From Patescibacteria group bacterium (GTDB taxonomy: Bacteria > Patescibacteriota > Patescibacteriia > Patescibacteriales > UBA12465), in NCBI GenBank assembly GCA_028687275.1, contig JAQUAK010000002.1, positions 6,102-70,101 on the forward strand: a stretch of DNA of 64,000 bases, in the 5' to 3' direction. The translations under genes were made by a program, and so were the position numbers. The notes under the pieces were generated by a model. The model had not been told where the DNA came from, did not search any database, and was given only the letters and a program-made list of their open reading frames with translations. Positions 1 through 64,000 of this stretch are shown here, one piece after another (within the stretch, counting starts at the first letter, position 1; each line of letters begins with the position of its first letter).

Positions 1-1
1 A

Positions 2-1105
2 GCACAATTGCTACTATTTGTAGTTGATGGTAAAGCCGGCTTAATGCCAGAAGATAGAGAGCTAGCGCGAGTAATGCGACGACAGCCACGTTACGCCAAT
101 AAAATACTACTAGTGGCTAATAAAATTGACAGTGGCAAGCAAAGAAGCGAAGCTGCTATATTTAATAGGCTTGGATTAGGCGAACCTTATTCCCTATCCG
201 CTCAAACTGGCGCGGGCACAGGGGACTTATTGGATAGTATCTTTGAAAAAATTGATACAGTTATTGATGACAATGCTGAAGACAAAAAAGATATTGCCGC
301 AAAAATTGCTATTGTGGGAAAACCCAATGTTGGCAAATCATCATTACTAAACTCCCTACTTGGCTATCAGAGAGTTATTGTTAGCGATAAGCCTCATACC
401 ACCCGAGAGTCACAAGACATTGAATTGGAGCACGAAGGAAAGCTTATTCATATCATAGATACAGCTGGCATTTCTCGCCATGGGCACAAAGGCAAGGGTT
501 TAGAAAAAGAAGGCATCGCTCTCTCTTTACAATCATTACAGCGCGCTGATATTGCCCTCCTAGTGCTTGATTTATCTGATGTCTTAACTCATCAAGACGC
601 TAAAATGGTGGAAGAGATTGTTGATCGCGGCAAAAGCTTAATTATCGTGGCCAATAAGTGGGATACCGTAGAAGAAAAAAATCCTAAACACTGGAAAGAG
701 ATTATCTACGATAAATTACCATTTGCAACTTGGGCGCCAATAATATTTATTTCTGCAAAAACTGGAGCTAAGATTGATAAAGTTCTAGAAGTTGCCTTGG
801 AAGTAGCAGAGGCCCGTAAGGTTGAAATCAGCGAAACCCAATTAAAAAAGTTTTTGAGCCGAGTAGTTAAAATCCATTTACCAGCTAAGGGTAAGGGGCT
901 CAAAGCTCCTCATATTTATGAAATTGCTCAAAAGCGTTCTAACCCACCAGTTCTAACTATTCGCATCGGCTCACGCGATGACTTACATTTTTCTTATGTC
1001 CGTTTTTTAGAGAACAGACTACGTGAACAATATGGCTATATTGGCACCCCTGTGCGCATGCATGTTATTAAAAATAAAAAGAAACATGGAGTTAGAGAGA
1101 ACTAA
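2..1105 (+). CDS. der: Ribosome-associated GTPase Der/EngA (5' partial, runs off window start)
   Basis: The frame is open from base 2. The end of GTPase domain 1 is present (NKID). A complete second GTPase domain follows (GKPNVGKSS, DTAG, NKWD), then a KH-like C-terminus. Confidence 0.9.
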   Translation, partial: AQLLLFVVDGKAGLMPEDRELARVMRRQPRYANKILLVANKIDSGKQRSEAAIFNRLGLGEPYSLSAQTGAGTGDLLDSIFEKIDTVIDDNAEDKKDIAAKIAIVGKPNVGKSSLLNSLLGYQRVIVSDKPHTTRESQDIELEHEGKLIHIIDTAGISRHGHKGKGLEKEGIALSLQSLQRADIALLVLDLSDVLTHQDAKMVEEIVDRGKSLIIVANKWDTVEEKNPKHWKEIIYDKLPFATWAPIIFISAKTGAKIDKVLEVALEVAEARKVEISETQLKKFLSRVVKIHLPAKGKGLKAPHIYEIAQKRSNPPVLTIRIGSRDDLHFSYVRFLENRLREQYGYIGTPVRMHVIKNKKKHGVREN

Positions 1106-1224
1106 ATTTAAACAAATTTTATTATCATTTTAAAATATTCGCACTCTGCGAATATTTTTATTTTATCGTCATTTCAGCCTGAATACGCTATAATAAAAGT
1201 AATTAATTTTATCCCTAAAAAAAT

Positions 1225-1779
1225 ATGCAAATTATTATTGGACTTGGTAATCCTGGCTCAAAATACGCCGACACTAGACATAACGCTGGCTGGCTAACTC
1301 TAGACCACATAGCAGGTAGCGAAAACTGGAAGGAGGAAAAGAAATTCAATGCTCTAATTAAAGAAGCTCCTGGCTATCTATACATTAAGCCCTTAAGCTT
1401 CATGAATAAATCTGGTGAAAGTGCCTACAAAGCACTTAGCTTCTATAAATTAATAGATAAACATTTCTTGGGTGGCATAAAAAAAGAGCAGAGTTTGCAA
1501 GACTGCCTCTATGTTATTCAAGATGATTTAGACTTAAATTTAGGAACTTGGAAGATAAGCCAAGACTCTAGAAGCGGTGGGAATAGGGGGATTCAATCAA
1601 TTATCACTCACTTAAAAACTCAAAAATTTACTAGACTTCGCTTGGGCATTAAAACAGATAAACTTCACAATCCCCTGCCGGCTGATAAATTTGTTCTGCA
1701 AAGGTTTAGTAATGAAGAATTGAAGCTACTTAATAAAACATTAACTGAGGCCATACCGGCCTTACAAGAACTATTTTAA
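1225..1779 (+). CDS. pth: Peptidyl-tRNA hydrolase
   Basis: The N-terminus IIGLGNPGSKYADTRHNAGW is the canonical Pth signature, and the length of 184 aa fits. Confidence 0.9.
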   Translation: MQIIIGLGNPGSKYADTRHNAGWLTLDHIAGSENWKEEKKFNALIKEAPGYLYIKPLSFMNKSGESAYKALSFYKLIDKHFLGGIKKEQSLQDCLYVIQDDLDLNLGTWKISQDSRSGGNRGIQSIITHLKTQKFTRLRLGIKTDKLHNPLPADKFVLQRFSNEELKLLNKTLTEAIPALQELF

Positions 1780-1800
1780 TTGAATCAATATATAATAAAA

Positions 1801-1900
1801 TCCCCTTGACTGCTCATACAAAAATTTTATTGGTGCCCATCTACTAGGAGGAAAGTAAATAAACACTAAACATTTGTACAAGCAGTCAAGGGGATTTTTT
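1801..1900 (+). terminator. Long hairpin with T-tract downstream of pth (terminator or small structured RNA)
   Basis: A perfect 14-bp stem pairs tccccttgactgct (1801-1814) with agcagtcaagggga (1881-1894). It extends by tacaaa/tttgta after a 2x2 internal loop and is followed by TTTTTT (1895-1900). Confidence 0.55.
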
Positions 1901-2251
1901 AACTTTCTAGCTTATATAATAAATGCTCTCATGTCAAGTTTAAAAAATCTGAATTCGGCAAATCTATATTTAGCATTCCTAAATTTAATCTCTAATTTAG
2001 AACGAACCGATTAATTAAGGTTATATAAAACTACGCAGTAATTATAGCGATATCTGTACAGACAAAATGTACCGTAATATAACTACAATTAACAATGCTC
2101 ATAATTCAGATATAACTACTTAAACTTGACACCGTGAGCACAAATAGTAAACTAAGTATATTAGAAATTAAAAAATATGTATTTCAATGCTATAATTACT
2201 ACTAATATATTTAGATAAAGAGCTAAAATTAGGCAATAAAGTTTAAAAATT

Positions 2252-4471
2252 ATGAAGCTTATCATCGTAGAATCGCCAACAAAAGCAAAAACAATTAGTA
2301 AATTCCTGAGCAAGGATTACCAAGTTGAGTCTTCTTTTGGGCATGTTCGCGACTTGCCGGCTAAAGAGATGGGCATTGATATTGAGCATAACTTTGAACC
2401 TAAATATGTAACTCCGACGAAAGCGAAAAAAACTGTCAGCACTTTAAAGGCGGCCGCTAAAAAAGCGACCGAAGTAATTCTTGCTTCCGATGAAGACCGC
2501 GAAGGAGAAGCTATTGCTTGGCATCTAGCACAGGTGCTCAAATTAGAACCAGAAAAAACCCAGCGCATTGTTTTTCACGAAATTACTAAGCCCGCAATCA
2601 TGGAAGCATTAGAACATCCCCGCTTCATTAATCAATCCCTGGTCGACGCGCAACAGGCTAGAAGAATTTTAGATCGCCTAGTTGGCTATGAGCTATCTCC
2701 TTTTTTATGGAAAAAAGTAGCCAAAGGCTTGTCTGCCGGTAGAGTTCAGAGTGTGGCCATTAGATTAATTGTGGAAAGAGAAAGGGCAATCTTAGCCTTT
2801 GACGCTAAAGAATACTGGACAGTCGGCATTAAATTAAATTCAGCCAGAACAAAAACCGATTTTCAAGCAGACTTATTCAGACTAAATGGCAAAACTTTTG
2901 ATAAGCTTGATATATCTGCTGAGAAAGCTAAAGAGTTAAAAGAAGAATTAAAAGGAGCAAACTGCACAATCGTTAAAATAGAGCAGAAAAATATTAGCAA
3001 AAATCCAAGCAGTCCTTTTACTACTTCAACTTTACAACAAACAGCTAATCGTCTTTTAGGCTTTAGCGCTAAACAAACAATGACGCTGGCGCAGAAGCTT
3101 TATGAACAGGGCTTTATTACCTACATGCGTACCGATTCTCTCAACCTATCGCCACAATTCCTAAATGAAACTAAAGCTTATTTGCAATCAACCTTAGGGG
3201 CTAACTATACTTTGCCAGAGGCGCGCTTATTTAAAACCAAGGGTAAAAACGCACAAGAAGCCCACGAAGCGGTCAGGCCAACTTCAGCCACTACCACTCC
3301 CGAAGATATTAAAGAAAAAGTTGATAAAAGCACCTTCCGTTTATATCAACTGATTTGGCAAAGAAGTTTGGCTACGCAAATGCCAGCCGCTAAATTTAGT
3401 GCTAGCGCTATTAACACCGAAGCAGTTTGCCTAAATAAAAATAAGCATATTTTTAGAACTAGTGGGCAAGTGCTCTTATTCGATGGTTACCTAAAAATAT
3501 ACCCAGAAAAAACTAGTGAACAACAGTTGCCACAATTACAAGACCAGGAGAAAGTAGATTTACTTGATATTAAAACTGAACAGCACTCAACTAAGCCGCC
3601 AGCTCGTTATAGTGATGCTGGACTAGTAAAAGAATTGGAAAAGTATGGGATTGGTCGTCCGTCAACTTACGCACCAACCATCAACACCATCCTAACCCGC
3701 AATTATGTTGAAAGGGGCGATGATAAAAGATTAAAGCCAACTGATATTGCCTTAGTTGTGAATGACTTACTGGTAAAACACTTTAATAAAATTGTAGATT
3801 ATAATTTTACCGCCGGCATGGAAAACGATTTAGATGCCGTTGCTAATGATGAAAAGGAATGGCAACCAGTAATTGCCAACTTCTACCACGAATTTCACGA
3901 TAATTTAGAAAAAAAATACGAAAATATTAAAAAAAGTGATATTATGCCTGAAGAAAAATCAAATGAAATTTGTGACAAATGTAAATCAGCAATGATTATA
4001 AAAACAGGACGCTACGGAAAATTTTTAGCCTGTAGTGGCTATCCTGATTGCCGCAATATTAAAAAATTAAATGGCGAAGCTACTATTAAAAAAGATGACC
4101 CGGCAGTTAATGCCTTACAAGAAAAATACAAAGGCACAGTTTGTGATAAATGCGGAGCAGAAATGATTGTCCGTTCCGGCAAGTATGGTCCTTTCTTAGC
4201 TTGCAGCGCTTATCCTAAGTGCAAAAACATTAAAAACATCAATGAAGATGGCGGCAAAGAAATAACTTGTCCAGCTTGTAAAACTGGAAAAATTGTAAAG
4301 AAATTTAGTAAGCGTGGAGCTTTTTATGCCTGCGATAATTATCCTGATTGCAAGAATGCTTACTGGGGGAAGCCAACTGGCGATAAATGCCCTGACTGTG
4401 AGTCTTTATTAGTCCAAGATAAAGAAGGACAAACAGTTTGTAGCGACAAAGGTTGTGGTTATAAAAAATAA
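2252..4471 (+). CDS. topA: DNA topoisomerase I with C-terminal Zn-ribbon repeats
   Basis: TOPRIM start (MKLIIVESPTKAKTI, DEDREGE). Catalytic region YITYMRTDS. Four C-terminal CxxC...CxxC zinc-finger modules. Confidence 0.95.
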   Translation: MKLIIVESPTKAKTISKFLSKDYQVESSFGHVRDLPAKEMGIDIEHNFEPKYVTPTKAKKTVSTLKAAAKKATEVILASDEDREGEAIAWHLAQVLKLEPEKTQRIVFHEITKPAIMEALEHPRFINQSLVDAQQARRILDRLVGYELSPFLWKKVAKGLSAGRVQSVAIRLIVERERAILAFDAKEYWTVGIKLNSARTKTDFQADLFRLNGKTFDKLDISAEKAKELKEELKGANCTIVKIEQKNISKNPSSPFTTSTLQQTANRLLGFSAKQTMTLAQKLYEQGFITYMRTDSLNLSPQFLNETKAYLQSTLGANYTLPEARLFKTKGKNAQEAHEAVRPTSATTTPEDIKEKVDKSTFRLYQLIWQRSLATQMPAAKFSASAINTEAVCLNKNKHIFRTSGQVLLFDGYLKIYPEKTSEQQLPQLQDQEKVDLLDIKTEQHSTKPPARYSDAGLVKELEKYGIGRPSTYAPTINTILTRNYVERGDDKRLKPTDIALVVNDLLVKHFNKIVDYNFTAGMENDLDAVANDEKEWQPVIANFYHEFHDNLEKKYENIKKSDIMPEEKSNEICDKCKSAMIIKTGRYGKFLACSGYPDCRNIKKLNGEATIKKDDPAVNALQEKYKGTVCDKCGAEMIVRSGKYGPFLACSAYPKCKNIKNINEDGGKEITCPACKTGKIVKKFSKRGAFYACDNYPDCKNAYWGKPTGDKCPDCESLLVQDKEGQTVCSDKGCGYKK

Positions 4472-4493
4472 AAATTGTCTAATAAAATTTAAA

Positions 4494-4521
4494 ACGACTG
4501 GCTAAAAGCCAGTCGTTTTTT
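4494..4521. terminator. Bidirectional intrinsic terminator between topA and the minus-strand operon
   Basis: Stem acgactggc / gccagtcgt, flanked by an A-run on one side and a T-run on the other. Confidence 0.7.
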
Positions 4522-4541
4522 GATACAATTTAAGTAATAAA

Positions 4542-4898
4542 CTACTTCTTCTTAGTCTTTCCTTTAGAGGCCTCATCGTCTCTTTCATTCTTATTTTCCT
4601 TTCTGTCTTTAGCAAATTCTATTCCTCTTTTTAGCAGCTCACCAAAAATAGCTAAATAAGTGCCACTACTAGAAATTTTTTCTCTAATTAAATCCACTAA
4701 ACTTTCAGCCTTACCGACGCCTCTTTCCACTTGCCTAATTAGACGATAAATTCTCTGTGCACTAGCAATAAAATAATATAAAGCCCAGCATAAGAAAAAA
4801 ACTAAAACACCGCTGGAAGCTGCTAAAACCCAATTAAGGATGTCGTTCGAAGTTTCAAACATAATTTTATTTAGCCGTAGACTTTTGCCGTCCCCCAT
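4542..4898 (-). CDS. Hypothetical small membrane protein (one TM helix, helical charged tail)
   Basis: ORF lying 17 nt downstream of the pheT stop. Contains the hydrophobic helix WVLAASSGVLVFFLCWALYYFIA. No family recognised; an alternative start at MFETS is possible. Confidence 0.5.
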   Translation of the reverse strand: MGDGKSLRLNKIMFETSNDILNWVLAASSGVLVFFLCWALYYFIASAQRIYRLIRQVERGVGKAESLVDLIREKISSSGTYLAIFGELLKRGIEFAKDRKENKNERDDEASKGKTKKK

Positions 4899-4914
4899 CG
4901 GCTGTTGTTAATAA

Positions 4915-7335
4915 TTAAAAATTTCTAATTTGTGCCTCAAACTTATCATGACAAACCTGAATTAACTCCTTTTGAATTAAATCAACCTCCTCGGTAGTCA
5001 AAGTTTTATCATTAGATTGATAAGTTAAATGAAAAGCCCAACTCTTTTTACCAGCACCGAGAGCGTCTCCCTGATAAATATCAAATAATTCCGCTTGAAT
5101 TAATAAAGGATGAAAACTGATTAAAGTCCTCCAAAAATCATTATATAACATTTTTTCATCAACGACAAAAGAAAGGTCGCGAATAACTGCCGGATATTTA
5201 GGTGATTCTTGATATTGATTGATAGGCAAAATATTATCCAAGGCCAATAACTCTTTGAAATTTATTTCAGCAAAAGCAGTTTTTAGTTTTAAAGCAAAAT
5301 TATTAGCCAATTTATCATCTAATAAACCTACCACTCCAATTTCTTTCCCGTGACAATAAATGGCCGCCGCCTGCCCACTTTTAACCCAAGTCGGCAAGTT
5401 CTCTAAAGCAGTATATTCTGATTTAATTTGTGGCCACAGAGAGTTTAGAAGTAATTCTACATAAGATTTCAAACTCTCAAAAACTTTATTTGTATCCTGA
5501 CCAGCCACCATTAGACCCAAGCGCTTACCTTGATAGGGCAAAAAATCCCCCTTAGCATCTTTAATGTATTCCCCTGGCAAGGGCAAAAATATGCGACCAA
5601 TCTCAAAAAGACCGAATTCCGAATAGTTAAATTGATTAAGACGAACATTTTGCAATAGGCCAGGCAATAAACTTTGTCTGAGTAAAGCTTGTTGTTCAGA
5701 GATAGGATTTACTAGCTTCAAATAACGACTAGAGTTAATGTTGAGTTTTGAAAGCGAAGATTCGCTGACGAAAGAATAATTATACACCTCAAGCATTCTG
5801 CCGCTGCCGCTTAAAATATCCTGAACTCTACGTTCTAATAACAATTCTTTATTTTCAGGTAAAAATGACAAGGCGTTGCTTAAGGCTGCCGTTGGTATAT
5901 TGTCATATCCAATAATTCTTATTACTTCTTCTAAAATATCTTCTTTAATAGTAACATCTTTAACTGCTCGCCAGGAAGGAGGCGTTACCATTAATACATT
6001 TTTATTAATCTCGACTAAAAAGCCAAGTCTTTCTAAAATGTTTTGTACTTCTTTACGGCTAATTTGTTTACCAATTTTTTTCTTGAGCCAAGAAAAATCC
6101 AGGGAAATTTGCTCTTGATTTAGATCAAAATTAACAACGTCAACAATATCTCCGGCCAACTCTGCTTCTGGTAATATTTCTTTAATTAACTGCCAAGCCT
6201 TCTGCCAGGCTTTCTCAGGTAAAGTCGGATCGAGGGTCTTTTCAAAGCGCATGGAAGCATCAGTACGTAAGTTTAATTTCTGTGAGGATTTACGCACATA
6301 AACAGCATCAAAAGTAGCTGCTTCTAAAATAACACTGGTGGTGTTTTCATTAACAGCGCTATTAGCACCGCCCATAATACCAGCCACAGCGATAGGCTCA
6401 GAGCCATCACGAATAACAATGGTATCTTCAGGTAATAAGTACTCCTTACCATCAAGGGTTTCAATTCCCTCATCCTTCTTAGACAAGCCTATGGAAATTT
6501 TCTGAATCTTACCAGCGTCAAAAACATGCAAAGGCTGCCCCGACTCAAACATAACGTAATTAGTAATATCGACTAAAACATTAATGGGGCGGACATTTAC
6601 TGCTGCTAATTTTTCCTTCAACCAATTTGGAGATTCAACAATTTTAACATTATTAATCTTAACAGCTATATAACGAGAACAAATTCTTTTATCCTCAATT
6701 TTAACAGAAATTTTTTCTTTCCCACTGGGTATTAACAATTTTTCATCTATTTTTAAATATGGCACTAAAGGCATCTTTAGCAAAGTACTAATTTCACGAG
6801 CCATGCCGTAATGACCCCATAAATCACCTCGATTTGATAGTGATTTATTGTCAATTTCTAAAATAATATCATTTAAATTTAAATAGGCAGCAAACTCTTG
6901 TCCTATCTTGGCATTTTTATCTAAAACCATAATGCCTTCATGGTCTATGCCAAGACCTAATTCATCTTCAGCGCAAATCATGCCTAAAGATTTTTCACCT
7001 CTAATCTCAGATTCCTTAATTGTTAAGCCGTTAGGCAAAGTTGCTCCCACTAAAGCAACCGCTACACGTTGGCCAGACTCAACATTAGGAGCTCCGCAAA
7101 CTATATCCAAAATTTCTTTTTTAACATCAACTTGGCAAAGGCGTAAGCGGTCCGCATTAGGGTGAGGTTTAACTGATAGGACTTTGCCCACAACAACCTT
7201 AGCAAAATCATCACTCTGTGTCTGCCAAGACTCAACTTCGACTGTATGTAAAGTAAGTAATTGAGCCAATTCTTCTGGTCTCATTTTATTTGGTATTTTA
7301 ACAAAATCTTTTAACCAATTTAGGGATAAATACAT
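4915..7335 (-). CDS. pheT: Phenylalanine--tRNA ligase beta subunit
   Basis: 806 aa. N-terminus MYLSLNWLKDFV, with tRNA-binding, B3/4, B5 and C-terminal anticodon-binding regions. Sits directly downstream of pheS. Confidence 0.93.
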   Translation of the reverse strand: MYLSLNWLKDFVKIPNKMRPEELAQLLTLHTVEVESWQTQSDDFAKVVVGKVLSVKPHPNADRLRLCQVDVKKEILDIVCGAPNVESGQRVAVALVGATLPNGLTIKESEIRGEKSLGMICAEDELGLGIDHEGIMVLDKNAKIGQEFAAYLNLNDIILEIDNKSLSNRGDLWGHYGMAREISTLLKMPLVPYLKIDEKLLIPSGKEKISVKIEDKRICSRYIAVKINNVKIVESPNWLKEKLAAVNVRPINVLVDITNYVMFESGQPLHVFDAGKIQKISIGLSKKDEGIETLDGKEYLLPEDTIVIRDGSEPIAVAGIMGGANSAVNENTTSVILEAATFDAVYVRKSSQKLNLRTDASMRFEKTLDPTLPEKAWQKAWQLIKEILPEAELAGDIVDVVNFDLNQEQISLDFSWLKKKIGKQISRKEVQNILERLGFLVEINKNVLMVTPPSWRAVKDVTIKEDILEEVIRIIGYDNIPTAALSNALSFLPENKELLLERRVQDILSGSGRMLEVYNYSFVSESSLSKLNINSSRYLKLVNPISEQQALLRQSLLPGLLQNVRLNQFNYSEFGLFEIGRIFLPLPGEYIKDAKGDFLPYQGKRLGLMVAGQDTNKVFESLKSYVELLLNSLWPQIKSEYTALENLPTWVKSGQAAAIYCHGKEIGVVGLLDDKLANNFALKLKTAFAEINFKELLALDNILPINQYQESPKYPAVIRDLSFVVDEKMLYNDFWRTLISFHPLLIQAELFDIYQGDALGAGKKSWAFHLTYQSNDKTLTTEEVDLIQKELIQVCHDKFEAQIRNF

Positions 7336-7347
7336 AATATCAATGAA

Positions 7348-8376
7348 TTAAAATTGTTTTAGAAAGCGCATATCACCGCTGTTAAATAAACGGACGTCGT
7401 CTATGCCATATTTCAACATCGCCAGACGATTTAAACCGAAACCAAAAGCAAAGCCTGAATATTTTTCTGGATCAATTCCTCCAGCCCTTAGAACATTAGG
7501 ATGGATTAAACCACAACCAACAATTTCTAACCAACCAGAGTTTTTGCAAACACGACACCCCTTACCCTGACACAAAAAACAGGTATACTCGCCATTTGAA
7601 CCTGGTTCCACGAAAGGATAAAATTTTGGACGCATACGTATTTTTGTTTCTGGCCCATATAACTTTTTGCCTACTGCTTCTAAAATATTTTTCATGTGAG
7701 CAAAATTAATATCTTTATCGATCACCATTCCCTCTAATTGATAAAAAGTGTGCTCATGACGGGCGTCAGTCGCCTCGCTTCTAAAAACACGCCCCGGCAT
7801 AATCATGCGTAAAGGAGATCCATATTTTTGCATGGCTCTGACTTGAGTATTAGAAGTTTGAGATCGCATAGCTAGGTCATACTCACCGTCTTTATTTTTC
7901 AAATCAACATAAAATGTATCCTGCATATCTCTAGCTGGGTGATGTGGAGGAACATTTAAAGCCTCAAAATTATAAAACTCACTTTCAATTTCTGGACCAT
8001 CCATTACCTGGAAACCAAGAGTAGCAAAAAAATCTTCCATCTCTCTTTTTAGTAAGGTTAAAGGATGCAAATGACCACCTTCAATTTTTTTGCCAGGAAT
8101 AGTGGGGTCTAACTGAGAATTTTTTTCTGCCTTTTTTTCAAAATTATTTTTAGTTTCATTGAATCTAAGCTGTAATTCTTGCTTAATAACATTAGCTAAT
8201 TCACCAGCCTCCCTTCTTATATCAATGCCTAAATCTTTTAAGCCTCCTAAAAGGCCACTCAACTCACCCTTACGAGAAAGGTACTTAATTTCTAGGTCGC
8301 GTAAAGACGATAAATCAGTCACTGAATCTAAAGCAGCTAAAAAATCTTCACGTAATTTTTCTAATTTATTTTTCAT
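7348..8376 (-). CDS. pheS: Phenylalanine--tRNA ligase alpha subunit
   Basis: Class II aaRS motifs (HPARDMQDTFY, FRSEATDARHEHTFYQLEG, GFAFGFGLNRLAML). Confidence 0.95.
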   Translation of the reverse strand: MKNKLEKLREDFLAALDSVTDLSSLRDLEIKYLSRKGELSGLLGGLKDLGIDIRREAGELANVIKQELQLRFNETKNNFEKKAEKNSQLDPTIPGKKIEGGHLHPLTLLKREMEDFFATLGFQVMDGPEIESEFYNFEALNVPPHHPARDMQDTFYVDLKNKDGEYDLAMRSQTSNTQVRAMQKYGSPLRMIMPGRVFRSEATDARHEHTFYQLEGMVIDKDINFAHMKNILEAVGKKLYGPETKIRMRPKFYPFVEPGSNGEYTCFLCQGKGCRVCKNSGWLEIVGCGLIHPNVLRAGGIDPEKYSGFAFGFGLNRLAMLKYGIDDVRLFNSGDMRFLKQF

Positions 8377-8377
8377 A

Positions 8378-8764
8378 TTATTTTATTCGATTCTTTTTAT
8401 AACTAGCTACAAATAATTCTAAAATAGCAAAAATTATTAATAATAAAGCCACATTCAACCAAGTAAAGAGATTATTTGATAATAAAAATAAAGAAATGAC
8501 AATAAATAGGGCAAACAAAAATGACTGCCTAAAAGCGGTTGAAACAGCGTAAAAAACTAAGTCCCGCTTTAAGGCTCCAAAACGAATAATAAAACCGATT
8601 AAAGCGGCACTGCCGGATAAGGCTAAAAATAGGGACACATAAAAAAGCATAAAACCCAGCCAATTTGTAGACGTGGGATCAATTAGGTTTAACATCAAAG
8701 CAAATATGCCCCAACAAAGCAAAGTCATCACTCCCATTACCCAGAGATAATTTCTTAAAGTCAT
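8378..8764 (-). CDS. Hypothetical integral membrane protein (4 TM)
   Basis: Strongly hydrophobic 128-aa ORF packed between valS and pheS. No family recognised. Confidence 0.5.
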   Translation of the reverse strand: MTLRNYLWVMGVMTLLCWGIFALMLNLIDPTSTNWLGFMLFYVSLFLALSGSAALIGFIIRFGALKRDLVFYAVSTAFRQSFLFALFIVISLFLLSNNLFTWLNVALLLIIFAILELFVASYKKNRIK

Positions 8765-8787
8765 AAAAGATTAGTTTTAAATTTTAT

Positions 8788-11418
8788 TTATAAGGCAGCT
8801 GTAATATTTTCTAATTCCGCTTTATAACGATTTAACTTGTCTGTCTCCGCCCGTACAATATCTTTTGGCGCTCGAGCAACAAATTCTTCATTGTTTAAAC
8901 GCTGACTTAAATTAGTAATTAAGCCTTCTAAGTTTGCTCTTTCTTTTAATAAGCGCTCCTTTTCTTTTTCTGGGTCAATCGCTCCCAATAAATATATTTC
9001 TGTTTTGCCCAGGCTAATTTTAATAGAGTCGCTAGTTGGAACATCAACGCCGAGTTCAAATGACTCAATACCGGTACGTAAACCAACTAATAGAGCCGCC
9101 TGACTAAATAATAAATCTGCCCTTTCGCCAAAGACTAGAGCCTGGACTTTGCGTGACGGCTCAATCTTATTTTCACTACGAGCATTACGGATGGAACTAA
9201 TCGCTTCTTGAATAAAACTAAAATTATCTCCATCATTTTCAGAAACTGAAACTAAAAAATCAAGCTTATCTTCTATCTTCGGCCACTGTTCTATCATTAA
9301 TATGCTGTCATTAAAGCTCTGCCAAATCGCTTCAGTCACATAAGGAATAGAAGAATGCCACATGATTAATAAGTTTTTTACAATATATACTAATATAGTT
9401 CCTTTATTTTTTTCTACTTTAGCAATCTCTAAATACCAGTCAGCCAATTTATTCCAAGTAAAGTCGTACAAAGCATCAGCACCGTATGAATAATTAAAAT
9501 CGGCATAAGAAGCATCTACTATCTTGCGTACGCTAATTAGCTCACTTAATATCCATCTGTCTGCTAAAGTCAAAGGCTTGGGCAAGATATCAGCGCTGAC
9601 ATTTAAATCATCCTCACTGGCACCACTTAAAATAAAACGGGATATATTCCATAACTTATTAATAAAATTTCTCTTAGCCGCAATTTTCTCTTCATTATAA
9701 CGTGAGTCGTTGCCTGGAGTAGCTCCCATTAACAATGATAGCCGTACAGCGTCAGATCCGTATTTCTTAATTACTTCCAAGGGATCGATTCCGTTACCCT
9801 TTGACTTTGACATCTTCTTGCCCGACTCATCCAAAATAGTGCCGTGTAGATATACGTGAGAAAAAGGCTTTTCGCCTAAAGCAAACAAAGACATCATCAT
9901 CATGCGGGAAACCCATAGAGTCAGAATTTCATAGCCAGTTTCTAAAACTTGAGTTGGGTGAAAACGAGCTAAATCACCGCTTTTTACACCATCTTTATAA
10001 TTATCTGGCCATCCGAGAGTCGAAAACGTCCACATACCCGAAGAAAACCAAGTGTCTAAAGTGTCTTCATCCTTCACCCATCCTTCACCGATCGGCGCCT
10101 CAGCACCAACATAAACCTCTGCACCTTTATACCAGGCGGGTATGCTATGGCCAAACCAAATCTGTCGAGAAATACACCAATCATGTAAATTTTCCATCCA
10201 GTCACAGTAACGTTTATTAAACCTTTCTGGCAAAAACTTAACTTCGCCATTTTGTGCCAAATCTAAAGCGGCTTGCTTCAATGATTTGCCCTGTAAGCGA
10301 ACGACCGGCTTATCTACCGCAATAAACCATTGTTTTGAAGGTAGGGGCTCAATTGGACTGTCACACCGATAACAACATGAAAGATTATTAACAATTTCTT
10401 CTTCTTGAGTAATTAAATTATGCTCCCTTAAATAATTAACTATTTTATCGCGTGCTACCAAAGCTGTTAATCCAGAATATACACCAAAATCATCTTTAAT
10501 GAAGCCATCTTCATTAATTACTTTAATAATTTCTAAATTATTCTCTTCAGCCATGTGCCAATCAACAACTGAATGCGCAGGAGTAACGCCTAAAGCGCCC
10601 GTGCCAAAATCCATTTCTACATTACGATCAGCAATTATTTTTATCTTTAAAGTTTGTCCACAAAAATTCACTACATATTCTTTGCCAATATAATCGCTAT
10701 AACGTTTATCTTTAGGATTAACTGCTACCGCCGTGTCCCCTAATTTTGTTTCAGGACGAGTGGTGGATATAGCAATCGGAAAATCAGGGCTATATTTAAA
10801 AGTATATAATTTAGCTGCCTGTTCTTTATATTCAACTTCATCATCGGCTAAAGTGGAATGACAACGTGGGCACCAATTGACAATTCTTTCACCACGATAG
10901 ATAATTCCTTCCTGATGCATATCTAAAAACATCTTTAATACAGCCCGCTGACGTTCTTCGTCAAGAGTAAAAGCTAAACGAGACCAGTCCAAGGAAGCTC
11001 CCATTTTTCTGGTTTGATTCAAAATAGTAGCCTGAGTTTCTACAACAAAGTTATTAACCTCCTCTAAAAAATTTTCCCGACCTAAATCATGTCTAGTCTT
11101 CCCTCTTTCGGCAAATATCTTCTTTTCCACCATATTCTGGGTAGCAATAGCGGCGTGATCAGTCCCGGGCAACCAAAGAACTCGATAACCGTTCTGACGA
11201 CGATAACGAATCATTAAATCTTCTATTGCCAACATGGCACTATGCCCTAAATGAAGTTTTGCTGTAATATTAGGCGGTGGTAACACAATTGTATAAGCAG
11301 GGGCGTCATCAGGCAAATTAAGCTTATCCGGATTAAAAAAACCTGATTCTTCCCATTGCTGATAAATTTTATCTTCAAATAAATCAGGATTATAAATTTT
11401 TTCTAGTTCGTGTTTCAT
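8788..11418 (-). CDS. valS: Valine--tRNA ligase
   Basis: HIGH-type motif (PNITAKLHLGH), KMSKS, CP1 editing region and a C-terminal coiled coil. I prefer the ATG at 11418 (MKHELEKIYNP...) over the TTG at 11454 given in the ORF track. Confidence 0.93.
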   Translation of the reverse strand: MKHELEKIYNPDLFEDKIYQQWEESGFFNPDKLNLPDDAPAYTIVLPPPNITAKLHLGHSAMLAIEDLMIRYRRQNGYRVLWLPGTDHAAIATQNMVEKKIFAERGKTRHDLGRENFLEEVNNFVVETQATILNQTRKMGASLDWSRLAFTLDEERQRAVLKMFLDMHQEGIIYRGERIVNWCPRCHSTLADDEVEYKEQAAKLYTFKYSPDFPIAISTTRPETKLGDTAVAVNPKDKRYSDYIGKEYVVNFCGQTLKIKIIADRNVEMDFGTGALGVTPAHSVVDWHMAEENNLEIIKVINEDGFIKDDFGVYSGLTALVARDKIVNYLREHNLITQEEEIVNNLSCCYRCDSPIEPLPSKQWFIAVDKPVVRLQGKSLKQAALDLAQNGEVKFLPERFNKRYCDWMENLHDWCISRQIWFGHSIPAWYKGAEVYVGAEAPIGEGWVKDEDTLDTWFSSGMWTFSTLGWPDNYKDGVKSGDLARFHPTQVLETGYEILTLWVSRMMMMSLFALGEKPFSHVYLHGTILDESGKKMSKSKGNGIDPLEVIKKYGSDAVRLSLLMGATPGNDSRYNEEKIAAKRNFINKLWNISRFILSGASEDDLNVSADILPKPLTLADRWILSELISVRKIVDASYADFNYSYGADALYDFTWNKLADWYLEIAKVEKNKGTILVYIVKNLLIMWHSSIPYVTEAIWQSFNDSILMIEQWPKIEDKLDFLVSVSENDGDNFSFIQEAISSIRNARSENKIEPSRKVQALVFGERADLLFSQAALLVGLRTGIESFELGVDVPTSDSIKISLGKTEIYLLGAIDPEKEKERLLKERANLEGLITNLSQRLNNEEFVARAPKDIVRAETDKLNRYKAELENITAAL

Positions 11419-11551
11419 ACCTTTAAAATTAACAAAAAAATGGCTTTGCGTCAACCTAGTTTTGCCTTGACTCTAGCCAAAATTAATTATATATTAAATG
11501 GTTGGGCAATGCTTAGAAAAACAAAAATAATTATTAAAGACTCAAATAGTA

Positions 11552-12715
11552 ATGCTTACTTTGGAACAGCAAATTTTTAAACAGATTGATAAAGCAGACA
11601 AAATTCTGATTACTTTTAGCGCGGATTGGCGAGGCGATGCCGTTGGCTCAGCCTTAGCCCTCTCTTTGTTTTTAAAAAAAATAGGCAAAGAGGTTGATAT
11701 ATCCGCCCATCTAGACGAAACGGACGCCACACAAAAAAAATCGAAAGAAATATGGCGCTTTTTACCAGCCTATGACCAATTACAAACATCACTAAAAAAT
11801 TTAAGAAAATTTATTGTTTCACTGGATATCAGTCAAGCGGCTATTAGTCAAATCAAATATACTATTGATGAAAAAAAGTTAAATTTTATTGTTTCTCCTG
11901 AAAAAGGATGGTTTAGCGCTAAGGATATTAGCAGCTCTTCTAGCGGTTTTAAATATGATTTAATCATCTGCGTTGATACCAGCGATTTAGAATCACTGGG
12001 ATCTATTTACGATAATAATGTTGAATTTTTCTATAAAACTACCATTATTAACATTGACCATCATGCTGGAAACGAAGAATATGGACAGATTAACATGATT
12101 GATTTAAATTTGGTTTCCACGGCTGAAATAGTCTTCGCTTTAATAAAACATAGGGACAATAATTTAATTGATGAAGACATTGCCACTTGTTTATTGGCTG
12201 GTATTATTAGTAAAACAAATAATTATAAAAGCAGTAATTTAACTCCGCGCACACTACTAAGTAGCTCCAAGCTAATAAGCCTTGGGGCTCGTCGTGAAGA
12301 TATTATTAATCAACTTTATCGCTCCCGTCCACTGTCTGTCTTGAAATTATGGGGTAAAATTTTGAACAACTTACAAGCCGATAAAAATAAGCAATTAATT
12401 TGGTCTTTACTTGATAAAGGCGACTCTAGCTTGATTTTGAAAGAAGGGGTTGATTTACAAGAAATTGTCGAAGAAATAATAATTAGTGTGCCTGAGGCAA
12501 AGGTGGTTTTAATTGCTTTAGATATAAGTAATAAGGAATCACTAGAATTATACGCTTACACTACTAAAGGCATATCTGCCCTCGAGACACTTAAGCCTTG
12601 GTCTGGTAGTGGTAATAATAAAATGGCTAAAGCTACAGTATCCATCCCGGCGAATGAAATATCGGAAAGAATAATCACGCCAATCACAATAATGCTTGAT
12701 AAAATTAACAGCTAG
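11552..12715 (+). CDS. DHH-family phosphoesterase (NrnA-like oligoribonuclease/pAp phosphatase)
   Basis: DHH motif NIDHHAGNE and a DHHA1-like C-terminal half. The layout matches NrnA-type proteins. Confidence 0.7.
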   Translation: MLTLEQQIFKQIDKADKILITFSADWRGDAVGSALALSLFLKKIGKEVDISAHLDETDATQKKSKEIWRFLPAYDQLQTSLKNLRKFIVSLDISQAAISQIKYTIDEKKLNFIVSPEKGWFSAKDISSSSSGFKYDLIICVDTSDLESLGSIYDNNVEFFYKTTIINIDHHAGNEEYGQINMIDLNLVSTAEIVFALIKHRDNNLIDEDIATCLLAGIISKTNNYKSSNLTPRTLLSSSKLISLGARREDIINQLYRSRPLSVLKLWGKILNNLQADKNKQLIWSLLDKGDSSLILKEGVDLQEIVEEIIISVPEAKVVLIALDISNKESLELYAYTTKGISALETLKPWSGSGNNKMAKATVSIPANEISERIITPITIMLDKINS

Positions 12716-12778
12716 TGATATAAATTAATTAATTATTAGAGATGAGCTATAATAAAGGGGGCTCATTTTTCCTATTTG

Positions 12779-12852
12779 GCGCCTATAGCTCAGGTGGTTA
12801 GAGCACCGCTCTTATAAAGCGGGGGTCGATGGTTCAAGTCCATCTAGGCGCA
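12779..12852 (+). tRNA. tRNA-Ile with UAU anticodon
   Basis: Hand-folded cloverleaf. Acceptor gcgccta/taggcgc, D stem gctc/gagc, anticodon stem ccgct/agcgg, loop ctTATaa, T arm gatgg-ttcaagt-ccatc. No encoded CCA. Confidence 0.8.
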
Positions 12853-12939
12853 CCCTAAACACAAAATCAATTATTAAAGGCCCGCTTGCAGGTCTTTGTA
12901 TTGCCAACTTCGCACCTATACAATATAATAAATAAATAA

Positions 12940-13013
12940 GGGCTCGTAGCTCAGCTGGTTAGAGCGTTACGTTGACATCGTAAAGGTCGCCCGTTCGAGT
13001 CGGGCCGGGCCCA
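12940..13013 (+). tRNA. tRNA-Val (GAC)
   Basis: Cloverleaf with anticodon stem ttacg/cgtaa, loop ttGACat and T arm gcccg-ttcgagt-cgggc. Confidence 0.9.
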
Positions 13014-13031
13014 CATTATTTTTTTACTATT

Positions 13032-13448
13032 ATGTTAAAATTTTTTTCAGCGCGTAAAAATCATCTGGTTGATGAAAATGATTCATCCTCTATCAATGAC
13101 TGGATGGATAAAGAAGGTGTATCCGAAGGTCAGCTTTCAGTTGACGTTTATCATACTGATAAACAAATAATAATCCAATCCACTATCGCTGGAGCACAGC
13201 CAGAAGATTTAAAAATATCTCTCCATCACGACCTTTTAACTATTCATGGCACCAGAAAGCAGCCGCAAGCAGTTTACGATGAACAATATTTATATAGAGA
13301 GTGCTATTGGGGACCATTCTCCCGCTCAATTATCCTTCCCGCTGAGGTTGATAGCCGTAAAGTTGAAGCAGTTATTGAAAATGGGGTCTTAACTGTTACC
13401 CTAACTAAAATTGAAGCTGAAAATATTACTGTTAACTTTAAGCCTTAA
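13032..13448 (+). CDS. Small heat-shock protein, Hsp20/alpha-crystallin family
   Basis: Alpha-crystallin domain (LSVDVYHTD..., FSRSIILPAEVD, ENGVLTVTLTK). Confidence 0.88.
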   Translation: MLKFFSARKNHLVDENDSSSINDWMDKEGVSEGQLSVDVYHTDKQIIIQSTIAGAQPEDLKISLHHDLLTIHGTRKQPQAVYDEQYLYRECYWGPFSRSIILPAEVDSRKVEAVIENGVLTVTLTKIEAENITVNFKP

Positions 13449-13449
13449 T

Positions 13450-13641
13450 ATGAACTACGAGCTTGAGGTAATTGATTTCAAAGATGATGAAGTAGTCTTG
13501 AAAGATAAAAATAACAGGCTTATTTATTGGCCTAAAGATAATCTTTCTAGAATACCAGTCATAGGTCAAATGCTAAACTTTTCTATCGGCGCAACCGATA
13601 AGACGGAATTGCTTAATGAGCTTTTGCATACGGACAACTAA
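13450..13641 (+). CDS. Hypothetical small protein (63 aa)
   Basis: The ATG lies 2 nt after the hsp20 stop. The longer track start at 13411 overlaps hsp20. No family securely recognised. Confidence 0.4.
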   Translation: MNYELEVIDFKDDEVVLKDKNNRLIYWPKDNLSRIPVIGQMLNFSIGATDKTELLNELLHTDN

Positions 13642-13651
13642 CAACTACTAT

Positions 13652-15481
13652 ATGAAAAAATCTAAAATTGTTATCATTGCCACAATTTCTTTAGTTGTGG
13701 TTTTTTTATTAATATTTATACTGATAAAAAGTTCAACTGATAAAAATGACAATACACTTAGAGATAATTTATATTATGGCGGAATAGATGTTAGTTCCAT
13801 GAATTTAAATACAGCCGAAGAAAAAATAATAAAAGCCTGCAATGAAAACGAAAGCTTGGGCTTATATATTCGCTACAATAATAAACAAATAGTCATTCCA
13901 GCCACCACCATTTCCTTCGACTCTGATATTTCTTATTTTAATTTCCGATATAAACTAGAGGATATTAAATCACTACTTGCAAAAGAAAAGAGGGGTAACT
14001 CTTTTAGCCGCTGGTGGAATAAATATATTAATCGGCAAAGAAAGGTTATCAAGCCAGAATTAGAGGTTAACCAAGACAGAATTAAAAGTGTAATTCTAAA
14101 TGAATTTCCTGACATTACCATTATGCCTGTAGACGCTGCTTTTATTTTTAGTGACAATCAAATAACTATTAGTGAAGAGCGCCCTGGAAAAATAGTTGAC
14201 TGGGAAAATCTTTTTAACTATATAAATTCAAATCTCTCTAGCTTTAATCAGGATTTAATTATAGTTAAAACTAAAACTGAATACCCAGAGATTTATCGTC
14301 AAGAATTAACTGGATTTGAAGAAAGAGCACAGGCCTTAACTAATAAAGAATTATACTTAACTTACGCCGATAAAAAATGGGATGTTAGCCGTGAAGATAT
14401 TGCCGGCTGGCTTAGTGTTAATAAGAAAGGAAATAAAATCGGTTTAAATTTTAATACTGAGCGTATCGCTAGCTTTCTCGAAAAAACGGTTGCGCCAGAT
14501 ATCGATACCGCCCCACAAGAACCACGTTTTGAGATTAAAGATAACAAAGTTTCCAGCTGGCAATTAGGAAAGGCCGGAGCTAAATTAGATCTATTAGAAA
14601 GTTCTCAATTAATTATTGATTTATACGCTAGCAGCCAAACTGATAATACTATTGAGCTTATAACAGAAGCGGTCGAGCCAACTAACCCTAATTCCTTAGA
14701 AATTAAAGAAATTATTGGCACTGGCTCATCTAATTTTTCAGGCTCATCAAGCAAGCGCCGTCATAACATAGAAGTAGGAGCCGCCGCTATCCATGGCTTA
14801 ATAGTCAAGCCAGGTGAAGAATTTTCTTTAATGGCTGCTTTAGGTGAAATTAATGCCGATAGTGGTTATGTAACCGAGCTGGTAATTAAAGATAATCAAA
14901 CTATCCCCGAATACGGTGGTGGCCTCTGCCAAATTGGTACAACTGTTTTTCGAACTGCTTTAGCTACTGGCCTGCCAATTACCGCTAGACGTAACCATTC
15001 TTATCGTGTCTCTTATTATGAACCGGCGGGCACTGATGCTACTATTTATGACCCCTGGCCAGATTTACGTTTTGTTAACGACTACCCCAATAATATTTTA
15101 ATCCAATCTCGTATTGATGGTAACGAAATATTTTTTGACTTTTGGGGTGTTACTGATGGACGTTCAGCCACAACAACTTACCCAGTCATATATAACATTA
15201 CGCCGCCGCCGCCAACAAAAATAATCGAAACAGACACACTAGCTCCTGGAGAGAAAAAATGCACAGAAAAAGCTCATAATGGCGCTGATGCTTATTTTGA
15301 CTATACGGTTATTTATCCAGAAAATGCCACCACTACCCCCGAAAAAGTTGAGCGTTTCTCATCCCACTACGTCCCCTGGCAAGAAGTTTGCTTAGTGGGC
15401 AAAGAAGCTACTTCCACTCCAGAAATAATTACTGAAACCGCAACCCCAATTACAGATATTATTCCAGCTACACAACCATAA
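13652..15481 (+). CDS. VanW-family protein with N-terminal membrane anchor
   Basis: VanW core GGGLCQIGTTVFRTALATGLPITARRNHSYRVSYY. N-terminal TM helix. I prefer the start at MKKSKIVII. Confidence 0.8.
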   Translation: MKKSKIVIIATISLVVVFLLIFILIKSSTDKNDNTLRDNLYYGGIDVSSMNLNTAEEKIIKACNENESLGLYIRYNNKQIVIPATTISFDSDISYFNFRYKLEDIKSLLAKEKRGNSFSRWWNKYINRQRKVIKPELEVNQDRIKSVILNEFPDITIMPVDAAFIFSDNQITISEERPGKIVDWENLFNYINSNLSSFNQDLIIVKTKTEYPEIYRQELTGFEERAQALTNKELYLTYADKKWDVSREDIAGWLSVNKKGNKIGLNFNTERIASFLEKTVAPDIDTAPQEPRFEIKDNKVSSWQLGKAGAKLDLLESSQLIIDLYASSQTDNTIELITEAVEPTNPNSLEIKEIIGTGSSNFSGSSSKRRHNIEVGAAAIHGLIVKPGEEFSLMAALGEINADSGYVTELVIKDNQTIPEYGGGLCQIGTTVFRTALATGLPITARRNHSYRVSYYEPAGTDATIYDPWPDLRFVNDYPNNILIQSRIDGNEIFFDFWGVTDGRSATTTYPVIYNITPPPPTKIIETDTLAPGEKKCTEKAHNGADAYFDYTVIYPENATTTPEKVERFSSHYVPWQEVCLVGKEATSTPEIITETATPITDIIPATQP

Positions 15482-15504
15482 GATGTATAAACCTAGTAAC
15501 AAAC

Positions 15505-15536
15505 AAAAAACCTCTTTTCTAAAAAAGAGGTTTTTA
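15505..15536 (+). terminator. Intrinsic terminator after the VanW gene
   Basis: aaacctctttt-ctaa-aaaagaggttt hairpin followed by a T-run. Confidence 0.7.
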
Positions 15537-15544
15537 TGTAAAAA

Positions 15545-15700
15545 AAAGACCATCTCAAACGGGTAGGCAAGAAAATCTCTTCTAGGAGCTACCGAGCCCA
15601 CCATCAATGCTTTTATTAAAGCAGCAATGGTAGGCCCAAAAACCCTAGGAAGAAAATCCCCATGCTTGTCGTGCCTGACCCGTTTCAAATGGCCTTTTAT
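15545..15700 (+). ncRNA. Candidate structured ncRNA, possibly a divergent SRP (4.5S-like) RNA
   Basis: A long-range helix pairs 15548-15570 with 15672-15694, with nested helices inside. The apical stem is gcttt-tatt-aaagc. Its 3' strand AAGCAGCAAUGGUAGG resembles SRP helix 8 (AAGCAGCCAAGGCAG). A T-rich tail follows. ORFs in this interval look spurious. Confidence 0.4.
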
Positions 15701-15781
15701 TGTTTTTAAGCAACTTTTAAAGATATCATATAAAAAATACTTTGTCAATACAGATATACACAGGAACAAAGTATTATTTAG

Positions 15782-16612
15782 CTACCAGGCTTTTTTCATA
15801 AATATTTGCCTATTAATAGTATATAATAACAGGGGGCCCGATTGATCACTCCGCCATATTTTAAGGCCTAGCTGCCTTAATCTATTTATTGTCTTATTGC
15901 CAGGATGACCATAACTATTACTTTTACCCACTGAAATAAATCCTAATTGAGCTGATACTGCCCTAATAAAATCGTTAGCGCTAGATGAATCAGAGCCATG
16001 GTGAGAAACTTTCAAGACTTGAGCATGCCAATTAAAATTATTTTTCAATAATGATAACTCTCTAGCCTGTGGAGAATCTCCGGCCGCAGCCAAGCTTAAG
16101 CCGGCGCAATCAAAATGTAAAGCGACTGATAAATCATTTTCATCCTTTGATTGTCTAAAGTTGTCATCTGGAGGAAAAAGACAAAGAGTACAATTTTCTT
16201 CCAGCTCAACACATTTGCTCTCATTTAGTCTTTCACTATCTATGTTTTTATTTTTTATTACAGATAAGAGTTCGTTTGAGCTTTGACTACTCAACCTTAA
16301 AGGTAAAATTATTTTACCAATCTGAAAACGACGAAGAATTTCTGGTAAAGCCGTGATATGGTCAGAGTGGTCATGAGTAAGAATGAGAATATCTATATGA
16401 TGCTGAGCAAAACCAAGCCAACGTCCAAGACCATACAAACTCTCCCAGCTTGGACCGCCATCAACAACAATAATTTTATTATCTGGAGTTTTAAGAGCAA
16501 AAGAGTCTCCTTGCCCGACATCAAAAAATAGTATTTCAACATATGAAGAGTTGCTAATCAAAAAATAACTCAAAACAACAAATGCAAATAAAAAATAATA
16601 CAAATAACGCAT
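15782..16612 (-). CDS. Metallo-beta-lactamase fold protein, ComEC/Rec2 C-terminal-domain-like, membrane anchored
   Basis: MBL motif ILTHDHSDH. Later motifs LKVSHHGS and SYGHP are typical of the ComEC MBL domain. N-terminal TM helix. Confidence 0.7.
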   Translation of the reverse strand: MRYLYYFLFAFVVLSYFLISNSSYVEILFFDVGQGDSFALKTPDNKIIVVDGGPSWESLYGLGRWLGFAQHHIDILILTHDHSDHITALPEILRRFQIGKIILPLRLSSQSSNELLSVIKNKNIDSERLNESKCVELEENCTLCLFPPDDNFRQSKDENDLSVALHFDCAGLSLAAAGDSPQARELSLLKNNFNWHAQVLKVSHHGSDSSSANDFIRAVSAQLGFISVGKSNSYGHPGNKTINRLRQLGLKIWRSDQSGPLLLYTINRQIFMKKAW

Positions 16613-16678
16613 TATTTAATAATAACAATATCCGCTTAAAATACAGATAAGCAAAGCTTAAAGCCTTTATATACAAAA

Positions 16679-16701
16679 ACCACCCCTAAGGGGCGGCCTT
16701 T
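16679..16701 (-). terminator. Intrinsic terminator of the histone-like gene
   Basis: On the minus strand, ggccgcccc-tta-ggggtgg followed by TTTTT. Confidence 0.6.
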
Positions 16702-16732
16702 GTATAATTTTCAAAATAAATAAAATTAAATT

Positions 16733-16942
16733 TTATTTCTTTTTCTTTGCAACCTTCTTAACAGCTTTCTTAACAACTTTTTTAGGAGCTGCCTTCTTAA
16801 CTGCTTTTTTCACAGCTTTCTTAACAACTTTTTTAGGAGCTGCCTTCTTAACTGCTTTTTTCACAGCTTTCTTAACAACTTTTTTAGGAGCTGCCTTCTT
16901 AACTGCTTTTTTAACTTTTTTTGTAGTAGCCATATTATTCAC
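16733..16942 (-). CDS. Lysine/alanine-rich histone H1-like (Hc1/HctB-like) DNA-binding protein
   Basis: 69 aa, made almost entirely of three copies of KKAVKKAAPKKVVKKAV. A strong SD (aggaggtg) precedes the ATG. Confidence 0.7.
   Translation of the reverse strand: MNNMATTKKVKKAVKKAAPKKVVKKAVKKAVKKAAPKKVVKKAVKKAVKKAAPKKVVKKAVKKVAKKKK
16760..16912. repeat. 51-bp tandem repeat x3 inside the histone-like gene
   Basis: aggagctgccttcttaactgc... recurs at 51-nt spacing (for example at 16784 and 16835). This equals the 17-aa protein repeat. Confidence 0.85.
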
Positions 16943-17137
16943 CTCCTTTCTGGGAAATTTCCCAATTTATTTTTTTAAAAAAATTTAAAAAACTTTTTTA
17001 AAAATATTTTTCTTAATTGTTAATATTATACCTCGCCCCAAAATTTATAGCAATAGTTTTTGCAAAATTTTCTAAAAAATAAAAAAGAGCGGTAACTCTT
17101 TTTTATAAAAAATATTTTTTGTTCTCACAATTTTTTC

Positions 17138-18526
17138 TTAAAACTTTTCTTGAAAGTATTTTTTTATTTCACTGACTTTAATTTTTACCTGTTCCATTGT
17201 GTCACGCTCTCTAATTGTTACCTCATCTTTCTCTAAAGTATCAAAGTCAACCGTTAGACAATAAGGAGTACCAATTTCATCCTGACGACGATAACGCTTA
17301 CCAATATTACCATTATCATCAAACTCACAACGCCAATCAATCTTTAAAGCATCAAATATTTCTTTCGCCTTAGCCACTAAATCTGGTTTATTTTTTAAAA
17401 GTGGAAAAACGGCAATTTTAATCGGAGCTAATTTAACCGGTAAAGACAAAACGGTTCGCACGTCATCACCAATAATTTCTTCGTGGTAGCTTTCTGTTAA
17501 AACAGCTAAGAAGGTCCGACCAACTCCAGCTGAAGTTTCAACAATGTGAGGAATATATTTTTCATTATTTGCCTGATCAAGGTAATTTAAATCAACACCT
17601 GATGCTTGAGCATGAACTGACAAGTCATAATTACCACGAGCATGTACTCCCTCCAATTCTTTAAAACCAAAAGGGAACCTATATTCAATATCATAAGCTT
17701 CCTGAGCATAGAAAACTAAATTTTCATGTTTATGCCATTGCAGATTCTCTTCCTTAATACCTAGGTCAAGATAAAACTGCCAGCGTAATTCCCGCCACTC
17801 TTCAAAATATTTCATATCATCACCCGGTTTTACAAAATATTGCATTTCCATTTGTTCAAACTCGCGCGTACGAAAAATAAACTGACGAGCGGTAATTTCA
17901 TTACGAAAAGCTTTGCCAATTTGAGCAATGCCAAAAGGAATCTTTACCCGAGTTGAATTTAAAACATTTTTGTAGTTTGTGTAAATTCCCTGACAGGTCT
18001 CACCACGAAGATAGGTCGGCTCTTTAGTCCAATCACCAGTAAAATTGCCTAAATTTGACTGCACCAGCAAATTAAAATTCTTGCCAGGAGTAAAATCAGA
18101 AGCACCACAAGTAGGGCATTTTATTTTCTCTTTATTTTTTTCAAAAATTTCATTTATTTCTTCTTCGCTCATCTTTTCATCAGCAAAAACTCCAGCCTCT
18201 TCTAATAAACTATCTAAACGTAAACGACTATGACACTTACGACATTCAGTTAATGGATCAGAAAAACCTTTAACATGGCCTGAAGCCTGCCAAACTTTAG
18301 GACTCATAAATATAGCAGCATCTAGACCGACTACATCGTCACGTAATTGCGTCATTGCCTTCCACCATTCCTTTTTGATATTATTGGCCAGCTCAACTCC
18401 ATAAGGACCAAAATCATAAACAGCAGTAAAGCCATCATAAATTTCTGAAGAGGGAAAAACAAAACCGCGACGCTTACAAAGAGCCACGACATTGTCTAAA
18501 GTATTTTTCTGTTCTTTTTTATTCAT
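17138..18526 (-). CDS. glyQS: Glycine--tRNA ligase (dimeric class II form)
   Basis: 462 aa. N-terminus VVALCKRRGFVFPSSEIYDG, class II motifs and a C-terminal anticodon-binding domain. Confidence 0.93.
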   Translation of the reverse strand: MNKKEQKNTLDNVVALCKRRGFVFPSSEIYDGFTAVYDFGPYGVELANNIKKEWWKAMTQLRDDVVGLDAAIFMSPKVWQASGHVKGFSDPLTECRKCHSRLRLDSLLEEAGVFADEKMSEEEINEIFEKNKEKIKCPTCGASDFTPGKNFNLLVQSNLGNFTGDWTKEPTYLRGETCQGIYTNYKNVLNSTRVKIPFGIAQIGKAFRNEITARQFIFRTREFEQMEMQYFVKPGDDMKYFEEWRELRWQFYLDLGIKEENLQWHKHENLVFYAQEAYDIEYRFPFGFKELEGVHARGNYDLSVHAQASGVDLNYLDQANNEKYIPHIVETSAGVGRTFLAVLTESYHEEIIGDDVRTVLSLPVKLAPIKIAVFPLLKNKPDLVAKAKEIFDALKIDWRCEFDDNGNIGKRYRRQDEIGTPYCLTVDFDTLEKDEVTIRERDTMEQVKIKVSEIKKYFQEKF

Positions 18527-18573
18527 AGAATTATTAATATACTTGTTTTAATTATATTAAAGCTGGTATTGAA

Positions 18574-20280
18574 TTACATTTCCTCCAAATAACTTATGCC
18601 CAATAAAGAAAATCCATTTTTAAAAACTTGTTGAATGGCGCCTAACAAAGCTAGCCTAGCCGAGACTAGCCCTGGCGCTGCTTTTAATACCGGCACCTCA
18701 TGGTAATAATCATTAAACTGCTGAGCTAATTCAAATAGGTAACGAGAAATGATAGCCGAATCTCTTTGTTCGCCAGCCTTTAGAACACTGTCAACAAATC
18801 TTGCTAAAAAGACGGCTAAACTTATTTCTTTAACGTGATTAAGTAAAGAAAAGTCAATTTTTGTAGATACCTTAGGCTTCTTACGCAAAATACTAGCCAA
18901 GCGTGCGCCGCTATATTGTAAATAAGCGGCTGTATAGCCCTCAAAACGTAAAGCCTCATCTATACTAAAGGTAATTACTTTATCAGCACTCACTTTTAAC
19001 ATTTCAAATTTTAAAGCCGCAACCGCTAGATTATTAGCTGTATTGTTAATCTGTATTTCAGTCCAATCCTCATGACGACTAGCCACTTCTTGTTTCGCTC
19101 GACTATAGGCCTCCTCCCAGATTTGATTATAAGTAATAATGTTACCACTGCGAGAAGACATCATACCGCTTTTTAAAGTAACAAAATCATAGCCGAGATG
19201 AGAAATCTTCGTCTTATCTCCAGCTAATTCGAATATTTTAGCTAATTGTTTAAAATGCAAACTTTGACGAACGTCAATCACATAAATTGATTCCTCAATT
19301 TTATATTTCTCAATTTTTTTTCTAGCCAAAGCTAAATCACCAACCGGGTAGAGGGCGGTTCCGTCCGATCTAATAATTGGCAAGACACCTAAGCCGTATT
19401 CTTCCAAGTCAGCAATAATGGCGCCCTGGCTTTTTCTTAAAATACCTTTTTCTAAAAACTCTTGCACCAATTTTAAACCATCTTCCAACACTTCACTCTC
19501 ATAGAAAATATGCTCAAACTTAATATTAAAATGCTTATAAATTTCATCAAAATAAGCAATACTCCAGGTACGGGTGTCTTGCCATAATTTATAACTCTCC
19601 CCGCCACGACCTTCTATCTCTTTCATAATAAAGGCAACCTCATCTTTTTTATCAGGGAATTCAATTAATTCTTTGTTGGCGTCCCCATAACAGGTCCCTA
19701 ATAAGCGTCCCTGATTACTCTTATTTTTTGCTAATTTTTGATACTCATCTTTATTGTTTCCGTTTTTAAAAGCCCACAAAGTTTTAGCTACATGAATACC
19801 AAAATCATTAATATAGGAGACAGGAATTGCATGATAGCCACAAAAATTTAATATTCGAGTAACCGTATCCCCATAAAAAAGATTGCGAAGATGACCAATG
19901 TGATATTCTTTATGAGTATTAACATTAGAGTATTCCAACATAATTCCTTTTTTCTTCCCGATGGACTGTTTGCCAAAATTAATTCCATCCTTATCAATGT
20001 CTTTAATCATGCCCTCTAATAATTTCTCTGCCTGCAAATAAAAATTTAAATAAGGACCGACTGCTTTAATTTCACGAATATTTTCTTTCAAACTAGAATC
20101 TACATTTAATTCGGTAGATAATTCCTGAGCGAGCTGGACTGGACTAAGTCCACGACTCTTGGCTAAATTAAATAAAGGCAAACTCAACTCTCCCATTTCC
20201 GTTTGGGGAGGATAGACAAAATCAAGAGCTGAAACTCCTAATATTTTACTTAACTGATTTTTTACTTCATCCAAATACAT
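18574..20280 (-). CDS. argS: Arginine--tRNA ligase
   Basis: HIGH variant (NTHKEYHIGHLRN), DALR anticodon-binding region and the typical terminal ...EEM. Confidence 0.92.
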   Translation of the reverse strand: MYLDEVKNQLSKILGVSALDFVYPPQTEMGELSLPLFNLAKSRGLSPVQLAQELSTELNVDSSLKENIREIKAVGPYLNFYLQAEKLLEGMIKDIDKDGINFGKQSIGKKKGIMLEYSNVNTHKEYHIGHLRNLFYGDTVTRILNFCGYHAIPVSYINDFGIHVAKTLWAFKNGNNKDEYQKLAKNKSNQGRLLGTCYGDANKELIEFPDKKDEVAFIMKEIEGRGGESYKLWQDTRTWSIAYFDEIYKHFNIKFEHIFYESEVLEDGLKLVQEFLEKGILRKSQGAIIADLEEYGLGVLPIIRSDGTALYPVGDLALARKKIEKYKIEESIYVIDVRQSLHFKQLAKIFELAGDKTKISHLGYDFVTLKSGMMSSRSGNIITYNQIWEEAYSRAKQEVASRHEDWTEIQINNTANNLAVAALKFEMLKVSADKVITFSIDEALRFEGYTAAYLQYSGARLASILRKKPKVSTKIDFSLLNHVKEISLAVFLARFVDSVLKAGEQRDSAIISRYLFELAQQFNDYYHEVPVLKAAPGLVSARLALLGAIQQVFKNGFSLLGISYLEEM

Positions 20281-20282
20281 AA

Positions 20283-21512
20283 TTATTTAATCAAAATTTT
20301 TACAAACTGACGTTTACCTCTTTGTACAATTAAATTTGTCTCCACTTTAATTCCTGCTTGAGTATCAGTAATAGCAGTTAATCCATTCATTGGACCAACT
20401 TTAACGCCGCCCTGTTCAATGACTCGCTTAGCCTCACCTCGACTAGCACTTAAACCGAGCAACGAAACTAAATCTATTAATTTATATTCCCCTGCCTTCA
20501 TTTCTTTAACTTCAATTTCTTCGGGCACTTCTTTATTCTGTACAGTTTTAATAAAATTTGTCTGAGCAATGTCAGCCCCTTCTTTCCCGTGATTAATAGC
20601 TGTTATTTCCCAAGCTAAACGCATTTTGGCATCACGAGGATTAAGTTCACCTTTAGACAAGCTAAGGTTAATATCTTTTGCTTCTTCCCAGGGCAAGTTA
20701 GTACATAATTCAAAGGCTGAAATTAAGACACCGTCATCCCAAGACATCACCTTGCCATACATATTATTAGCATTTTCATCCAACATCACAATATTTCCCT
20801 CACTTTTACCCATTTTTTTACCCTCATTATCAGTTAATAATTTCATGGTTAATACATTCTTGTCCTTCCCTTTCAAAGCTTTCAATAAGTCACGACCACA
20901 CATCATATTAAACATTTGGTCGTTACCACCAACTTCGACATCAACATCGAGAGCAACACTATCATAGGCTTGAGCTAAAGGATATAAAAATTCATGCAAA
21001 AAGACAGGCCTTTCTTCTGCTAAACGCTTTTGAAACATATCGCGTTGAATCATTTGTTGAACGGTAAAATTAGCAGATAATTCGATTAAGTCCTTAAAAC
21101 TTAATTTATCATGCCATTCATTGTTATAACGCAACTCAGCTGGGTTATCACCTTTAAAACTTAGATAAGCTTGAGCCTGCTGATGAAAATTAGTAGCATT
21201 ATTCATTACTTCCTCACGACTCAATTGTTTACGGGCAGAACTTTTATCACTAGGATCACCAATCATGCCGGTAAAGCCGCCAATTAAAAAAATAACCTTA
21301 TGTCCCAATCTTTGAAACTGAGCTAATTTAGATAAAGCGATGGCGTTGCCAATATGCAATGAAGAGGCACTGGGGTCAAAGCCACAATATACACGTAAAA
21401 CCTCTCCCTTGAGCAGCTTGGCTTCTAATTCTTTTTGACCAGGATATACTTTTTCAACGCCTCTTTCTAAAATTTCGCTAATTAAATTTTTATCAGTCAA
21501 TATTTTTGCCAT
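20283..21512 (-). CDS. tyrS: Tyrosine--tRNA ligase with C-terminal S4 domain
   Basis: HIGN motif (SLHIGNAIAL), KMGKS, and an S4-like C-terminus (SRGEAKRVIEQGGVKV). Confidence 0.93.
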   Translation of the reverse strand: MAKILTDKNLISEILERGVEKVYPGQKELEAKLLKGEVLRVYCGFDPSASSLHIGNAIALSKLAQFQRLGHKVIFLIGGFTGMIGDPSDKSSARKQLSREEVMNNATNFHQQAQAYLSFKGDNPAELRYNNEWHDKLSFKDLIELSANFTVQQMIQRDMFQKRLAEERPVFLHEFLYPLAQAYDSVALDVDVEVGGNDQMFNMMCGRDLLKALKGKDKNVLTMKLLTDNEGKKMGKSEGNIVMLDENANNMYGKVMSWDDGVLISAFELCTNLPWEEAKDINLSLSKGELNPRDAKMRLAWEITAINHGKEGADIAQTNFIKTVQNKEVPEEIEVKEMKAGEYKLIDLVSLLGLSASRGEAKRVIEQGGVKVGPMNGLTAITDTQAGIKVETNLIVQRGKRQFVKILIK

Positions 21513-21628
21513 AAATGCTTGGTAATAATTTATTAAATATGATACAATAATAGCAAACCTAAGTTAATTTTTCAATCTAAAAATTAATATTTTTATATTA
21601 TTATATTAGTTAATTTTAATACAATTTT

Positions 21629-22600
21629 ATGTTCTCTTATCGAATTTTTCTTAAACAAGCCTGGAGCATCACTAAAAAATACCGCCATCTTTGGTTTTTT
21701 GGTATTTTTGCCTCTTTAACAGCTATTGGAGGTGAATATCAACTTATTTCTCAAGGTTTCACCGCTAAGCCAGGTGGCCATTTCCTAGATAACGGCATTT
21801 TTACCCTTTACAACTTTTTTAACCCTACATTCTATAGTAGCTTAGGTCAACTAAGCGCCACCAATCCAGCTGCTTTCTGGTCCCTTATCAGTGTTGTGGT
21901 TTTGGCCATTTTACTAGTTTTAGTTATGGTTTATTTAGCCATAACCTCACAAGTAGCTTTAGTTGAACAAAGCGCTCGCTTAATTCTTAGCAAAAAGAAA
22001 TCTGAAAAACTAAGCATTAATGAAGGCATCAGCTTTGGTCGTCGTCATATTTGGCCAGTTTTAGGATTAAACATCGCTAATAGCTTTATTATTAGCCTCT
22101 GCCTATTTATTACTAGCCTGCCTCTAGCCTTTCTTCTCATTACCGATTCCAGCGCACTTAGCCTCACTTACTCTGTTTTGTTTATTATTTTCGTGCCCGT
22201 AGCCTTAGCCATTGCCTTAATTATGAAATATGCCATTGCTGCCCAGGTGTTAGAAAACTTCAGTTTTATTGCTTCAATCGAAAAAGCTTGGAAAATTTTC
22301 CATAAAAACTGGTTAGTTAGTCTGGAGATGGCATTAATGCTATTTTTAATTAATTTTATAGTTGGCCTATTTACTTTAATTGTCGTCTCCCTATTCTTTG
22401 TCCCCCTACTATTACTATCCTTACAATTATATGCCCCCTTCTTAATGGCACTCAGCTTAATCTTAATTATTGCTAGTATGATTATTGTCGCCTCTATTTT
22501 AAATACTTTCCAAATTTCTGCTTGGACTAGTCTTTATTTACATCTTCAACAAAAAAGAGGAATTAGTAAGTTAGAAAGATTATTTAAGAACAATCAATAA
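21629..22600 (+). CDS. Hypothetical polytopic membrane protein
   Basis: 323-aa ORF with about 6 predicted TM helices. No family recognised. Confidence 0.5.
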   Translation: MFSYRIFLKQAWSITKKYRHLWFFGIFASLTAIGGEYQLISQGFTAKPGGHFLDNGIFTLYNFFNPTFYSSLGQLSATNPAAFWSLISVVVLAILLVLVMVYLAITSQVALVEQSARLILSKKKSEKLSINEGISFGRRHIWPVLGLNIANSFIISLCLFITSLPLAFLLITDSSALSLTYSVLFIIFVPVALAIALIMKYAIAAQVLENFSFIASIEKAWKIFHKNWLVSLEMALMLFLINFIVGLFTLIVVSLFFVPLLLLSLQLYAPFLMALSLILIIASMIIVASILNTFQISAWTSLYLHLQQKRGISKLERLFKNNQ

Positions 22601-22674
22601 TTTAAAGTACTTTTAAGCCGTGGCTCAAGCTGCTTCTTAGCGGTCTTATGACCACGGCTATTAAATAGTTTACT

Positions 22675-25600
22675 ATGAGTGATGTTGCCTCAATTGAAAA
22701 TTTAATCGATCCAAAAAACAGCACTGATGAAGATAGTGTTCAAGGTAAGTTTGCTATCAAGCAACAAGAGATAAAATTAAAAGAGATTGAAAAACAAACT
22801 GAAAAAAATGCTAACGCGATTGGATTGCCTTATGTTAATTTATTTTCCTTCCCTATCAGCTCGGAAGCCTTAGTGCTTATTCCGGAAGTTTTATGTATAG
22901 AATTAAAAATGGTTTGCTTTTTCTATGATGGTAAAAACATTCGTGTAGCTTGTTTAGAGCCAACCCAAGAAATAGTTGATGAGATTGAACGTTTAAACGA
23001 AAAATATTTTACCGATACAAAATTATACTTAATTTCAAAAAATAGCTTTAATCAAGCGATGGAGGCCTACAAAGCTATTCCTAAGGTAAAAAAATATGAA
23101 TCTGGTGTAGAAATAAGTGCAGAAAGCTTAGAAAAATTTAAACAAGATATCTCCAGTTATAAATCTCTAAATGATAAGATTAATGAAGTTAATGTTAGTG
23201 ATATTGTTACCTTAATTCTGGCAACAGCCTTAAAAGTTAACTCCAGTGATGTTCATATTGAGGCTGAGGAGCATGGCGTAGCCGTTCGCTTTCGTATTGA
23301 CGGAGTTTTACAAGATGCAGCCATGATTGATCGAGATAAGTGGCGTAAAATTATTACGCGCATGAAAATTCTGGCTAAAGTAAAAATCAACATCACTAAC
23401 AAACCACAAGATGGTCGCTATACTATTCATCTAAGTGAAGGTAAAATTGATGTGCGCTCCTCTTTCCTGCCCACCTCCTTCGGGGAGAGTGTAGTAATGC
23501 GTTTACTAGACTCAAAAGCAGCTTCCTTAGAATTTACTAAGTTAGGTATTAGGCCAGAAATATTAGACAAATTAAATCGAGAAATAGAAAAACCAAACGG
23601 TTTAATTTTAACTACTGGCCCAACTGGTTCCGGTAAAACAACCAGCCTATACGCTATTTTAAATAAACTTAACCAACCTGGCACTAAAATTGTCACTCTT
23701 GAAGACCCAATTGAATATCAACTAGAAGGCATCAACCAAAGTCAAATTGACACTAAAAAAGGCTATACTTTTTCTGATGGATTACGCTCCATTCTAAGAC
23801 AGGACCCCAACATTATCATGGTTGGTGAAATCAGAGATTTAGAAACAGCCGAAATTGCCATTCAGGCTTCATTAACTGGACACTTAGTTTTATCTACCCT
23901 ACATACTAATGATGCGGCTGGGGTTATTCCTCGTCTAATTGATATTGGCGTAAAGCCATATTTTTTAGTGCCCTCAATTAATGCCGTTATTGGTCAGCGT
24001 CTGGTAAGAAAACTTTGCTCAAATTGTCGCCAGGAACACATTTTAAGTGGCGAAGAGGAGGAGCAAGTACAAAGAATTCTAGCGGTTATTTCACCTAAAG
24101 CTAATATTAATATTCCCTCAAAAATACCGACTATTTATCAAGCCTCAGCCAAAGGCTGCGAAGAATGTAATTTTATTGGCTATAAAGGACGTCTGGGTAT
24201 TTATGAAATATTCACCATGGATGACAATCTAAAACAGTTAACTATTGACAAGGCGCCGGCATTTAAAATACTACAACAAGCTATTGAAAACGGGATGATT
24301 ACCATGCTTCAAGATGGCGTTCTAAAGTGCTTAGACGGCATAACCTCTTTAGATGAAGTCTATCGCGTAGTTGGCAACTTCGATTATGTTGATGAACTGT
24401 ATGATATTGTTATATCTCAAACCCTGGGTAGAGGCGTTAAAATAAAACAGGAAGAGCTTGAGCGCGCTCAAGCTTTAACTAAAAATGTAGCTCAAACAAT
24501 TAATCTAAGTGAAGTCCCTTCTAAGGAGGTTATTAAATTAATTATGGCAATGGCGGCCGATAGTCAAGCTGGCGATATTCATATTGAGCCAACAGAAAAT
24601 AGTGTGAAGGTGCGCTTTAGAATTGATGGGGTTATGCATGATATTTTAGAGCTACCCAAAACTAGTTATTTACCTATTTTATCAGAAGTAAAAATATTAG
24701 CCGGCTTTGCCACTAATGTTAAGAGGGCTACTTTAGACGGACGTTTTTCAATTTATTTGCCAGAACATAAGATTGATTGCAGATTATCTATCATTTCTGG
24801 CGGCTATGGTGAAACTATTGTTGTTCGCTTACTATCAACCTCGGCTGCAGATCTAGATTTAGAGACTTTAGGTATCACTTCTGTGGCTAAAAAAGATTTA
24901 GATTTAGCCATAACTAAAACGAAAGGTATTATTATAACAACAGGTCCAACTGGTTCAGGAAAAACAACCACTCTCTATGGAATTTTGAATAAACTGAATA
25001 AACCAGATGTAAAAATTATTACTGTTGAGGATCCAATCGAATATCAGCTTTCTGGCGTAATGCAAACCCAAATAGACACAGAACATGGCTATACTTTTGC
25101 CGCTGCCATGCGTTCACTGTTACGTCAAAATCCAAACATCATGATGATTGGTGAAATTAGAGATGAAGAAACCGCTAAAATCGCTATTGAAGCAGCAATG
25201 ACTGGACATTTAGTTCTATCGACTATCCACGCTAATAGTGCAGCTGGGGCTATCTCTCGTTTTTCTGGGCTGGGAGTAGAGAAATCATCATTAGCTAACT
25301 CAATTGAATTTTCTATTGGTCAACGCTTAGCTCGTCGCATCTGTTCTCATTGTAAAATAGTTGACCCATCAACCCCAGAAAAACTCAAAAAAGCTCAAGA
25401 AATTTTAGATAGTATTAAAAACAGTGAGATAATTATTCCAAAAGAATTACATTTTTTCAAAGGGGCCGGCTGTGAAGAGTGTAAACATCTGGGCTATAAA
25501 GGTAGAGTTGGCTTATATGAAACCATCGCCGTCACTCCAACTATAAAAAGATTAATCCAAAGCGGTGAAACAACTGATTATGATATTGAACAAGAAGCAA

Positions 25601-25692
25601 TTAAAGAGGGTACAGTTACCATCGCCCAGGATGGAGTTCTTAAAGCTTTAGCAGGAGAAACCAGCCTTGACGAAGTCTTTCGAGTTATTTAA
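22675..25692 (+). CDS. Tandem-duplicated GspE/PilB-type secretion ATPase (two complete ATPase cores in one polypeptide)
   Basis: An N-terminal GSPII_E_N-like domain is followed by two full cores. Each has an N2 start (DVHIEAEE / DIHIEPTE...VRFRIDG), Walker A (GPTGSGKTT twice), an Asp box, Walker B (MVGEIRD / MIGEIRD), a His box (TGHLVLST twice) and a tetra-Cys motif. Confidence 0.88.
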   Translation: MSDVASIENLIDPKNSTDEDSVQGKFAIKQQEIKLKEIEKQTEKNANAIGLPYVNLFSFPISSEALVLIPEVLCIELKMVCFFYDGKNIRVACLEPTQEIVDEIERLNEKYFTDTKLYLISKNSFNQAMEAYKAIPKVKKYESGVEISAESLEKFKQDISSYKSLNDKINEVNVSDIVTLILATALKVNSSDVHIEAEEHGVAVRFRIDGVLQDAAMIDRDKWRKIITRMKILAKVKINITNKPQDGRYTIHLSEGKIDVRSSFLPTSFGESVVMRLLDSKAASLEFTKLGIRPEILDKLNREIEKPNGLILTTGPTGSGKTTSLYAILNKLNQPGTKIVTLEDPIEYQLEGINQSQIDTKKGYTFSDGLRSILRQDPNIIMVGEIRDLETAEIAIQASLTGHLVLSTLHTNDAAGVIPRLIDIGVKPYFLVPSINAVIGQRLVRKLCSNCRQEHILSGEEEEQVQRILAVISPKANINIPSKIPTIYQASAKGCEECNFIGYKGRLGIYEIFTMDDNLKQLTIDKAPAFKILQQAIENGMITMLQDGVLKCLDGITSLDEVYRVVGNFDYVDELYDIVISQTLGRGVKIKQEELERAQALTKNVAQTINLSEVPSKEVIKLIMAMAADSQAGDIHIEPTENSVKVRFRIDGVMHDILELPKTSYLPILSEVKILAGFATNVKRATLDGRFSIYLPEHKIDCRLSIISGGYGETIVVRLLSTSAADLDLETLGITSVAKKDLDLAITKTKGIIITTGPTGSGKTTTLYGILNKLNKPDVKIITVEDPIEYQLSGVMQTQIDTEHGYTFAAAMRSLLRQNPNIMMIGEIRDEETAKIAIEAAMTGHLVLSTIHANSAAGAISRFSGLGVEKSSLANSIEFSIGQRLARRICSHCKIVDPSTPEKLKKAQEILDSIKNSEIIIPKELHFFKGAGCEECKHLGYKGRVGLYETIAVTPTIKRLIQSGETTDYDIEQEAIKEGTVTIAQDGVLKALAGETSLDEVFRVI

Positions 25693-25717
25693 ATAAATTA
25701 ATAATTAAACATATAAT

Positions 25718-26293
25718 ATGATTAATAAAGTTTTAGTCGATAAATTAAAAAAAAGTTATAGCGAAAGAGAAAAAGAGAGAAGACAGATTATTAGTCGATC
25801 CAATGATGTTTTATTTCAGGCTAAAAAAACAATTTTTTCCTTGCAGCGCGAAGAGTTAAAAGATGGTGAAGCAAAACTAAAAGCAATGGAAGAGTCTTTA
25901 AAGAAAATGGAAAAAGATTTTGGCTATACTCGTTTACGTGAAGAAGGAGCTTATCACGCTGCGGCTGAAGAATATGTAGAAGCAAAAACCTTTGCGGCTG
26001 TTATTTCTGGCAAATCAATTAGTGACATTAAAGGCTTTAAATTAGGCTATGACAGCTACCTAGGCGGCTTTTGTGACCTGATTGGTGAAATGGTTCGTTA
26101 CGCCACTAATCGCGCCGCTAAAGGCAAATATGAAAGTGTGGCTGAAATGAAAGAGAAGGGAGAGGAAATAATGAGCAGTTTATTAGATTTTGATCTAACT
26201 GGCTATCTACGCACTAAGTACGATCAGGCAAGAGGACATCTACGCAAACTAGAACAAATGGCTTACGAAATTAGATTACGCAAAGATAAATAG
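25718..26293 (+). CDS. Translin-family protein
   Basis: The C-terminal half aligns by eye with translin. YDSYLGGFCDLIGEMVRYATNRAAKGKY corresponds to human DVEDYLSGVLILASELSRLSVNSVTAGDY, and LRTKYDQARGHLRKLEQMAYEI corresponds to LRKRYDGLKYDVKKVEEVVYDL. Confidence 0.65.
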   Translation: MINKVLVDKLKKSYSEREKERRQIISRSNDVLFQAKKTIFSLQREELKDGEAKLKAMEESLKKMEKDFGYTRLREEGAYHAAAEEYVEAKTFAAVISGKSISDIKGFKLGYDSYLGGFCDLIGEMVRYATNRAAKGKYESVAEMKEKGEEIMSSLLDFDLTGYLRTKYDQARGHLRKLEQMAYEIRLRKDK

Positions 26294-26298
26294 ACTTT

Positions 26299-26799
26299 AT
26301 GCTAATTGCAATCGCCTCTGATTTGCATGATAATCTTGCTAATTGGAAAATCTTCAATGAATATTTAAAAAAGCAGGGTATCACTACTCTGCTTTTCTGC
26401 GGTGACTTATGTGCTAATGAATCATTACGAGTGATGAGACAAGATTTTGAAGGTAAGATATTTTTTATCTCAGGTAATGCTGAGCTATATAATTCCAGTG
26501 AGGCTGAAAATATTAAAAATACTAAATTTTTTGGTCATTATGGAAAATTAGAAATAGATAAATTAAAAATTGGATTAATCCACGAGCCTCATCATAAAAC
26601 GCAATTAATAAAAAAGATCGACTCTTTTGATTTCATCTTTTACGGACATACTCATAAACCCTGGATAGAGCAAGAGGGTCAAACTTTAATTGTAAACCCT
26701 GGTACCATAGGCGGTGTCTATTACCGAGCTAGCTTTGCCCTCCTAGACACGAAAACTAAAAAAATAGAATTAAAAATATTAGATCAGATAAACTTATAA
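26299..26799 (+). CDS. Metallophosphoesterase, YfcE/MJ0936-like
   Basis: Motifs IAIASDLHDN, CGDL, GNAE and GHTHKPW. Confidence 0.8.
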   Translation: MLIAIASDLHDNLANWKIFNEYLKKQGITTLLFCGDLCANESLRVMRQDFEGKIFFISGNAELYNSSEAENIKNTKFFGHYGKLEIDKLKIGLIHEPHHKTQLIKKIDSFDFIFYGHTHKPWIEQEGQTLIVNPGTIGGVYYRASFALLDTKTKKIELKILDQINL

Positions 26800-26801
26800 A
26801 A

Positions 26802-26830
26802 AATCCCCTCAGCTAACAGAGGGGATTTTT
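26802..26830. terminator. Bidirectional terminator (phosphoesterase gene / uvrA)
   Basis: aatcccctc-agctaaca-gaggggatt flanked by A- and T-runs. Confidence 0.7.
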
Positions 26831-26842
26831 ATTATCCAATAA

Positions 26843-29311
26843 TCATTTATATATTTCTTTTAAATATTTTCCCGTTATACTCTGTTTAGATTTAATTATA
26901 TCTAGAGGTGTTCCCTGCGCCATAATCTGACCGCCCTTATTACCACCATCAAGCCCCATATCAATTACCCAATCAACTGATTTGATTACATCTAAATTAT
27001 GTTCGATAATTAGAACTGTATTTCCCTGGTCAACCAAAAGATTTAAAACTTTAAGCAAGCGGTCAATATCAGCAAAATGCAAACCAGTAGTTGGTTCATC
27101 TAAAATATAGAGTGTGCGACCAGTGGCTCGTCGTGACAATTCTGTAGCTAGTTTAATACGCTGAGCTTCTCCGCCAGAGAAAGTAGTGGCTGATTGTCCT
27201 AAATGAATATAACCAAGCCCCACCTTCTCTAAAGTTAAAAGTTTTTGATGTATGGCTGATTTATTTCTGAAAAATTCTAAAGCCTCACTAACCGTCAAAT
27301 TTAGAACGTCAAAAATATTTTTATCTTTATACCTAATATCAAGAATCTTCTGCTGAAATCTTTGCCCATGACAAGCCTCACAAGTTAAATAAACATCATT
27401 TAAAAACTGCATCTCTACTTTAATAGCCCCATCACCAGAACAGCGCTCACAACGACCACCAGAAACGTTAAAAGAAAAGTGGCCCGGCGTTAAACGTTTT
27501 AATTTAGATTCTGGCAATTCGGCAAATAAATCACGAATATAGGTATAAAGACCAGTATATGTAGCCGGGTTAGAGCGAGGAGTACGACCAATTGGAGACT
27601 GATTAATATCAATTACCTTATCGATATTATCAAGCCCTTTTATTTCTTTATGGGCCCCGACTTCAACTTTAGCGCGATAAAATTTACGGCTCAAAGCATT
27701 AGCTAAAATATCTGACATTAAAGTTGATTTGCCTGACCCAGAAACACCCGTGATGGCCACTAACTTTCCCAGAGGAATGTGAACATCAATATTTTTTAAA
27801 TTATGTTCAGTGGCACCAATTACAGATATTGTCTTGCCATTACCCTCCCGAAAAAATTTCTTGTCCTGAATTGTTTTCTCACCCGATAAATAAGCACCTG
27901 TAATTGATTTCTGACATTGGTAAATTTCTTCCGGCTTACCAGCAAATAAAATATTCCCTCCATGCTCGCCCGCCCCAGGGCCAACATCCACTAAATAATC
28001 AGCTGCACGCATCATAGCGGCATCATGTTCGACCACAATGACAGTGTTACCGTTATCACGCAAGCTTTTCAACATAGAAATAAGCTTGTCATTATCACGC
28101 TGATGTAAACCAACTGAAGGCTCATCTAAAACATACAAAACACCACTAAGAGTAGAACCCACTTGAGCAGCTAAACGAATACGCTGAGCCTCACCGCCAG
28201 ATAAACTAGAGGCCGGACGATTTAAAGTTAAGTAAGATAAGCCCACTTTTTCCAAAAATTCTAAATTTTTAATTACTTCTTTCAAAATTGGTCTAATAAT
28301 ATTAGTATTTATCCCCCAACTATCTTTCTCTAACCAAGAGGCTAATAAGATTCTTAAAGAGTCAACTGTTTTTTCGCTAAGTTCGAATATGTTTAAGCCT
28401 TTAATTTTAACTGCCAAATACTCTGCTTTTAAACGAGCCCCTGCGCATGATGGGCAAGTCGCTAAACGCATACATTTTTCAATTTCCTGTTTTACAAAAT
28501 TTGATTTTGTTTCTTCATGCCTGGTCAACAGTTCGGCATTTAATCCGGCCCATTTTTTATCTCCATTTAATATAGCCGCCCGCTGCCCAGCTGTTAAAGT
28601 TTGCAAAGATTGATCCATGCTAAAATTATAACGATCGCCCAACTCTTTCAAATGTATAAACAGGGAGCCACCTGGACTTAAATTAGCATGAGATAAAGGT
28701 TTAATTGCGCCTTGTAAAATACTTAATTTCAGATTAAAAACTAATTCTGGATTAATTTCTGTACGAGTGCCCAAGCCTCCACAATAAGCACAAGCACCGT
28801 AATTTGAATTAAAAGAAAAATGACGTGGCTCTATTTCTGCTAAAGCATAGCTACAATTAGTGCAAGTATAAAGATTATGAGAATTTTCCTTCTTTTTGTC
28901 CTTACTGTTTCTAGCCGCCTTCTTTAAACGTGTATTACAATGAGGGCAATAAGGCCAAGCTACGCGAGCATACAATAAACGTAAATAATCATATATTTCG
29001 GTAATTGTGCCCACGGTTGAACGAGGATTATTGCCAACAGTCCTTTGATCAATGGCTATGGCTGGCGATAAACCTTCAATTAAATCAAAATCTGGCTTAT
29101 CCATCAATCCAACAAATTGCCGAGCATAGGCTGATAATGATTCGACGTAGCGACGTTGGCCTTCGGCATAAATTGTGTCAAAGGCTAAAGAAGATTTGCC
29201 AGACCCAGATAAACCAGTAATAACAATCAATTGATTGCGCGGTAAATCTAAGCTAATATTTTTTAAATTGTGAGTACGAGCACCACTAATCTTAATCTTA
29301 TTTTGAATCAT
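26843..29311 (-). CDS. uvrA: Excinuclease ABC subunit A, short form lacking the UvrB-binding domain
   Basis: Two ABC modules ([26 protein letters not shown] twice) and Zn modules. Only ~25 aa lie between [11 protein letters not shown] and [19 protein letters not shown], where canonical UvrA has ~130 aa. Confidence 0.88.
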
Positions 29312-29415
29312 GGGGGAAGAAGTTAATAATTTTTGAATAGAGTATATTATACCTATTTATTAACAAAAAAACAAGGAGGCAGCCAGCACCTTGTTTGTCT
29401 AATATTTTATTAAGT

Positions 29416-30453
29416 CTAAAAAAATGAGAAAAAAGTTTTAAATATAAACATTAATAAACGCTGGCTTAAGCTGAGACGCTTAAAACTTAAATCTGGCTGC
29501 ATAGATTCATGTTGCCATTTATCAATAATTCTTCCCAGGGAGGCCACTGCGTGTTTTTGTTGAAAAAAAACACCAATCTCAGCATTAACACCAAAGGAAA
29601 GAATATCAAGATTTTGTGAGCCAACCAGGGCCTCACGATCATCTATCAACATGACCTTAGCGTGGTTCATTTGGGGCGTAAAATAGAATTTAACCCCAAC
29701 GACCGCTAAACGGCAAGCATTAAAATAGTTGATATTATTTAAACTCTTTATATCTGTATTACTAGGTATAATTATTTCTACTTTAACCCCACGAACAACC
29801 GCATCGTCTAAGGCTTTCATAACCCAACGAGGAGGTAGCAAATAAGGAGTAACTATTTTTATAGAAGTAGTAGCCTCAGTTAATTTTGCTAAATAGTAAT
29901 TATTCAAACGATATCTTTTATCACCTATTTCCCAAGTATCAATCACCCAGGATTTTATTTTTTTTACTAATGGCAGCTGACTATTTCTTAAAATATTATT
30001 ATTTTTACCACCACATTGTTGGTAAGTATAAGCAAATGAACGCAATAAAGGTTTAATAATTTTACCTCCTAACCGTAAATGTAAATCTTGCCAATTACGA
30101 ATCTTATTTTCAATATTCACTCCGCCAATAAAAGCTATTTTATTGTCTATAATGACCAGTTTACGATGAGTACGACGCAACCAGCGTGAAAAAAATAATA
30201 ATTCTACCCCGGCAGCACGTAAATCTTGAATCGTGGTATTTTGTAATTCGCTACTACCATAAGCATCTAAAACTAAAACTACCTCCATTCCCGCTAAGGC
30301 TTTTTCTTTTAACTTACCGAAGAAGTCATGCGTCTGTTGAGTATCGCCCAAAAAAATATACATTTCAATATAAACACTTTGTTGGGCTTGATTAATAGCA
30401 AACATGATGCCATCCCAAGCTTTATCTGAAGTTGTATAAAATTTATACCGCAT
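29416..30453 (-). CDS. Phospholipase D family protein (cardiolipin synthase-like, two HKD motifs)
   Basis: HKD motifs HRKLVIIDNKIAFIGGVN and HAKVMLIDDREALVGSQN. Confidence 0.8.
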   Translation of the reverse strand: MRYKFYTTSDKAWDGIMFAINQAQQSVYIEMYIFLGDTQQTHDFFGKLKEKALAGMEVVLVLDAYGSSELQNTTIQDLRAAGVELLFFSRWLRRTHRKLVIIDNKIAFIGGVNIENKIRNWQDLHLRLGGKIIKPLLRSFAYTYQQCGGKNNNILRNSQLPLVKKIKSWVIDTWEIGDKRYRLNNYYLAKLTEATTSIKIVTPYLLPPRWVMKALDDAVVRGVKVEIIIPSNTDIKSLNNINYFNACRLAVVGVKFYFTPQMNHAKVMLIDDREALVGSQNLDILSFGVNAEIGVFFQQKHAVASLGRIIDKWQHESMQPDLSFKRLSLSQRLLMFIFKTFFSFF

Positions 30454-30642
30454 GAGATTATTATATCACGCTTCTGCTAATAAATAAGAATTGTGTTAAA
30501 TCTATATATTAATTATCCTTTTTGAAGTTATTGTTAATTTAGGCAATATCACTCATCACTAGTTTGATGTTTAATTTAATATTGAATATTGATATATTTT
30601 CTCATAGATATAATGTATAATTATATTATATATAAAAAACAC

Positions 30643-32223
30643 ATGACTCCAAAACAACAAATTGAGAAGTGGTTTTCGCTTCAAAAATGGCGACCATTTT
30701 TTTTAATTTTTTCTTTAGGCTTTTTGCTTTATAGTCAGACATTGATTTTCAATCTAACTTATCTAGATGATAACAAGCTATTAATAGACCAGCATGAAGT
30801 GTTAAGCAACATTAGAAGTGTTTCTCAGGCTTTCTCTACAGACGCCTTCTTCGCTGGTACAAATTTTTTTTATCGGCCACTACTCAACCTATCTTTTATC
30901 ATTGATGCTCAATTCGGAGATAAAAATCTATTTTTTTTCTATCATTTAGATAATATCCTTCTTCACATATTAGCCGTTTGTTTGTTATTCATTTTTCTAA
31001 AAAAAATATTAAACAAAAAAAAGTTAGCCTTCTTCTTATCTCTGTTATTTCTAGTTCATCCAGCTTTATCACAAGCTGTTGCTTGGCTGCCAGGACGTAA
31101 TGACTCATTGATGACTATTTTTATCTTAGCCTCCTTTTTGTCTTTATTAAACTTTTGCTCTCGACCACGACTAATAACTCTTTTCGGATATTCATTGTTT
31201 TTCTTTTTAGCATTACTTACTAAAGAAACTGCCATTTTTCTACCCCTTTTGTCCTTACTATATCTTTTTACTATTGGTCGTCAAGATCGACTGATTAATA
31301 ATGAAAAAATAATAGTTCTAATTACATCATTACCAGCTGTTTTTACTTGGTATTTAATGCGTAATTTAGTCGTTGTTAAAGAAAATATAAATTTTACAGC
31401 AGCGATATGGTCAGCTTTAAAAAATTTGCCAGATGCTTTAATAATGAGTGGAAAAATGCTATTACCCTTTAACCTATCGGTCTTGCCTTTTCATGACGAT
31501 TCTTCATTATTCTTAAGTTTACTGGCGCTTATACTAATAGCGCTTGCTTTATTTTTTTCCAAGCAAAAAAGAAAAGATTATCTCATTTTTGGAGCCGCCT
31601 GGTTTCTACTCTTCTTTATGCCTCCGTTCGCTACCGCCGAGCTTGTTCCTTATTTTTTTGAACACCGTCTTTATTTACCTTTAATTGGTTTCCTGATAAT
31701 TTTGGGAGAGATTGACTGGATTAAAAATTTAGATTTTAAAAAGAAAATAATAAAATTTACTGCTATATTAATTATTTTATTTTTTTCTTTTTTAACTTGG
31801 CGGCATAGTCAAAGCTTTAGTGATTATATTACTTTTTGGAAATCAGCCGTCGAAACTTCACCGCACTCATCGCTTGCAAATCGCAATCTCGCTGCTATGT
31901 ACCGTAAAGATAATCAATTAAACTTAGCCGCTAAATATTACCATGGCACCCTAGGCCTTAACCCAAGTGAATCTATACTGTACAATGTCCATAATAATTT
32001 AGGGTTAATATATTTGGAGTGGGGTAATTTTGATTTAGCCGAGACTGAATTAAAAAAAGAAATAAATCTCTACCCAAATAATTATCAAGCTCTGTATAAT
32101 CTAGGTAATTTATATTACAAAGAGAATCGTCTATCAGAAGCGGCCCAATCCTGGCAGGCAACATTAAACATTGAGCCAGAATATTACCAAGCCTATCAAC
32201 GTTTGCATAACCTATCAAAATAA
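30643..32223 (+). CDS. Polytopic membrane protein with C-terminal TPR repeats (putative GT-C/PMT-like glycosyltransferase)
   Basis: About 10 TM helices, followed by TPR-like repeats (YNLGNLYYKENRLSEAAQSWQATLNIEPEY). I prefer the ATG at 30643 over the TTG at 30589. Confidence 0.55.
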   Translation: MTPKQQIEKWFSLQKWRPFFLIFSLGFLLYSQTLIFNLTYLDDNKLLIDQHEVLSNIRSVSQAFSTDAFFAGTNFFYRPLLNLSFIIDAQFGDKNLFFFYHLDNILLHILAVCLLFIFLKKILNKKKLAFFLSLLFLVHPALSQAVAWLPGRNDSLMTIFILASFLSLLNFCSRPRLITLFGYSLFFFLALLTKETAIFLPLLSLLYLFTIGRQDRLINNEKIIVLITSLPAVFTWYLMRNLVVVKENINFTAAIWSALKNLPDALIMSGKMLLPFNLSVLPFHDDSSLFLSLLALILIALALFFSKQKRKDYLIFGAAWFLLFFMPPFATAELVPYFFEHRLYLPLIGFLIILGEIDWIKNLDFKKKIIKFTAILIILFFSFLTWRHSQSFSDYITFWKSAVETSPHSSLANRNLAAMYRKDNQLNLAAKYYHGTLGLNPSESILYNVHNNLGLIYLEWGNFDLAETELKKEINLYPNNYQALYNLGNLYYKENRLSEAAQSWQATLNIEPEYYQAYQRLHNLSK

Positions 32224-32252
32224 AAGACACTCCCGATGGAGTGTCTTTTTTT
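32224..32252 (+). terminator. Intrinsic terminator
   Basis: agacactcc-cgat-ggagtgtct followed by a T-run. Confidence 0.75.
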
Positions 32253-32314
32253 GCGTAGTCCCTATTATTTAATTATCGTGCGAATCATTCTGACGCAATA
32301 GATTAAAGTCTTTG

Positions 32315-32343
32315 TTGACAAATTTATTTAAATGTGTTATAAT
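32315..32343 (+). promoter_or_regulatory. Perfect-consensus sigma70-type promoter
   Basis: TTGACA (32315-32320), a 17-nt spacer, then TATAAT (32338-32343). It sits ~68 nt upstream of the 32411 ATG. Confidence 0.7.
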
Positions 32344-32410
32344 ATCAACTATCATTTAACCACGTTCATTTAAAAATTAAAAAATATACACCTAAAAAGA
32401 AAGTAAAGTC

Positions 32411-33250
32411 ATGAAAAAACTTATTTTTGTTGCGATTTTTGCCTGCTACTGTCAATTTTCTTTTGGTTTCTGTGAAAGTCATTGCCGAACAGATTCGTCG
32501 GGGATGGAAATATTTCAAACAAATCACCGTTATCACGAGCGATACACTTTTAACTCCTGCCTAACTGGGGCGTTACAACCGATTAGTCTATTCCCACGGG
32601 CAAATTTTCCATTTCAAAAAAAGGAAAGCCTGATTAAAGATCTTTCTGATTTTAAATCGGAAGAAATTAGAAAGCATTTTTCTTGTAAAATGAGATATCC
32701 GGTTGAATTTGAAAATCTGGTGTTAAGTTTAGCGCACGATCTTAATGGGCAAGATGATATCAGCCAACTTAGCGCTAAAGAAGCTTTAACACTACTTGCT
32801 AATGTTATTAGATTTCAATTATCCGATGACGGAAGTGACAACGACATTGTCGCGCAAGCTATTGAGCCCGTACTAGAGGTATTACGAACACGTAGACACT
32901 TCCAGCTTAGTATTTTTGAAATATTAAGTGCCGATGAATATTTTTTATCGGGCCACAAAAAACTAGACTATTATTGTGGCATGACATCGTGGATAAGCGT
33001 TCATGCTTTTGATGTATTTAAAGCGCACATACCTTCATTAAGGAATGTGTATATGTTTGAATGTGGGCTACAGGGGCCTGCTCACAGTTTTAACTTAATG
33101 GTGACTGTTGATGAGGAAAGCATCGGAATGTATCTCATTGATTTCCAAAAAGAAAAATTTTGGGATCATAACCTGATTATATCCGCTGAAAATCTTTTAA
33201 ATGACCTCGATATGTCAAAACATATCGAACTCACAAAAATAAGTCATTAA
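32411..33250 (+). CDS. Hypothetical secreted protein (signal peptide); possible papain/transglutaminase-like Cys-His-Asp fold
   Basis: N-terminal signal peptide MKKLIFVAIFACYCQFSFG. An ordered set YYCGMTSW ... GPAHSFNLMV ... YLIDF resembles a Cys/His/Asp triad, but the fold assignment is weak. Confidence 0.55.
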   Translation: MKKLIFVAIFACYCQFSFGFCESHCRTDSSGMEIFQTNHRYHERYTFNSCLTGALQPISLFPRANFPFQKKESLIKDLSDFKSEEIRKHFSCKMRYPVEFENLVLSLAHDLNGQDDISQLSAKEALTLLANVIRFQLSDDGSDNDIVAQAIEPVLEVLRTRRHFQLSIFEILSADEYFLSGHKKLDYYCGMTSWISVHAFDVFKAHIPSLRNVYMFECGLQGPAHSFNLMVTVDEESIGMYLIDFQKEKFWDHNLIISAENLLNDLDMSKHIELTKISH

Positions 33251-33263
33251 ACCAAAAAAATAG

Positions 33264-33292
33264 GGATTCAATTCAAAACTGAATCCTTTTTT
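33264..33292 (+). terminator. Intrinsic terminator
   Basis: ggattca-attcaaaac-tgaatcc followed by a T-run. Confidence 0.7.
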
Positions 33293-33364
33293 ATTTCTTC
33301 CTTTATTTAATAATTAAAACTAAATAAAAAAACAACCCAACTTAATAATGGGTTGTTTATTTTG

Positions 33365-33436
33365 TAGTCCCTAGGGGAGTCGAACCCCTCTTACCAGGAT
33401 GAAAACCTGGTGTCCTAACCGATAGACGAAGGGACC
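33365..33436 (-). tRNA. tRNA-Glu (UUC)
   Basis: The reverse complement folds as acceptor ggtccct/agggact, anticodon stem ccagg/cctgg, loop ttTTCat and T arm agggg-ttcgact-cccct. Confidence 0.88.
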
Positions 33437-33583
33437 AAGATAAAAAAATAGAACAAAAAGTTCTTATTTGCAAAAATATTGTATATATATTTTTAATCTT
33501 TGTCAAATAAATTTCTAATCTATTTATCTTTATTTTTCTAGAAAATCTTGCCTTAATTCCAAAATACATTACAATAACTATAT

Positions 33584-34621
33584 ATGTATATTTTAGGAAT
33601 AGAAAGTAGCTGTGATGAAAGCGCTGCCTCCGTTTTAAAGGCTTCTGGTCAAAAAACGGAAATTTTAAGTAATATAATTTCCTCACAAATCGATATTCAC
33701 GCTCAGTACGGAGGAGTAATTCCTGAGATTGCCGCCCGCGAGCATGTTTTGAATATTCTACCAACCATAGAAGAAGCTTTAAGACAAGCAAAAATTAGTG
33801 CTAAAAATCTAAAAGCTATCGCCGTTACTCAAGGGCCAGGTCTTTTAAGTTCTCTAATTGCGGGTGTAGAGACGGCCAAGTCTTTATCTTTAGCTTGGGG
33901 CAAGCCAATTATCCCAGTTCACCATATTATCGGTCATATTTATGCTAACTTTATAAACACTAACAAACAACCACAATTCCCTCTTTTAGCTCTCGTGGTT
34001 TCAGGCGGACATAGTAATATTATTTATATGTCTGATCACTACCAATTCAAAATAATTGGTGAAACCCGAGATGATGCTGCCGGTGAAGCTTATGATAAAG
34101 CGGCTAAAATGATGGGCCTATCTTATCCCGGCGGACCAATAGTCGCTAAGCATGCCGAAGAATTTCGTCAAAGCGGAAAATCAAGTATAATCGAATTACC
34201 CCGACCAATGATCTATTCACCTGATTTTAATTTTTCTTTTTCTGGCCTTAAAACAGCCCTATTATATCAACTACAAAAAGATAAAAACTGGAAAGACAAA
34301 ATTTCTGAGTATTGTTTTGCTTTTGAACAAGCGATTATTGAAACTTTAAGCCATAAAATTATTAAAGCTGCTAAAAAATATCCGGTCAAAAGCATTCTTT
34401 TGGCCGGCGGAGTCGCAGCCAATAAAGCCCTAAGACTACAATTAGAAACAGAGATTAGTGAAAAATTACCTAAAATAAGACTATCTTTACCAAATTTAAG
34501 TTATACCACCGATAACGCCGCTATGATTGCCTCGGCTGGATATTTTAACTACTATAAACATAAAAACAAGTCCTTTGTTGATCTTGCAAAGATTAATGCT
34601 CGCTGTGATCTTAAAATGTAG
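33584..34621 (+). CDS. tsaD: tRNA N6-adenosine threonylcarbamoyltransferase TsaD (Kae1/Gcp)
   Basis: MYILGIESSCDESAASV, HHIIGHIYA, VVSGGHSNI, and the C-terminal GGVAAN...TDNAAMIA. Confidence 0.93.
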   Translation: MYILGIESSCDESAASVLKASGQKTEILSNIISSQIDIHAQYGGVIPEIAAREHVLNILPTIEEALRQAKISAKNLKAIAVTQGPGLLSSLIAGVETAKSLSLAWGKPIIPVHHIIGHIYANFINTNKQPQFPLLALVVSGGHSNIIYMSDHYQFKIIGETRDDAAGEAYDKAAKMMGLSYPGGPIVAKHAEEFRQSGKSSIIELPRPMIYSPDFNFSFSGLKTALLYQLQKDKNWKDKISEYCFAFEQAIIETLSHKIIKAAKKYPVKSILLAGGVAANKALRLQLETEISEKLPKIRLSLPNLSYTTDNAAMIASAGYFNYYKHKNKSFVDLAKINARCDLKM

Positions 34622-34670
34622 ACTTTATTTGCTTTTTTAACAACAATCTATTAAAATATTGATACATATT

Positions 34671-34744
34671 GGCTCGATGGTGAAGTGGTCTAACACTGCA
34701 GTTTGCAAAACTGCCATTCGTGGGTTCGACTCCCACTCGAGCCT
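34671..34744 (+). tRNA. tRNA-Cys (GCA)
   Basis: Acceptor ggctcga/tcgagcc, anticodon stem gcagt/actgc, loop ttGCAaa and T arm gtggg-ttcgact-cccac. Confidence 0.88.
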
Positions 34745-34753
34745 CAAATAAAA

Positions 34754-34782
34754 AATCTCACCAAATAAGGTGAGATTTTTTA
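34754..34782 (+). terminator. Intrinsic terminator after tRNA-Cys
   Basis: atctcacc-aaataa-ggtgagat followed by a T-run. Confidence 0.7.
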
Positions 34783-34796
34783 TTTAGTTAAACATC

Positions 34797-34962
34797 TGTG
34801 GATAACTTGTGTTTTCTGTGTATAAAATATATTTTTTAGTCTAGGTTTACCTAGACTTAAGGTCTAATAACATCTATTTTTTAAGCTAATTTTAGATTAA
34901 TTATTTAATATTGGCAAGAAATCGTTAGTATCCTTGCTTTATCCACAAATACATGCTATAAT
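34797..34962. promoter_or_regulatory. DnaA-box cluster plus strong promoter
   Basis: Perfect DnaA boxes tgtggataa (34797-34805) and ttatccaca (34939-34947), plus an 8/9 box tgtgtataa (34817-34825). There is also the palindrome agtctagg-ttta-cctagact (34848-34867). The promoter is TTGCTT (34934-34939), 17 nt, then TGcTATAAT (34954-34962), with a DnaA box inside the spacer. Confidence 0.6.
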
Positions 34963-35237
34963 ACTAATAGTTAAACAAAGTTCATTTCACTGAGTCTTAA
35001 AAACATTGTCGGAGTTAGTACGACAAAAGAAGAGTTAAAATAACTCACAGAGCAGGTATAAGTGCTAATAAAAAGCAGAAAAAAGCTTAATAAAATCTAA
35101 AAAAGTAATTTTATCAAGTTTTTATCTAAAAATTAGCAAAATTAATTAAAATACATACAACCCTGCAAAGAAACGGTGAAAAGACATGCTTTAAAACTAA
35201 CAAAAGCCTCAATAATCCTGGTGAATAAACTAGGATT

Positions 35238-35305
35238 GGGGCTCAGACGACGGCCTATTACTTGCTTTTTATAGCAAAGAACTGCCCGTTCTGGGCCCCT
35301 TTTTT
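35238..35305 (+). terminator. Large compound hairpin with T6 (end of a putative ~335-nt non-coding transcript)
   Basis: ggggctcagacgacggc pairs imperfectly with ctgcccgttctgggcccc around an inner ttgct-ttttat-agcaa hairpin. TTTTTT follows. Confidence 0.55.
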
Positions 35306-35389
35306 AATACTTAAATATTTAATTGCTTTTTACACCTAAATTTGCTAAAACATAGATACACTATAATATTAGCAAATAATTTTAATCAT

Positions 35390-36454
35390 ATGGCGCTATC
35401 TATTGGCATTGTCGGATTACCTAATGTTGGGAAATCAAGTCTATTTAATATACTTACCAAAAAATCCGTAGAAGCAGCTAATTATCCTTTTTGCACAATT
35501 GATCCGAATGTGGGCGTGGTTAAAGTGCCCGACAAGCGCTTGAATGAATTAGCGGCTGTTTCTAAACCACTTAAAGTAATACCAACCTCCATTGAGTTTG
35601 TTGATATTGCCGGTTTAGTGGCTGGAGCCAGTAAAGGAGAGGGCTTGGGTAATAAATTTCTATCTCATATCCGTGAATGTGATGCTATTTGTGAAGTAAT
35701 TCGTAATTTTGAAGATAACAATATTATTCACGTTAATGGTAAAATTAATCCTAAAGGTGATAAAGAGACAATTAATCTTGAATTAATCCTAGCTGACTTA
35801 GCTAGTATTGAAAAAAGATTAGACAAAACTCGCCGTGAAAGCCGTAGTGGTAATAAAGAACTGATTAATCAAACGGCTATTTTAGATAAAATATACAAAC
35901 ACCTTGAACAAGGCCTATCTGCCCGCTCTCTAAGTTTTGGTGACGAAGACATGCCTTTTGTAAAAGAGCTTAATCTTTTAACAATTAAGCCAATTATATA
36001 TTTACTAAACGCCGATGATTTAAATAATTTACCAGACCTAGGAGAAATGGACGGCGAAGTTATTAGTGTGAATGTAAAAATTGAAGAAGAAATTGCTGGC
36101 CTGCCCGAAGAAGAACAAGCTGAGTATATTCAAGAGCTTGGCCTCAAACAGAGTGGACTAGACAAATTAATTGCCGCTTCTTATAAACTGCTAGGGCTGG
36201 ATACATTTTTTACGACTGGCCCTGATGAAACTAGAGCTTGGACCATCAAACACGGGGCTAAGGGACCAGAAGCAGCCGGCGTTATTCACACTGACTTTAT
36301 TAAAGGCTTCATCCGAGCAGAGGTTATCCAGTGGGATAAATTTGTTGCTGCCGGCAATGAAAATAAAGCCAGGGAACAAGGGCTCATTCGTACTGAAGGT
36401 AAAGATTATGTAGTTAGAGATGGCGACGTCTGTAATTTCTTGGTTAATAGATAA
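35390..36454 (+). CDS. ychF: Ribosome-binding ATPase YchF
   Basis: MALSIGIVGLPNVGKSSLFN, followed by TGS and C-terminal YchF regions. The ATG at 35390 is preferred over the upstream TTG. Confidence 0.93.
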   Translation: MALSIGIVGLPNVGKSSLFNILTKKSVEAANYPFCTIDPNVGVVKVPDKRLNELAAVSKPLKVIPTSIEFVDIAGLVAGASKGEGLGNKFLSHIRECDAICEVIRNFEDNNIIHVNGKINPKGDKETINLELILADLASIEKRLDKTRRESRSGNKELINQTAILDKIYKHLEQGLSARSLSFGDEDMPFVKELNLLTIKPIIYLLNADDLNNLPDLGEMDGEVISVNVKIEEEIAGLPEEEQAEYIQELGLKQSGLDKLIAASYKLLGLDTFFTTGPDETRAWTIKHGAKGPEAAGVIHTDFIKGFIRAEVIQWDKFVAAGNENKAREQGLIRTEGKDYVVRDGDVCNFLVNR

Positions 36455-36480
36455 TGAGATATAAAAATAGACAAACAAAA

Positions 36481-36515
36481 AACCCACGTTAAGATAAAAA
36501 TCACGTGGGTTTTTA
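36481..36515. terminator. Bidirectional terminator
   Basis: aacccacgt ... acgtgggtt stem flanked by A- and T-runs. Confidence 0.65.
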
Positions 36516-36529
36516 TATTAATAAAGTAG

Positions 36530-37090
36530 TTATGCTGCTAAAGATATTGATGGAGGGCGATTTGATATATTACTAGACCCTCTACCAGATTCTAAATTTT
36601 TACTCCCTGCTAAACCAGGATTGTTATTTTTCTGCGCCTGAGAAATAGAAACCATCGGACGAGATGATCGTCTATCAAGATTACCAGGAGAGGCAACACC
36701 GCTAAGGCCAGACTGGTTGATTGATTTGGGCTGGTTAGCCATGCCTGGGCCCTTAATATCTTGCTCGTCAGATCTATTAATGCGAGCGTGCGATACTTTA
36801 ATCTTTTTGTCATCTGTCTTTGACAGCCTCTTTAACACATCTTTAACAATGCCAACTTGCCTGGCAGATAAATTAGTTGTTGATTTAATATTTCTTAAAG
36901 CACTATTTTGATAAGAAGAATTAAAGCGACCTTCTTTAATTAAGCCAGAGTACTTAGCCACCGCCTTATTAATCGCATCCTTATTATCTGAAACTTCTCG
37001 CAATAAACCACCAGCAGAATTCAACTTTTGCTTAAAGTTTGAGCTCTTAAATTTTTCTCCGCCCTTTGGTAGATGATCAACTGCCCTCAT
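36530..37090 (-). CDS. Hypothetical protein with low-complexity, likely disordered C-terminal half
   Basis: 186-aa ORF whose start overlaps the upstream methyltransferase stop (ATGA). No family recognised. Confidence 0.45.
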   Translation of the reverse strand: MRAVDHLPKGGEKFKSSNFKQKLNSAGGLLREVSDNKDAINKAVAKYSGLIKEGRFNSSYQNSALRNIKSTTNLSARQVGIVKDVLKRLSKTDDKKIKVSHARINRSDEQDIKGPGMANQPKSINQSGLSGVASPGNLDRRSSRPMVSISQAQKNNNPGLAGSKNLESGRGSSNISNRPPSISLAA

Positions 37091-38280
37091 ATATTTTTAT
37101 TAATTTTTTCTAAAACAATTAGCTCGCGCCAAACTTTTTGGCCATCACGATGATATAGCAGGGTTCCTCGCTGACTAAGCTTGCACCATGGTAAATCTTG
37201 GAGTTTCTCTGGGAGAAGATTAGGGACTTGCCACTTATCTAAGTTAGCCTCAATAAACTTGTTACCAAAAAATACTGGCCAAACCATCACTAAGCGGCCA
37301 TCATTTTTTAAAATATTATAAAAATTATCTAAGGCTCGAGAATACAAATCAGCCAGCTCGGCGCACACCTCATCAATGTCGCTTAAACCACGTTGAGGGC
37401 CTAAATAAGGCTCAGTAATAATAGAATCAACTGTTTTTGGCTTTATGAATTGATCTAAACGAGTAGCATTTTTAATATGAAACTTGGCTCTAGTTTCTAA
37501 ATTATATAATTCACGTAACCATTCAGCATTAATCCGGCTATCTTTAATAGCTTTTTCTGATAAATCTGTACCCATTAAATTAGTATAGCCCATGAGCATT
37601 GCTTCATTAATAACTGTGCCTGAACCACAAAAAGCGTCAAGTAATAGACCATCAGGCGACATTTGTCCGGCAAAATTTATCATCATTTGTGCTAATTTTG
37701 GCGGCAACATGCCTGAATGATCATCGCGTACTGGTCGTCCAAAATCACGCCGTGATAATTCTTTATAGGGCTGAATAGCTAAAGTACGAGCAATGACTAA
37801 AGTTTGCTCACGACGATAAAGAATTAATTCCGCACCCTTACTTAAAAGCTTATTTTGGCCAACCACAACACTAGATAATTCTTTTTCGCGACTAGTAACC
37901 AAACGAGATGAAATATCTGCTGATTTTAGCTCTTTCTTAATATTGAGTCCTAATTTTTCTACCTGAATATGACTACCTACTCCCTGATCAGATAAACCAA
38001 AAACTAGCTTACCTTCACCTCTACTGGCCTTATCTATTAACAGCTTTGTACATTTTTTAGCTAAGTCTGGTATCGCTGTATTAATTGGTAATTCTAGCTC
38101 AATTTCAGCAATTTTTAGGACTCCACCTAAATTATTAATTAAATTTTCAGCATTAATTTCAATATCTTTTTTAACAAAAATCCGCTCATTTTCCCAAAAT
38201 GTTTCTTTTTCGCCTAAAACAGCCAGCAATTCTGCTACTGACCAGGTTGGATGCGTACCTAAAATAAAAGCATAATTCAT
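37087..38280 (-). CDS. Class I SAM-dependent methyltransferase (UPF0020/Trm11-like, putative RNA methylase)
   Basis: SAM motif LLDAFCGSGTVINEA, an acidic loop GTDLSEKAI and a catalytic-type motif IITEPYLG. Confidence 0.6.
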   Translation of the reverse strand: MNYAFILGTHPTWSVAELLAVLGEKETFWENERIFVKKDIEINAENLINNLGGVLKIAEIELELPINTAIPDLAKKCTKLLIDKASRGEGKLVFGLSDQGVGSHIQVEKLGLNIKKELKSADISSRLVTSREKELSSVVVGQNKLLSKGAELILYRREQTLVIARTLAIQPYKELSRRDFGRPVRDDHSGMLPPKLAQMMINFAGQMSPDGLLLDAFCGSGTVINEAMLMGYTNLMGTDLSEKAIKDSRINAEWLRELYNLETRAKFHIKNATRLDQFIKPKTVDSIITEPYLGPQRGLSDIDEVCAELADLYSRALDNFYNILKNDGRLVMVWPVFFGNKFIEANLDKWQVPNLLPEKLQDLPWCKLSQRGTLLYHRDGQKVWRELIVLEKINKNI

Positions 38281-38389
38281 ATAACTACATAATGCCCTAA
38301 CTCTTGCATTTTTTCAAGCTTCATGATAAATTAAAGGCACAAAAAAATATTATATATATCTTTCCCATATTCTAATTCTTAATTAGGAT

Positions 38390-38462
38390 AATTCCGCTTC
38401 TAAATAATAACGGAATTAAAGGTATTCTTAGAAACCCAAAATCTTTGAATACTTGGGTTTTT
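38390..38462 (+). promoter_or_regulatory. Two hairpins in the rpsF 5' region (possible S6:S18-type leader or attenuator)
   Basis: aattccg (38390-38396) pairs with cggaatt (38411-38417). aacccaa (38433-38439) pairs with ttgggtt (38453-38459) and is followed by a T-run, ~70 nt upstream of rpsF. Confidence 0.3.
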
Positions 38463-38532
38463 GTTTAATAATCAGAGTTAATAAAAATGTTAACTTAAGC
38501 TTAAATCATTTTTACTACTCTTATGTTACATT

Positions 38533-39057
38533 ATGTCTAAAAGCAAACCATCAGGATCAAGCCGTTACGAAATGCTTTTTATCGTTCCTAATAATTTTAC
38601 GGAGGACGAAGCTAAAAGTATTGTCGCCAAGGTAGAGGGCATCGTTACTGAAAACGGAGCTACCATTGTCTTCAGCGAATTCTGGGGCAAGAAAAAACTT
38701 GCTTATATCATTAAGCAAAATCATTATGGTTATTATAGCCTGTGTGAATTTGATATTGATCGCGATGCGCTTACTAAGATTGATCGCGTCTTACGCTTAT
38801 CAAACGAAGTTTTGCGTCACCAAATTATTAGCATTCCAGCCGTAACTGATGCTGAACGTTTAGCTATCAAAGAAAAACAAACACAAGCTTCAAAGAGTGA
38901 TAAAAAAGAAGAAAAACCAAATAGCAAAGAAAAAATTTCTAAAGTAGTGGATAAGAAAGAGGATAAGAAAGAAGACAAAAAAGAAAGCAGTAAAGCTGAA
39001 TTAAAAGATCTAGATCAGAAATTAGAGGGCATTATTACCGCCAAAGACCTCTTATAA
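38533..39057 (+). CDS. rpsF: 30S ribosomal protein S6 with Lys/Glu-rich C-terminal extension
   Basis: The RYEMLFIVPNN...HYGYYSL core. It is the first gene of the conserved rpsF-ssb-rpsR block. Confidence 0.9.
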   Translation: MSKSKPSGSSRYEMLFIVPNNFTEDEAKSIVAKVEGIVTENGATIVFSEFWGKKKLAYIIKQNHYGYYSLCEFDIDRDALTKIDRVLRLSNEVLRHQIISIPAVTDAERLAIKEKQTQASKSDKKEEKPNSKEKISKVVDKKEDKKEDKKESSKAELKDLDQKLEGIITAKDLL

Positions 39058-39108
39058 ACTAATCTTCTTAATTTTATAAGCGCGTTTATAAAGTTAAGTT
39101 CTAAATCT

Positions 39109-39567
39109 ATGAACTTAAACAAAGCCATGATCATCGGCAATTTAACTCGTGATCCTGAAATGAGATCAACCCCTTCCGGCCAAAATGTTACTTCTTTTAG
39201 TGTTGCCACTAGTCTCACTTGGACAGATAATTCTGGACAGCAACAGAAGAAAACCGAGTTTCATAACATTGTTGCTTGGAGAAAATTAGCAGAAATTTGT
39301 GCTCAATATCTTAAAAAGGGCTCAAAAATATATGTTGAAGGACGCTTACAAACAACTGACTGGACTGGACAAGATGGTGTGAAAAAATATCGCACTGAAA
39401 TTGTTCTGGAAAATATGATTATGTTAGATAAAGCCGGCAACAGCGATACTACTAGCAATAATAATTTTGCTGCTAAAACACCAGGCAATAATCAAGTCAA
39501 CGAAGAACTTCCTATTATCAATGCTGACGAGGAGGAAGAAATCAGAGTTGAAAATATTCCTTTCTAA
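39109..39567 (+). CDS. ssb: Single-stranded DNA-binding protein
   Basis: OB fold (MNLNKAMIIGNLTRDPEMR...FHNIVAWRKLAE) and an acidic tail ending in IPF. Confidence 0.93.
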   Translation: MNLNKAMIIGNLTRDPEMRSTPSGQNVTSFSVATSLTWTDNSGQQQKKTEFHNIVAWRKLAEICAQYLKKGSKIYVEGRLQTTDWTGQDGVKKYRTEIVLENMIMLDKAGNSDTTSNNNFAAKTPGNNQVNEELPIINADEEEEIRVENIPF

Positions 39568-39595
39568 AAAAATAAACGATTAATATTAATCTTAT

Positions 39596-39808
39596 ATGAG
39601 TAATAAAAAATCCAAAGAATGCTTTTTTTGCGTAAACCAGCTTGATGTTGACTATAAAGACGTCCGTACCTTACGCCGTTTCGTAAATTTCTACATGAAA
39701 ATATTACCAGGTAGCCGTACTGGCGTTTGTGCTTGGCATCAACGCAAATTAACACAAGCTATTAAAAGAGCTCGCGTTATGTCTTTATTAGCACCAACTC
39801 ATAAATAA
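39596..39808 (+). CDS. rpsR: 30S ribosomal protein S18
   Basis: CFFCVNQLDVDYKDVRTLRRFV...TGVCAWHQRKLTQAIKRAR. Confidence 0.92.
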   Translation: MSNKKSKECFFCVNQLDVDYKDVRTLRRFVNFYMKILPGSRTGVCAWHQRKLTQAIKRARVMSLLAPTHK

Positions 39809-39834
39809 GTTCGCTATAAATTAAGCCGAAAAAT

Positions 39835-40395
39835 ATGTTAAATTTTAACGAAATTAAAAGCGGCCGAATTATTCTTTTAAATAACGAGCCCTATATTATT
39901 GTTAAAGCAGACCATCACCAAATGGGACGTGGTGGTGCCGTTTTAAAAGTAAAATGTCGCAATTTAATTACCAATAATATCTTAGAAAGAACTTATCAGG
40001 GAGCTGAAAAAGCCGAAGAAGCAGAAACGCAGAATAAGAAAGCTGATTTCATGTATAAGGATAAAGATGAAGCTTATTTCATGGACAGTGAAAGTTTTGA
40101 GCAATTTGGTTTATCAATTGAAGATATTGGCGATAAAATGCAATTCCTAAAAGAAGGAACAACAGTTAACGTCTTTTATTTCAATAACAGTCCAGTCGCA
40201 ATTGACCTGCCGATTAAAATGGACTTCCTAGTTGTAACCGCCCCTCCGGGAGTAAAGGGAAACTCTGCTGGCAATGTTAATAAACAAGTTGAAATTGAAA
40301 CTGGTGCCAAAATTAATGTGCCAATGTTTATTGAAGAAGGGGATATTATTCGCATTAATACTGAAACGGGTGAGTATGTTGAAAGAGCCAACTAA
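39835..40395 (+). CDS. efp: Elongation factor P
   Basis: 186 aa, with KADHHQMGRGGAVLKVKCRNL and three OB/KOW-like domains. Confidence 0.92.
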   Translation: MLNFNEIKSGRIILLNNEPYIIVKADHHQMGRGGAVLKVKCRNLITNNILERTYQGAEKAEEAETQNKKADFMYKDKDEAYFMDSESFEQFGLSIEDIGDKMQFLKEGTTVNVFYFNNSPVAIDLPIKMDFLVVTAPPGVKGNSAGNVNKQVEIETGAKINVPMFIEEGDIIRINTETGEYVERAN

Positions 40396-40413
40396 AATCT
40401 AGCACTTTTCATA

Positions 40414-40455
40414 AAACCGTTCCTCCAGCCTAGTCGCCATGGAACGGTTTTTGTT
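40414..40455 (+). terminator. Intrinsic terminator after efp
   Basis: aaaccgttcc (40414-40423) pairs with ggaacggttt (40441-40450). A T-run follows. Confidence 0.65.
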
Positions 40456-40505
40456 AGGTCACAAGCAAATCGACAGCAAGTTAATTCGTGCTATAATTTA
40501 TTTAT

Positions 40506-41876
40506 ATGGATATTCTGATAATTACAGGTCTAATCCTGTTTACCTTTATTGCCATTCTGCGCTTAGACTGGGCGCTTTTTATCGTGCTTGCCGCGCTGCC
40601 CTCCTATTTAATTCGTTGGCAGATAGGGCCAGTGCCAGTAACCTTACTGGAACTAATGATTTTAATCAGTTTCGTGGTTTGGTTTATTAGAGATAAGCCC
40701 TGGCAAAGATATAAAAAGCAAGATTGGAAAAACAGAAAACAACGCTATCCATATTCTCTAGAAATTGTTGGCATTCTTATCGCTGCTTGGGCGGGATTAG
40801 CAATTGCTGGTTTTGATAATAGTTCCTTAGGAATACTTAAAGCCTATTTTCTTGAACCAATAATGTTATATATTGTTATTTTAAACCGTGGCCAGGGTTC
40901 AAATAAAAAATATATCTGGCCTTTAGTAATTTCAGCAGCTTTCATTAGTATAATTGCAATTTTTCAACAAATTACTGGCCTCTATATTTTTAATGATTTC
41001 TGGGCCCAGCTTTCACAGCGTCGCGTCACATCAGTATTCGCCTATCCTAATGCAGTTGGTCTATATCTAGCCCCAATAATTTTTCTTATCTTTGGTCTCT
41101 TAATTTCCTATCCTAAAAAAACTAATTTACTAACAGCTGGGAAAAAAATAATTTTAATTATCACTATTCTCACTTCACTAGCGGCAATTGTATTTGCTCG
41201 TTCTGAGGGAGCTTTAATTGCAATCGCTGGAGCTAGTTTTATTGTAGCTATACTGGCGAATAAACATAGCAGACGCATCGCTCTTAGCCTAATGATTATC
41301 GCCATCGTTGCTACTAGTTTATATAGCCCTGCGTGGAATTATCTTAAACAAAAAGCAACTTTAATGGATTTAAGTGGACAAATTAGACGCCAACAATGGG
41401 CAGAGACGATGGTAATGTTAAATGACGACAGGATTATAAGCGGGGCCGGATTAAATAATTATCAAGAAACAGTCGCCCCTTTCCATCAAGAAGGAATATT
41501 TGTAAAGAATGATGATCCAGAATTTCACCGTCATGTTGTTTGGAATGCTGAATATCGGGCTAAAGTTTGGCAGCCCGTAGAGATATATCTCTACCCTCAC
41601 AATATCTTTTTAAACTTTTGGACAGAAATTACTCTATTTGGCGCCTTACTATTTATGTGGCTAATCGCTCGTTACTATTACGATGCCCTAAGACTTCTAA
41701 AAACTTTAGATAGGGAAAAAAGAAATATTACTCTGGGCTTAATCGGCGCTATGAGCGCAATAGTAATCCACGGCCTAGTTGATGTCCCTTATTTTAAAAA
41801 TGATTTAGCTATAATATTTTGGTTGATAATCGCTATTTTAGGAATTATAAAAATAAAAAATAAAAAAACTGTATGA
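40506..41876 (+). CDS. O-antigen ligase/polymerase-like (Wzy_C family) membrane protein
   Basis: About 11 TM helices. Central loop and ARSEGALIAIAG motif are typical of Wzy_C proteins. Confidence 0.55.
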   Translation: MDILIITGLILFTFIAILRLDWALFIVLAALPSYLIRWQIGPVPVTLLELMILISFVVWFIRDKPWQRYKKQDWKNRKQRYPYSLEIVGILIAAWAGLAIAGFDNSSLGILKAYFLEPIMLYIVILNRGQGSNKKYIWPLVISAAFISIIAIFQQITGLYIFNDFWAQLSQRRVTSVFAYPNAVGLYLAPIIFLIFGLLISYPKKTNLLTAGKKIILIITILTSLAAIVFARSEGALIAIAGASFIVAILANKHSRRIALSLMIIAIVATSLYSPAWNYLKQKATLMDLSGQIRRQQWAETMVMLNDDRIISGAGLNNYQETVAPFHQEGIFVKNDDPEFHRHVVWNAEYRAKVWQPVEIYLYPHNIFLNFWTEITLFGALLFMWLIARYYYDALRLLKTLDREKRNITLGLIGAMSAIVIHGLVDVPYFKNDLAIIFWLIIAILGIIKIKNKKTV

Positions 41877-42583
41877 TATATTTAACAAAATTTTTAGCTC
41901 AAGCAGGAGTCGCTAGTCGTCGAAAAGCCGAAGATTTAATTCGGGACGGACGAGTAAAAATTAATGGCGAAAGAGCAGAGTTAGGAGTAATGGTTGAAGG
42001 AGATGAAGATATCAGAGTTAGTGGTAAAGTGATTAACAGCGCTATGGCTAATAAGCGTCTAATTATTGCTTTCAATAAACCAGTTGGATATACTTGCACC
42101 ACTCGCAGCTTCATCAATGAAGATAATATCTTTAGTCTTTTGCCAGAGAAATATAAAAACTTAATTATTGCTGGACGTTTAGATAAAGAAAGCCGCGGTT
42201 TAATCCTGCTTACCAATGATGGCGATTTAGCTAATAAAATTACTCACCCCCGTTTTGGTCATGATAAGAAATATTTAGTTCGTTTTGCTGGAGAAGATCG
42301 AATGGAATTAACAGAACGCAAACTCTATGCCCGAGCCAAAGATGGCATCCGTAGCGAAGACGGTGAAATGTTAACCGCTAAAAGTATCCGCCGTGAAGGT
42401 GATCGCTGGGCGGTAACCTTAAGTGAAGGTAAGAAACGTCATATTCGTCGTCTGTTTGCCGGTATGGGCCTAAAGGTAACTGATTTACAGCGTGTTAATA
42501 TCGGTGAATTAGGCTTAGGAGGTCTTCCTATAGGAAGCTACCGAGAATTAGCGGATAAAGACATAAATAAATTAATTAAATAA
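41873..42583 (+). CDS. Pseudouridine synthase, RsuA/RluB family (S4 domain plus catalytic domain)
   Basis: S4 N-terminus (LTKFLAQAGVASRRKAEDLI) and catalytic GRLDKESRGLILLTNDG. The start overlaps the previous stop. Confidence 0.85.
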   Translation: MIYLTKFLAQAGVASRRKAEDLIRDGRVKINGERAELGVMVEGDEDIRVSGKVINSAMANKRLIIAFNKPVGYTCTTRSFINEDNIFSLLPEKYKNLIIAGRLDKESRGLILLTNDGDLANKITHPRFGHDKKYLVRFAGEDRMELTERKLYARAKDGIRSEDGEMLTAKSIRREGDRWAVTLSEGKKRHIRRLFAGMGLKVTDLQRVNIGELGLGGLPIGSYRELADKDINKLIK

Positions 42584-42588
42584 AATTT

Positions 42589-42676
42589 GGAGAGGTGGCT
42601 GAGCTGGTTGAAGGCACCGCTCTCGAAAAGCGGCAAGGGCGCAAGCCCTTCGGGAGTTCGAATCTCCCCCTCTCCG
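42589..42676 (+). tRNA. tRNA-Ser (CGA)
   Basis: Acceptor ggagagg/cctctcc, anticodon stem ccgct/agcgg, loop ctCGAaa, long variable arm and T arm gggag-ttcgaat-ctccc. Confidence 0.88.
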
Positions 42677-42748
42677 CAAGTAATATAAAAATCGTCTTTT
42701 GGACGATTTTTTGTTAAAATAAAGATATTGATTAGTAAATATAATTAT

Positions 42749-43675
42749 ATGAAACCAATATTAATTACATGTTATGTTAATCCTGATATAGACGGCTATG
42801 CTGGTGTTATTGCCTATGCCGAATTCCTTAAAAAGAAGGGGAAAAGCGTAGTGGCAGGAATAATGGGTGAGCCACACGATGAAGCGAAATATGTTCTGAA
42901 TAGATTTAGCTTAGAGCGCATGGATGTGATTCAAGATGATGAGCTCTTTGATGAAGTAGTCCTTGTTGATGCTAGCGATGTGAATGGTTTACAGGGAAAG
43001 ATTGTCCCAGAAAAAGTTATTGAAATAATTGATCACAGAAAGATTAATGAAGCAAATAGATTTGTTAATGCTAAAACTCAGATTGAATTGGTTGGCGCAG
43101 CAGCCACTTTGGTGGCAGAAAAGTTTAAGGAAGAGAATATTGAGATTTCACAAAGGTCAGCAATACTTTTATATAGTGCGATTATTTCTAACACTCTTAA
43201 CTTCAAGGGTGGAGTAACTACCGATCGTGATAAAGAAATGGCAAAATGGTTACGACAATTCATTGAGGTTTCAGATGAGTATTGGAAAGAGCTATTCACT
43301 GCCAAGTCTGATTTAACAGGGGATAAATTAATTACGGCTATAAAAGGAGATTTGGCGTGGTTTGATTTTGGAAACACAAAAGTCGGCATTGCCCAATTAG
43401 AGATTATTGGCGCCGAGGAATTAATTAAGCATCGAGCAGATGAAATAGTAGCCACTTTGCATAAAATAAAAGAAAAAATGGGGCTGGATTTAATATTCCA
43501 GAATATTCTTGAACTAGAATTAATGAAAAATTATTTTGTTGCAGAGGATAATCAAATAAAGACGCTTTTAGAAGAGATTCTGGAGGTTAAATTTGATGAA
43601 GCTGTTGCCAAAAGAGATCAATTGATAATGAGGAAACAAATTGTGCCCCTACTTAAGGCAAAATTGGAACTATAG
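42749..43675 (+). CDS. DHH/DHHA2-family phosphoesterase (family II pyrophosphatase-like)
   Basis: NPDIDGYAG, VLVDASD and IIDHRK (a DHH variant), plus a DHHA2-like C-terminal half. The ATG at 42749 is preferred. Confidence 0.6.
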   Translation: MKPILITCYVNPDIDGYAGVIAYAEFLKKKGKSVVAGIMGEPHDEAKYVLNRFSLERMDVIQDDELFDEVVLVDASDVNGLQGKIVPEKVIEIIDHRKINEANRFVNAKTQIELVGAAATLVAEKFKEENIEISQRSAILLYSAIISNTLNFKGGVTTDRDKEMAKWLRQFIEVSDEYWKELFTAKSDLTGDKLITAIKGDLAWFDFGNTKVGIAQLEIIGAEELIKHRADEIVATLHKIKEKMGLDLIFQNILELELMKNYFVAEDNQIKTLLEEILEVKFDEAVAKRDQLIMRKQIVPLLKAKLEL

Positions 43676-43695
43676 CGTCATAATGACTTAAAAAA

Positions 43696-43723
43696 GTTCC
43701 AACTACGTCCCACCCTCTCCGCA
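43696..43723 (+). repeat. 28-bp repeat B ending in an exact copy of the tRNA-Ser(UGA) 3' end
   Basis: gttccaactacgtcccaccctctccgca matches 57126-57153 at 27 of 28 positions. Its last 15 nt are identical to 56600-56614. Confidence 0.85.
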
Positions 43724-43877
43724 ATTATAAAAAAGGCGCCAAAAAGCGTCTTTTTGAACACTAAAAAATACTGCCATATTATTAGTAAAATACCAACGAT
43801 ATTAAACAAATAAATCAAATAATATCTCTCGCTCCTTATTTAGTGATATAATATATAAGTTAATAATATTTACCTAT

Positions 43878-44681
43878 ATGACTAATAGAAAAACAATCGG
43901 ACTAGCTCTCGGTTCTGGTGGTGTACGCGGACTAACCCATGTTGGTGTGATTAAGGTATTAGAAGAAAATAATATCAAAATTGATTACATTGCTGGCTCT
44001 AGTATTGGTGCGTGGGTGGGGGCTCACTATGCCCTCTATCAAGATATTGAGGCTTTAACGGAGTTTACCGTTGGTAAAAGGAAAGAAAAAATTATAAGCT
44101 TTTTAGACACTTCTTTCTCAGGAGGATTAATTAAAGGAAAAAAGCTAGAAAAGATGTTAAATATTTGGCTTAATAACGCCAATTTTGATGACTTAAAAAT
44201 TCCCTTAAGTATCGTCGCCACTGATTTAATTAAAGCCGAACCAATAATTCTTAATTCCGGTTCCCTAGCCTTTGCCGCCCGCGCCAGTATGGCTATTCCT
44301 GGTTATTTTAAGCCAATAATCTGGGACGATAAAATTCTGGTTGATGGCGGACTAACTAACCCCGTGCCTGATGATGTAGTTAAGGTTATGGGGGCAGATA
44401 TTGTTATTGCCGTTAATCTAAACAACTTCCAAATACCAACTCAGTTTAAGAAAAAAGAGCCAAGCGTGAGCGAAGTTGCCTTTAGAACAAATGAGATTGT
44501 TCAATGTTATTTAGCTAAATACTCTCTCAAACAAGCAGATATTATTATTCAACCGCCATTAGGAGAACATTCCAGCTGGACAAAATATTTTGTAAATGGC
44601 AAAGGAGAAGAAATGGTTAAAATCGGGGAAGATGCTATGCGAGCATCTTTGCCAGAATTATTAAAAAAAATATCAGCTTAG
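43878..44681 (+). CDS. Patatin-like phospholipase
   Basis: Oxyanion GSGGVRG, nucleophile GSSIGAW and the catalytic Asp in VDGG. Confidence 0.88.
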   Translation: MTNRKTIGLALGSGGVRGLTHVGVIKVLEENNIKIDYIAGSSIGAWVGAHYALYQDIEALTEFTVGKRKEKIISFLDTSFSGGLIKGKKLEKMLNIWLNNANFDDLKIPLSIVATDLIKAEPIILNSGSLAFAARASMAIPGYFKPIIWDDKILVDGGLTNPVPDDVVKVMGADIVIAVNLNNFQIPTQFKKKEPSVSEVAFRTNEIVQCYLAKYSLKQADIIIQPPLGEHSSWTKYFVNGKGEEMVKIGEDAMRASLPELLKKISA

Positions 44682-44718
44682 GTTATTTAAATAAAGTAAT
44701 AATAAAACACTTAGCAGC

Positions 44719-45177
44719 ATGAAACTTGAAAAACTTTTAGATATTCAAACGGATAAACTTAATAAAAAATTACTTAGGAAAATTAGATTTTTGCTTTTCT
44801 TTTTAGTAATAATGAGCGGCGCTTTAATTTATGAAACAGCTATTAGTGAGATTAGCTATATTTTTATTCTATTAGGATTAATCATTGGTGTGGCCACCGG
44901 CATTATCGTTGGCCGAATGTTTAATATTGAATGGCACGAAGAAAAAGAAGAGGTTATTGCCCGGCTAGATATCATTGGCATCATTGTGCTTGTTCTTTAT
45001 CTTTTAGTTTCTATCGCTAGACAATGGATATTTGCTCACTGGTTTGCCGGCATAAAGCTGACTGCCTTTACCTTTAGCTTTGCCGAAGGAGTGATGATTG
45101 GACGAATTATTAGCTTTCAATTCAATATTAAAAAAGTACTTATTAAAGAAGGTAAATTAAAAAAATACACCAAGTAA
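44719..45177 (+). CDS. Hypothetical membrane protein (4 TM)
   Basis: Hydrophobic 152-aa ORF. No family recognised. Confidence 0.5.
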   Translation: MKLEKLLDIQTDKLNKKLLRKIRFLLFFLVIMSGALIYETAISEISYIFILLGLIIGVATGIIVGRMFNIEWHEEKEEVIARLDIIGIIVLVLYLLVSIARQWIFAHWFAGIKLTAFTFSFAEGVMIGRIISFQFNIKKVLIKEGKLKKYTK

Positions 45178-45218
45178 ATCTAATATAGCAATAAGCTTTT
45201 TTAATATAATATAAAATT

Positions 45219-46001
45219 ATGACAAAAAATATAACTATAATTACCGGCGCCTCATCTGGTATTGGCCTAGAACTAGCCTGGATTTTGGCTAGCAATAATC
45301 ATAACCTGCTTATAATCGCCCGCCATGAAGATAAATTAAATGAATTGGCTAAGGCAATTCAGATAAAACATCAAGTTACTGTTGATTATTTAGTTAAAGA
45401 TTTAAGTAAACCAGAATCAACTCAAGAAATATTTAAGTATTGTCAGGAAAAACAATTATTTGTTGATATTTTAATAAACAACGCTGGCTTCGGTGATTTT
45501 TGTGAATTTTCAGACAGCAACAGGCAAAGACAATTAGACATGATTAACGTTAATATATCTTCTTTAGTTTCTTTAACTCATCTTTTTCTAAAAGACATGA
45601 TTAATAATAATGAAGGCAAAATTATGAACATCGCCTCAGCCGCCGCCTTCCAACCAGGACCACTTATGAGCGTCTACTACGCCACCAAAGCTTTTGTGCT
45701 TCATTTTAGCGAAGCTATTGCTAATGAATTAAAAGATAAAAACATTACCCTCACCACTATTTGCCCTGGGCCGACCGCTAGTAATTTTAAACAGAGCGCC
45801 AATCTAAATAATAGCCGCTTAATGAAAAAAAGAAATTTACCCAGCTCAAGGAGTGTAGCCGAATTTTCCTACCAGGCCATGATTAAAGGCAGAGTCATTG
45901 CTATCCCTGGTTTTTCTAACTGGCTATTAAGTAAGTTAGTAAATATTATTCCTCGTCCATTGGTAGTTAAGATGGTACGCAAAATCCAAGAAAAATTTTG
46001 A
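45219..46001 (+). CDS. Short-chain dehydrogenase/reductase (SDR)
   Basis: TGASSGIG, NNAG and the catalytic YYATKAF. Confidence 0.88.
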   Translation: MTKNITIITGASSGIGLELAWILASNNHNLLIIARHEDKLNELAKAIQIKHQVTVDYLVKDLSKPESTQEIFKYCQEKQLFVDILINNAGFGDFCEFSDSNRQRQLDMINVNISSLVSLTHLFLKDMINNNEGKIMNIASAAAFQPGPLMSVYYATKAFVLHFSEAIANELKDKNITLTTICPGPTASNFKQSANLNNSRLMKKRNLPSSRSVAEFSYQAMIKGRVIAIPGFSNWLLSKLVNIIPRPLVVKMVRKIQEKF

Positions 46002-46013
46002 ACTCAACTATTT

Positions 46014-46042
46014 AAAAATCCTCCATATGGAGGATTTTTTTT
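46014..46042. terminator. Bidirectional terminator
   Basis: atcctccat/atggaggat palindrome flanked by A- and T-runs. Confidence 0.7.
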
Positions 46043-46472
46043 ATTTGGCTTTAGTAATTACTCTTTTTCTTTGCTTCTTTTTCTGTAGTCCATACAACTC
46101 CTTTGATTTCCGAGTAATGACTAAAATGGTAAGTACAGCAATATAGGCTGATATAACTGCAGAGGGTAATTCATAGGCCGCTCCATAAATAAAATCTAAG
46201 GCTAATAAAGAGATAACAATCCCCGTCCACATAATCACGAAAACTTCTCCAGGATGACTCTCTTGATGTCGGTCATACCAACGCTCAAATTCTTTATTAC
46301 TCACATATATAGCCAGTATGCTCACATAAATAGTAGCAATGGCGTTTAAGGCAGCAGCATAAGCATTGGCATAAAGAAAGTCAGAGATAATAAGAGTAAA
46401 AAATAGTATAGACCAAATATTAATTAAACCTCGCCAAAAACGAAACTCGTTATTTAAAATATTTAACTTCAT
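46041..46472 (-). CDS. Hypothetical membrane protein (4 TM)
   Basis: Hydrophobic 143-aa ORF. No family recognised. Confidence 0.5.
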   Translation of the reverse strand: MKLNILNNEFRFWRGLINIWSILFFTLIISDFLYANAYAAALNAIATIYVSILAIYVSNKEFERWYDRHQESHPGEVFVIMWTGIVISLLALDFIYGAAYELPSAVISAYIAVLTILVITRKSKELYGLQKKKQRKRVITKAK

Positions 46473-46475
46473 AAA

Positions 46476-46991
46476 TTAAATTGAGATGCCTAAAATATTT
46501 AATATCGGCGCCGCCAAAGGATCGGCTGCTAATCCATATACCATAACGCCTCCAAGCAAACCAGTAAAAGCAATAGCGACCGCCCCAGCTATAGCTAATA
46601 TAATTAATAACCAAGGACGAGTTAATATTTGCTTAAGCCGCATAACATAAGGCTTAAATGATTTAAAGTATTTGATATCGAGCCATTCTGGTTTAATAAA
46701 AATAAGTAATTCAAGAATTAACAAGACTACATAAATATTAACCGAAGCTCCAGCAAAGCTTTCATGCATCTGTACTAAGCTACGATTTGGCTTAACTAAA
46801 TGAGAGGCAATGTCTCCAGTCACATTAGCTAGCCAAGCGCCCAGTAAGCCCACAACTAAAATTACAATGCGGGGTATTTGCCAAGCGACAACTGGAAATT
46901 TTTTTGGCCACGGTACTAAACGCAATAATGAGTATAGAAGAAAAAAGGCGATTGGAAAATGGACAAAAATTGGATGTAAATTATAAACCAT
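46476..46991 (-). CDS. DUF2231-like membrane protein
   Basis: The N-terminus LHPIFVHFPIAFFLL is typical of DUF2231. 4-5 TM helices. Confidence 0.5.
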   Translation of the reverse strand: MVYNLHPIFVHFPIAFFLLYSLLRLVPWPKKFPVVAWQIPRIVILVVGLLGAWLANVTGDIASHLVKPNRSLVQMHESFAGASVNIYVVLLILELLIFIKPEWLDIKYFKSFKPYVMRLKQILTRPWLLIILAIAGAVAIAFTGLLGGVMVYGLAADPLAAPILNILGISI

Positions 46992-47100
46992 ATATTTAAT
47001 TTATAAGAAAATAATAGCACGTAACAAGTATTTTAATCCAGACAACAAAAAAACCTCTATTTAAAAAGGTTTTTTATATTTTAATTAAAGCTTAACATAA

Positions 47101-47625
47101 TTAAGCCTTACCTAAAGTATCTTCGCCTTGATGCCATTCCATGGGACATAATTCTCCACTTTGGAGAGCAGTCAAGACACGTAGAGTTTCAGTGGCCGAA
47201 CGGCCGACTGAACCATCTGAAATTAAGATATATCTGATTTTTCCTTCCGGGTCAATAATAAATAAACCTCTTTCAGCGGAACCATCATTTTCGTTTAATA
47301 TACCATAAGCTTTTGTTAAAGCTTGGGTTGTGTCAGCTAAAACAGGAAATTTTACTTGAGGAAGGTCTTTTTCAAACCAATTTTTATGAGAATACTCTGA
47401 GTCGGTCGAGGCGGCCAGAAGCTCGCACTTAAGTGACTGAAAATCATCTACGTGCTTAGCAAAGCCACGCAGTTCAGTTGGACAAACGAAAGTAAAATCA
47501 CGAGGATAGAAGAATAACACTAGCCAGCGTCCAGCATAGTCGGACAAACTGATAGTTTTAAATTCTCCATCTGTATAAGCTTGTACTCCTTGAAAATCGG
47601 GGGCAGCTTGATTTAAATTTAACAT
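47101..47625 (-). CDS. Peroxiredoxin (typical 2-Cys, AhpC/TSA family)
   Basis: The peroxidatic Cys lies in FYPRDFTFVCPTE. The resolving Cys lies in GELCPMEW. Confidence 0.9.
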   Translation of the reverse strand: MLNLNQAAPDFQGVQAYTDGEFKTISLSDYAGRWLVLFFYPRDFTFVCPTELRGFAKHVDDFQSLKCELLAASTDSEYSHKNWFEKDLPQVKFPVLADTTQALTKAYGILNENDGSAERGLFIIDPEGKIRYILISDGSVGRSATETLRVLTALQSGELCPMEWHQGEDTLGKA

Positions 47626-47635
47626 AAAATTATTT

Positions 47636-48049
47636 TTATATATAATAAGTCAAATGTATTTGTTTTACCTGTCTTCCCATAACTTGAGCGGAGTAATTAT
47701 ATTCCTTAGGCAATTCTAAATCATGAACTAGACCATTAGCAGTATCAACTGCGTGGCCATGAATTTCTAACTTGGCGTCATAACGATTTGCTCCTCCAGG
47801 GATTGGAATTTCAATACATAAACCCAAAACAGTAAATTTCTTCAGATTCTTATATACCGTAGCCAAAGAGATATTTGTAAATTTCTCCTTAACGCGGTCG
47901 TAGATTTCTTGAGCACTGGGATGGGTGCAGGAAGCAGCTAAATGCTGAAAAATTGCTAACTTTTGTGGTGTTTGTGGTAATTTATTTTGACGACAAACTT
48001 GTTTAAAATTTTCCATTCGAGCTTTTAGCTCCTGCGGCGTGACTGTCAT
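47636..48049 (-). CDS. Fur-family regulator (PerR-like by context)
   Basis: Winged-helix region (LATVYKNLKKF) and a Fur-like dimerisation part. It sits directly upstream of the peroxiredoxin gene. The ATG at 48049 is preferred. Confidence 0.7.
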   Translation of the reverse strand: MTVTPQELKARMENFKQVCRQNKLPQTPQKLAIFQHLAASCTHPSAQEIYDRVKEKFTNISLATVYKNLKKFTVLGLCIEIPIPGGANRYDAKLEIHGHAVDTANGLVHDLELPKEYNYSAQVMGRQVKQIHLTYYI

Positions 48050-48075
48050 ATTACAATTGATAATATTTATTAACA

Positions 48076-48088
48076 GATAACTATTATC
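48076..48088. promoter_or_regulatory. Fur/PerR-box-like inverted repeat upstream of the Fur-family gene
   Basis: gataa-cta-ttatc, next to gataatatttattaac in the promoter region. Confidence 0.4.
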
Positions 48089-48186
48089 CATTATAGAGCA
48101 GATAAAGCAATCTGTCAAGCTCCAATAAGAATAAATATTAACTTGCTAAATAAACTAGCCCTATCTATAATTAAATCGCAAACATA

Positions 48187-48258
48187 GTCTCCATAGTTTA
48201 ATGGATAGAACATAAGCTTCCGAAGCTTAAGATAGGGGTTCGATTCCCTTTGGGGGCA
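48187..48258 (+). tRNA. tRNA-Arg (CCG)
   Basis: Acceptor gtctcca/tgggggc (with two G-U pairs), anticodon stem taagc/gctta, loop ttCCGaa and T arm agggg-ttcgatt-ccctt. Confidence 0.75.
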
Positions 48259-48347
48259 CTTTTAGTTTTTTTGAAAAAGTCTTTACAAGCTCAGATCTTT
48301 TTGCTAAGATTTTCCCAGTACCGCACTAGTAGTAGTGCTTTAATTTT

Positions 48348-48421
48348 GGATCGGTAGCTCAGTTGGTTAGAGCGCTGCCCTGTCACGGCAGAGGTCGCGG
48401 GTTCGAGTCCCGTCCGTTCCG
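48348..48421 (+). tRNA. tRNA-Asp (GUC), integration target
   Basis: Anticodon stem ctgcc/ggcag, loop ctGTCac and T arm gcggg-ttcgagt-cccgt. The acceptor has one U-U mismatch (ggatcgg/ccgttcc). Confidence 0.85.
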
Positions 48422-49584
48422 CATTCACACAAAACAGAGTCAATTCTCTGTTTTTTGTTATTTTCTGGGAGTAAATGCGTAATTGGAGCAGGAAGCAAAC
48501 CCGCCATCCCTTCTCTTTCTTGAAGCCTTGTGACCTTATTGTGTCCTAAATCTTCATCCAGGACATTTACTGATGTTTGAAGCGTGGCAAAATCAATATG
48601 ACAATATATCATTGTAGTCCGAATATCAGAGTGTCCCAGCAAGCTTTTAACTACTACTGGATTAACACCTCTTTGTATTAAGCGAGAAGCAAAAGTATGT
48701 CTCAAGGGATGCCAACTAATTCTTTTTATTCCAGCTCTATCGCAGATTCTGAATAGCTCATTTCTACAAATATCATTTCTGATATTCAATCCTAACTTGT
48801 ATTGAAACACAAACCCTCTTTCTTTTCTCTCGCTAAGCAGGGCGTAGTATAGACCATTACTTAAAGGAATAACACGATATTTATTGCTCTTAGGTGGACC
48901 CACTTCATCTTTCTTGTAGATGGATCTTTTAACAGTTAGCACTCTTCTTGTGAAATCTATATCTTCCCATTTTAAGCCTCGAAGCTCGCCTAATCTTAAT
49001 CCGGTCTTCAGCGCCGTTAGAATCATTAATTTCCAAAATCCGGTCGCACTCTCTAGTAAAGCCTCACTTTCTTCAGGAGAAAGGAAAATAAATGAGCTAG
49101 GAGGAGTTTTTAACTGCTTTATTTTAGGCACCTTGCTTAATATGTCCCACTCTTTCGCTGTGTTCAGACAAGTTCTTAACACTGTTAAATGATTATTAAT
49201 GGTTTTATTGGATAATCCCTTTTTACTTACAAAATTAACATACTCTCCTATCGATAGAGGGCTAATTTTATCTAGCCTCTTATTTCCAAAGAATGGGAGA
49301 AGATGTTTATTAAAGATATAATATTTCCCTCTAATTTCAGAAACTTTATTATTATTCTTTACATAAATATTAAACCATTTCTCTGCAAATTCTGATAATT
49401 TTGGTATTTCTGCTACTACTTCCTCACTTTTGCCTATATCTTCTCCAGTGGCCAATTTTCGGCGTAATAAAGCCTCGTAGGCCTTCGCCCCTTCTTTAGC
49501 ATTATCTGGACTCACCTTTCTATATCTCTGATTATCGTGAGTGATGTCCACATACCATCTATGTCCTCGACGTTTTATACTCAT
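48367..49584 (-). CDS. Tyrosine recombinase / phage-type integrase
   Basis: Catalytic pattern TGLRLGELRGL, HPLRHTFAS and LGHSDIRTTMIYCH. The 3' end of the ORF reads through the antisense of tRNA-Asp. Confidence 0.9.
   Translation of the reverse strand: MSIKRRGHRWYVDITHDNQRYRKVSPDNAKEGAKAYEALLRRKLATGEDIGKSEEVVAEIPKLSEFAEKWFNIYVKNNNKVSEIRGKYYIFNKHLLPFFGNKRLDKISPLSIGEYVNFVSKKGLSNKTINNHLTVLRTCLNTAKEWDILSKVPKIKQLKTPPSSFIFLSPEESEALLESATGFWKLMILTALKTGLRLGELRGLKWEDIDFTRRVLTVKRSIYKKDEVGPPKSNKYRVIPLSNGLYYALLSERKERGFVFQYKLGLNIRNDICRNELFRICDRAGIKRISWHPLRHTFASRLIQRGVNPVVVKSLLGHSDIRTTMIYCHIDFATLQTSVNVLDEDLGHNKVTRLQEREGMAGLLPAPITHLLPENNKKQRIDSVLCECGTDGTRTRDLCRDRAAL
48400..48422 (+). repeat. attL-type direct repeat (tRNA-Asp 3' end)
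   Basis: Identical to 55266-55288. Confidence 0.9.
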
Positions 49585-49602
49585 ATCTTTTAATTATAAG
49601 AC

Positions 49603-49797
49603 TCAATTAACCCTATCTTTCTGAAGAAATTCTTCAAGATCTCTTTGTAGAAAACGAATGGAACCGCCAACTTTAATGTGTTTTAATTCTCCTTTATGCA
49701 CTAAGCGATAAAGGGTAGCCTGAGAGATACGCAAAGTGTCTCGCATTTCTCTGGGCCTAATTAGTTTCTCTCCATGATAGGAGTTAATGTTTGTCAT
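49603..49797 (-). CDS. Excisionase/MerR-type helix-turn-helix DNA-binding protein
   Basis: 64 aa. LRISQATLYRLVHKGELKHIKVGGSIRF matches the excisionase-family HTH pattern. It lies directly upstream of the integrase. Confidence 0.75.
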   Translation of the reverse strand: MTNINSYHGEKLIRPREMRDTLRISQATLYRLVHKGELKHIKVGGSIRFLQRDLEEFLQKDRVN

Positions 49798-50800
49798 GTT
49801 AGTTGTTAAAGGGCAATACAGGCAGTAACCGATATTAACGGCTACCCGGACTATATTACCTTATCATTATTTAATAATGAATAAAATGGTTACGTTGTAA
49901 TATAGTTTTGCCAAACAAAAAAGGTTGCTATTAAAGTAAAAACAAAAAGCTATATAACGTAACTTCTTATTTTCATCCTAATAACAACCTCTACCTAGGT
50001 AAGTCCATAGAGGAGAACCTAGATCATTAAAATTGCTTCTCATGAAGTAATAGCAATAGGCATACATGTGGTACATGCTGGGGTATTGCTATCATTTCGA
50101 ATGAATATATTGTTAATGTACTTATATTATACCTTGTCCACTCATTGCTAGTCAAATTTAATCTAAAGACACTAGCAACGATGTAAAGCAGTTGCAGTGT
50201 TTCACTGGTCAATCCAGAGGGATAAGAGGGATCATGCGAGGGATCACTTTTTTTGTCTTTTTAGCTTACATTAAATAATAAATGTAATTATCGAGGAAGC
50301 TAGATGTCGCAAAATGCATACGTATATTGTTACCATTTATGCCCCCGGAGGGGGCACAATTGTGCCATTGTGACACAATTATTAATGTGGTTATGTCTAT
50401 TAGTTGGAAACGGGTAGTCAACCGCTCTGCCTCATGCCCTTTCTATTAAAAACCCCTTCTAGAAATAAAGGTAGTGGGAGCTTCAGAAAAGGAACTTTAT
50501 ACCTCTTAGATGTTACCCTCTATATTTAGGGTGAATTTGAAAACATTATCGGCACTGTCATATATTCACAAATACTTTTGTGTATTGATAAGTAATGAAT
50601 AGCTTGGTATTATATAAATACAATTGAATTGGCCTAAACCAGCTGTTTAGCTGGCATGGTCTAAAAACTGTACAAACATGAAGATGGCTTTCCATCTGGT
50701 ATTTGTTTGTGCAGTCAATGCTCGAAAGGGTGTTGGACATCGCAAGATGTCGCCAGTATGGGAAGCTTTTTTTGATTTCCAAACTGAACACTAACAATAT

Positions 50801-51001
50801 ATGAATAATTCAAACAAAAAACATTGGGGCTACGGAAAAATATCATTAATATTTCTACTACTGGGAGCTATTAAAATAAATATTCTCCCTGTTATGGGAG
50901 TAATATGGGATCTATTCTTTGATATTTTAATAACCATGGGATTAATATCAGGTATATTATGGATCATTGAGAAAATAAAGAAAGCAAAAATGAAAAAATG
51001 A
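50801..51001 (+). CDS. Small membrane protein (66 aa, 2 TM)
   Basis: First ORF of the plus-strand island block. Its stop at 50999-51001 lies one nt before the next ATG at 51003, consistent with translational coupling. Confidence 0.5.
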   Translation: MNNSNKKHWGYGKISLIFLLLGAIKINILPVMGVIWDLFFDILITMGLISGILWIIEKIKKAKMKK

Positions 51002-51002
51002 T

Positions 51003-51215
51003 ATGAGAATAACAGACAAAACCAAAGAAGACGAAGGTAAAGGATATCAACTTTTGAAATTAGACGAGTCAAATAGTAATTACTCTCCGGGAGCAAATAC
51101 CAATTGGGAAAACCTGATTAAAAGCAAAATTTTTATAGTTCTTGGAAATATCCTTTTTTGGATATTTTTTATTTGGCATTTTTATAACAGTCTAACTTTC
51201 AATATTTTTGAGTAG
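51003..51215 (+). CDS. Small membrane protein (70 aa, C-terminal TM)
   Basis: Coupled to the preceding ORF. Polar N-terminus followed by FIVLGNILFWIFFIWHF. Confidence 0.5.
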   Translation: MRITDKTKEDEGKGYQLLKLDESNSNYSPGANTNWENLIKSKIFIVLGNILFWIFFIWHFYNSLTFNIFE

Positions 51216-51283
51216 GTAGACACAAAATAATATCATAACATTACAATTACCGTACTTAGATAAATAATGATAACATTCTTGAA

Positions 51284-51295
51284 TATTCGCGAATA
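51284..51295. promoter_or_regulatory. 12-bp perfect palindrome overlapping a -35-like hexamer upstream of the OLD gene
   Basis: tattcgcgaata directly follows ttgaat (51279-51284). tataat-like sequence lies downstream. Confidence 0.4.
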
Positions 51296-51322
51296 AAAGA
51301 GTATTATGTATATATAATATAG

Positions 51323-53134
51323 ATGATTAAATATATGAAATATACAAAATTTATAATAAATAATTTCAAAGGAATAGAAAGTCTCACGTTAGATTTTGAC
51401 AATCAAATAAAATACAAAATCTTTACATTTGTTGGACTAAATGAAAGTGGAAAAACAACCATACTTGAAGCTATAGATTTTTTACAAAAAGATATAAAAG
51501 AAAAAGACCGGCATAAATTAATTCCAAAAAAAGATAAAACTAATTTTAATGACGTCATCTCCGTTAAGGCTACCATTAAACTAGAGGACGACGACGAAAT
51601 AGCTATAAAAAAATACGCCGATAAAGAAAAGTTCATCCTAGAAAAGACCATAAAGGAATTTACAATAGAAAAAAAGTACATTTACAAAGGGTCAAAGTTT
51701 ATTAAAAAGGAATACATTTGGGATATTAGCCTTATTGGCAAAAAGAAAAATAGCGCCAAAACTAGCAAACTATCATATGATGATAAATTAGACCGAAGAA
51801 GTACAATAGAAGATTACATAGAAGATCAATTGTTACCTCCTATAATATACTATCCAAATTTCTCAGTTAATTTTCCAAATAAAATATATTTGCAAGAGCG
51901 AGAAGGAGAATCTAAAGAGCAAGAATTTTATCGTAACATGGTCCAGGATGTTCTAGATTCGTTAAACAACAATCTAACCATAGAAGAACATATAATCAGC
52001 AGAATGAATAGCGAGTCAGATGAAGACAAAGAGGCTCTCGAGTCAGTCTTGATTGAATTGGGGTCAAAAATTACTGACACCACCTTAAAGTCATGGGAAG
52101 AAATATTTAGAAAAACAGAAATAAAAAGGGAGATAACCATAAAAGATGGTATAGAAGGAGATCCTGGAGATGAAAGATATTTTTTAGAAATTAAACTCAA
52201 ACAAGGTTCTCAGAAATATGCAATTGAAGAGTTAAGCCTTGGATTTAGGTGGTTTTTTGCTTTTTTATTATTTACAGAGTTTAGGAAACATAGAATAAAA
52301 GATAAAGGAGAAATTCTATTTCTTTTGGATGAACCGGCGTCTAATTTGCATTCAACGGTACAGGGCAGATTATTAAATATGTTCCGAGATATTATCAGTA
52401 AAAGTAAACTCATTTATACCACGCATAGTCATCATCTTATTAATCCAGAATGGCTGGAAGGAGCTTACATAATAAAAAATAGTGGTTTAGGGGACTACGA
52501 AGATGTTAATTTAGATCCTGAAAATACCAAAGTAGATGCAATCCCATATAAAAGATTTGTGGTCAATTTCCCGGGACAAAAACATTACTTCAAACCAATA
52601 TTAGATAGCCTAGATTACAAGCCTAGCAGTTTAGAGATGGTCCCCGACATTATTATTGTTGAGGGTAAAAACGACTTTTATGCTTTTAAGTATATCTATG
52701 AAGTAATTATGCAAAAAAAGGAGGCTTCTCTTCATTTTTATCCGGGAAACGGGGCTGGAAAGAATGATCAAGTTATTAGATTATATAATTCTTGGGGGCG
52801 CAAACTATTGGTATTTATGGATGGAGATAAAGCAGGAAGAGACGCAAAAGAAAAGTATAACGAGGAGATTGGCGTCATTGTAAAAGACAGGGTGTATACT
52901 TTGTTTGATATTAAAAAAGAATGGAAAGATAAGGCTACTGAAGATTTATTTTCCCCAAAAGAGCAATTAAGGTTAATACAAGCAATAGACCCTAATTGTA
53001 AAAAAGTTACTAAAACAAAAATTAATAATGCAATCCAAAATTTATTATTCCTAAGACAAAAGGTAGATATAAATAAAACCACGATTGCCAGATTCGAAAA
53101 AATATTTGATTTTCTGTCAAAAAAATTAATATAA
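51323..53134 (+). CDS. OLD-family nuclease (ABC-type ATPase plus TOPRIM)
   Basis: MKYTKFIINNFKGI, Walker A GLNESGKTT, signature-like LSLGFRW, Walker B ILFLLDEPASNLH and H-loop TTHSHH. TOPRIM Glu in IIIVEGKNDFYAF and DxD in FMDGDKAGRD. An alternative start is at 51335. Confidence 0.85.
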   Translation: MIKYMKYTKFIINNFKGIESLTLDFDNQIKYKIFTFVGLNESGKTTILEAIDFLQKDIKEKDRHKLIPKKDKTNFNDVISVKATIKLEDDDEIAIKKYADKEKFILEKTIKEFTIEKKYIYKGSKFIKKEYIWDISLIGKKKNSAKTSKLSYDDKLDRRSTIEDYIEDQLLPPIIYYPNFSVNFPNKIYLQEREGESKEQEFYRNMVQDVLDSLNNNLTIEEHIISRMNSESDEDKEALESVLIELGSKITDTTLKSWEEIFRKTEIKREITIKDGIEGDPGDERYFLEIKLKQGSQKYAIEELSLGFRWFFAFLLFTEFRKHRIKDKGEILFLLDEPASNLHSTVQGRLLNMFRDIISKSKLIYTTHSHHLINPEWLEGAYIIKNSGLGDYEDVNLDPENTKVDAIPYKRFVVNFPGQKHYFKPILDSLDYKPSSLEMVPDIIIVEGKNDFYAFKYIYEVIMQKKEASLHFYPGNGAGKNDQVIRLYNSWGRKLLVFMDGDKAGRDAKEKYNEEIGVIVKDRVYTLFDIKKEWKDKATEDLFSPKEQLRLIQAIDPNCKKVTKTKINNAIQNLLFLRQKVDINKTTIARFEKIFDFLSKKLI

Positions 53135-53274
53135 TATAGATTATTTGTTCTCGATAATAGAGAAAAGGTTAATGGAATAACTACAAATTATCAAGAAAGC
53201 GTTATTAGCTAAATTTCGGTAGCAGTTTTTGCTGTTGCTGTGTGGTTTTAATTAAGCTTTAAGATATTTAATTT

Positions 53275-54108
53275 ATGATTGTTATTGATGAAATTTTTTA
53301 CTTTACGACAGAACAAGCCTCTCCTTTTATTAGTAATGTGGATTGGGGCTCGCTGTTAAGCGCTTTTGTCGGCGCATTTTTATCTATTCTGTTCTGGACC
53401 TATATAGAATTCCTGAGGGGCAGGAAGATAAAAAAAGATAATATAGCTTATATCGAAAAATATTTAATTGTAAATAGTGAAAAACTTATACAGGCAAAAC
53501 AAACAATTGAAAAATTTATCGAAGACAGATTAAAAAAGACTCTAGCTGACATAGAAAAAGATGGAATAGAAGAAATTTATTCCATCCATAGATCATTTTT
53601 TCCTTTATTTGAGGCCGGATTCATTGACGCTGGCATCATGAAGATTCGAACTGGTTCAACTTATATAGACAATCAACTCCTTGTGGTCTATAACAATGTT
53701 AATGATTTTTCATCTGCTATTATTGATTTACGAGAACAATTAACTTCCACGTTTGAATTAAACGAAAAAATGGCTATGCAAAAAGTAAACTCGCCAAGAG
53801 CACAAGGGGCTATAATGAGAGATAATTTGAAAGCATTTATAAAGTTTGCAGAAGATGATTTTTTAGAAAAAAATATAAAAATACATCTAAAGAATCTCAC
53901 ACAAACAAGATTGGCCCTTATCAAATATAATAAAATTGGAGGATTTCGTTGGCAAGTTAAATTTGCTCCTCGCTGGAAATTCTTTTTTTTCAGCAATAAA
54001 AAATACAAAGAATATTGCGATTCAAAATTTAAGGTGATTGATCAATATTTTGAAAAAGAAACAGAAGAAGAAATACAAAAAATTCTCAAAAACATGGAAG
54101 CGTCCTAA
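53275..54108 (+). CDS. Hypothetical protein, N-terminal TM helix plus helical domain
   Basis: 277-aa ORF downstream of the OLD gene, with the TM helix LLSAFVGAFLSILFWTYIEF. No family recognised. Confidence 0.55.
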   Translation: MIVIDEIFYFTTEQASPFISNVDWGSLLSAFVGAFLSILFWTYIEFLRGRKIKKDNIAYIEKYLIVNSEKLIQAKQTIEKFIEDRLKKTLADIEKDGIEEIYSIHRSFFPLFEAGFIDAGIMKIRTGSTYIDNQLLVVYNNVNDFSSAIIDLREQLTSTFELNEKMAMQKVNSPRAQGAIMRDNLKAFIKFAEDDFLEKNIKIHLKNLTQTRLALIKYNKIGGFRWQVKFAPRWKFFFFSNKKYKEYCDSKFKVIDQYFEKETEEEIQKILKNMEAS

Positions 54109-54211
54109 ATAATAATTACCACCCCGCACTGCAACAAGTATAATTTAACCACGCCATATTTATAAATTTAATATAACTTGGTTGACTTGAACTTTAATTA
54201 ATATTCAATAT

Positions 54212-55072
54212 ATGACACAAGCAAAAAACATCCAGAATAAAAGAACGAAGTTCATGAATAATTTTACTTCTGATACTTTATTAATTGCAATAATAACAGG
54301 AGTGGGATATCTTTCTGCTTTTGCCTACAAATTTGCTTATTTAAGTCATTTTGATGTGCCAGTCTTTTTTGTTGAAATTAATTTAAGTACTATTTTAGCA
54401 ATCACTTCTGTTGAGTTTTTTGTTATGCTATATTTAGCATTATTTATTAATGATGCAAGATCTTGGGAAATAAAGAACAATTTGCTTAATCTTATCAAAA
54501 ATTATGGTCATTTAATATTTTCCTTTATAGTAACATCCGTATTGGCTTATCTCTATGTCTACTCAAGTGCAGATATAATATTATTCCCGCCAATGTTACT
54601 TATATTGATTTGCTTATTTATTTTATTCATCATACGACAAAAGGAATTAACCAAGGGTACTAGAAAACATAAACCTAATATACTGCTTTCTGAATCAAGA
54701 AAAATTCTTGGACCATTATTATTTCAGTGTATTTTAATTTCAATACTTGCCGTAATGGCCTGTTATGTGGCTGGAGGTTTTAATGCAAGAAACTCTACCA
54801 AATATTTAGTTTCTAATACCAATCCATCAATATTTCTAATATCAAGTTATCAAGATAGCTTCATTGTCGCGACCTATATTAAAGATAAGAAAACTTTTGA
54901 TAATATTACGTTAATAAACAAAGATCAAATTTCTGATAAAAATATGACATTCTCTGATATGGAGATTGGGCCATTAAACAGTAAAGACAATTTACGATGG
55001 AAAGAATATAGAAAATCAATATATTCCTGGTTTTCACAATATTTTCATAAAACTAAAGCAAATGCTTTATAA
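54212..55072 (+). CDS. Hypothetical polytopic membrane protein (about 5 TM) with C-terminal soluble domain
   Basis: 286-aa ORF, the last gene of the island. No family recognised. Confidence 0.55.
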   Translation: MTQAKNIQNKRTKFMNNFTSDTLLIAIITGVGYLSAFAYKFAYLSHFDVPVFFVEINLSTILAITSVEFFVMLYLALFINDARSWEIKNNLLNLIKNYGHLIFSFIVTSVLAYLYVYSSADIILFPPMLLILICLFILFIIRQKELTKGTRKHKPNILLSESRKILGPLLFQCILISILAVMACYVAGGFNARNSTKYLVSNTNPSIFLISSYQDSFIVATYIKDKKTFDNITLINKDQISDKNMTFSDMEIGPLNSKDNLRWKEYRKSIYSWFSQYFHKTKANAL

Positions 55073-55265
55073 AATAAATCCTACCTACCCCTCCCTGTGT
55101 TGCCCCAGTCTTAATTTGTGACCGTATTGTGTCCGAGAAGTGATAGAATTTAAGATATTAAGTTTTCTTTTAACAACACTTGAGAAATAATATTCCCCTT
55201 GTATTACCGATGTAATTAGATTATTCCATTATATCTATTGAAGTATAGCGATTTAGCTCCTTTTA

Positions 55266-55288
55266 GGTTCGAGTCCCGTCCGTTCCGC
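55266..55288 (+). repeat. attR-type direct repeat (copy of tRNA-Asp 3' end)
   Basis: Identical to 48400-48422. No tRNA body lies upstream of it. Confidence 0.9.
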
Positions 55289-55334
55289 TATAACAAAAAT
55301 CGCCTTTTAGGCGGTTTTTTGTTATGCTAATATT

Positions 55335-55943
55335 ATGAAACAAATATTAATTGCTACTAATAATAAGGGGAAAGCAAAAGAAATAAGACAAATTTTTAAA
55401 GACACAGATTTTGAGCCTAAATTTCTATTTGATTTTCCAGAAGAAACTAAAGATTTAGAAATCATTGAAAATGCAGATAGTTTTGAGGGTAATGCTAAAA
55501 TTAAAGCTATTATAGCTGGTGATAAACTTAATATGATAACCTTGGCTGATGATAGCGGTCTTTGTGTAAACTATTTAGATGGCGCTCCCGGTGTTTATTC
55601 AGCTAGATATTCTAAAAAAGGAGATGACGTTAGCAATTATAACAAACTATTAACAGCCATGGCAGGAGTGCCTTTAGAGGAAAGAGATTGCTATTATCGT
55701 TGTGCCGTTGTTATATACAACCCAAAAACCAAATCGATTAATACATTCCTTGGAGATTGGCATGGAAAAGTAGCTTTGAATCCAATGGGCAATAAAAGTT
55801 TCGGCTACGCTCCTATATTCTTAGCCAAAGAATTTAATTATAAAAAAACTAATGCTGAATGTGACCCAAAAGAATTAATTCTAATTAATCATCGTGGAAA
55901 AGCTTTTCGTCAAGCAATTGATATGTTAAATAATAAATTTTAA
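55335..55943 (+). CDS. rdgB: Non-canonical purine NTP pyrophosphatase (RdgB/HAM1)
   Basis: ILIATNNKGKAKEI, DDSGLCV..LDGAPGVYSARY, FGYAPIF and HRGKAF. Confidence 0.88.
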   Translation: MKQILIATNNKGKAKEIRQIFKDTDFEPKFLFDFPEETKDLEIIENADSFEGNAKIKAIIAGDKLNMITLADDSGLCVNYLDGAPGVYSARYSKKGDDVSNYNKLLTAMAGVPLEERDCYYRCAVVIYNPKTKSINTFLGDWHGKVALNPMGNKSFGYAPIFLAKEFNYKKTNAECDPKELILINHRGKAFRQAIDMLNNKF

Positions 55944-55947
55944 AAAT

Positions 55948-56442
55948 ATGTCTAAAATAGAAATTAGATATCAACGATTAAGTGATGCTAAGAGATTCTT
56001 TGAAATCATTAACAATCCTAATTTTATTTATCTGGATATTAGGGTTAAGTCTATAGAAGATGAAAGATTATTTTTAAGTAAAAATAAAGAAAGAAGAAAA
56101 AGTAACTTCGCATATAACTACACCATTACTTTAAATAAGAAAGTGGTCGGCAGCATTGGCATTAAAATAAACCAGCATCGCCCATACATAGGGGAAATTG
56201 GTTATTTTATTGATGAAGCTTACTGGGGACAAGGCATAACCACTAAAGCCGTTAAACTAGTAGAAGAAATTGGATTTAAAAAATTAAATCTAAAGAGGAT
56301 CGAAGTTATTATGGACCCTAAAAATAAAGCCAGTGAAAAAGTTGCTATTAAAAATAATTATAAAAAAGAAGGTTTAATGAAAAAATTTATTATAAAAGAA
56401 AATAGTTATCAAGACGCATTGTTATACGCTAAAGTGCTCTAA
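55948..56442 (+). CDS. GNAT-family N-acetyltransferase (RimJ/RimL-like)
   Basis: The acetyl-CoA-binding region YWGQGITTKAVKLVEEIGF, with a length and layout typical of Acetyltransf_3. Confidence 0.7.
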   Translation: MSKIEIRYQRLSDAKRFFEIINNPNFIYLDIRVKSIEDERLFLSKNKERRKSNFAYNYTITLNKKVVGSIGIKINQHRPYIGEIGYFIDEAYWGQGITTKAVKLVEEIGFKKLNLKRIEVIMDPKNKASEKVAIKNNYKKEGLMKKFIIKENSYQDALLYAKVL

Positions 56443-56525
56443 AATTATTTTTTTAATTGATCTATAATATATAAAACAAAAAAAATTTGCTTTTTTTCTG
56501 AAAATATATAAAAATAGATGCATTA

Positions 56526-56612
56526 GGAGAGGTGCCAGAGTGGTCGAATGGAACAGTCTTGAAAACTGTCGTCGGTGCAAGCCGACCGTGGGTTCGAATC
56601 CCACCCTCTCCG
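56526..56612 (+). tRNA. tRNA-Ser (UGA)
   Basis: Acceptor ggagagg/cctctcc, anticodon stem acagt/actgt, loop ctTGAaa, long variable arm and T arm gtggg-ttcgaat-cccac. Confidence 0.88.
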
Positions 56613-56686
56613 CATATGAAAAATAGTCCTAAATTAGGGCTATTTTTTGATAGGGAGTTTATTGCTTTGGAACGACATGGTATAAT
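56600..56686 (+). repeat. Boundary module C (tRNA-Ser 3' end, terminator hairpin, TGnTATAAT promoter)
   Basis: cccaccctctccgca, then aaaaatagtcctaaattagggctatttttt, then gagtttattgctttggaacgacatggtataat. About 80 percent identical by eye to module F. Confidence 0.8.
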
Positions 56687-56716
56687 ATGTTTGTAAAATA
56701 ATACGATAGAAGTGCT

Positions 56717-57109
56717 ATGAATATTATAAGTGACAATACTCCAGATTTAATATCGCCTATTTTTTCGCATATTATAGAAATAGGAGTTAACCCTTATATT
56801 GTTTTTGTTTTGTTAGTGCTTGTCATTTTTTCATTATATTTTTTATTATTTAGCTTGTTGGCTTATAGGGGTAATTTCAATTTATTGAAAAAAGATTTTA
56901 AAAAAATGCCACTTAAAAACAAGCGAGACTGGTTTATTTTTTTATTTGTTGGTGTTCTTATGGCTTTTATTATGTTTTATCAAATGCTTGATTCATTCTA
57001 CAGTCCAGCTGATATAGTCAGATACCGCGTTTCCTCTATTGATAAGGCCGTTGCATCTTTTGGGGATAAAATGGTCCTGTTCTTAGAAAAAATTGGCATA
57101 CTTAGATAA
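56717..57109 (+). CDS. Hypothetical membrane protein (130 aa, 2-3 TM), cassette 1
   Basis: ORF lying between module C and repeat D. No family recognised. Confidence 0.5.
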   Translation: MNIISDNTPDLISPIFSHIIEIGVNPYIVFVLLVLVIFSLYFLLFSLLAYRGNFNLLKKDFKKMPLKNKRDWFIFLFVGVLMAFIMFYQMLDSFYSPADIVRYRVSSIDKAVASFGDKMVLFLEKIGILR

Positions 57110-57125
57110 TTTGTTGGCAATAACC

Positions 57126-57153
57126 GTTCCAACTACGTCCCACCCTCCCCGCA
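57126..57153 (+). repeat. 28-bp repeat D (near-copy of repeat B; degenerate tRNA-Ser 3' end)
   Basis: gttccaactacgtcccaccctccccgca, followed by the hairpin aataagcta-ttac-tagcttatt. Confidence 0.85.
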
Positions 57154-57194
57154 TTAACAAAAATAAGCTATTACTAGCTTATTATTGTCCCCAG

Positions 57195-58258
57195 TTCAAT
57201 AAGTAAGTGCAACACTTTGATATAATTAAAGATATTATCAAAGTGTATGAATTATCAACATCTAAGTATTGAGGAGCGGGAAAAGCTTCAGTTAATGCTC
57301 TGGCAAAAACAATCAGTTAGAGTTATAGCCAAAGAGCTAAATCGGAGCCCCTCTTCTATATCAAGGGAAATAAATAAGAACCGTCGCTCTGACGGCAAAA
57401 GATTGTATATTCCTAGGGCTGCCCATGAAAGAGCCATCACTAAACGCTCAAGTAGAGGAGAAAGAAGACTGGTTCAGAACGAGAGACTGCGAGATTATGT
57501 AATTAAACATCTCAAATTAGGCTGGTCACCAGAGCAAATAGCCGCTAAAGCAGAAGAAATGACGAGTACTAAAATATCCCATGAAGCTATATATCAATAC
57601 ATCTATGCTCAAGTACACAGAAATGGCTATGGCTATATTAGGCCAGGCTGTGAAGACCTCAGGCCATATTTAGCTAGACGTAAGAAAAGAAGAGTACAAA
57701 AAGGATTAAGGGCTAGTTATCGCACAGATAAAGGCTCATTGCCATCAATTGATAGTCGTCCTCAGGAAGTTGAAGAGAGAAAAAGCATTGGTCATTGGGA
57801 AGACGATCTAATAGTATCTAAAGAATCTAAACAGGCGCTAAAGACGGTTAATGAACGAGTATCCGGAATAGTATTTATTGAAAAAGTGAACAACAAAACT
57901 ATTTCCGAATCTAACCGCAGTGTGGCTAAGCGATTGCAAGAAATACCGCTGGAATACAGGAAGACTTTAACCAGGGACAGAGGAAGTGAGAATCTCGGAC
58001 ACGTGGAGCTAGAACAAGAACTGGGAATTCTCTGCTATTTTGCTCATGCCTATCATTCCTGGGAAAGAGGCTCCAACGAGAACTTAAATGGCCTTATTCG
58101 TCGTTTTTTACCTAAAGGAACCGACTTCAGAACAGTATCAGCAGAGCAAATTAAACGAATTGAGTACTTAATTAACTCTAGACCAAGGAAAAGACTTGGC
58201 TGGAAGACCCCTTATGAGGTATTCTATGAAAAGACAGGTGTTGCACTTCTAACTTGAA
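57195..58258 (+). mobile_element. IS30-family insertion sequence
   Basis: Terminal inverted repeats ttcaataagtaagtgcaacac (57195-57215) and gtgttgcacttctaacttgaa (58238-58258) enclose a single IS30-type transposase. Confidence 0.85.
57247..58257 (+). CDS. IS30-family transposase
   Basis: N-terminal HTH (LSIEEREKLQLMLWQKQSVRVIAKELNRSPSSISREINKN) and a DDE region (HWEDDLI ... TRDRGSEN ... NENLNGLIRRFLPKG). Confidence 0.9.
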   Translation: MNYQHLSIEEREKLQLMLWQKQSVRVIAKELNRSPSSISREINKNRRSDGKRLYIPRAAHERAITKRSSRGERRLVQNERLRDYVIKHLKLGWSPEQIAAKAEEMTSTKISHEAIYQYIYAQVHRNGYGYIRPGCEDLRPYLARRKKRRVQKGLRASYRTDKGSLPSIDSRPQEVEERKSIGHWEDDLIVSKESKQALKTVNERVSGIVFIEKVNNKTISESNRSVAKRLQEIPLEYRKTLTRDRGSENLGHVELEQELGILCYFAHAYHSWERGSNENLNGLIRRFLPKGTDFRTVSAEQIKRIEYLINSRPRKRLGWKTPYEVFYEKTGVALLT

Positions 58259-58412
58259 TGTACCTGTTAATATATTGACAATTTTAATTATTTATGCTAT
58301 ATTAACAAGTTAATAGTTCATTAAAAAATATGTTAAATTTGATTAATCACCAAGTTTGCCTATATTTAGGCGAATTTAGTAATTAATCAAATTCAACACT
58401 AAAAAAAGAAAA

Positions 58413-58715
58413 ATGGAAACAGTAATTTTTATTATTCTAGCTATTATAGCTCTTTATGCGATTGTAATGATGATCATGTGTCTGATAGATGGATTTAGGT
58501 CTATCATTTATCAGTATAGGGCTAAAAATATCGAGATCAAGTGTTCGACACCAGTTTCTGCAAATAGCACATTAAGTGCAAAAAACACTGAAGCAACAGT
58601 CATTTATCGTAGCATCTATGTAGATGGCAAAAGATTATCTTCTCAATTTGAAGATGAAACTAACTCAATAAATAGAGCTACACAAAGTATAAATACGGTG
58701 GCGGCTATTATGTAA
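58413..58715 (+). CDS. Hypothetical small membrane-anchored protein (100 aa), cassette 2
   Basis: N-terminal TM helix VIFIILAIIALYAIVMMIMCL. Its own terminator lies at 58723-58753. Confidence 0.45.
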   Translation: METVIFIILAIIALYAIVMMIMCLIDGFRSIIYQYRAKNIEIKCSTPVSANSTLSAKNTEATVIYRSIYVDGKRLSSQFEDETNSINRATQSINTVAAIM

Positions 58716-58782
58716 CAATTGAGGCGGTGAACGATTTCGTGCACCGCCTTTTTTATTTATCCAAAAATATTCCAGCCTCTTC

Positions 58783-58868
58783 CTACCCTCTCTACAGATT
58801 AAAAATAAATCTAATATCGAAGTTATTTTTTGTTATTAGTTTTATCGTTTTAGAATAGCGTGATATAA
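58783..58868 (+). repeat. Boundary module E (degenerate)
   Basis: taccctctctacagattaaaaataaatc...ttatttttt...tgatataat. Same order of parts as modules C, F and G. Confidence 0.6.
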
Positions 58869-58875
58869 TTATAAT

Positions 58876-59265
58876 ATGAAAAAGAATTTACCAAAACCCT
58901 TTAAAAATGCCATTATCTATGAAGATAGCAAGCTATATGCTTGTTTGGCTAATAATCCAATTATTTCCGGCCATGTTGTGGTTGTTTGGAAAAAGGATGT
59001 TAAAGATATAAATTTACTATCAAAAAAAGATTATGAGTATTTAATGAATAGGGTCAATGATATCAGAAAGTCAATGATAAAAACACTGAAAGTTAAAAAG
59101 ATTTATCTTTTATATATGGATGAAATTAATCATGTTCATTGGCACCTTGTGCCACGCTATAAAAAAATGGGGCTTGATGTTTTATTAGGTAAACCAGGTA
59201 AAATTAATGATTTCACTCTTGATGATAAAATTAGAAATAATTTAATTATTAGGAAAAACAATTAG
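58876..59265 (+). CDS. HIT-family protein, cassette 3
   Basis: Histidine triad INHVHWHLVPRY. Confidence 0.8.
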   Translation: MKKNLPKPFKNAIIYEDSKLYACLANNPIISGHVVVVWKKDVKDINLLSKKDYEYLMNRVNDIRKSMIKTLKVKKIYLLYMDEINHVHWHLVPRYKKMGLDVLLGKPGKINDFTLDDKIRNNLIIRKNN

Positions 59266-59286
59266 TTTAAAATCTTTTCAAAATGA

Positions 59287-59372
59287 CCCACACTCTCTAC
59301 AGCTTAAAAATAGCCTAAATAAGGGCTATTTTTTAACAGAGAGTTTATCGCCCTGGAACGCTATGTTATAAT
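59287..59372 (+). repeat. Boundary module F
   Basis: cccacactctctacagcttaaaaatagcctaaataagggctattttttaacagagagtttatcgccctggaacgctatgttataat. Confidence 0.8.
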
Positions 59373-59378
59373 CAAATT

Positions 59379-60056
59379 ATGAGATTTACTAATTTTGATA
59401 ATATTATTTCTGGAATATCAGAGAAAAAAGATGGACCAATGAAAAGCTCTTTGGACAATCGTCTTTTGTTTTTTAAAAATGAAGGCCTAGATAAAAAAAT
59501 AATAGTATCGGCCGGATTAATTCATGGCAATCGAGTAGCTATTATTGAGAGTATTAATAAAGAAACCGTTATTAACCGCTGTGATGCTTTAATAACAAAC
59601 AATAGTAAATATTTATTAGCAATCACAGTGGCTGATTGTTTACCGGTTTATTTTTTTGATAATAATAAAAAAGTGGTCGCCTTAGCTCATGCCGGCTGGC
59701 GTGGCATTATATCAAAAATAATATCAGAGGTAGTTTCTTCATTCATTAATGACTATAGATCCAATTTAAGTGATATAAATGTTTTTATTGGCCCGCATAT
59801 TCAAGATTGTCATTTTGAGGTAAAAAAGGATGTTGCTGATTACTTTAAACAAGATTATTTAGCTATAAATAATGGAAAAAAGTACATTAATCTTTCTTTG
59901 GCGGCAAAAAATCAATTAATTGAGTCTGGTGTTTTAAGCAGTAATATTAGTATAAGTGATGAGTGTACTTATTGTCTAAGGGATAAATATTTTTCTTTTA
60001 GAAGAGACAATCCTGAGAATTTAGAGACAATGATAGCCTATCTTAGTCTTAAGTAG
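59379..60056 (+). CDS. YfiH/PgeF-family (Cu-oxidase_4, laccase-domain) protein, cassette 4
   Basis: ITVADCLPVYFFD, ALAHAGWRG and IGPHIQDCHFEV. Confidence 0.8.
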   Translation: MRFTNFDNIISGISEKKDGPMKSSLDNRLLFFKNEGLDKKIIVSAGLIHGNRVAIIESINKETVINRCDALITNNSKYLLAITVADCLPVYFFDNNKKVVALAHAGWRGIISKIISEVVSSFINDYRSNLSDINVFIGPHIQDCHFEVKKDVADYFKQDYLAINNGKKYINLSLAAKNQLIESGVLSSNISISDECTYCLRDKYFSFRRDNPENLETMIAYLSLK

Positions 60057-60080
60057 ATTATATCTTGTATATTACCAAGC

Positions 60081-60166
60081 CGCACCCTCTCCGTAGATTA
60101 AAAATAGCCCTAATTTTAGGGCTATTTTTATAAAAAGTTTATAGCTGTAAAATGATATGATATAAT
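60081..60166 (+). repeat. Boundary module G
   Basis: cgcaccctctccgtagattaaaaatagccctaattttagggctattttt...tgatataat. Confidence 0.75.
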
Positions 60167-60201
60167 TAAACTATCAATATTATAATAATTAAAATAATTT
60201 T

Positions 60202-60858
60202 ATGAAATTATTGTTAACCTCAAATGGCCTTTCTAATCAATCAATTGCCACAGCCTTATTAGAATTAGTCGGAAAACCAGCCTCAGAAACTAATATCGTT
60301 TTTATTCCTACGGCCATGAATGTTGCTAGGGGTAGCAAGGAATGGTTTATAAACGATCTTTATAATATTAAAAAGCAAGGATTCAAATTTATTGACATTG
60401 TAGATATATCAGCCCTTCCTAAAAAAATTTGGTTACCAAAAATAGAGAATGGGGATGTTTTATTTTTCTCAGGAGGAAACACCTATCATTTAATGTATTG
60501 GCTAAAAGAATCAGGTCTATCTGATTTATTACCAGAATTATTAAAAACGAGAGTTTATGCTGGTATCAGCGCTGGAAGCATGGCTACAAATCCAGATATA
60601 ACTCTTAGCGGTAGTGATAAAAAAGAATATTACAAGGAACAATTTAGTTATAGTAGTGAGGAGGCTTTGCATTTTGTAGATTTTTATATTCGCCCTCATT
60701 TTAATTCTCCGAAACACTTATCTTCAAGGAAAGAAAACCTAGAAAAGATTGCCAAAGAAATGAAAAAAACCGTTTATGGGCTTGATGATGAATCGGCCCT
60801 TAAAATCTCTGATGATAAAGTGGAGATTATTACTGAAGGGGAATATATAAAACTATAG
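60202..60858 (+). CDS. Peptidase S51 family (dipeptidase E-like), cassette 5
   Basis: Nucleophile motif YAGISAGSM. The length and layout match peptidase E-like proteins. Confidence 0.65.
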   Translation: MKLLLTSNGLSNQSIATALLELVGKPASETNIVFIPTAMNVARGSKEWFINDLYNIKKQGFKFIDIVDISALPKKIWLPKIENGDVLFFSGGNTYHLMYWLKESGLSDLLPELLKTRVYAGISAGSMATNPDITLSGSDKKEYYKEQFSYSSEEALHFVDFYIRPHFNSPKHLSSRKENLEKIAKEMKKTVYGLDDESALKISDDKVEIITEGEYIKL

Positions 60859-61268
60859 CTGATATAAAAACCAGTTTTCCATAAATTAAAAAGTCCTGAA
60901 GGGCAAATATATAATTTGCATATAAATAAATTCTAATAATGAAATTAGTTAAATATATAACTAGGAACTACAGCTTAAGGGATCATTTACTGATTGTTCA
61001 ATCTTTATATAGAAAAAATACTTCAATCCCAGAATTATATTATACTGGCGCTGTAGACGTCTTTATTAAATGACTTTAAGAAAGCATGGTAATAATATTC
61101 ATATTTTAAGATAATCTTTGGTGCAAGGATTAAAAACCTACCCTAAATAAAAAATCAGCTCTAGCTGGTTTTTTATTATACTTTCGGCACACTTTAAGTC
61201 TGTCAATAAAATAATTGACAATCTATTAAAATTTAATATATACTTATTAACATAAATTACTAATACAT

Positions 61269-62009
61269 ATGGATACATCAATTTTAAAAAAGATGGGACT
61301 GTCCGAAAAAGAACTGACAGTTTATTTAAATCTTTTAGAGCACGGCCCCATTTCCGTGCGTCGTTTAGCTGAAATAGCTAAACTTAACCGAGGCAGCGTT
61401 TATGAAATATTAAAAGAATTACAAAATAAATCCTTAGCTAGTTACTACAATGACGCCACCAAGCAAAAATTTATAGCTGAGGATCCTGCGCAATTTAAAA
61501 GAATGATTAGCAACGAAGAAGATCGTGTTCGTCTGCTTAAAAATAACATAGACCCTCTAATTGCCGAACTGAGGTCGTTGGGAGGAAAAGAAAATAACAG
61601 ACCTGTTAGTAAATTATATGAAAAGGACGCTGGCATTAGATCAATCCTAAATGATTTATTAGAGACCTTGAGTCATGAAGATAATAAAGAATATTACGTT
61701 TACTCAGCTAAAGACGCGAGTAGCGATATTAATCGAGCCTATCCTAAATTTAACGAATTAAGAAACAAAAATAAGATATTTGTTAAAGCAATTTCCTTGG
61801 CTAAAGGCGGTGGAACTAATGGATTAGACGAAAGACGTTGGCTGGGCAGTAACGATGAGTCCGCCACCTTTATTATTATTTACGCTGGCAAATGTGCCTT
61901 TATTTCTCGTAATAAGCAAGGTGAGCCGGTAGGAATTCTAATTGAAAATCAAATGATTTATAATACTCAAAAGGTAATCTTCCAAGATCTTTGGCAGCGC
62001 CTTAAATAA
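61269..62009 (+). CDS. TrmB-family transcriptional regulator
   Basis: N-terminal winged HTH (LGLSEKELTVYLNLLEHGPISVRRLAEIAKLNRGSVYEILKEL). Confidence 0.65.
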   Translation: MDTSILKKMGLSEKELTVYLNLLEHGPISVRRLAEIAKLNRGSVYEILKELQNKSLASYYNDATKQKFIAEDPAQFKRMISNEEDRVRLLKNNIDPLIAELRSLGGKENNRPVSKLYEKDAGIRSILNDLLETLSHEDNKEYYVYSAKDASSDINRAYPKFNELRNKNKIFVKAISLAKGGGTNGLDERRWLGSNDESATFIIIYAGKCAFISRNKQGEPVGILIENQMIYNTQKVIFQDLWQRLK

Positions 62010-62013
62010 TTTT

Positions 62014-63846
62014 ATGTGTGGAATAGCAGCTTATATAGGACAAAAAAATGCCTATCCAATAATTATTGAAGCTTTAAAAAGACTTGAATACCGTGGCTAT
62101 GATAGCGCTGGTATAGTTTTATATGATGGCAAAAATACAAAAATATATAAAGAAGCTGGAGCGATTTCCTGTTTAGAGAAGAGTATGGACCAAAAAAACC
62201 CAATTGGTAAAATAGGAATTGGTCATACTCGCTGGGCTACTCATGGTGTAGCTAATACAATTAACGCTCACCCTCATCATTCTCAAAATAAACGCTTAAC
62301 TCTTGTTCATAATGGCACTGTTTTAAACCACCATCTCCTTAGAGAATCTTTACTAGCGGATGATTTTCATTTTTATGGTGAAACTGATTCAGAAATTTTA
62401 GTAAACTTTCTTGCCAATCAACAAGCAAAAGAAAATTTAAGTTTATTAGACACAATTCTTCAGCACTCCCTAAAACTAGAAGGTCGTTCAGTTTTTGTTG
62501 TTCATGACTTAGAAGACCCTAATAAAATTATTGCCTGTAATCTTGGCGGAGATTTATTTATTGGCAAAGGTAAAGATAAACAAATTTTAGCGTGTTCGGA
62601 TAAAAATGCTCTCGCCGGTTACGTTGATCAAGTTACCTCCTTAGCGCCAGGGACGCTTGCCATCATTGATGCAGATTGCCAAATATTTGATCTAAATTCA
62701 AAGCTGAAATTAAAGCCTGAGTGGAAAAAATTAAAATTAAACGCTGAGTCTTTAGAAAAAGGAGCTTATCCTCATTTCATGCTCAAAGAAATTTTTGAGC
62801 AGGAAGAAGCAATTAGCAAAACAATTGAACATTTAAGTAAAAGCTCTAATTATAAATTAGAAAAAATGCTTGAACCTTATCGTCGAACTATTACACGTTT
62901 GAGAAAAATAACTATTATTGCTTGCGGTACTTCTTGGCACGCCGGCCTTGTCGCTAAACATTTCTTCAATGAATTAGCCGACCTACCAGTTTATTGTGAA
63001 TACGCCTCTGAATTTATGCCCACTGACGTTGGTGCCGGTGATTTAGTAATCGCAATATCACAATCAGGAAGCACAGCTGATACTTTGCAAGCAGTTCAGT
63101 CAGCTAAAGATATAGGCGCGGTAATTATAAGTATTTGTAATGTTGAAGGCTCGGCTATAACTAACTTAGCTGACGTATCCCTATTAACGAAAGCAGGTCC
63201 AGAGATTGGGGTGGCCTCAACTAAAGCTTTTACTACTCAATTAACTGCCCTATTTTTAATTGCCAGCCAGTGTGGAGAGTGGCGTGGTTATCTTAGCCCA
63301 AATAGAAAAAAGTCTCTTTGGAAAGAATTAAAAAATATCCCCTTAAAAATTAATGAAGTTTTAAGAAATAATCCTAAAATAGCTGAACTGGCTAAAAAAT
63401 ATCAATCAGCTAATAATTTCTTATACCTAGGACGGGGAACCGGCTTTCCCATTGCCATGGAGGGCGCTTTAAAATTAAAAGAAGTTTCCTATATACACGC
63501 AGAGGGCTTGTCAGCAGGAGAAATGAAGCATGGCTCCATCGCCTTGATTGATAAAAATATGCCCTCTCTATTTATTGCTACCGAAGATGAGCATTATGAT
63601 AAAATAATAAATAATCTCTTAGAAATAAAGGCTAGAAATGGAAAAATTATTGCCATCACCGATAGCCTTGATACTCAAATTAAAAAAGAGGCCGATGATG
63701 TAATTGTCATACCCTCTTGCTCTCCTTTATTATATCCATTTTTGACCGTTATTCCCTTGCAGCTATTTGCTTATCACGTAGCCTTACTACGTGGAACTAA
63801 CATTGATAAACCTAGAAACCTAGCTAAATCAGTCACAGTTGAATAA
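62014..63846 (+). CDS. glmS: Glutamine--fructose-6-phosphate aminotransferase
   Basis: The MCGIAAYIG N-terminal nucleophile, two SIS domains and the C-terminus PRNLAKSVTVE. Confidence 0.95.
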   Translation: MCGIAAYIGQKNAYPIIIEALKRLEYRGYDSAGIVLYDGKNTKIYKEAGAISCLEKSMDQKNPIGKIGIGHTRWATHGVANTINAHPHHSQNKRLTLVHNGTVLNHHLLRESLLADDFHFYGETDSEILVNFLANQQAKENLSLLDTILQHSLKLEGRSVFVVHDLEDPNKIIACNLGGDLFIGKGKDKQILACSDKNALAGYVDQVTSLAPGTLAIIDADCQIFDLNSKLKLKPEWKKLKLNAESLEKGAYPHFMLKEIFEQEEAISKTIEHLSKSSNYKLEKMLEPYRRTITRLRKITIIACGTSWHAGLVAKHFFNELADLPVYCEYASEFMPTDVGAGDLVIAISQSGSTADTLQAVQSAKDIGAVIISICNVEGSAITNLADVSLLTKAGPEIGVASTKAFTTQLTALFLIASQCGEWRGYLSPNRKKSLWKELKNIPLKINEVLRNNPKIAELAKKYQSANNFLYLGRGTGFPIAMEGALKLKEVSYIHAEGLSAGEMKHGSIALIDKNMPSLFIATEDEHYDKIINNLLEIKARNGKIIAITDSLDTQIKKEADDVIVIPSCSPLLYPFLTVIPLQLFAYHVALLRGTNIDKPRNLAKSVTVE

Positions 63847-63889
63847 ATATAGCAAATTAACATCAAAATTTTACGAAAATCCACTTATC

Positions 63890-63917
63890 TTGCCAAAACC
63901 TGTATTTTTGCTATAAT
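63890..63917 (+). promoter_or_regulatory. Sigma70-type promoter before a truncated ORF at the window end
   Basis: TTGCCA, 16 nt, then TATAAT (63912-63917). An ATG at 63975 opens an ORF (MENTLDKK...) that runs off the window. Confidence 0.4.
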
Positions 63918-64000
63918 ATCTTCAAAGAACCTAAGGGGGCTTTTATTTTAATTTGACTAAGAATAAATAAGAATATGGAAAACACTTTGGACAAAAAAGT

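Follow-up and report, generated by a model that had tools for sequence, protein, structure and literature searches.

A candidate stand-alone OLD-type nuclease among probably independent cargo genes in a tRNA-Asp island of Patescibacteria

Background

PrrC is an anticodon nuclease in which an ABC-ATPase-like domain is fused to the nuclease (ACNase) domain, and it is encoded inside the EcoprrI Type Ic restriction-modification (R-M) locus, with prrC between hsdS and hsdR. PARIS, a Class 4 OLD system, is composed of the ABC ATPase AriA and the TOPRIM protein AriB, with fused forms, and is often found on prophages or satellites, sometimes within R-M loci. Characterised Class 1 OLDs act alone, and P2 Old cleaves tRNA anticodon stems (PMC12445682). 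DNA nicking was described for Vc OLD, with ATPase and nuclease residues both required (PMC12392090), and the archaeal OLD-family ATPase Cran1 has a reported DNA-maintenance or cell-cycle function. According to a review, Class 1 OLD genes are not near other defence genes (PMC10568477).

Here we analysed a stretch of 64,000 nucleotides (the 64-kb window) from a Patescibacteria genome, in which an earlier note had proposed that an OLD nuclease is coupled to four membrane effectors.

Results

The five plus-strand genes lie, as had been proposed, in a tRNA-Asp island, which spans 6,866 bp, and all five ORFs were confirmed. The order is attL, integrase, excisionase, LOOT RNA, five cargo ORFs and attR (Table 1). 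Two identical copies of a 23-nt repeat (GGTTCGAGTCCCGTCCGTTCCGC), one of them the 3' end of tRNA-Asp, form the att cores; the 3' end of the integrase ORF overlaps the tRNA gene, and the original tRNA terminator hairpin lies beyond attR (about 55300–55325). In sample SRR9030901, a strain with identical flanking proteins carries an unoccupied attB, with the exact empty site (junction in L097). With identical att cores at its flanks and an exact empty site in an identical strain, the island is mobile, and the tyrosine integrase and HTH_17 excisionase bear out the earlier description of an integrase-bearing island with cargo. In 4 further loci, small HTH_17 genes like this excisionase lie close to OLD homologs. 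The copies of a 19-nt direct repeat just within the island's ends are possibly integrase arm sites. The island contains no phage structural genes, and it looks like a phage-derived integrative element of a Patescibacteria (CPR) genome. The five-gene set was seen once in this exact form, L002 being the same island.

Table 1. Coordinates of the island features in the 64-kb window
Feature	Position	Strand	Evidence
tRNA-Asp (GTC), integration target	48348..48422	+	ARAGORN; Rfam tRNA 68.8 bits; repeat family D2
attL core, last 23 nt of tRNA-Asp	48400–48422	+	repeat family D2
Tyrosine integrase	48367..49584	-	Pfam Phage_integrase 4.2e-30 and Phage_int_SAM_3
19-nt direct repeat TTGTGACC[T/G]TATTGTGTCC	48528..48546; second copy 55116–55134	+	repeat family D11
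Excisionase-like HTH_17 protein, 64 aa	49603..49797	-	Pfam HTH_17 9.1e-14
LOOT RNA (Rfam RF03000), four hairpins	50631..50751	+	Rfam 83.2 bits (gathering score 46.4)
p66, predicted 2-TM micro-protein, 66 aa	50801..51001	+	ORF; hydropathy
p70, predicted 1-TM micro-protein, 70 aa	51003..51215	+	ORF; hydropathy
OLD-family-type ABC ATPase and TOPRIM protein	51335..53134 (ORF opens 51323)	+	Pfam; 32-homolog alignment; PADLOC; PDB
Terminator-like hairpin, then U-rich stretch, 3' of OLD gene	53217..53240	+	-15.1 kcal/mol, z -3.8
p277, N-terminal TM anchor (1 TM) and helical domain, 277 aa	53275..54108	+	homologs; hydropathy
p286, 5 TM segments and beta-rich C-terminal domain, 286 aa	54212..55072	+	single homolog; hydropathy
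attR core, same letters as tRNA-Asp 3' end	55266..55288	+	repeat; empty-site junction in L097

The LOOT RNA (MFE -51.8 kcal/mol, z -6.1), followed by a T-run at about 50766–50772, precedes the five-gene cluster by 50 nt, with the divergent int/xis module on its other side. Another 13 copies are similarly placed, 4 of them in other CPR OLD islands and 9 in IMG/VR contigs. Most copies have a recombinase or core module before them on the opposite strand and 1–3 variable genes after them, beyond which several viral contigs have convergent terminase or ParB-methylase genes; the gene after LOOT in L032 carries Lipoprotein_Ltp domains. Across CPR islands and temperate phages, LOOT is the mark of a variable cargo slot close to the integrase, and the RNA would be a terminated small RNA or a leader heading that slot.

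The OLD-type ORF encodes 603 aa as called, while the family alignment and NCBI/Logan gene calls suggest that the true start is M5 (position 51335), giving 599 aa. Its ATPase motifs are GLNESGKTT (aa 38–46), LLDEPASNLH (334–343) and TTHSHH (366–371), with key residues G43-K44-T45 in Walker A, D336-E337 in Walker B and H368, and its TOPRIM motifs are VEGKND (446–451) and DGDKAGRD (500–507), with E447-G448 and D500-x-D502. Among 32 homologs, the key residues including Walker A/B, the H-loop, E447-G448 and D500 are invariant, and D502 is kept in at least 90%. The ATPase matches Pfam AAA_15 at full length (E 4.8e-20), while Pfam OLD-like_TOPRIM gives 21.7 bits (E 3e-4), under its cut-off of 23.2, and matches just 8 of the 32 family members. 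The isolated C-terminal domain matches PADLOC mad4 (E 2.5e-6), and that of one family member matches Old (profile positions 386–478, E 0.0023); a PDB sequence search with the C-terminal TOPRIM-type domain returned no match. The whole protein also matches PADLOC mad3 in its ATPase half (2e-11), NCBIfam MADS3 weakly, and in PDB, again weakly, Ts OLD (6P74) and the retron Ec83 ATPase. Assignment as an OLD-family-type ATPase/TOPRIM protein is supported by these profiles, with a TOPRIM call that is weaker but consistent. From the architecture claimed earlier, the quoted motifs and the strong ATPase stand, and the TOPRIM part is weaker than implied. The absence of known OLD partners holds as well: the five cluster proteins, the integrase and the excisionase include neither a UvrD-like helicase nor a reverse transcriptase, and no separate AriB.

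Homologs of about 600 aa gave more than 2,900 matches and occur in 328 of 185,579 species genomes from many phyla, including an archaeal member (L028). Clustering of the neighbours in 78 OLD loci gave as recurrent genes only HsdS (13 loci), HsdM (12) and HsdR (10), together with other methylases, HTH_17, RhuM, YhcG and Fic. An R-M subunit is located at most 4 ORFs from OLD in 18 of the 78 loci (Type I in 14), and the exact order HsdM-HsdS-OLD-HsdR occurs in five. The nearest relatives (60–61% identity) are inside tight type II R-M operons, Mtase-RE_BsaWI-OLD-Mtase, with genes overlapping or nearly abutting. About three quarters of the family loci, the window island included, have no R-M gene close by, and no hsd homologs exist within the 64-kb window. 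The clade is large and uncharacterised, often inserted in R-M operons and devoid of a conserved protein partner.

The membrane segments predicted earlier for p66, p70, p277 and p286 (2, 1, 1 and 5, respectively) were reproduced by hydropathy, and so was the p66-p70 adjacency, the ATG of p70 beginning 1 nt past the p66 TGA (50999–51001). p66, the first ORF downstream of LOOT, has no significant family match, only sub-threshold DUF5326. No homolog of p66 or p70 was found in any locus searched, so that both are orphans whose gene status is a prediction. For p277 and p286, the existence of homologs indicates that they are real genes. The p277 family is unannotated and comprises 136 representative clusters; the five sampled loci, none with OLD, are mostly beside recombinases or R-M genes (serine recombinases in two loci, PLD-SNF2 helicase, ImmA and RE_LlaMI), which suggests a separate family of solitary genes at mobile-element edges or in defence-type neighbourhoods. 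The p286 family is rare, with a single homolog at 34% identity; M15 (54254) is an alternative start.

The proposed coupling of OLD to membrane effectors found no support, within the reach of comparative data, when neighbourhoods were compared from either side; the earlier note had named such a lack of co-occurrence in other genomes as evidence against it. Around about 87 OLD loci (tblastn E ≤ 1, 6–8 kb around the OLD homolog), none of p66, p70, p277 and p286 had a match, and profile HMMs found no p277- or p286-like ORFs in the OLD homolog loci. From the partner side, we sampled 5 p277 contexts and 1 p286 context, with OLD homologs in 0/5 and 0/1. Membrane neighbours are not enriched around OLD, neither in all phyla (9/42 vs 124/434) nor in CPR only (22/90 vs 75/238; OR 0.70, p 0.23), though small membrane ORFs adjoin OLD in a few CPR loci (L032, L092, L018). 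Since the OLD family never accompanies these membrane proteins in the other loci sampled, the five genes would be independent cargo and not one system. The stable terminator-like hairpin after OLD and the spacers of 103–140 nt between the genes argue for separate transcription units.

Discussion

We consider that the 50.6–55.1 kb region is a variable cargo slot holding a mosaic of independent genes, including a stand-alone Class-1-like OLD nuclease, with a probability of about 65%. The assignment to Class 1 follows from the context, in which no conserved protein partner is seen. The 599/603-aa protein would work alone as a single polypeptide, an ABC ATPase fused to TOPRIM, in which a dimeric ABC module may gate the two-metal TOPRIM active site through ATP binding and hydrolysis. 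During infection, phage DNA or host tRNA would be cleaved there, which would protect the island-carrying cells. The membrane proteins, judged by their position alone, would act independently of OLD, most plausibly in surface or exclusion (Sie/"moron") functions, and p286, p66 and p70 stand where related phages and islands have their small membrane, secreted or Ltp-type exclusion proteins, downstream of LOOT.

A single lineage-specific system of all five genes for defence or abortive infection, in which OLD senses and the membrane proteins disrupt the membrane or the reverse, is very improbable to us. The genes are co-oriented and contiguous, with p66 coupled to p70, they fill the plus-strand cargo slot together with LOOT, each of the four partners is a membrane protein, and the small membrane ORFs of L032 and L092 would fit. 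However, a system of this type is not supported by the neighbourhoods: no other sampled locus pairs OLD with any of the four proteins, membrane neighbours are not enriched, the nearest OLD relatives sit in R-M operons and p277 is solitary elsewhere, besides the hairpin and the spacers above 100 nt. PADLOC gave this reading no match beyond one to NsnC, at chance level. A young, island-specific partnership may lie beyond the reach of comparative absence.

Unlikely, though somewhat less so, is an R-M accessory or "guard" (PrrC-, PARIS- or fused MAD3+MAD4-like) that depends on or monitors an R-M system encoded elsewhere in the genome and fires when this system is inhibited. The R-M neighbourhoods of the family, with the HsdM-HsdS-OLD-HsdR order and the BsaWI-type operon of the nearest relatives, are in its favour, as are the mad3 and mad4 matches, MAD3 and MAD4 being accessory components of an operon that resembles R-M (bioRxiv 10.1101/2023.03.30.534895). 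But most family loci and the island itself lack R-M genes nearby, the window has no hsd homologs, MAD6-8, mandatory for MADS, are absent, and unrelated defence genes gather at R-M loci and defence islands anyway. We give little credence to a non-defence protein, either an island-stabilising addiction-type nuclease or one with a Cran1-like DNA-maintenance or cell-cycle function. Some OLD-family ATPases are not defence proteins (PMC12796447), the family has an archaeal member, and no phage phenotype is known for the clade; however, the gene is dispensable, as the identical strain without the island indicates, and a patchy distribution with R-M, recombinase and defence-island neighbourhoods is typical of defence cargo.

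Compared with known systems, the window protein resembles Class 1 OLDs (phage P2 Old, Thermus scotoductus OLD and Vibrio cholerae Vc OLD) in having no conserved partner gene, and like P2 old, carried on a prophage, it is located on a mobile element, adjoining an integrase. Nevertheless, the sequence similarity is remote: PDB profile matches are restricted to the ATPase motifs (E 2.5e-7 to 6P74), the PADLOC Old profile aligns mostly with the N-terminal ATPase part, best over aa 5–111, and members of the clade often lie within R-M operons (cf. PMC10568477). MADS shares with it the MAD3-like ATPase half, the MAD4-like TOPRIM region and the link to methylation/restriction loci, but both parts are fused in one protein here, and the island lacks the mandatory MAD6-8 as well as the methylase and the specificity subunit. 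In PARIS, an AAA_15-type ATPase is also coupled to a TOPRIM nuclease, although no DUF4435/AriB-type domain match is listed for the window protein or the 32 family members, and the PADLOC match to AriA spans the generic ATPase only. Five family loci place the gene between hsdS and hsdR like prrC, while the window copy has a TOPRIM rather than the PrrC ACNase domain and no R-M neighbour. The Lipoprotein_Ltp gene of L032 recalls Ltp-type superinfection-exclusion lipoproteins. As for the slot, prophage and satellite hotspots (P2 old/tin, P4; PMC9122126) are likewise short, highly variable and adjoin the integration module, with defence nucleases and small surface proteins as in the window; compared with them, the present slot occurs in CPR phages and a 6.9-kb island without structural genes, and its first element is LOOT, a conserved structured RNA.

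An integrase-bearing island in tRNA-Asp

The last 23 nt of the tRNA-Asp gene recur identically at the far border of the island. Between these repeats, the minus strand encodes a tyrosine integrase and an HTH_17 excisionase (both identified with Pfam), which are followed by about 0.8 kb without ORFs and then by the five cargo genes. For the empty-site search, the exact flanking host proteins were looked up in public assemblies, and the unoccupied attB was compared against window 48378–48422 and 55289 onward. One contig of sample SRR9030901 contains the tRNA-Asp body, the att core and the right flank with no island in between, while a second contig of this sample (L099) terminates within the tRNA. 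Because an island-free site exists in an otherwise identical strain, the 6,866-bp element is a discrete polymorphic insertion. The island is therefore mobile, in keeping with the integrase-bearing island of the earlier note: a tyrosine integrase is present, both borders carry the tRNA 3' end as a direct repeat, and a relative with identical flanking proteins has the empty site. The host is a Patescibacteria MAG.

Looking up the exact excisionase sequence for sister islands with other cargo returned the same island only, and the ORF-free stretch holds no relics of genes from other islands carrying the LOOT RNA. The island carries integrase, excisionase, LOOT and cargo but no phage body, which makes it a remnant or else a satellite-like derivative.

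Two further repeats were observed in this region. A 19-nt direct repeat, TTGTGACC[T/G]TATTGTGTCC, lies just inside each island end. Its copies, which are separated from the att cores by about 105 and 130 nt, are possibly arm-type sites of the integrase or excisionase. Next to the island, the 3' end of a tRNA-Ser gene (cccaccctctccgca) recurs in imperfect form about 540 nt downstream. This repeat encloses a 130-aa ORF with hydrophobic stretches, beyond which lies a 336-aa putative transposase-like ORF, and the region may be what is left of a second insertion into a tRNA gene.

Coordinates of the island, the LOOT RNA copies and accompanying features (L-numbers are fetched loci)
Feature	Sequence	Position (strand)	Detail
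tRNA-Asp 3' end, att repeat	window	48400–48422
Second att repeat	window	55266–55288
19-nt direct repeat, copy 1	window	48528–48546
19-nt direct repeat, copy 2	window	55116–55134
LOOT RNA	window	50631–50751 (+)	Rfam RF03000, model positions 1–121
tRNA-Ser	window	56526–56613
Repeat of tRNA-Ser 3' end	window	57137–57153	imperfect
130-aa ORF	window	56717–57109
336-aa transposase-like ORF	window	57247–58257	putative
Island-free site	L097	1–110	SRR9030901
LOOT RNA	L032	5568–5684	Rfam RF03000
LOOT RNA	L013	2678–2798	Rfam RF03000
LOOT RNA	L046	15895–16017 (-)	Rfam RF03000
LOOT RNA	L094	1867–1982	Rfam RF03000
LOOT RNA, viral loci	L147, L214, L173, L120, L180, L148, L188, L112, L156		IMG/VR
Group I intron match	L038	7386–7601 (+)	RF00028, 60.9 bits
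788-aa protein	L001	658–3024 (+)	no Pfam or PHROG match

The five cargo genes

ORF calls recovered all five plus-strand genes where the earlier note had placed them. The genes of the two smallest membrane proteins (p66 and p70, of 66 and 70 aa) are closely spaced as described, with 1 nt from the p66 stop to the p70 start, and the gaps across p70, the OLD gene, p277 and p286 are 107, 140 and 103 nt. Hydropathy gave two transmembrane (TM) segments in p66, one in p70, one in p277 and five in p286, in agreement with the earlier description, and none in the 603-aa protein (p603), the product of the OLD gene. A stable hairpin and a U-rich stretch follow the OLD gene (-15.1 kcal/mol, z -3.8). In this AT-rich DNA, promoter-like sites are no more frequent than chance predicts (28 found versus 30.8 expected), so no promoter is claimed here.

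The OLD-type ATPase-nuclease

The homolog alignment and public gene calls suggest that translation of p603 starts at M5 (51335), which gives a protein of 599 aa. All the ATPase and TOPRIM motifs quoted in the earlier note are present in it. The Pfam model AAA_15 gives a full-length match (4.8e-20; aa 5–373). Across 32 homologs there is no variation in Walker A (G43-K44-T45), Walker B (D336-E337), the signature-like S305-L306-G307, the H-loop residue H368, or the TOPRIM residues E447-G448 and D500, and D502 is kept in at least 90% of them. The OLD-like_TOPRIM model of Pfam reaches 21.7 bits on p603, under its cut-off of 23.2, and is matched by 8 of the 32 members. Against PADLOC, the isolated C-terminal domain matches mad4 (2.5e-6), and one family member matches the TOPRIM part of the Old model (positions 386–478; 0.0023). 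The N-terminal half matches mad3 (2e-11) and many generic OLD-ABC ATPase models (AriA, AbiLi, Old, PtuA, NsnB and GajA). Searched against PDB sequences, the family profile finds the retron Ec83 ATPase, Ts OLD (6P74) and PtuA through the ATPase motifs only, and the profile of the C-terminal domain alone finds no PDB sequence even at E<=10.

From its sequence, p603 is certain to contain the ATPase and probably contains the TOPRIM domain. Of the OLD architecture named in the earlier note, the ABC ATPase and the conserved motifs stand, while the TOPRIM call stays below threshold in Pfam. We conclude that p603 is an OLD-family-type protein of a divergent, uncharacterised clade.

This clade is large. 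The word-index search returned more than 2,900 matches, and the best 120 of these are full-length (about 590–620 aa) and 44–63% identical. The genome scan found relatives in 328 species-level genomes from Patescibacteria, Bacteroidota, Proteobacteria, Cyanobacteria, Acidobacteriota and one Woesearchaeota MAG. No match was found in cultured phages, and in plasmids the protein finds only about 23%-identical "AAA family ATPase" matches.

Neighbours of the OLD gene in other genomes

For the OLD side, we sampled 80 genome loci (±8 kb) and 7 contigs with the closest relatives. Using tblastn with p66, p70, p277 and p286 (E<=1), nothing was found in these loci beyond the duplicate contig of the same island. 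Profile HMMs of the p277 family (built from 60 sequences) and p286, run with filters off on ORFs of at least 50 aa, had no match in any OLD locus.

All-against-all clustering of the ±4 neighbours in 78 loci showed that OLD has no conserved partner gene, and no neighbour family exceeds 13 of the 78 loci. The recurrent neighbours are HsdS (13 loci; immediately upstream in 10), HsdM (12) and HsdR (10), together with other N6/N4 methylases, small HTH_17 proteins, RhuM, YhcG and Fic. A restriction-modification (R-M) subunit lies within 4 ORFs of the OLD homolog in 18 of 78 loci, and five loci (L014, L026, L031, L046 and L051) have the order HsdM-HsdS-OLD-HsdR. The closest relatives (60–61% identity; L003/L090) are inside an Mtase-RE_BsaWI-OLD-Mtase operon, and another relative is located among Cas4-like, GmrSD and DpnII genes. 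TM neighbours are not enriched: they occupy the +1 position on the same strand in 9 of 42 cases against a background of 124 of 434, and in the loci of CPR bacteria (Patescibacteria) only, they make up 22 of 90 near neighbours versus 75 of 238 far ones (OR 0.70, p 0.23).

Two other observations come from these loci. In L008/L013, a putative type III R-M system, composed of a methylase-cluster member and an 826-aa protein, stands beside the OLD homolog. In a Shapirobacteria MAG, a group I intron match is located about 400 nt upstream of the OLD homolog.

Relatives of the membrane proteins

Searches of p66, p70, p277 and p286 against Pfam, NCBIfam, PADLOC and PHROGs returned no significant match, in line with the earlier note, which could place none of these proteins in a family. 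p66 and p70 have no detectable relatives. By the word-index search alone p277 and p286 appeared orphan; the exhaustive HMMER scan gave a p277 family of 136 representative clusters, none with a Pfam or PADLOC annotation. The relatives are full-length (about 255–290 aa), 20–40% identical, and built of a helical domain (about 230 aa) with a TM anchor at the N-terminal end, with conserved stretches including FFPLF and TGSGY[IL]DN.

Five loci of this family (L085–L089) were located with a 10-sequence alignment, and no homolog of OLD, p286, p66 or p70 exists within 7 kb in them. Two of the five adjoin convergent large serine recombinases, and genes for a PLD-SNF2 helicase, an ImmA-type peptidase, a NUDIX protein and an LlaMI restriction endonuclease are among the remaining neighbours. 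Such surroundings fit a lone cargo gene, carried by a mobile element or defence island; being solitary near recombinases and restriction genes, the p277 family is a candidate for a single-gene mobile-element function.

For p286, a single homolog was found (34% identity), on a 4-kb contig without OLD. It carries a weak "TfpB" tag (PF27470), and an unannotated 788-aa protein is encoded directly upstream of it. In the loci sampled, p277 and p286 are distributed independently. Neither was found by tblastn in INPHARED phages or PLSDB plasmids, and IMG/VR scans gave no relatives of either family. AlphaFold2 models from 2-sequence alignments were too poor for use (pLDDT 41.9 for p277 and 47.0 for p286).

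LOOT RNA at the head of the cargo

A full-length LOOT RNA lies 50 nt upstream of p66, scoring 83.2 bits against a gathering score of 46.4. Its minimum free energy is -51.8 kcal/mol (z -6.1), and the fold reproduces the four hairpins. LOOT accompanies an OLD homolog in four other CPR loci, and is absent from about 60 non-CPR OLD loci and from the p277 and p286 loci. The spacing between LOOT and OLD varies from 0.6 to 6 kb and the strand is flipped in L046, which indicates that the two are linked through the element and not by adjacency.

IMG/VR was searched by a pattern scan, a filter with our own covariance model and Rfam confirmation, yielding nine viral or proviral contigs (62–82 bits). In most of these contigs and the islands, LOOT recurs in one position: an opposite-strand recombinase or core module, then LOOT, then one to three variable genes on the same strand. 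The upstream module is a large serine recombinase in five viral contigs. In several viral contigs the variable genes are followed by convergent phage genes, which encode TerL (GpA_ATPase), a methylase of the ParB-N6/N4 type and a terS-like HTH protein. The variable genes often encode small membrane or secreted proteins; for example, the gene after LOOT in L032 has Lipoprotein_Ltp domains, a family to which a known superinfection-exclusion protein of a prophage belongs. A T-run follows 13–21 nt past the Rfam 3' end in 12 of 14 copies, and the next same-strand ORF typically begins 50–70 nt past LOOT, so LOOT resembles a terminated sRNA or an attenuator heading the cargo slot. No account of its function was found in the literature searched. 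In CPR temperate phages and the islands derived from them, LOOT appears to mark the variable cargo slot close to the integrase. This orphan Rfam motif thereby gains a genomic role, and it could help to find CPR prophages and defence cargo.

One system or independent cargo

The earlier note had proposed OLD and its membrane partners as a new defence system. Since the absence was observed from both the OLD and the partner sides, the four proteins do not co-occur with OLD elsewhere within the limits of sampling, and the proposal is not upheld. By analogy with known OLD nucleases, we favour (at about 65%) a stand-alone, ATP-gated TOPRIM nuclease, which would protect carriers of the island from phages. 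The membrane proteins would act independently, most plausibly in surface or exclusion "moron" functions, as their position suggests.

Could LOOT and the five genes still be one co-regulated, lineage-specific defence unit, in which the OLD sensor works physically with membrane effectors? The arrangement is unique, and a young or fast-evolving partnership might be visible only in this island; however, the missing co-occurrence in other loci makes such coupling highly improbable. If true, this unit would add a fifth class to the known contexts of OLD nucleases and be the first from CPR bacteria, and a nuclease wired to membrane effectors would be a new defence architecture, but the comparative evidence argues against it. 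A guard or accessory role of the OLD protein beside R-M systems draws on the R-M operon embedding and the MAD3/MAD4 resemblance, which together suggest an R-M-associated OLD subgroup. Such a role is unlikely; against it, R-M neighbours are lacking in three quarters of the loci, among them this island, and throughout the 64-kb window, which contains no hsd genes. Very unlikely, too, is a non-defence role, for which the archaeal Cran1 offers a case (PMC12796447) but which fits poorly with a dispensable, horizontally scattered gene.

With the stand-alone nuclease as the preferred reading, the island offers a clean polymorphic mini-island with an OLD nuclease of Class 1 type, in a group, the Patescibacteria, that has received little study with respect to phage defence. 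It also leads to a large uncharacterised OLD clade that resembles fused MAD3+MAD4 and occurs repeatedly within Type I, Type II and putative Type III R-M operons. Three leads are worth pursuing: LOOT as a cargo-slot marker in CPR phages, the OLD clade found within R-M operons, and the p277 family as solitary mobile-element cargo.

Comparison with known systems

The known partners of OLD proteins are absent, as the earlier note had said: helicase, RT and AriB are missing among the island proteins. For Gabija, none of the seven island proteins (integrase, excisionase and the products of the five-gene cluster) has a helicase-family match, and the PADLOC matches of p603 to GajA are weak and ATPase-only. 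For retrons, the seven island proteins have no RT-family match and no msd RNA was found, the Rfam families in the island being tRNA and LOOT only; this reading was rejected for lack of an RT. PARIS has separate AriA and AriB or a fusion of them, whereas p603 is a single polypeptide without DUF4435; no DUF4435 match is listed in the window protein or the 32 family members, and a PARIS fusion was rejected on this ground.

Menshen is composed of NsnA (ParB-DUF262), NsnB (AAA_15 and DUF3696) and NsnC (inactive PIN and nuclease) (PMC12065111). The island has no ParB/DUF262 protein, and p603 lacks DUF3696 and has a canonical DE Walker B. The match of p286, a 5-TM protein, to NsnC is no better than chance (E 0.0044, 14.6 bits), and the NsnB match is that of a generic OLD-ABC ATPase, so Menshen was rejected. 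MADS is an R-M-like operon with methylase and specificity subunits, in which MAD3 and MAD4 are accessory and MAD6–8 mandatory (bioRxiv 10.1101/2023.03.30.534895). In p603, the mad3-like and mad4-like halves are instead fused into one protein; MAD6–8 are absent, and the island proteins have no PADLOC mad matches besides mad3 and mad4. Five Type I loci of the family hold OLD at the position that PrrC occupies in the prr locus.

Class 1 OLD proteins work alone. In the 78 loci p603 homologs likewise appear as a single gene without a conserved partner, the context that defines this class. The OLD protein of phage P2 cleaves the anticodon stems of tRNAs, a reaction licensed by ATP hydrolysis (PMC12445682). 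Vc OLD nicks DNA and blocks phage replication, and it depends on its ATPase and TOPRIM residues (PMC12392090). TOPRIM domains use two-metal catalysis (PMC10568477). By this analogy of context, p603 would work like a Class 1 OLD protein.

What the first reader, a model, noticed from the sequence alone, without database searches (positions are those of the whole stretch)
56526..60170. Chain of single-gene cassettes separated by ~85-90 bp modules derived from the tRNA-Ser(UGA) 3' end
Starting at tRNA-Ser(UGA), the sequence repeats one unit at 56600, 58783, 59287 and 60081. A shorter relative sits at 57126.

Each unit has three parts:
- an acceptor-arm-like cccaccctctccgca or a degenerate version;
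- the hairpin aaaaatagccctaaattagggctattttt;
- a conserved promoter stretch ending in TGnTATAAT.

Modules C and F are about 80 percent identical over ~88 nt by eye. Between consecutive modules lies one gene. In order these are a 130-aa TM protein, IS30 plus a 100-aa TM protein, a HIT protein, a YfiH/PgeF protein and an S51 peptidase.

This looks like serial site-specific insertions at the same tRNA, each pushing older att copies downstream. Alternatively it could be an unrecognised cassette-capture mechanism. No dedicated recombinase sits in the array. The nearest one is the tRNA-Asp island integrase 7 kb upstream.

A further very degenerate copy may lie near 61128-61175 (cctaccctaaataaaaaatcagctctagctggtttttt).
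Basis: seen in the sequence. Interest (0 to 1): 0.65.

Follow-up and report, generated by a model that had tools for sequence, protein, structure and literature searches.

The report
Serine-recombinase gene-cassette array at tRNA-Ser
Downstream of a tRNA-Ser gene sits a stack of one-gene mobile cassettes, each with its own terminator and promoter and bounded by attachment-site copies; related candidate-phyla bacteria carry the same sites next to a large serine recombinase that inserts at tRNA-Ser genes, a target barely documented for this enzyme class.

Summary
A tRNA-Ser-like 14-mer, a hairpin and a TGnTATAAT promoter recur at 56600, 57139, 58782, 59287 and 60081, far above chance. A sixth copy sits one gene downstream of the window's other tRNA-Ser (43709).

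The site is not a local oddity. ACCGTTCCAAnTnCGT-CCCAC-CCTCTCCGC occurs in at least 120 metagenome contigs and several Patescibacteria genomes. There it forms direct arrays downstream of all four tRNA-Ser isoacceptors. Spacing has a median of 791 bp and most intervals hold one ORF.

Larger units (3-9 kb) bounded by tRNA-Ser and the same site encode a large serine recombinase (LSR), usually with a rolling-circle Rep. The LSR gene overlaps the tRNA antisense. In the unintegrated form it reads through the site.

Near-identical contigs break homology exactly at the site. Homologues of the window's PgeF and S51 genes are cassettes with intact sites elsewhere, with different neighbours.

Best reading: serial site-specific insertion at tRNA-Ser of non-autonomous cassettes that carry LSR attP-like ends. 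The array resembles SCC composite islands. The window encodes no LSR, and its three distal junctions are decayed. The tRNA-Asp island integrase is not implicated.

Trans-mobilisation by the LSR is inferred, not shown. I rate it a new variant of a known kind, of high interest.

The parts
56526..56613 (+). tRNA-Ser(UGA), the attachment gene. Its last 14 nt (56600-56613, CCCACCCTCTCCGC) are the first copy of the core.
   Evidence: ARAGORN; Rfam tRNA 59 bits; core search. A contig from a second sample ends exactly at 56613.
56614..57138 (+). Cassette 1. Head: hairpin 56618-56648 and TGGTATAAT promoter ending about 56688. ORF 56717-57109 (130 aa, no family). Intact right arm AACCGTTCCAACTACGT at 57122-57138.
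   Evidence: head profile E=5.5e-18; hairpin -14.5 kcal/mol. The arm matches the consensus of 180 distinct sites.
57139..57152 (+). Junction B core CCCACCCTCCCCGC, 1 mismatch.
   Evidence: It is 89% identical over 38 nt, arm included, to the copy at 43696 (family D6).
57153..58781 (+). Cassette 2. Hairpin 57157-57188. IS30 insertion about 57197-58258 (transposase 57247-58257). Promoter-like site 58275-58303. ORF 58413-58715 (100 aa). Decayed arm 58769-58781.
   Evidence: NCBIfam IS30 254 bits; hairpin -11.3 kcal/mol; promoter scan 11/12. IS ends were read from the sequence (AAGTGCAACAC / GTGTTGCACTT).
58782..59286 (+). Cassette 3. Decayed core CCTACCCTCTCTAC (58782-58795). Head 58796-58872, hairpin lost. 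HIT-family ORF 58876-59265.
   Evidence: (E=3.8e-12).
59287..60080 (+). Cassette 4. Decayed core CCCACACTCTCTAC (59287-59300). Head 59301-59377. PgeF/YfiH ORF 59379-60056.
   Evidence: (E=2.5e-18). The homologous cassette in L109 has intact sites on both sides.
60081..60886 (+). Cassette 5. Core CGCACCCTCTCCGT (60081-60094). Head 60095-60171. Peptidase S51 ORF 60202-60858. Decayed arm about 60862-60886.
   Evidence: E=5.5e-15; -18 kcal/mol. It is 78.7% identical over 784 nt to a cassette in L087 that has other neighbours.
61128..61175 (+). Possible last remnant: CCTACCCT plus a hairpin. It could be the displaced original tRNA end or a degraded head.
   Evidence: Sequence only. It did not reach any search threshold.
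42589..42677 (+). tRNA-Ser(CGA), the second attachment gene in the window.
42678..43722 (+). Single cassette at tRNA-Ser(CGA). Hairpin. DHH/DHHA2 ORF 42728-43675. Arm GTTCCAACTACGT at 43696-43708. Perfect core 43709-43722.
   Evidence: The syntenic relatives L033 and L023 carry other genes at this position.

Best explanation
The array is a stack of small integrative cassettes, inserted one after another by site-specific recombination into the 3' end of tRNA-Ser.

A cassette has three parts:
- a head of about 78 nt, made of a short A/T-rich stretch (AGATTGTAAATA-like), a terminator-type hairpin and an extended -10 promoter;
- usually one gene;
- a right arm, ACCGTTCCAAnTnCGT-CCCAC.

The crossover falls in CCTCTCCGC. 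This is the acceptor-stem 3' strand plus discriminator, and all tRNA-Ser genes share it. Each insertion therefore regenerates the tRNA and pushes the previous cassette downstream. Every internal junction (arm, core, next head) looks like a complete attP.

The enzyme is most likely a large serine recombinase. It is encoded on autonomous 3-9 kb relatives that use the same ends, in most cases together with a rolling-circle Rep and a conserved ~310-aa protein. The cassettes would be non-autonomous passengers moved in trans, as ccr-less psi-SCC elements are in staphylococci.

In this window, cassette 1 and the DHH cassette keep intact sites. The HIT, PgeF and S51 cassettes have decayed junctions and are probably fixed. 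No recombinase gene lies in the 64 kb.

Shown:
- the repeat architecture;
- its link to tRNA-Ser;
- the link between LSR elements and the same ends;
- breakpoints at the site;
- different cassette content in relatives.

Inferred:
- that the LSR catalyses cassette movement in trans;
- the exact crossover dinucleotide;
- that new cassettes enter at the tRNA-proximal site.
For: 1. Widespread, tRNA-Ser-linked arrays.
- tRNAs in those loci are dominated by Ser: tga 14, cga 9, gct 9, gga 5.
- Of 51 arrays with enough upstream DNA, 30 (plus 2) have a tRNA-Ser upstream on the same strand.
- 119 intervals end in an arm-type site, with a median of 791 bp. 87 of 112 hold one ORF. 114 ORFs are co-oriented and 11 are opposite.

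2. The site is conserved without coding.
- Positions -19 to +13 are 80-100% conserved across 180 distinct sites. This includes positions outside the search pattern.

3. The window's head is a shared family.
- The head profile hits about 75 places in other loci, nearly all 0-8 nt after a core.
- 57 distinct heads align.
- The hairpin is 96% paired, with 15 double-sided changes against 3.4 in shuffles.

4. The recombinase.
- In L153, L127 and L138, the interval from tRNA-Ser to the site encodes Resolvase + Recombinase (plus a Zn ribbon in L153) together with a REP_ORF2-G2P Rep.
- LSR homologues occur in about 15 of the loci.
- The LSR gene overlaps tRNA-Ser antisense in six loci.
- It reads through an intact arm-core site in L131 and in L069/L100, ending ..RRGWD.LGT...

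5. An unbiased test by protein similarity.
- The LSR query returned at least 3340 homologues. Sources name them Patescibacteria, Falkowbacteria or Magasanikbacteria.
- 71 of the best 120 end in ..R.G[RW]DSNP.., the antisense of a T-arm. Many tails read through tRNA-Ser(UGA).
- Both contexts fetched overlap a tRNA-Ser and have a site at the far end, a variant arm in L168: L168 at gga, L169 at gct.

6. Breakpoints at the site.
- L066 and L108 are 100% identical over 883 nt. One has tRNA-Ser(gct)...CCCCG upstream and the other has arm...CCCAC. The switch sits at CCTCTCCGC.
- L058/L065 (99.6%) and L121/L157 (99.8%) behave alike.

7. The window's genes are cassettes elsewhere.
- PgeF in L109 lies between two intact sites.
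- S51 occurs in L125 and in L087 with other neighbours.
- L033 and L023 are syntenic at tRNA-Ser(CGA) but carry different genes.
Against: - No LSR gene lies in the 64-kb window. The rest of the genome could not be searched.
- No circular cassette and no clean filled-versus-empty pair with both flanks was found.
- Large serine recombinases normally recombine attP with attB, not attP with attL. Stacking needs the tRNA-proximal hybrid site to stay a substrate, which is untested.
- In L121/L157 an arm is followed by the host-type CCCTCCCCCTCCGC. This fits the crossover placement badly.
- The commonest cassette arm variant (AACTACGT) was not seen at the end of any LSR element in this small sample.
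- The metagenome loci were ascertained with the site pattern itself. Only the LSR homologue test is free of that bias.
Confidence: 0.72

Rival explanations
1. The short units are not independently mobile cassettes. They are in-place wreckage of full-length LSR elements that lost their recombinase, Rep and other genes by deletion.
For: LSR gene fragments lie beside some tRNA-Ser genes: L092, L118, L130, L152, and a broken gene in L106. Units of about 200 nt without an ORF recur, ending in a T-arm-like GAGGCGGAAAT plus core.
Against: In full elements the core is followed by the 3' end of the LSR gene. In at least 57 distinct cassettes it is followed within 0-8 nt by the same terminator-promoter head in front of unrelated ORFs. 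Deletion would have to end at the same base each time. No head copy was found inside the LSR-bearing intervals inspected (L153, L127 and L138). Identical cassettes also occur in different junction contexts.
Confidence: 0.12
2. A tyrosine recombinase moves the cassettes. Candidates are the tRNA-Asp island integrase 7 kb upstream or a Xer-type enzyme. This would be an integron-like or classical tRNA-island mechanism.
For: Tyrosine integrases are the known tRNA-targeting enzymes (PMC4383910). One lies at 48367-49584. Heteroduplex in a 6-8 bp overlap could explain the inconsistent linkage of core positions 4-7 in L121/L157.
Against: That integrase overlaps tRNA-Asp and has its own 23-nt tRNA-Asp repeat at 48400 and 55266 (family D10). 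Its island is absent from a 99.6%-identical strain in which the tRNA-Ser flank is unchanged. phmmer found no homologue beside any of about 120 arrays; the only two weak hits lie several kb away. The arm sequence is the LSR's own coding 3' end.
Confidence: 0.06
3. The module is a regulatory intergenic repeat, a terminator-promoter block, spread by duplication or gene conversion. Its resemblance to the tRNA end is incidental and no site-specific recombination is involved.
For: The head looks like a terminator plus an extended -10 promoter. Its hairpin is under structural selection.
Against: In the window every copy lies behind one of the two tRNA-Ser genes. Elsewhere copies follow the core within 0-8 nt and arrays are tied to tRNA-Ser. 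The conserved 17-21 nt arm lies upstream of the core, at gene 3' ends, and has no regulatory rationale. Homology between near-identical contigs breaks exactly at the core.
Confidence: 0.05
4. The arm plus core acts at the RNA level, as a tRNA-like 3' tag on each mRNA for processing or stabilisation.
For: Most ORFs are co-oriented with the site (114 of 125). The core copies the acceptor 3' strand.
Against: There is no 5' acceptor partner. Rfam gives no hit beyond the tRNA itself. Eleven cassettes carry the ORF on the opposite strand (for example L040 1840-2271). The same sequence is coding DNA of the LSR.
Confidence: 0.03

Closest known systems
Staphylococcal cassette chromosome (SCC/SCCmec) composite islands with ccr-less psi-SCC elements
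   Same: Large serine recombinases insert elements at the 3' end of one conserved gene. Successive elements stack in tandem, separated by direct repeats of the attachment sequence. Units without a recombinase coexist with autonomous ones (10.1101/336396; PMC6243372). The LSR here gives its best, though far sub-threshold, NCBIfam matches to CcrA, CcrB, CcrC and XisF.
   Different: The target is tRNA-Ser, all four isoacceptors, not rlmH. Units are about 0.8 kb single genes with a standard terminator-promoter head, not 10-60 kb islands. The helper carries a rolling-circle Rep. The hosts are Patescibacteria. The LSR gene spans attP, so its C-terminus changes on integration.
tRNA-targeting genomic islands in tandem arrays, including tycheposons of Prochlorococcus
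   Same: Integration into a tRNA 3' end regenerates the tRNA. Displaced tRNA-like fragments in direct orientation mark successive insertions. Cargo is small and variable (PMC4383910; 10.1101/2020.12.28.424599).
   Different: Those systems rely almost wholly on tyrosine integrases. Serine integrases were stated not to be known to target tRNA genes (PMC4383910). Only 14 of 297 candidates did so, called unproven, in 10.1101/2020.01.24.918748. Here the repeated unit is an element-borne arm plus a 9-nt shared core, and most units lack any integrase.
Integron cassette arrays
   Same: Arrays of mostly single-gene, co-oriented cassettes separated by recombination sites, with the recombinase outside the cassettes and newest cassettes presumably proximal.
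   Different: There is no IntI, attI or attC. The junction is a conserved sequence of about 45-50 nt, not a structured imperfect palindrome. Each cassette brings its own promoter and terminator, whereas integron cassettes are typically promoterless and rely on a platform promoter (established knowledge). The platform is a tRNA gene.
Non-autonomous integrative elements mobilised in trans (CIMEs, IMEs)
   Same: att-flanked units without a recombinase that depend on a related autonomous element (PMC5704250).
   Different: Those are defined around conjugative elements and tyrosine or DDE enzymes. Here no conjugation genes are linked to the cassettes, and the units are far smaller and highly standardised.

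Membership tests
Integron | IntI-type tyrosine recombinase adjacent to the array | tested here: not met
   No recombinase lies in or next to the array. The only tyrosine recombinase in the window scores 71.6 bits against the integron-integrase cutoff of 265 and sits on the tRNA-Asp island.
Integron | attC sites (structured imperfect palindromes) between promoterless cassettes (feature as known from the integron literature, not re-derived here) | tested here: not met
   Junctions are a conserved linear sequence, arm plus core. Each cassette has its own TGnTATAAT promoter and hairpin. No attC model was available to run.
SCC-type elements | Ccr-family large serine recombinase | tested here: not met
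   Resolvase, Recombinase and Zn-ribbon domains are present in relatives. The CcrA/B/C models score 65-78 bits against cutoffs of 700-900. None lies in the window.
SCC-type elements | Integration at the 3' end of rlmH (orfX) | tested here: not met
   The attachment gene is tRNA-Ser.
SCC-type elements | Tandem stacking with repeated attachment sequences, including recombinase-less units | tested here: met
   The window array. Arrays of up to 6-7 sites in L040, L056, L118 and L120. Tandem LSR elements in L100.
Large-serine-recombinase integrative element | Resolvase catalytic domain + Recombinase domain + zinc ribbon | tested here: met
   L153 protein: PF00239 at 6.4e-24, PF07508 at 4.7e-16, and PF13408 weak at 20.5 bits, below its 25.3-bit cut-off. 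All 120 best homologues carry Resolvase and Recombinase, and nearly all also the zinc ribbon. This holds for relatives, not for the window.
Large-serine-recombinase integrative element | attP of about 50 bp and attB of about 40 bp recombining at a central dinucleotide | tested here: inconclusive
   The conserved footprint runs from -19 to about +26 around the core. The crossover is confined to CCTCTCCGC by L066/L108. The dinucleotide is not resolved, and L121/L157 is discordant.
Classical tRNA genomic island (Islander type) | Intact tRNA plus displaced 3' fragment in direct orientation | tested here: met
Classical tRNA genomic island (Islander type) | Tyrosine integrase gene inside each island | tested here: not met
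   Autonomous relatives carry a serine recombinase instead.
Dispersed intergenic repeat (REP/MITE-like) | Many copies at unrelated loci, terminal inverted repeats or target duplications | tested here: not met
   All window copies lie behind the two tRNA-Ser genes. No terminal inverted repeats were seen. Arrays are tied to tRNA-Ser.

The most novel reading that the evidence does not exclude
Patescibacteria (candidate phyla radiation) have an integron-like gene-capture platform driven by a serine recombinase. All four tRNA-Ser genes serve as docking sites. An abundant LSR family, carried on small rolling-circle helper elements, stacks standardised one-gene cassettes there, each self-expressing through its own terminator and promoter. 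The system would be a main route of accessory-gene flux in these reduced genomes and the first recombinase family of this class specialised on tRNA genes.
Probability: 0.5. Interest if true: 0.85.

Novelty: new variant of a known kind. Interest (0 to 1): 0.74.

Why it matters
Candidate-phyla bacteria have tiny genomes, and how they gain and lose accessory genes is poorly understood. A standard one-gene cassette format docking at tRNA-Ser would be a concrete and testable mechanism.

It would also overturn a working rule. Serine integrases have been described as not known to target tRNA genes (PMC4383910; 10.1101/2020.01.24.918748). Here a family with thousands of members does so.

There is a practical side. 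These recombinases come with short, well-defined attP-like sites and a conserved natural attB in tRNA-Ser. That makes them candidates for genome-engineering tools, and possibly a first handle for genetics in uncultivated CPR lineages.

The origin of the cassettes is open, as it is for integron cassettes: how do unrelated ORFs end up between a conserved head and a conserved arm?

Tried and rejected
- The genome-contig scan with the junction pattern gave mostly single chance hits at tRNA-Ser ends in unrelated phyla. Only the Patescibacteria loci were informative. The window's own genome was not found.
- The viral-contig scan with the site pattern gave 0 hits.
- Rfam matched nothing beyond tRNA in the window array or in four arrays elsewhere.
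- phmmer with the tRNA-Asp integrase and the IS30 transposase found no association with arrays.
- The consensus terminator scan missed the module hairpins because their stems are A/T-rich. Folding was used instead.
- Exact-protein look-ups for the 130-aa and DHH proteins found nothing on record. Strain-level presence or absence of those cassettes therefore could not be read.
- I first placed the crossover at the 5' edge of the 14-mer, from L121/L157. I moved it into CCTCTCCGC because of L066/L108, L058/L065 and the general pattern. L121/L157 remains unexplained.
- I considered the head hairpin as a rolling-circle origin for the helper Rep. I dropped this because no head copy occurs inside the LSR-Rep intervals inspected (L153, L127, L138).
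- Literature searches for CPR/Patescibacteria cassette arrays or tRNA-targeting serine recombinases found no description of this system.

Full report
**Observation**

The window holds tRNA-Ser(UGA) at 56526-56613. The 15-mer CCCACCCTCTCCGCA, with up to 3 mismatches, occurs seven times, all on the + strand, where 0.32 is expected. The positions are 42664 (the end of tRNA-Ser(CGA)), 43709, 56600, 57139, 58782, 59287 and 60081.

A 21-nt junction pattern matches four times against 0.02 expected. The heads after the cores share 63-83% identity over 59 nt. Their hairpins fold at -11 to -18 kcal/mol, except the decayed copy C.

Between junctions lie, in order:
- a 130-aa protein;
- an IS30 (254 bits, cutoff 80) plus a 100-aa protein;
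- a HIT protein;
- PgeF/YfiH (above the NCBIfam cutoff);
- an S51 peptidase.

The finding is therefore accurate. One cassette it missed encodes a DHH/DHHA2 protein and sits behind the window's other tRNA-Ser. That cassette ends in a perfect core preceded by GTTCCAACTACGT, the same arm as at 57126 (family D6).

**The site elsewhere**

A first scan of genomes with the junction pattern turned up Patescibacteria loci. In L040, tRNA-Ser(UGA) is followed by six further sites. The intervals between them are mostly small genes, and four of the sites read ACCGTTCCAAC..CGTCCCACCCTCTCCGC.

Figures from those loci:
- 306 cores, of which 30 are ends of tRNA genes and 276 are free.
- The tRNAs present are mostly Ser, of all four isoacceptors.
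- Of 51 arrays with enough upstream DNA, 30 (plus 2) have a tRNA-Ser upstream on the same strand.
- 119 intervals ending in an arm-type site have a median of 791 bp. 87 of 112 hold exactly one ORF. 114 ORFs are co-oriented and 11 are opposite.
- Across 180 distinct sites, conservation runs from -19 to the end of the core, including positions not fixed by the search pattern. It falls off beyond the core.

Free sites keep CCCAC even where the resident tRNA has CCCTC, CCCTG or CCCCG. The site therefore belongs to the inserted DNA and is not a copy of the local tRNA end.

**The head**

A profile built from the window's four heads finds about 75 places in other loci, almost all 0-8 nt after a core. 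57 distinct heads align to this consensus:

AGATTnTAAATAGCCCTAAAnnnGGGCTATTTTTGATAGGGAGTTTATCGCTTTGGAACGGnATGnTATAAT

The hairpin is paired in 96% of cells, with 15 double-sided changes against 3.4 in shuffles. I read the head as a terminator that insulates the unit, followed by an extended -10 promoter. That reading is an inference. Rfam knows no such family.

**The recombinase**

Where the interval from tRNA-Ser to the next site is 5-5.5 kb (L153, L127, L138), it encodes three proteins:
- a protein of about 500 aa with Resolvase and Recombinase domains, plus a Zn ribbon in L153;
- a REP_ORF2-G2P rolling-circle Rep;
- a conserved protein of about 220-315 aa with no family.

Homologues of the recombinase occur in about 15 of the loci and not in the window. 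The gene overlaps tRNA-Ser antisense in six loci and then ends ..RRGRDSNPR. In L131 and L069/L100 it reads through an intact arm-core site and ends ..RRGWD.LGT... The arm is therefore the recombinase's own 3' coding end in the attP form.

A test free of site ascertainment used the L131 protein as query.
- It retrieved at least 3340 homologues, named Patescibacteria, Falkowbacteria or Magasanikbacteria where a source names them.
- 71 of the best 120 end in the antisense translation of a T-arm. Many tails read through tRNA-Ser(UGA).
- Both contexts I fetched overlap a tRNA-Ser, gga in the 896-kb chromosome behind L168 and gct in L169. Each has a site at the far end, 3 kb and 9.2 kb away. The L168 site is a variant (GCGTTCCAATATAAT-ACCAAGCTCTCCGC) that falls outside the arm criterion used above.

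**Crossover and mobility**

L066 and L108 are 100% identical for 883 nt from CCTCTCCGC onward. Upstream, one has tRNA-Ser(gct) ...GGTTCGAAT-CCCCG and the other has ...CCGTTCCAACTACGT-CCCAC. L058/L065 behave the same way. This places the exchange within the 9-nt acceptor strand plus discriminator that all tRNA-Ser genes share, which explains why all four isoacceptors are used.

L121/L157 (99.8% over 1405 nt) also break at the site. There, however, an arm is followed by the host-type CCCTCCCCCTCCGC. I cannot reconcile this with the other pairs.

Cassette content differs between relatives.
- L033 and L023 are syntenic with the window around tRNA-Ser(CGA) but carry other genes behind it.
- The window's S51 cassette, head included, is 78.7% identical to one in L087 that has different neighbours.
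- PgeF in L109 lies between two intact sites.
- A contig from another sample, 99.6% identical to the window, ends at exactly the last base of the tRNA-Ser core.

**Mechanism**

An LSR-bearing element integrates into tRNA-Ser by attP x attB exchange in CCTCTCCGC, and its own core copy restores the tRNA.

Head-type cassettes carry the same arm, the same core and a similar A/T-rich start (AGATTGTmAATA, as in the L131 attP) but no recombinase. I infer that they are moved in trans. Each new insertion at the tRNA leaves an arm-core-head junction and shifts older units outward.

In this window the two tRNA-proximal right ends are intact (57122-57152 and 43696-43722). The junctions at 58782, 59287 and 60081 and the arm after S51 (about 60862-60886) are decayed. 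The HIT, PgeF and S51 genes therefore look fixed. An IS30 has landed inside cassette 2.

Weak points:
- No LSR lies in the window.
- No circles were seen.
- The tRNA-proximal hybrid site must remain a substrate, which is not the textbook behaviour of these enzymes.

**Rivals**

- In-place decay of full elements explains the ORF-less units of about 200 nt with LSR remnants. It does not explain at least 57 cassettes whose core is followed at once by the same head.
- The tRNA-Asp island integrase has its own repeat (family D10) and is absent together with its island from a near-identical strain. It has no homologue beside arrays.
- A purely regulatory repeat or an RNA-level tag does not fit the tRNA-Ser linkage, the breakpoints, or the cassettes with opposite-strand ORFs.

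**Comparison and novelty**

The closest working analogue is the SCC composite island. In both, a large serine recombinase inserts at the 3' end of one conserved gene, units stack in tandem, and some units lack a recombinase (10.1101/336396; PMC6243372).

Membership fails on the Ccr family (65-78 bits against cutoffs of 700-900) and on rlmH as target. Integron membership fails on IntI, attC and promoterless cassettes. Classical tRNA islands and tycheposons share the tRNA logic but use tyrosine integrases.

Two surveys say serine integrases are not known to target tRNA genes, or only as 14 unproven candidates (PMC4383910; 10.1101/2020.01.24.918748). Six literature searches found no description of this system.

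I rate it a new variant of a known kind. The array in this window is a partly fossilised instance of a widespread system that appears to be undescribed.

Noticed in passing
window 48348-55299: A 6.9-kb island in tRNA-Asp. The tyrosine integrase (48367-49584, minus strand) overlaps the tRNA. A 23-nt direct repeat lies at 48400 and 55266. A contig from another sample (L002, 99.6% identical) joins the tRNA-Asp body directly to 55266, so it shows the empty site.
   Followed up: partly
window 51323-53134: The tRNA-Asp island carries a 603-aa ATPase that matches PARIS AriA (3.5e-23) and the OLD/AbiL/GajA-type models in PADLOC, a likely anti-phage defence gene. The small HTH protein at 49603-49797 matches mad1.
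   Followed up: partly
L131 4846-6363; L153 4697-6208; proteins P0002-P0120: The LSR gene spans attP, so its last ~10 residues change on integration: ..RRGWD.LGT.. when unintegrated and ..RRGRDSNP.. when read into the tRNA. Whether this alters activity or directionality is unknown.
   Followed up: partly
proteins P0085, P0095, P0098-P0100, P0104, P0111, P0112, P0116, P0117, P0120: A sister group of the LSRs ends ..MLGDRDSNPD(K/S)QDQNLLSYR. This looks like the antisense of a different tRNA, with acceptor strand ..TCGCCCAG. The family as a whole may be tRNA-targeting with several specificities.
   Followed up: no
L040 275-484; also L048, L075, L118, L121, L157: Recurrent ORF-less units of about 200 nt start GTACAAAATAAA plus a hairpin and end in a T-arm-like GAGG(G)CGGAAAT plus core. 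Some give weak LSR C-terminus hits. They may be relics of elements or a second kind of att arm.
   Followed up: partly
L121 (sites at 2691, 1301, 624) and L157 (742, 2132): An element-type arm is followed by the host-type core CCCTCCCCCTCCGC. The same upstream unit carries two different cores in two contigs. This linkage contradicts the crossover position inferred from the other pairs.
   Followed up: partly
window 58331-58398: A 32-nt inverted repeat (84% complementary, 4-nt gap) lies just upstream of the 100-aa ORF, between its promoter-like site and its start codon.
   Followed up: no
window 16731-16954: A run of 12- and 15-nt periodic repeats (12 copies of a 71-nt register). It probably encodes a Lys/Ala-rich repetitive protein tail on the minus strand.
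   Followed up: no
L016 6159-6686 and L038 767-1282; L016 4888-5736 and L026 772-1002: The same cargo types recur next to sites in different genomes: a protein starting MDKINIYIDGNNLYRSAKELGFEIDYKKF, and a protein starting M.D.NNKKSI.IF. This is consistent with a shared cassette pool.
   Followed up: no
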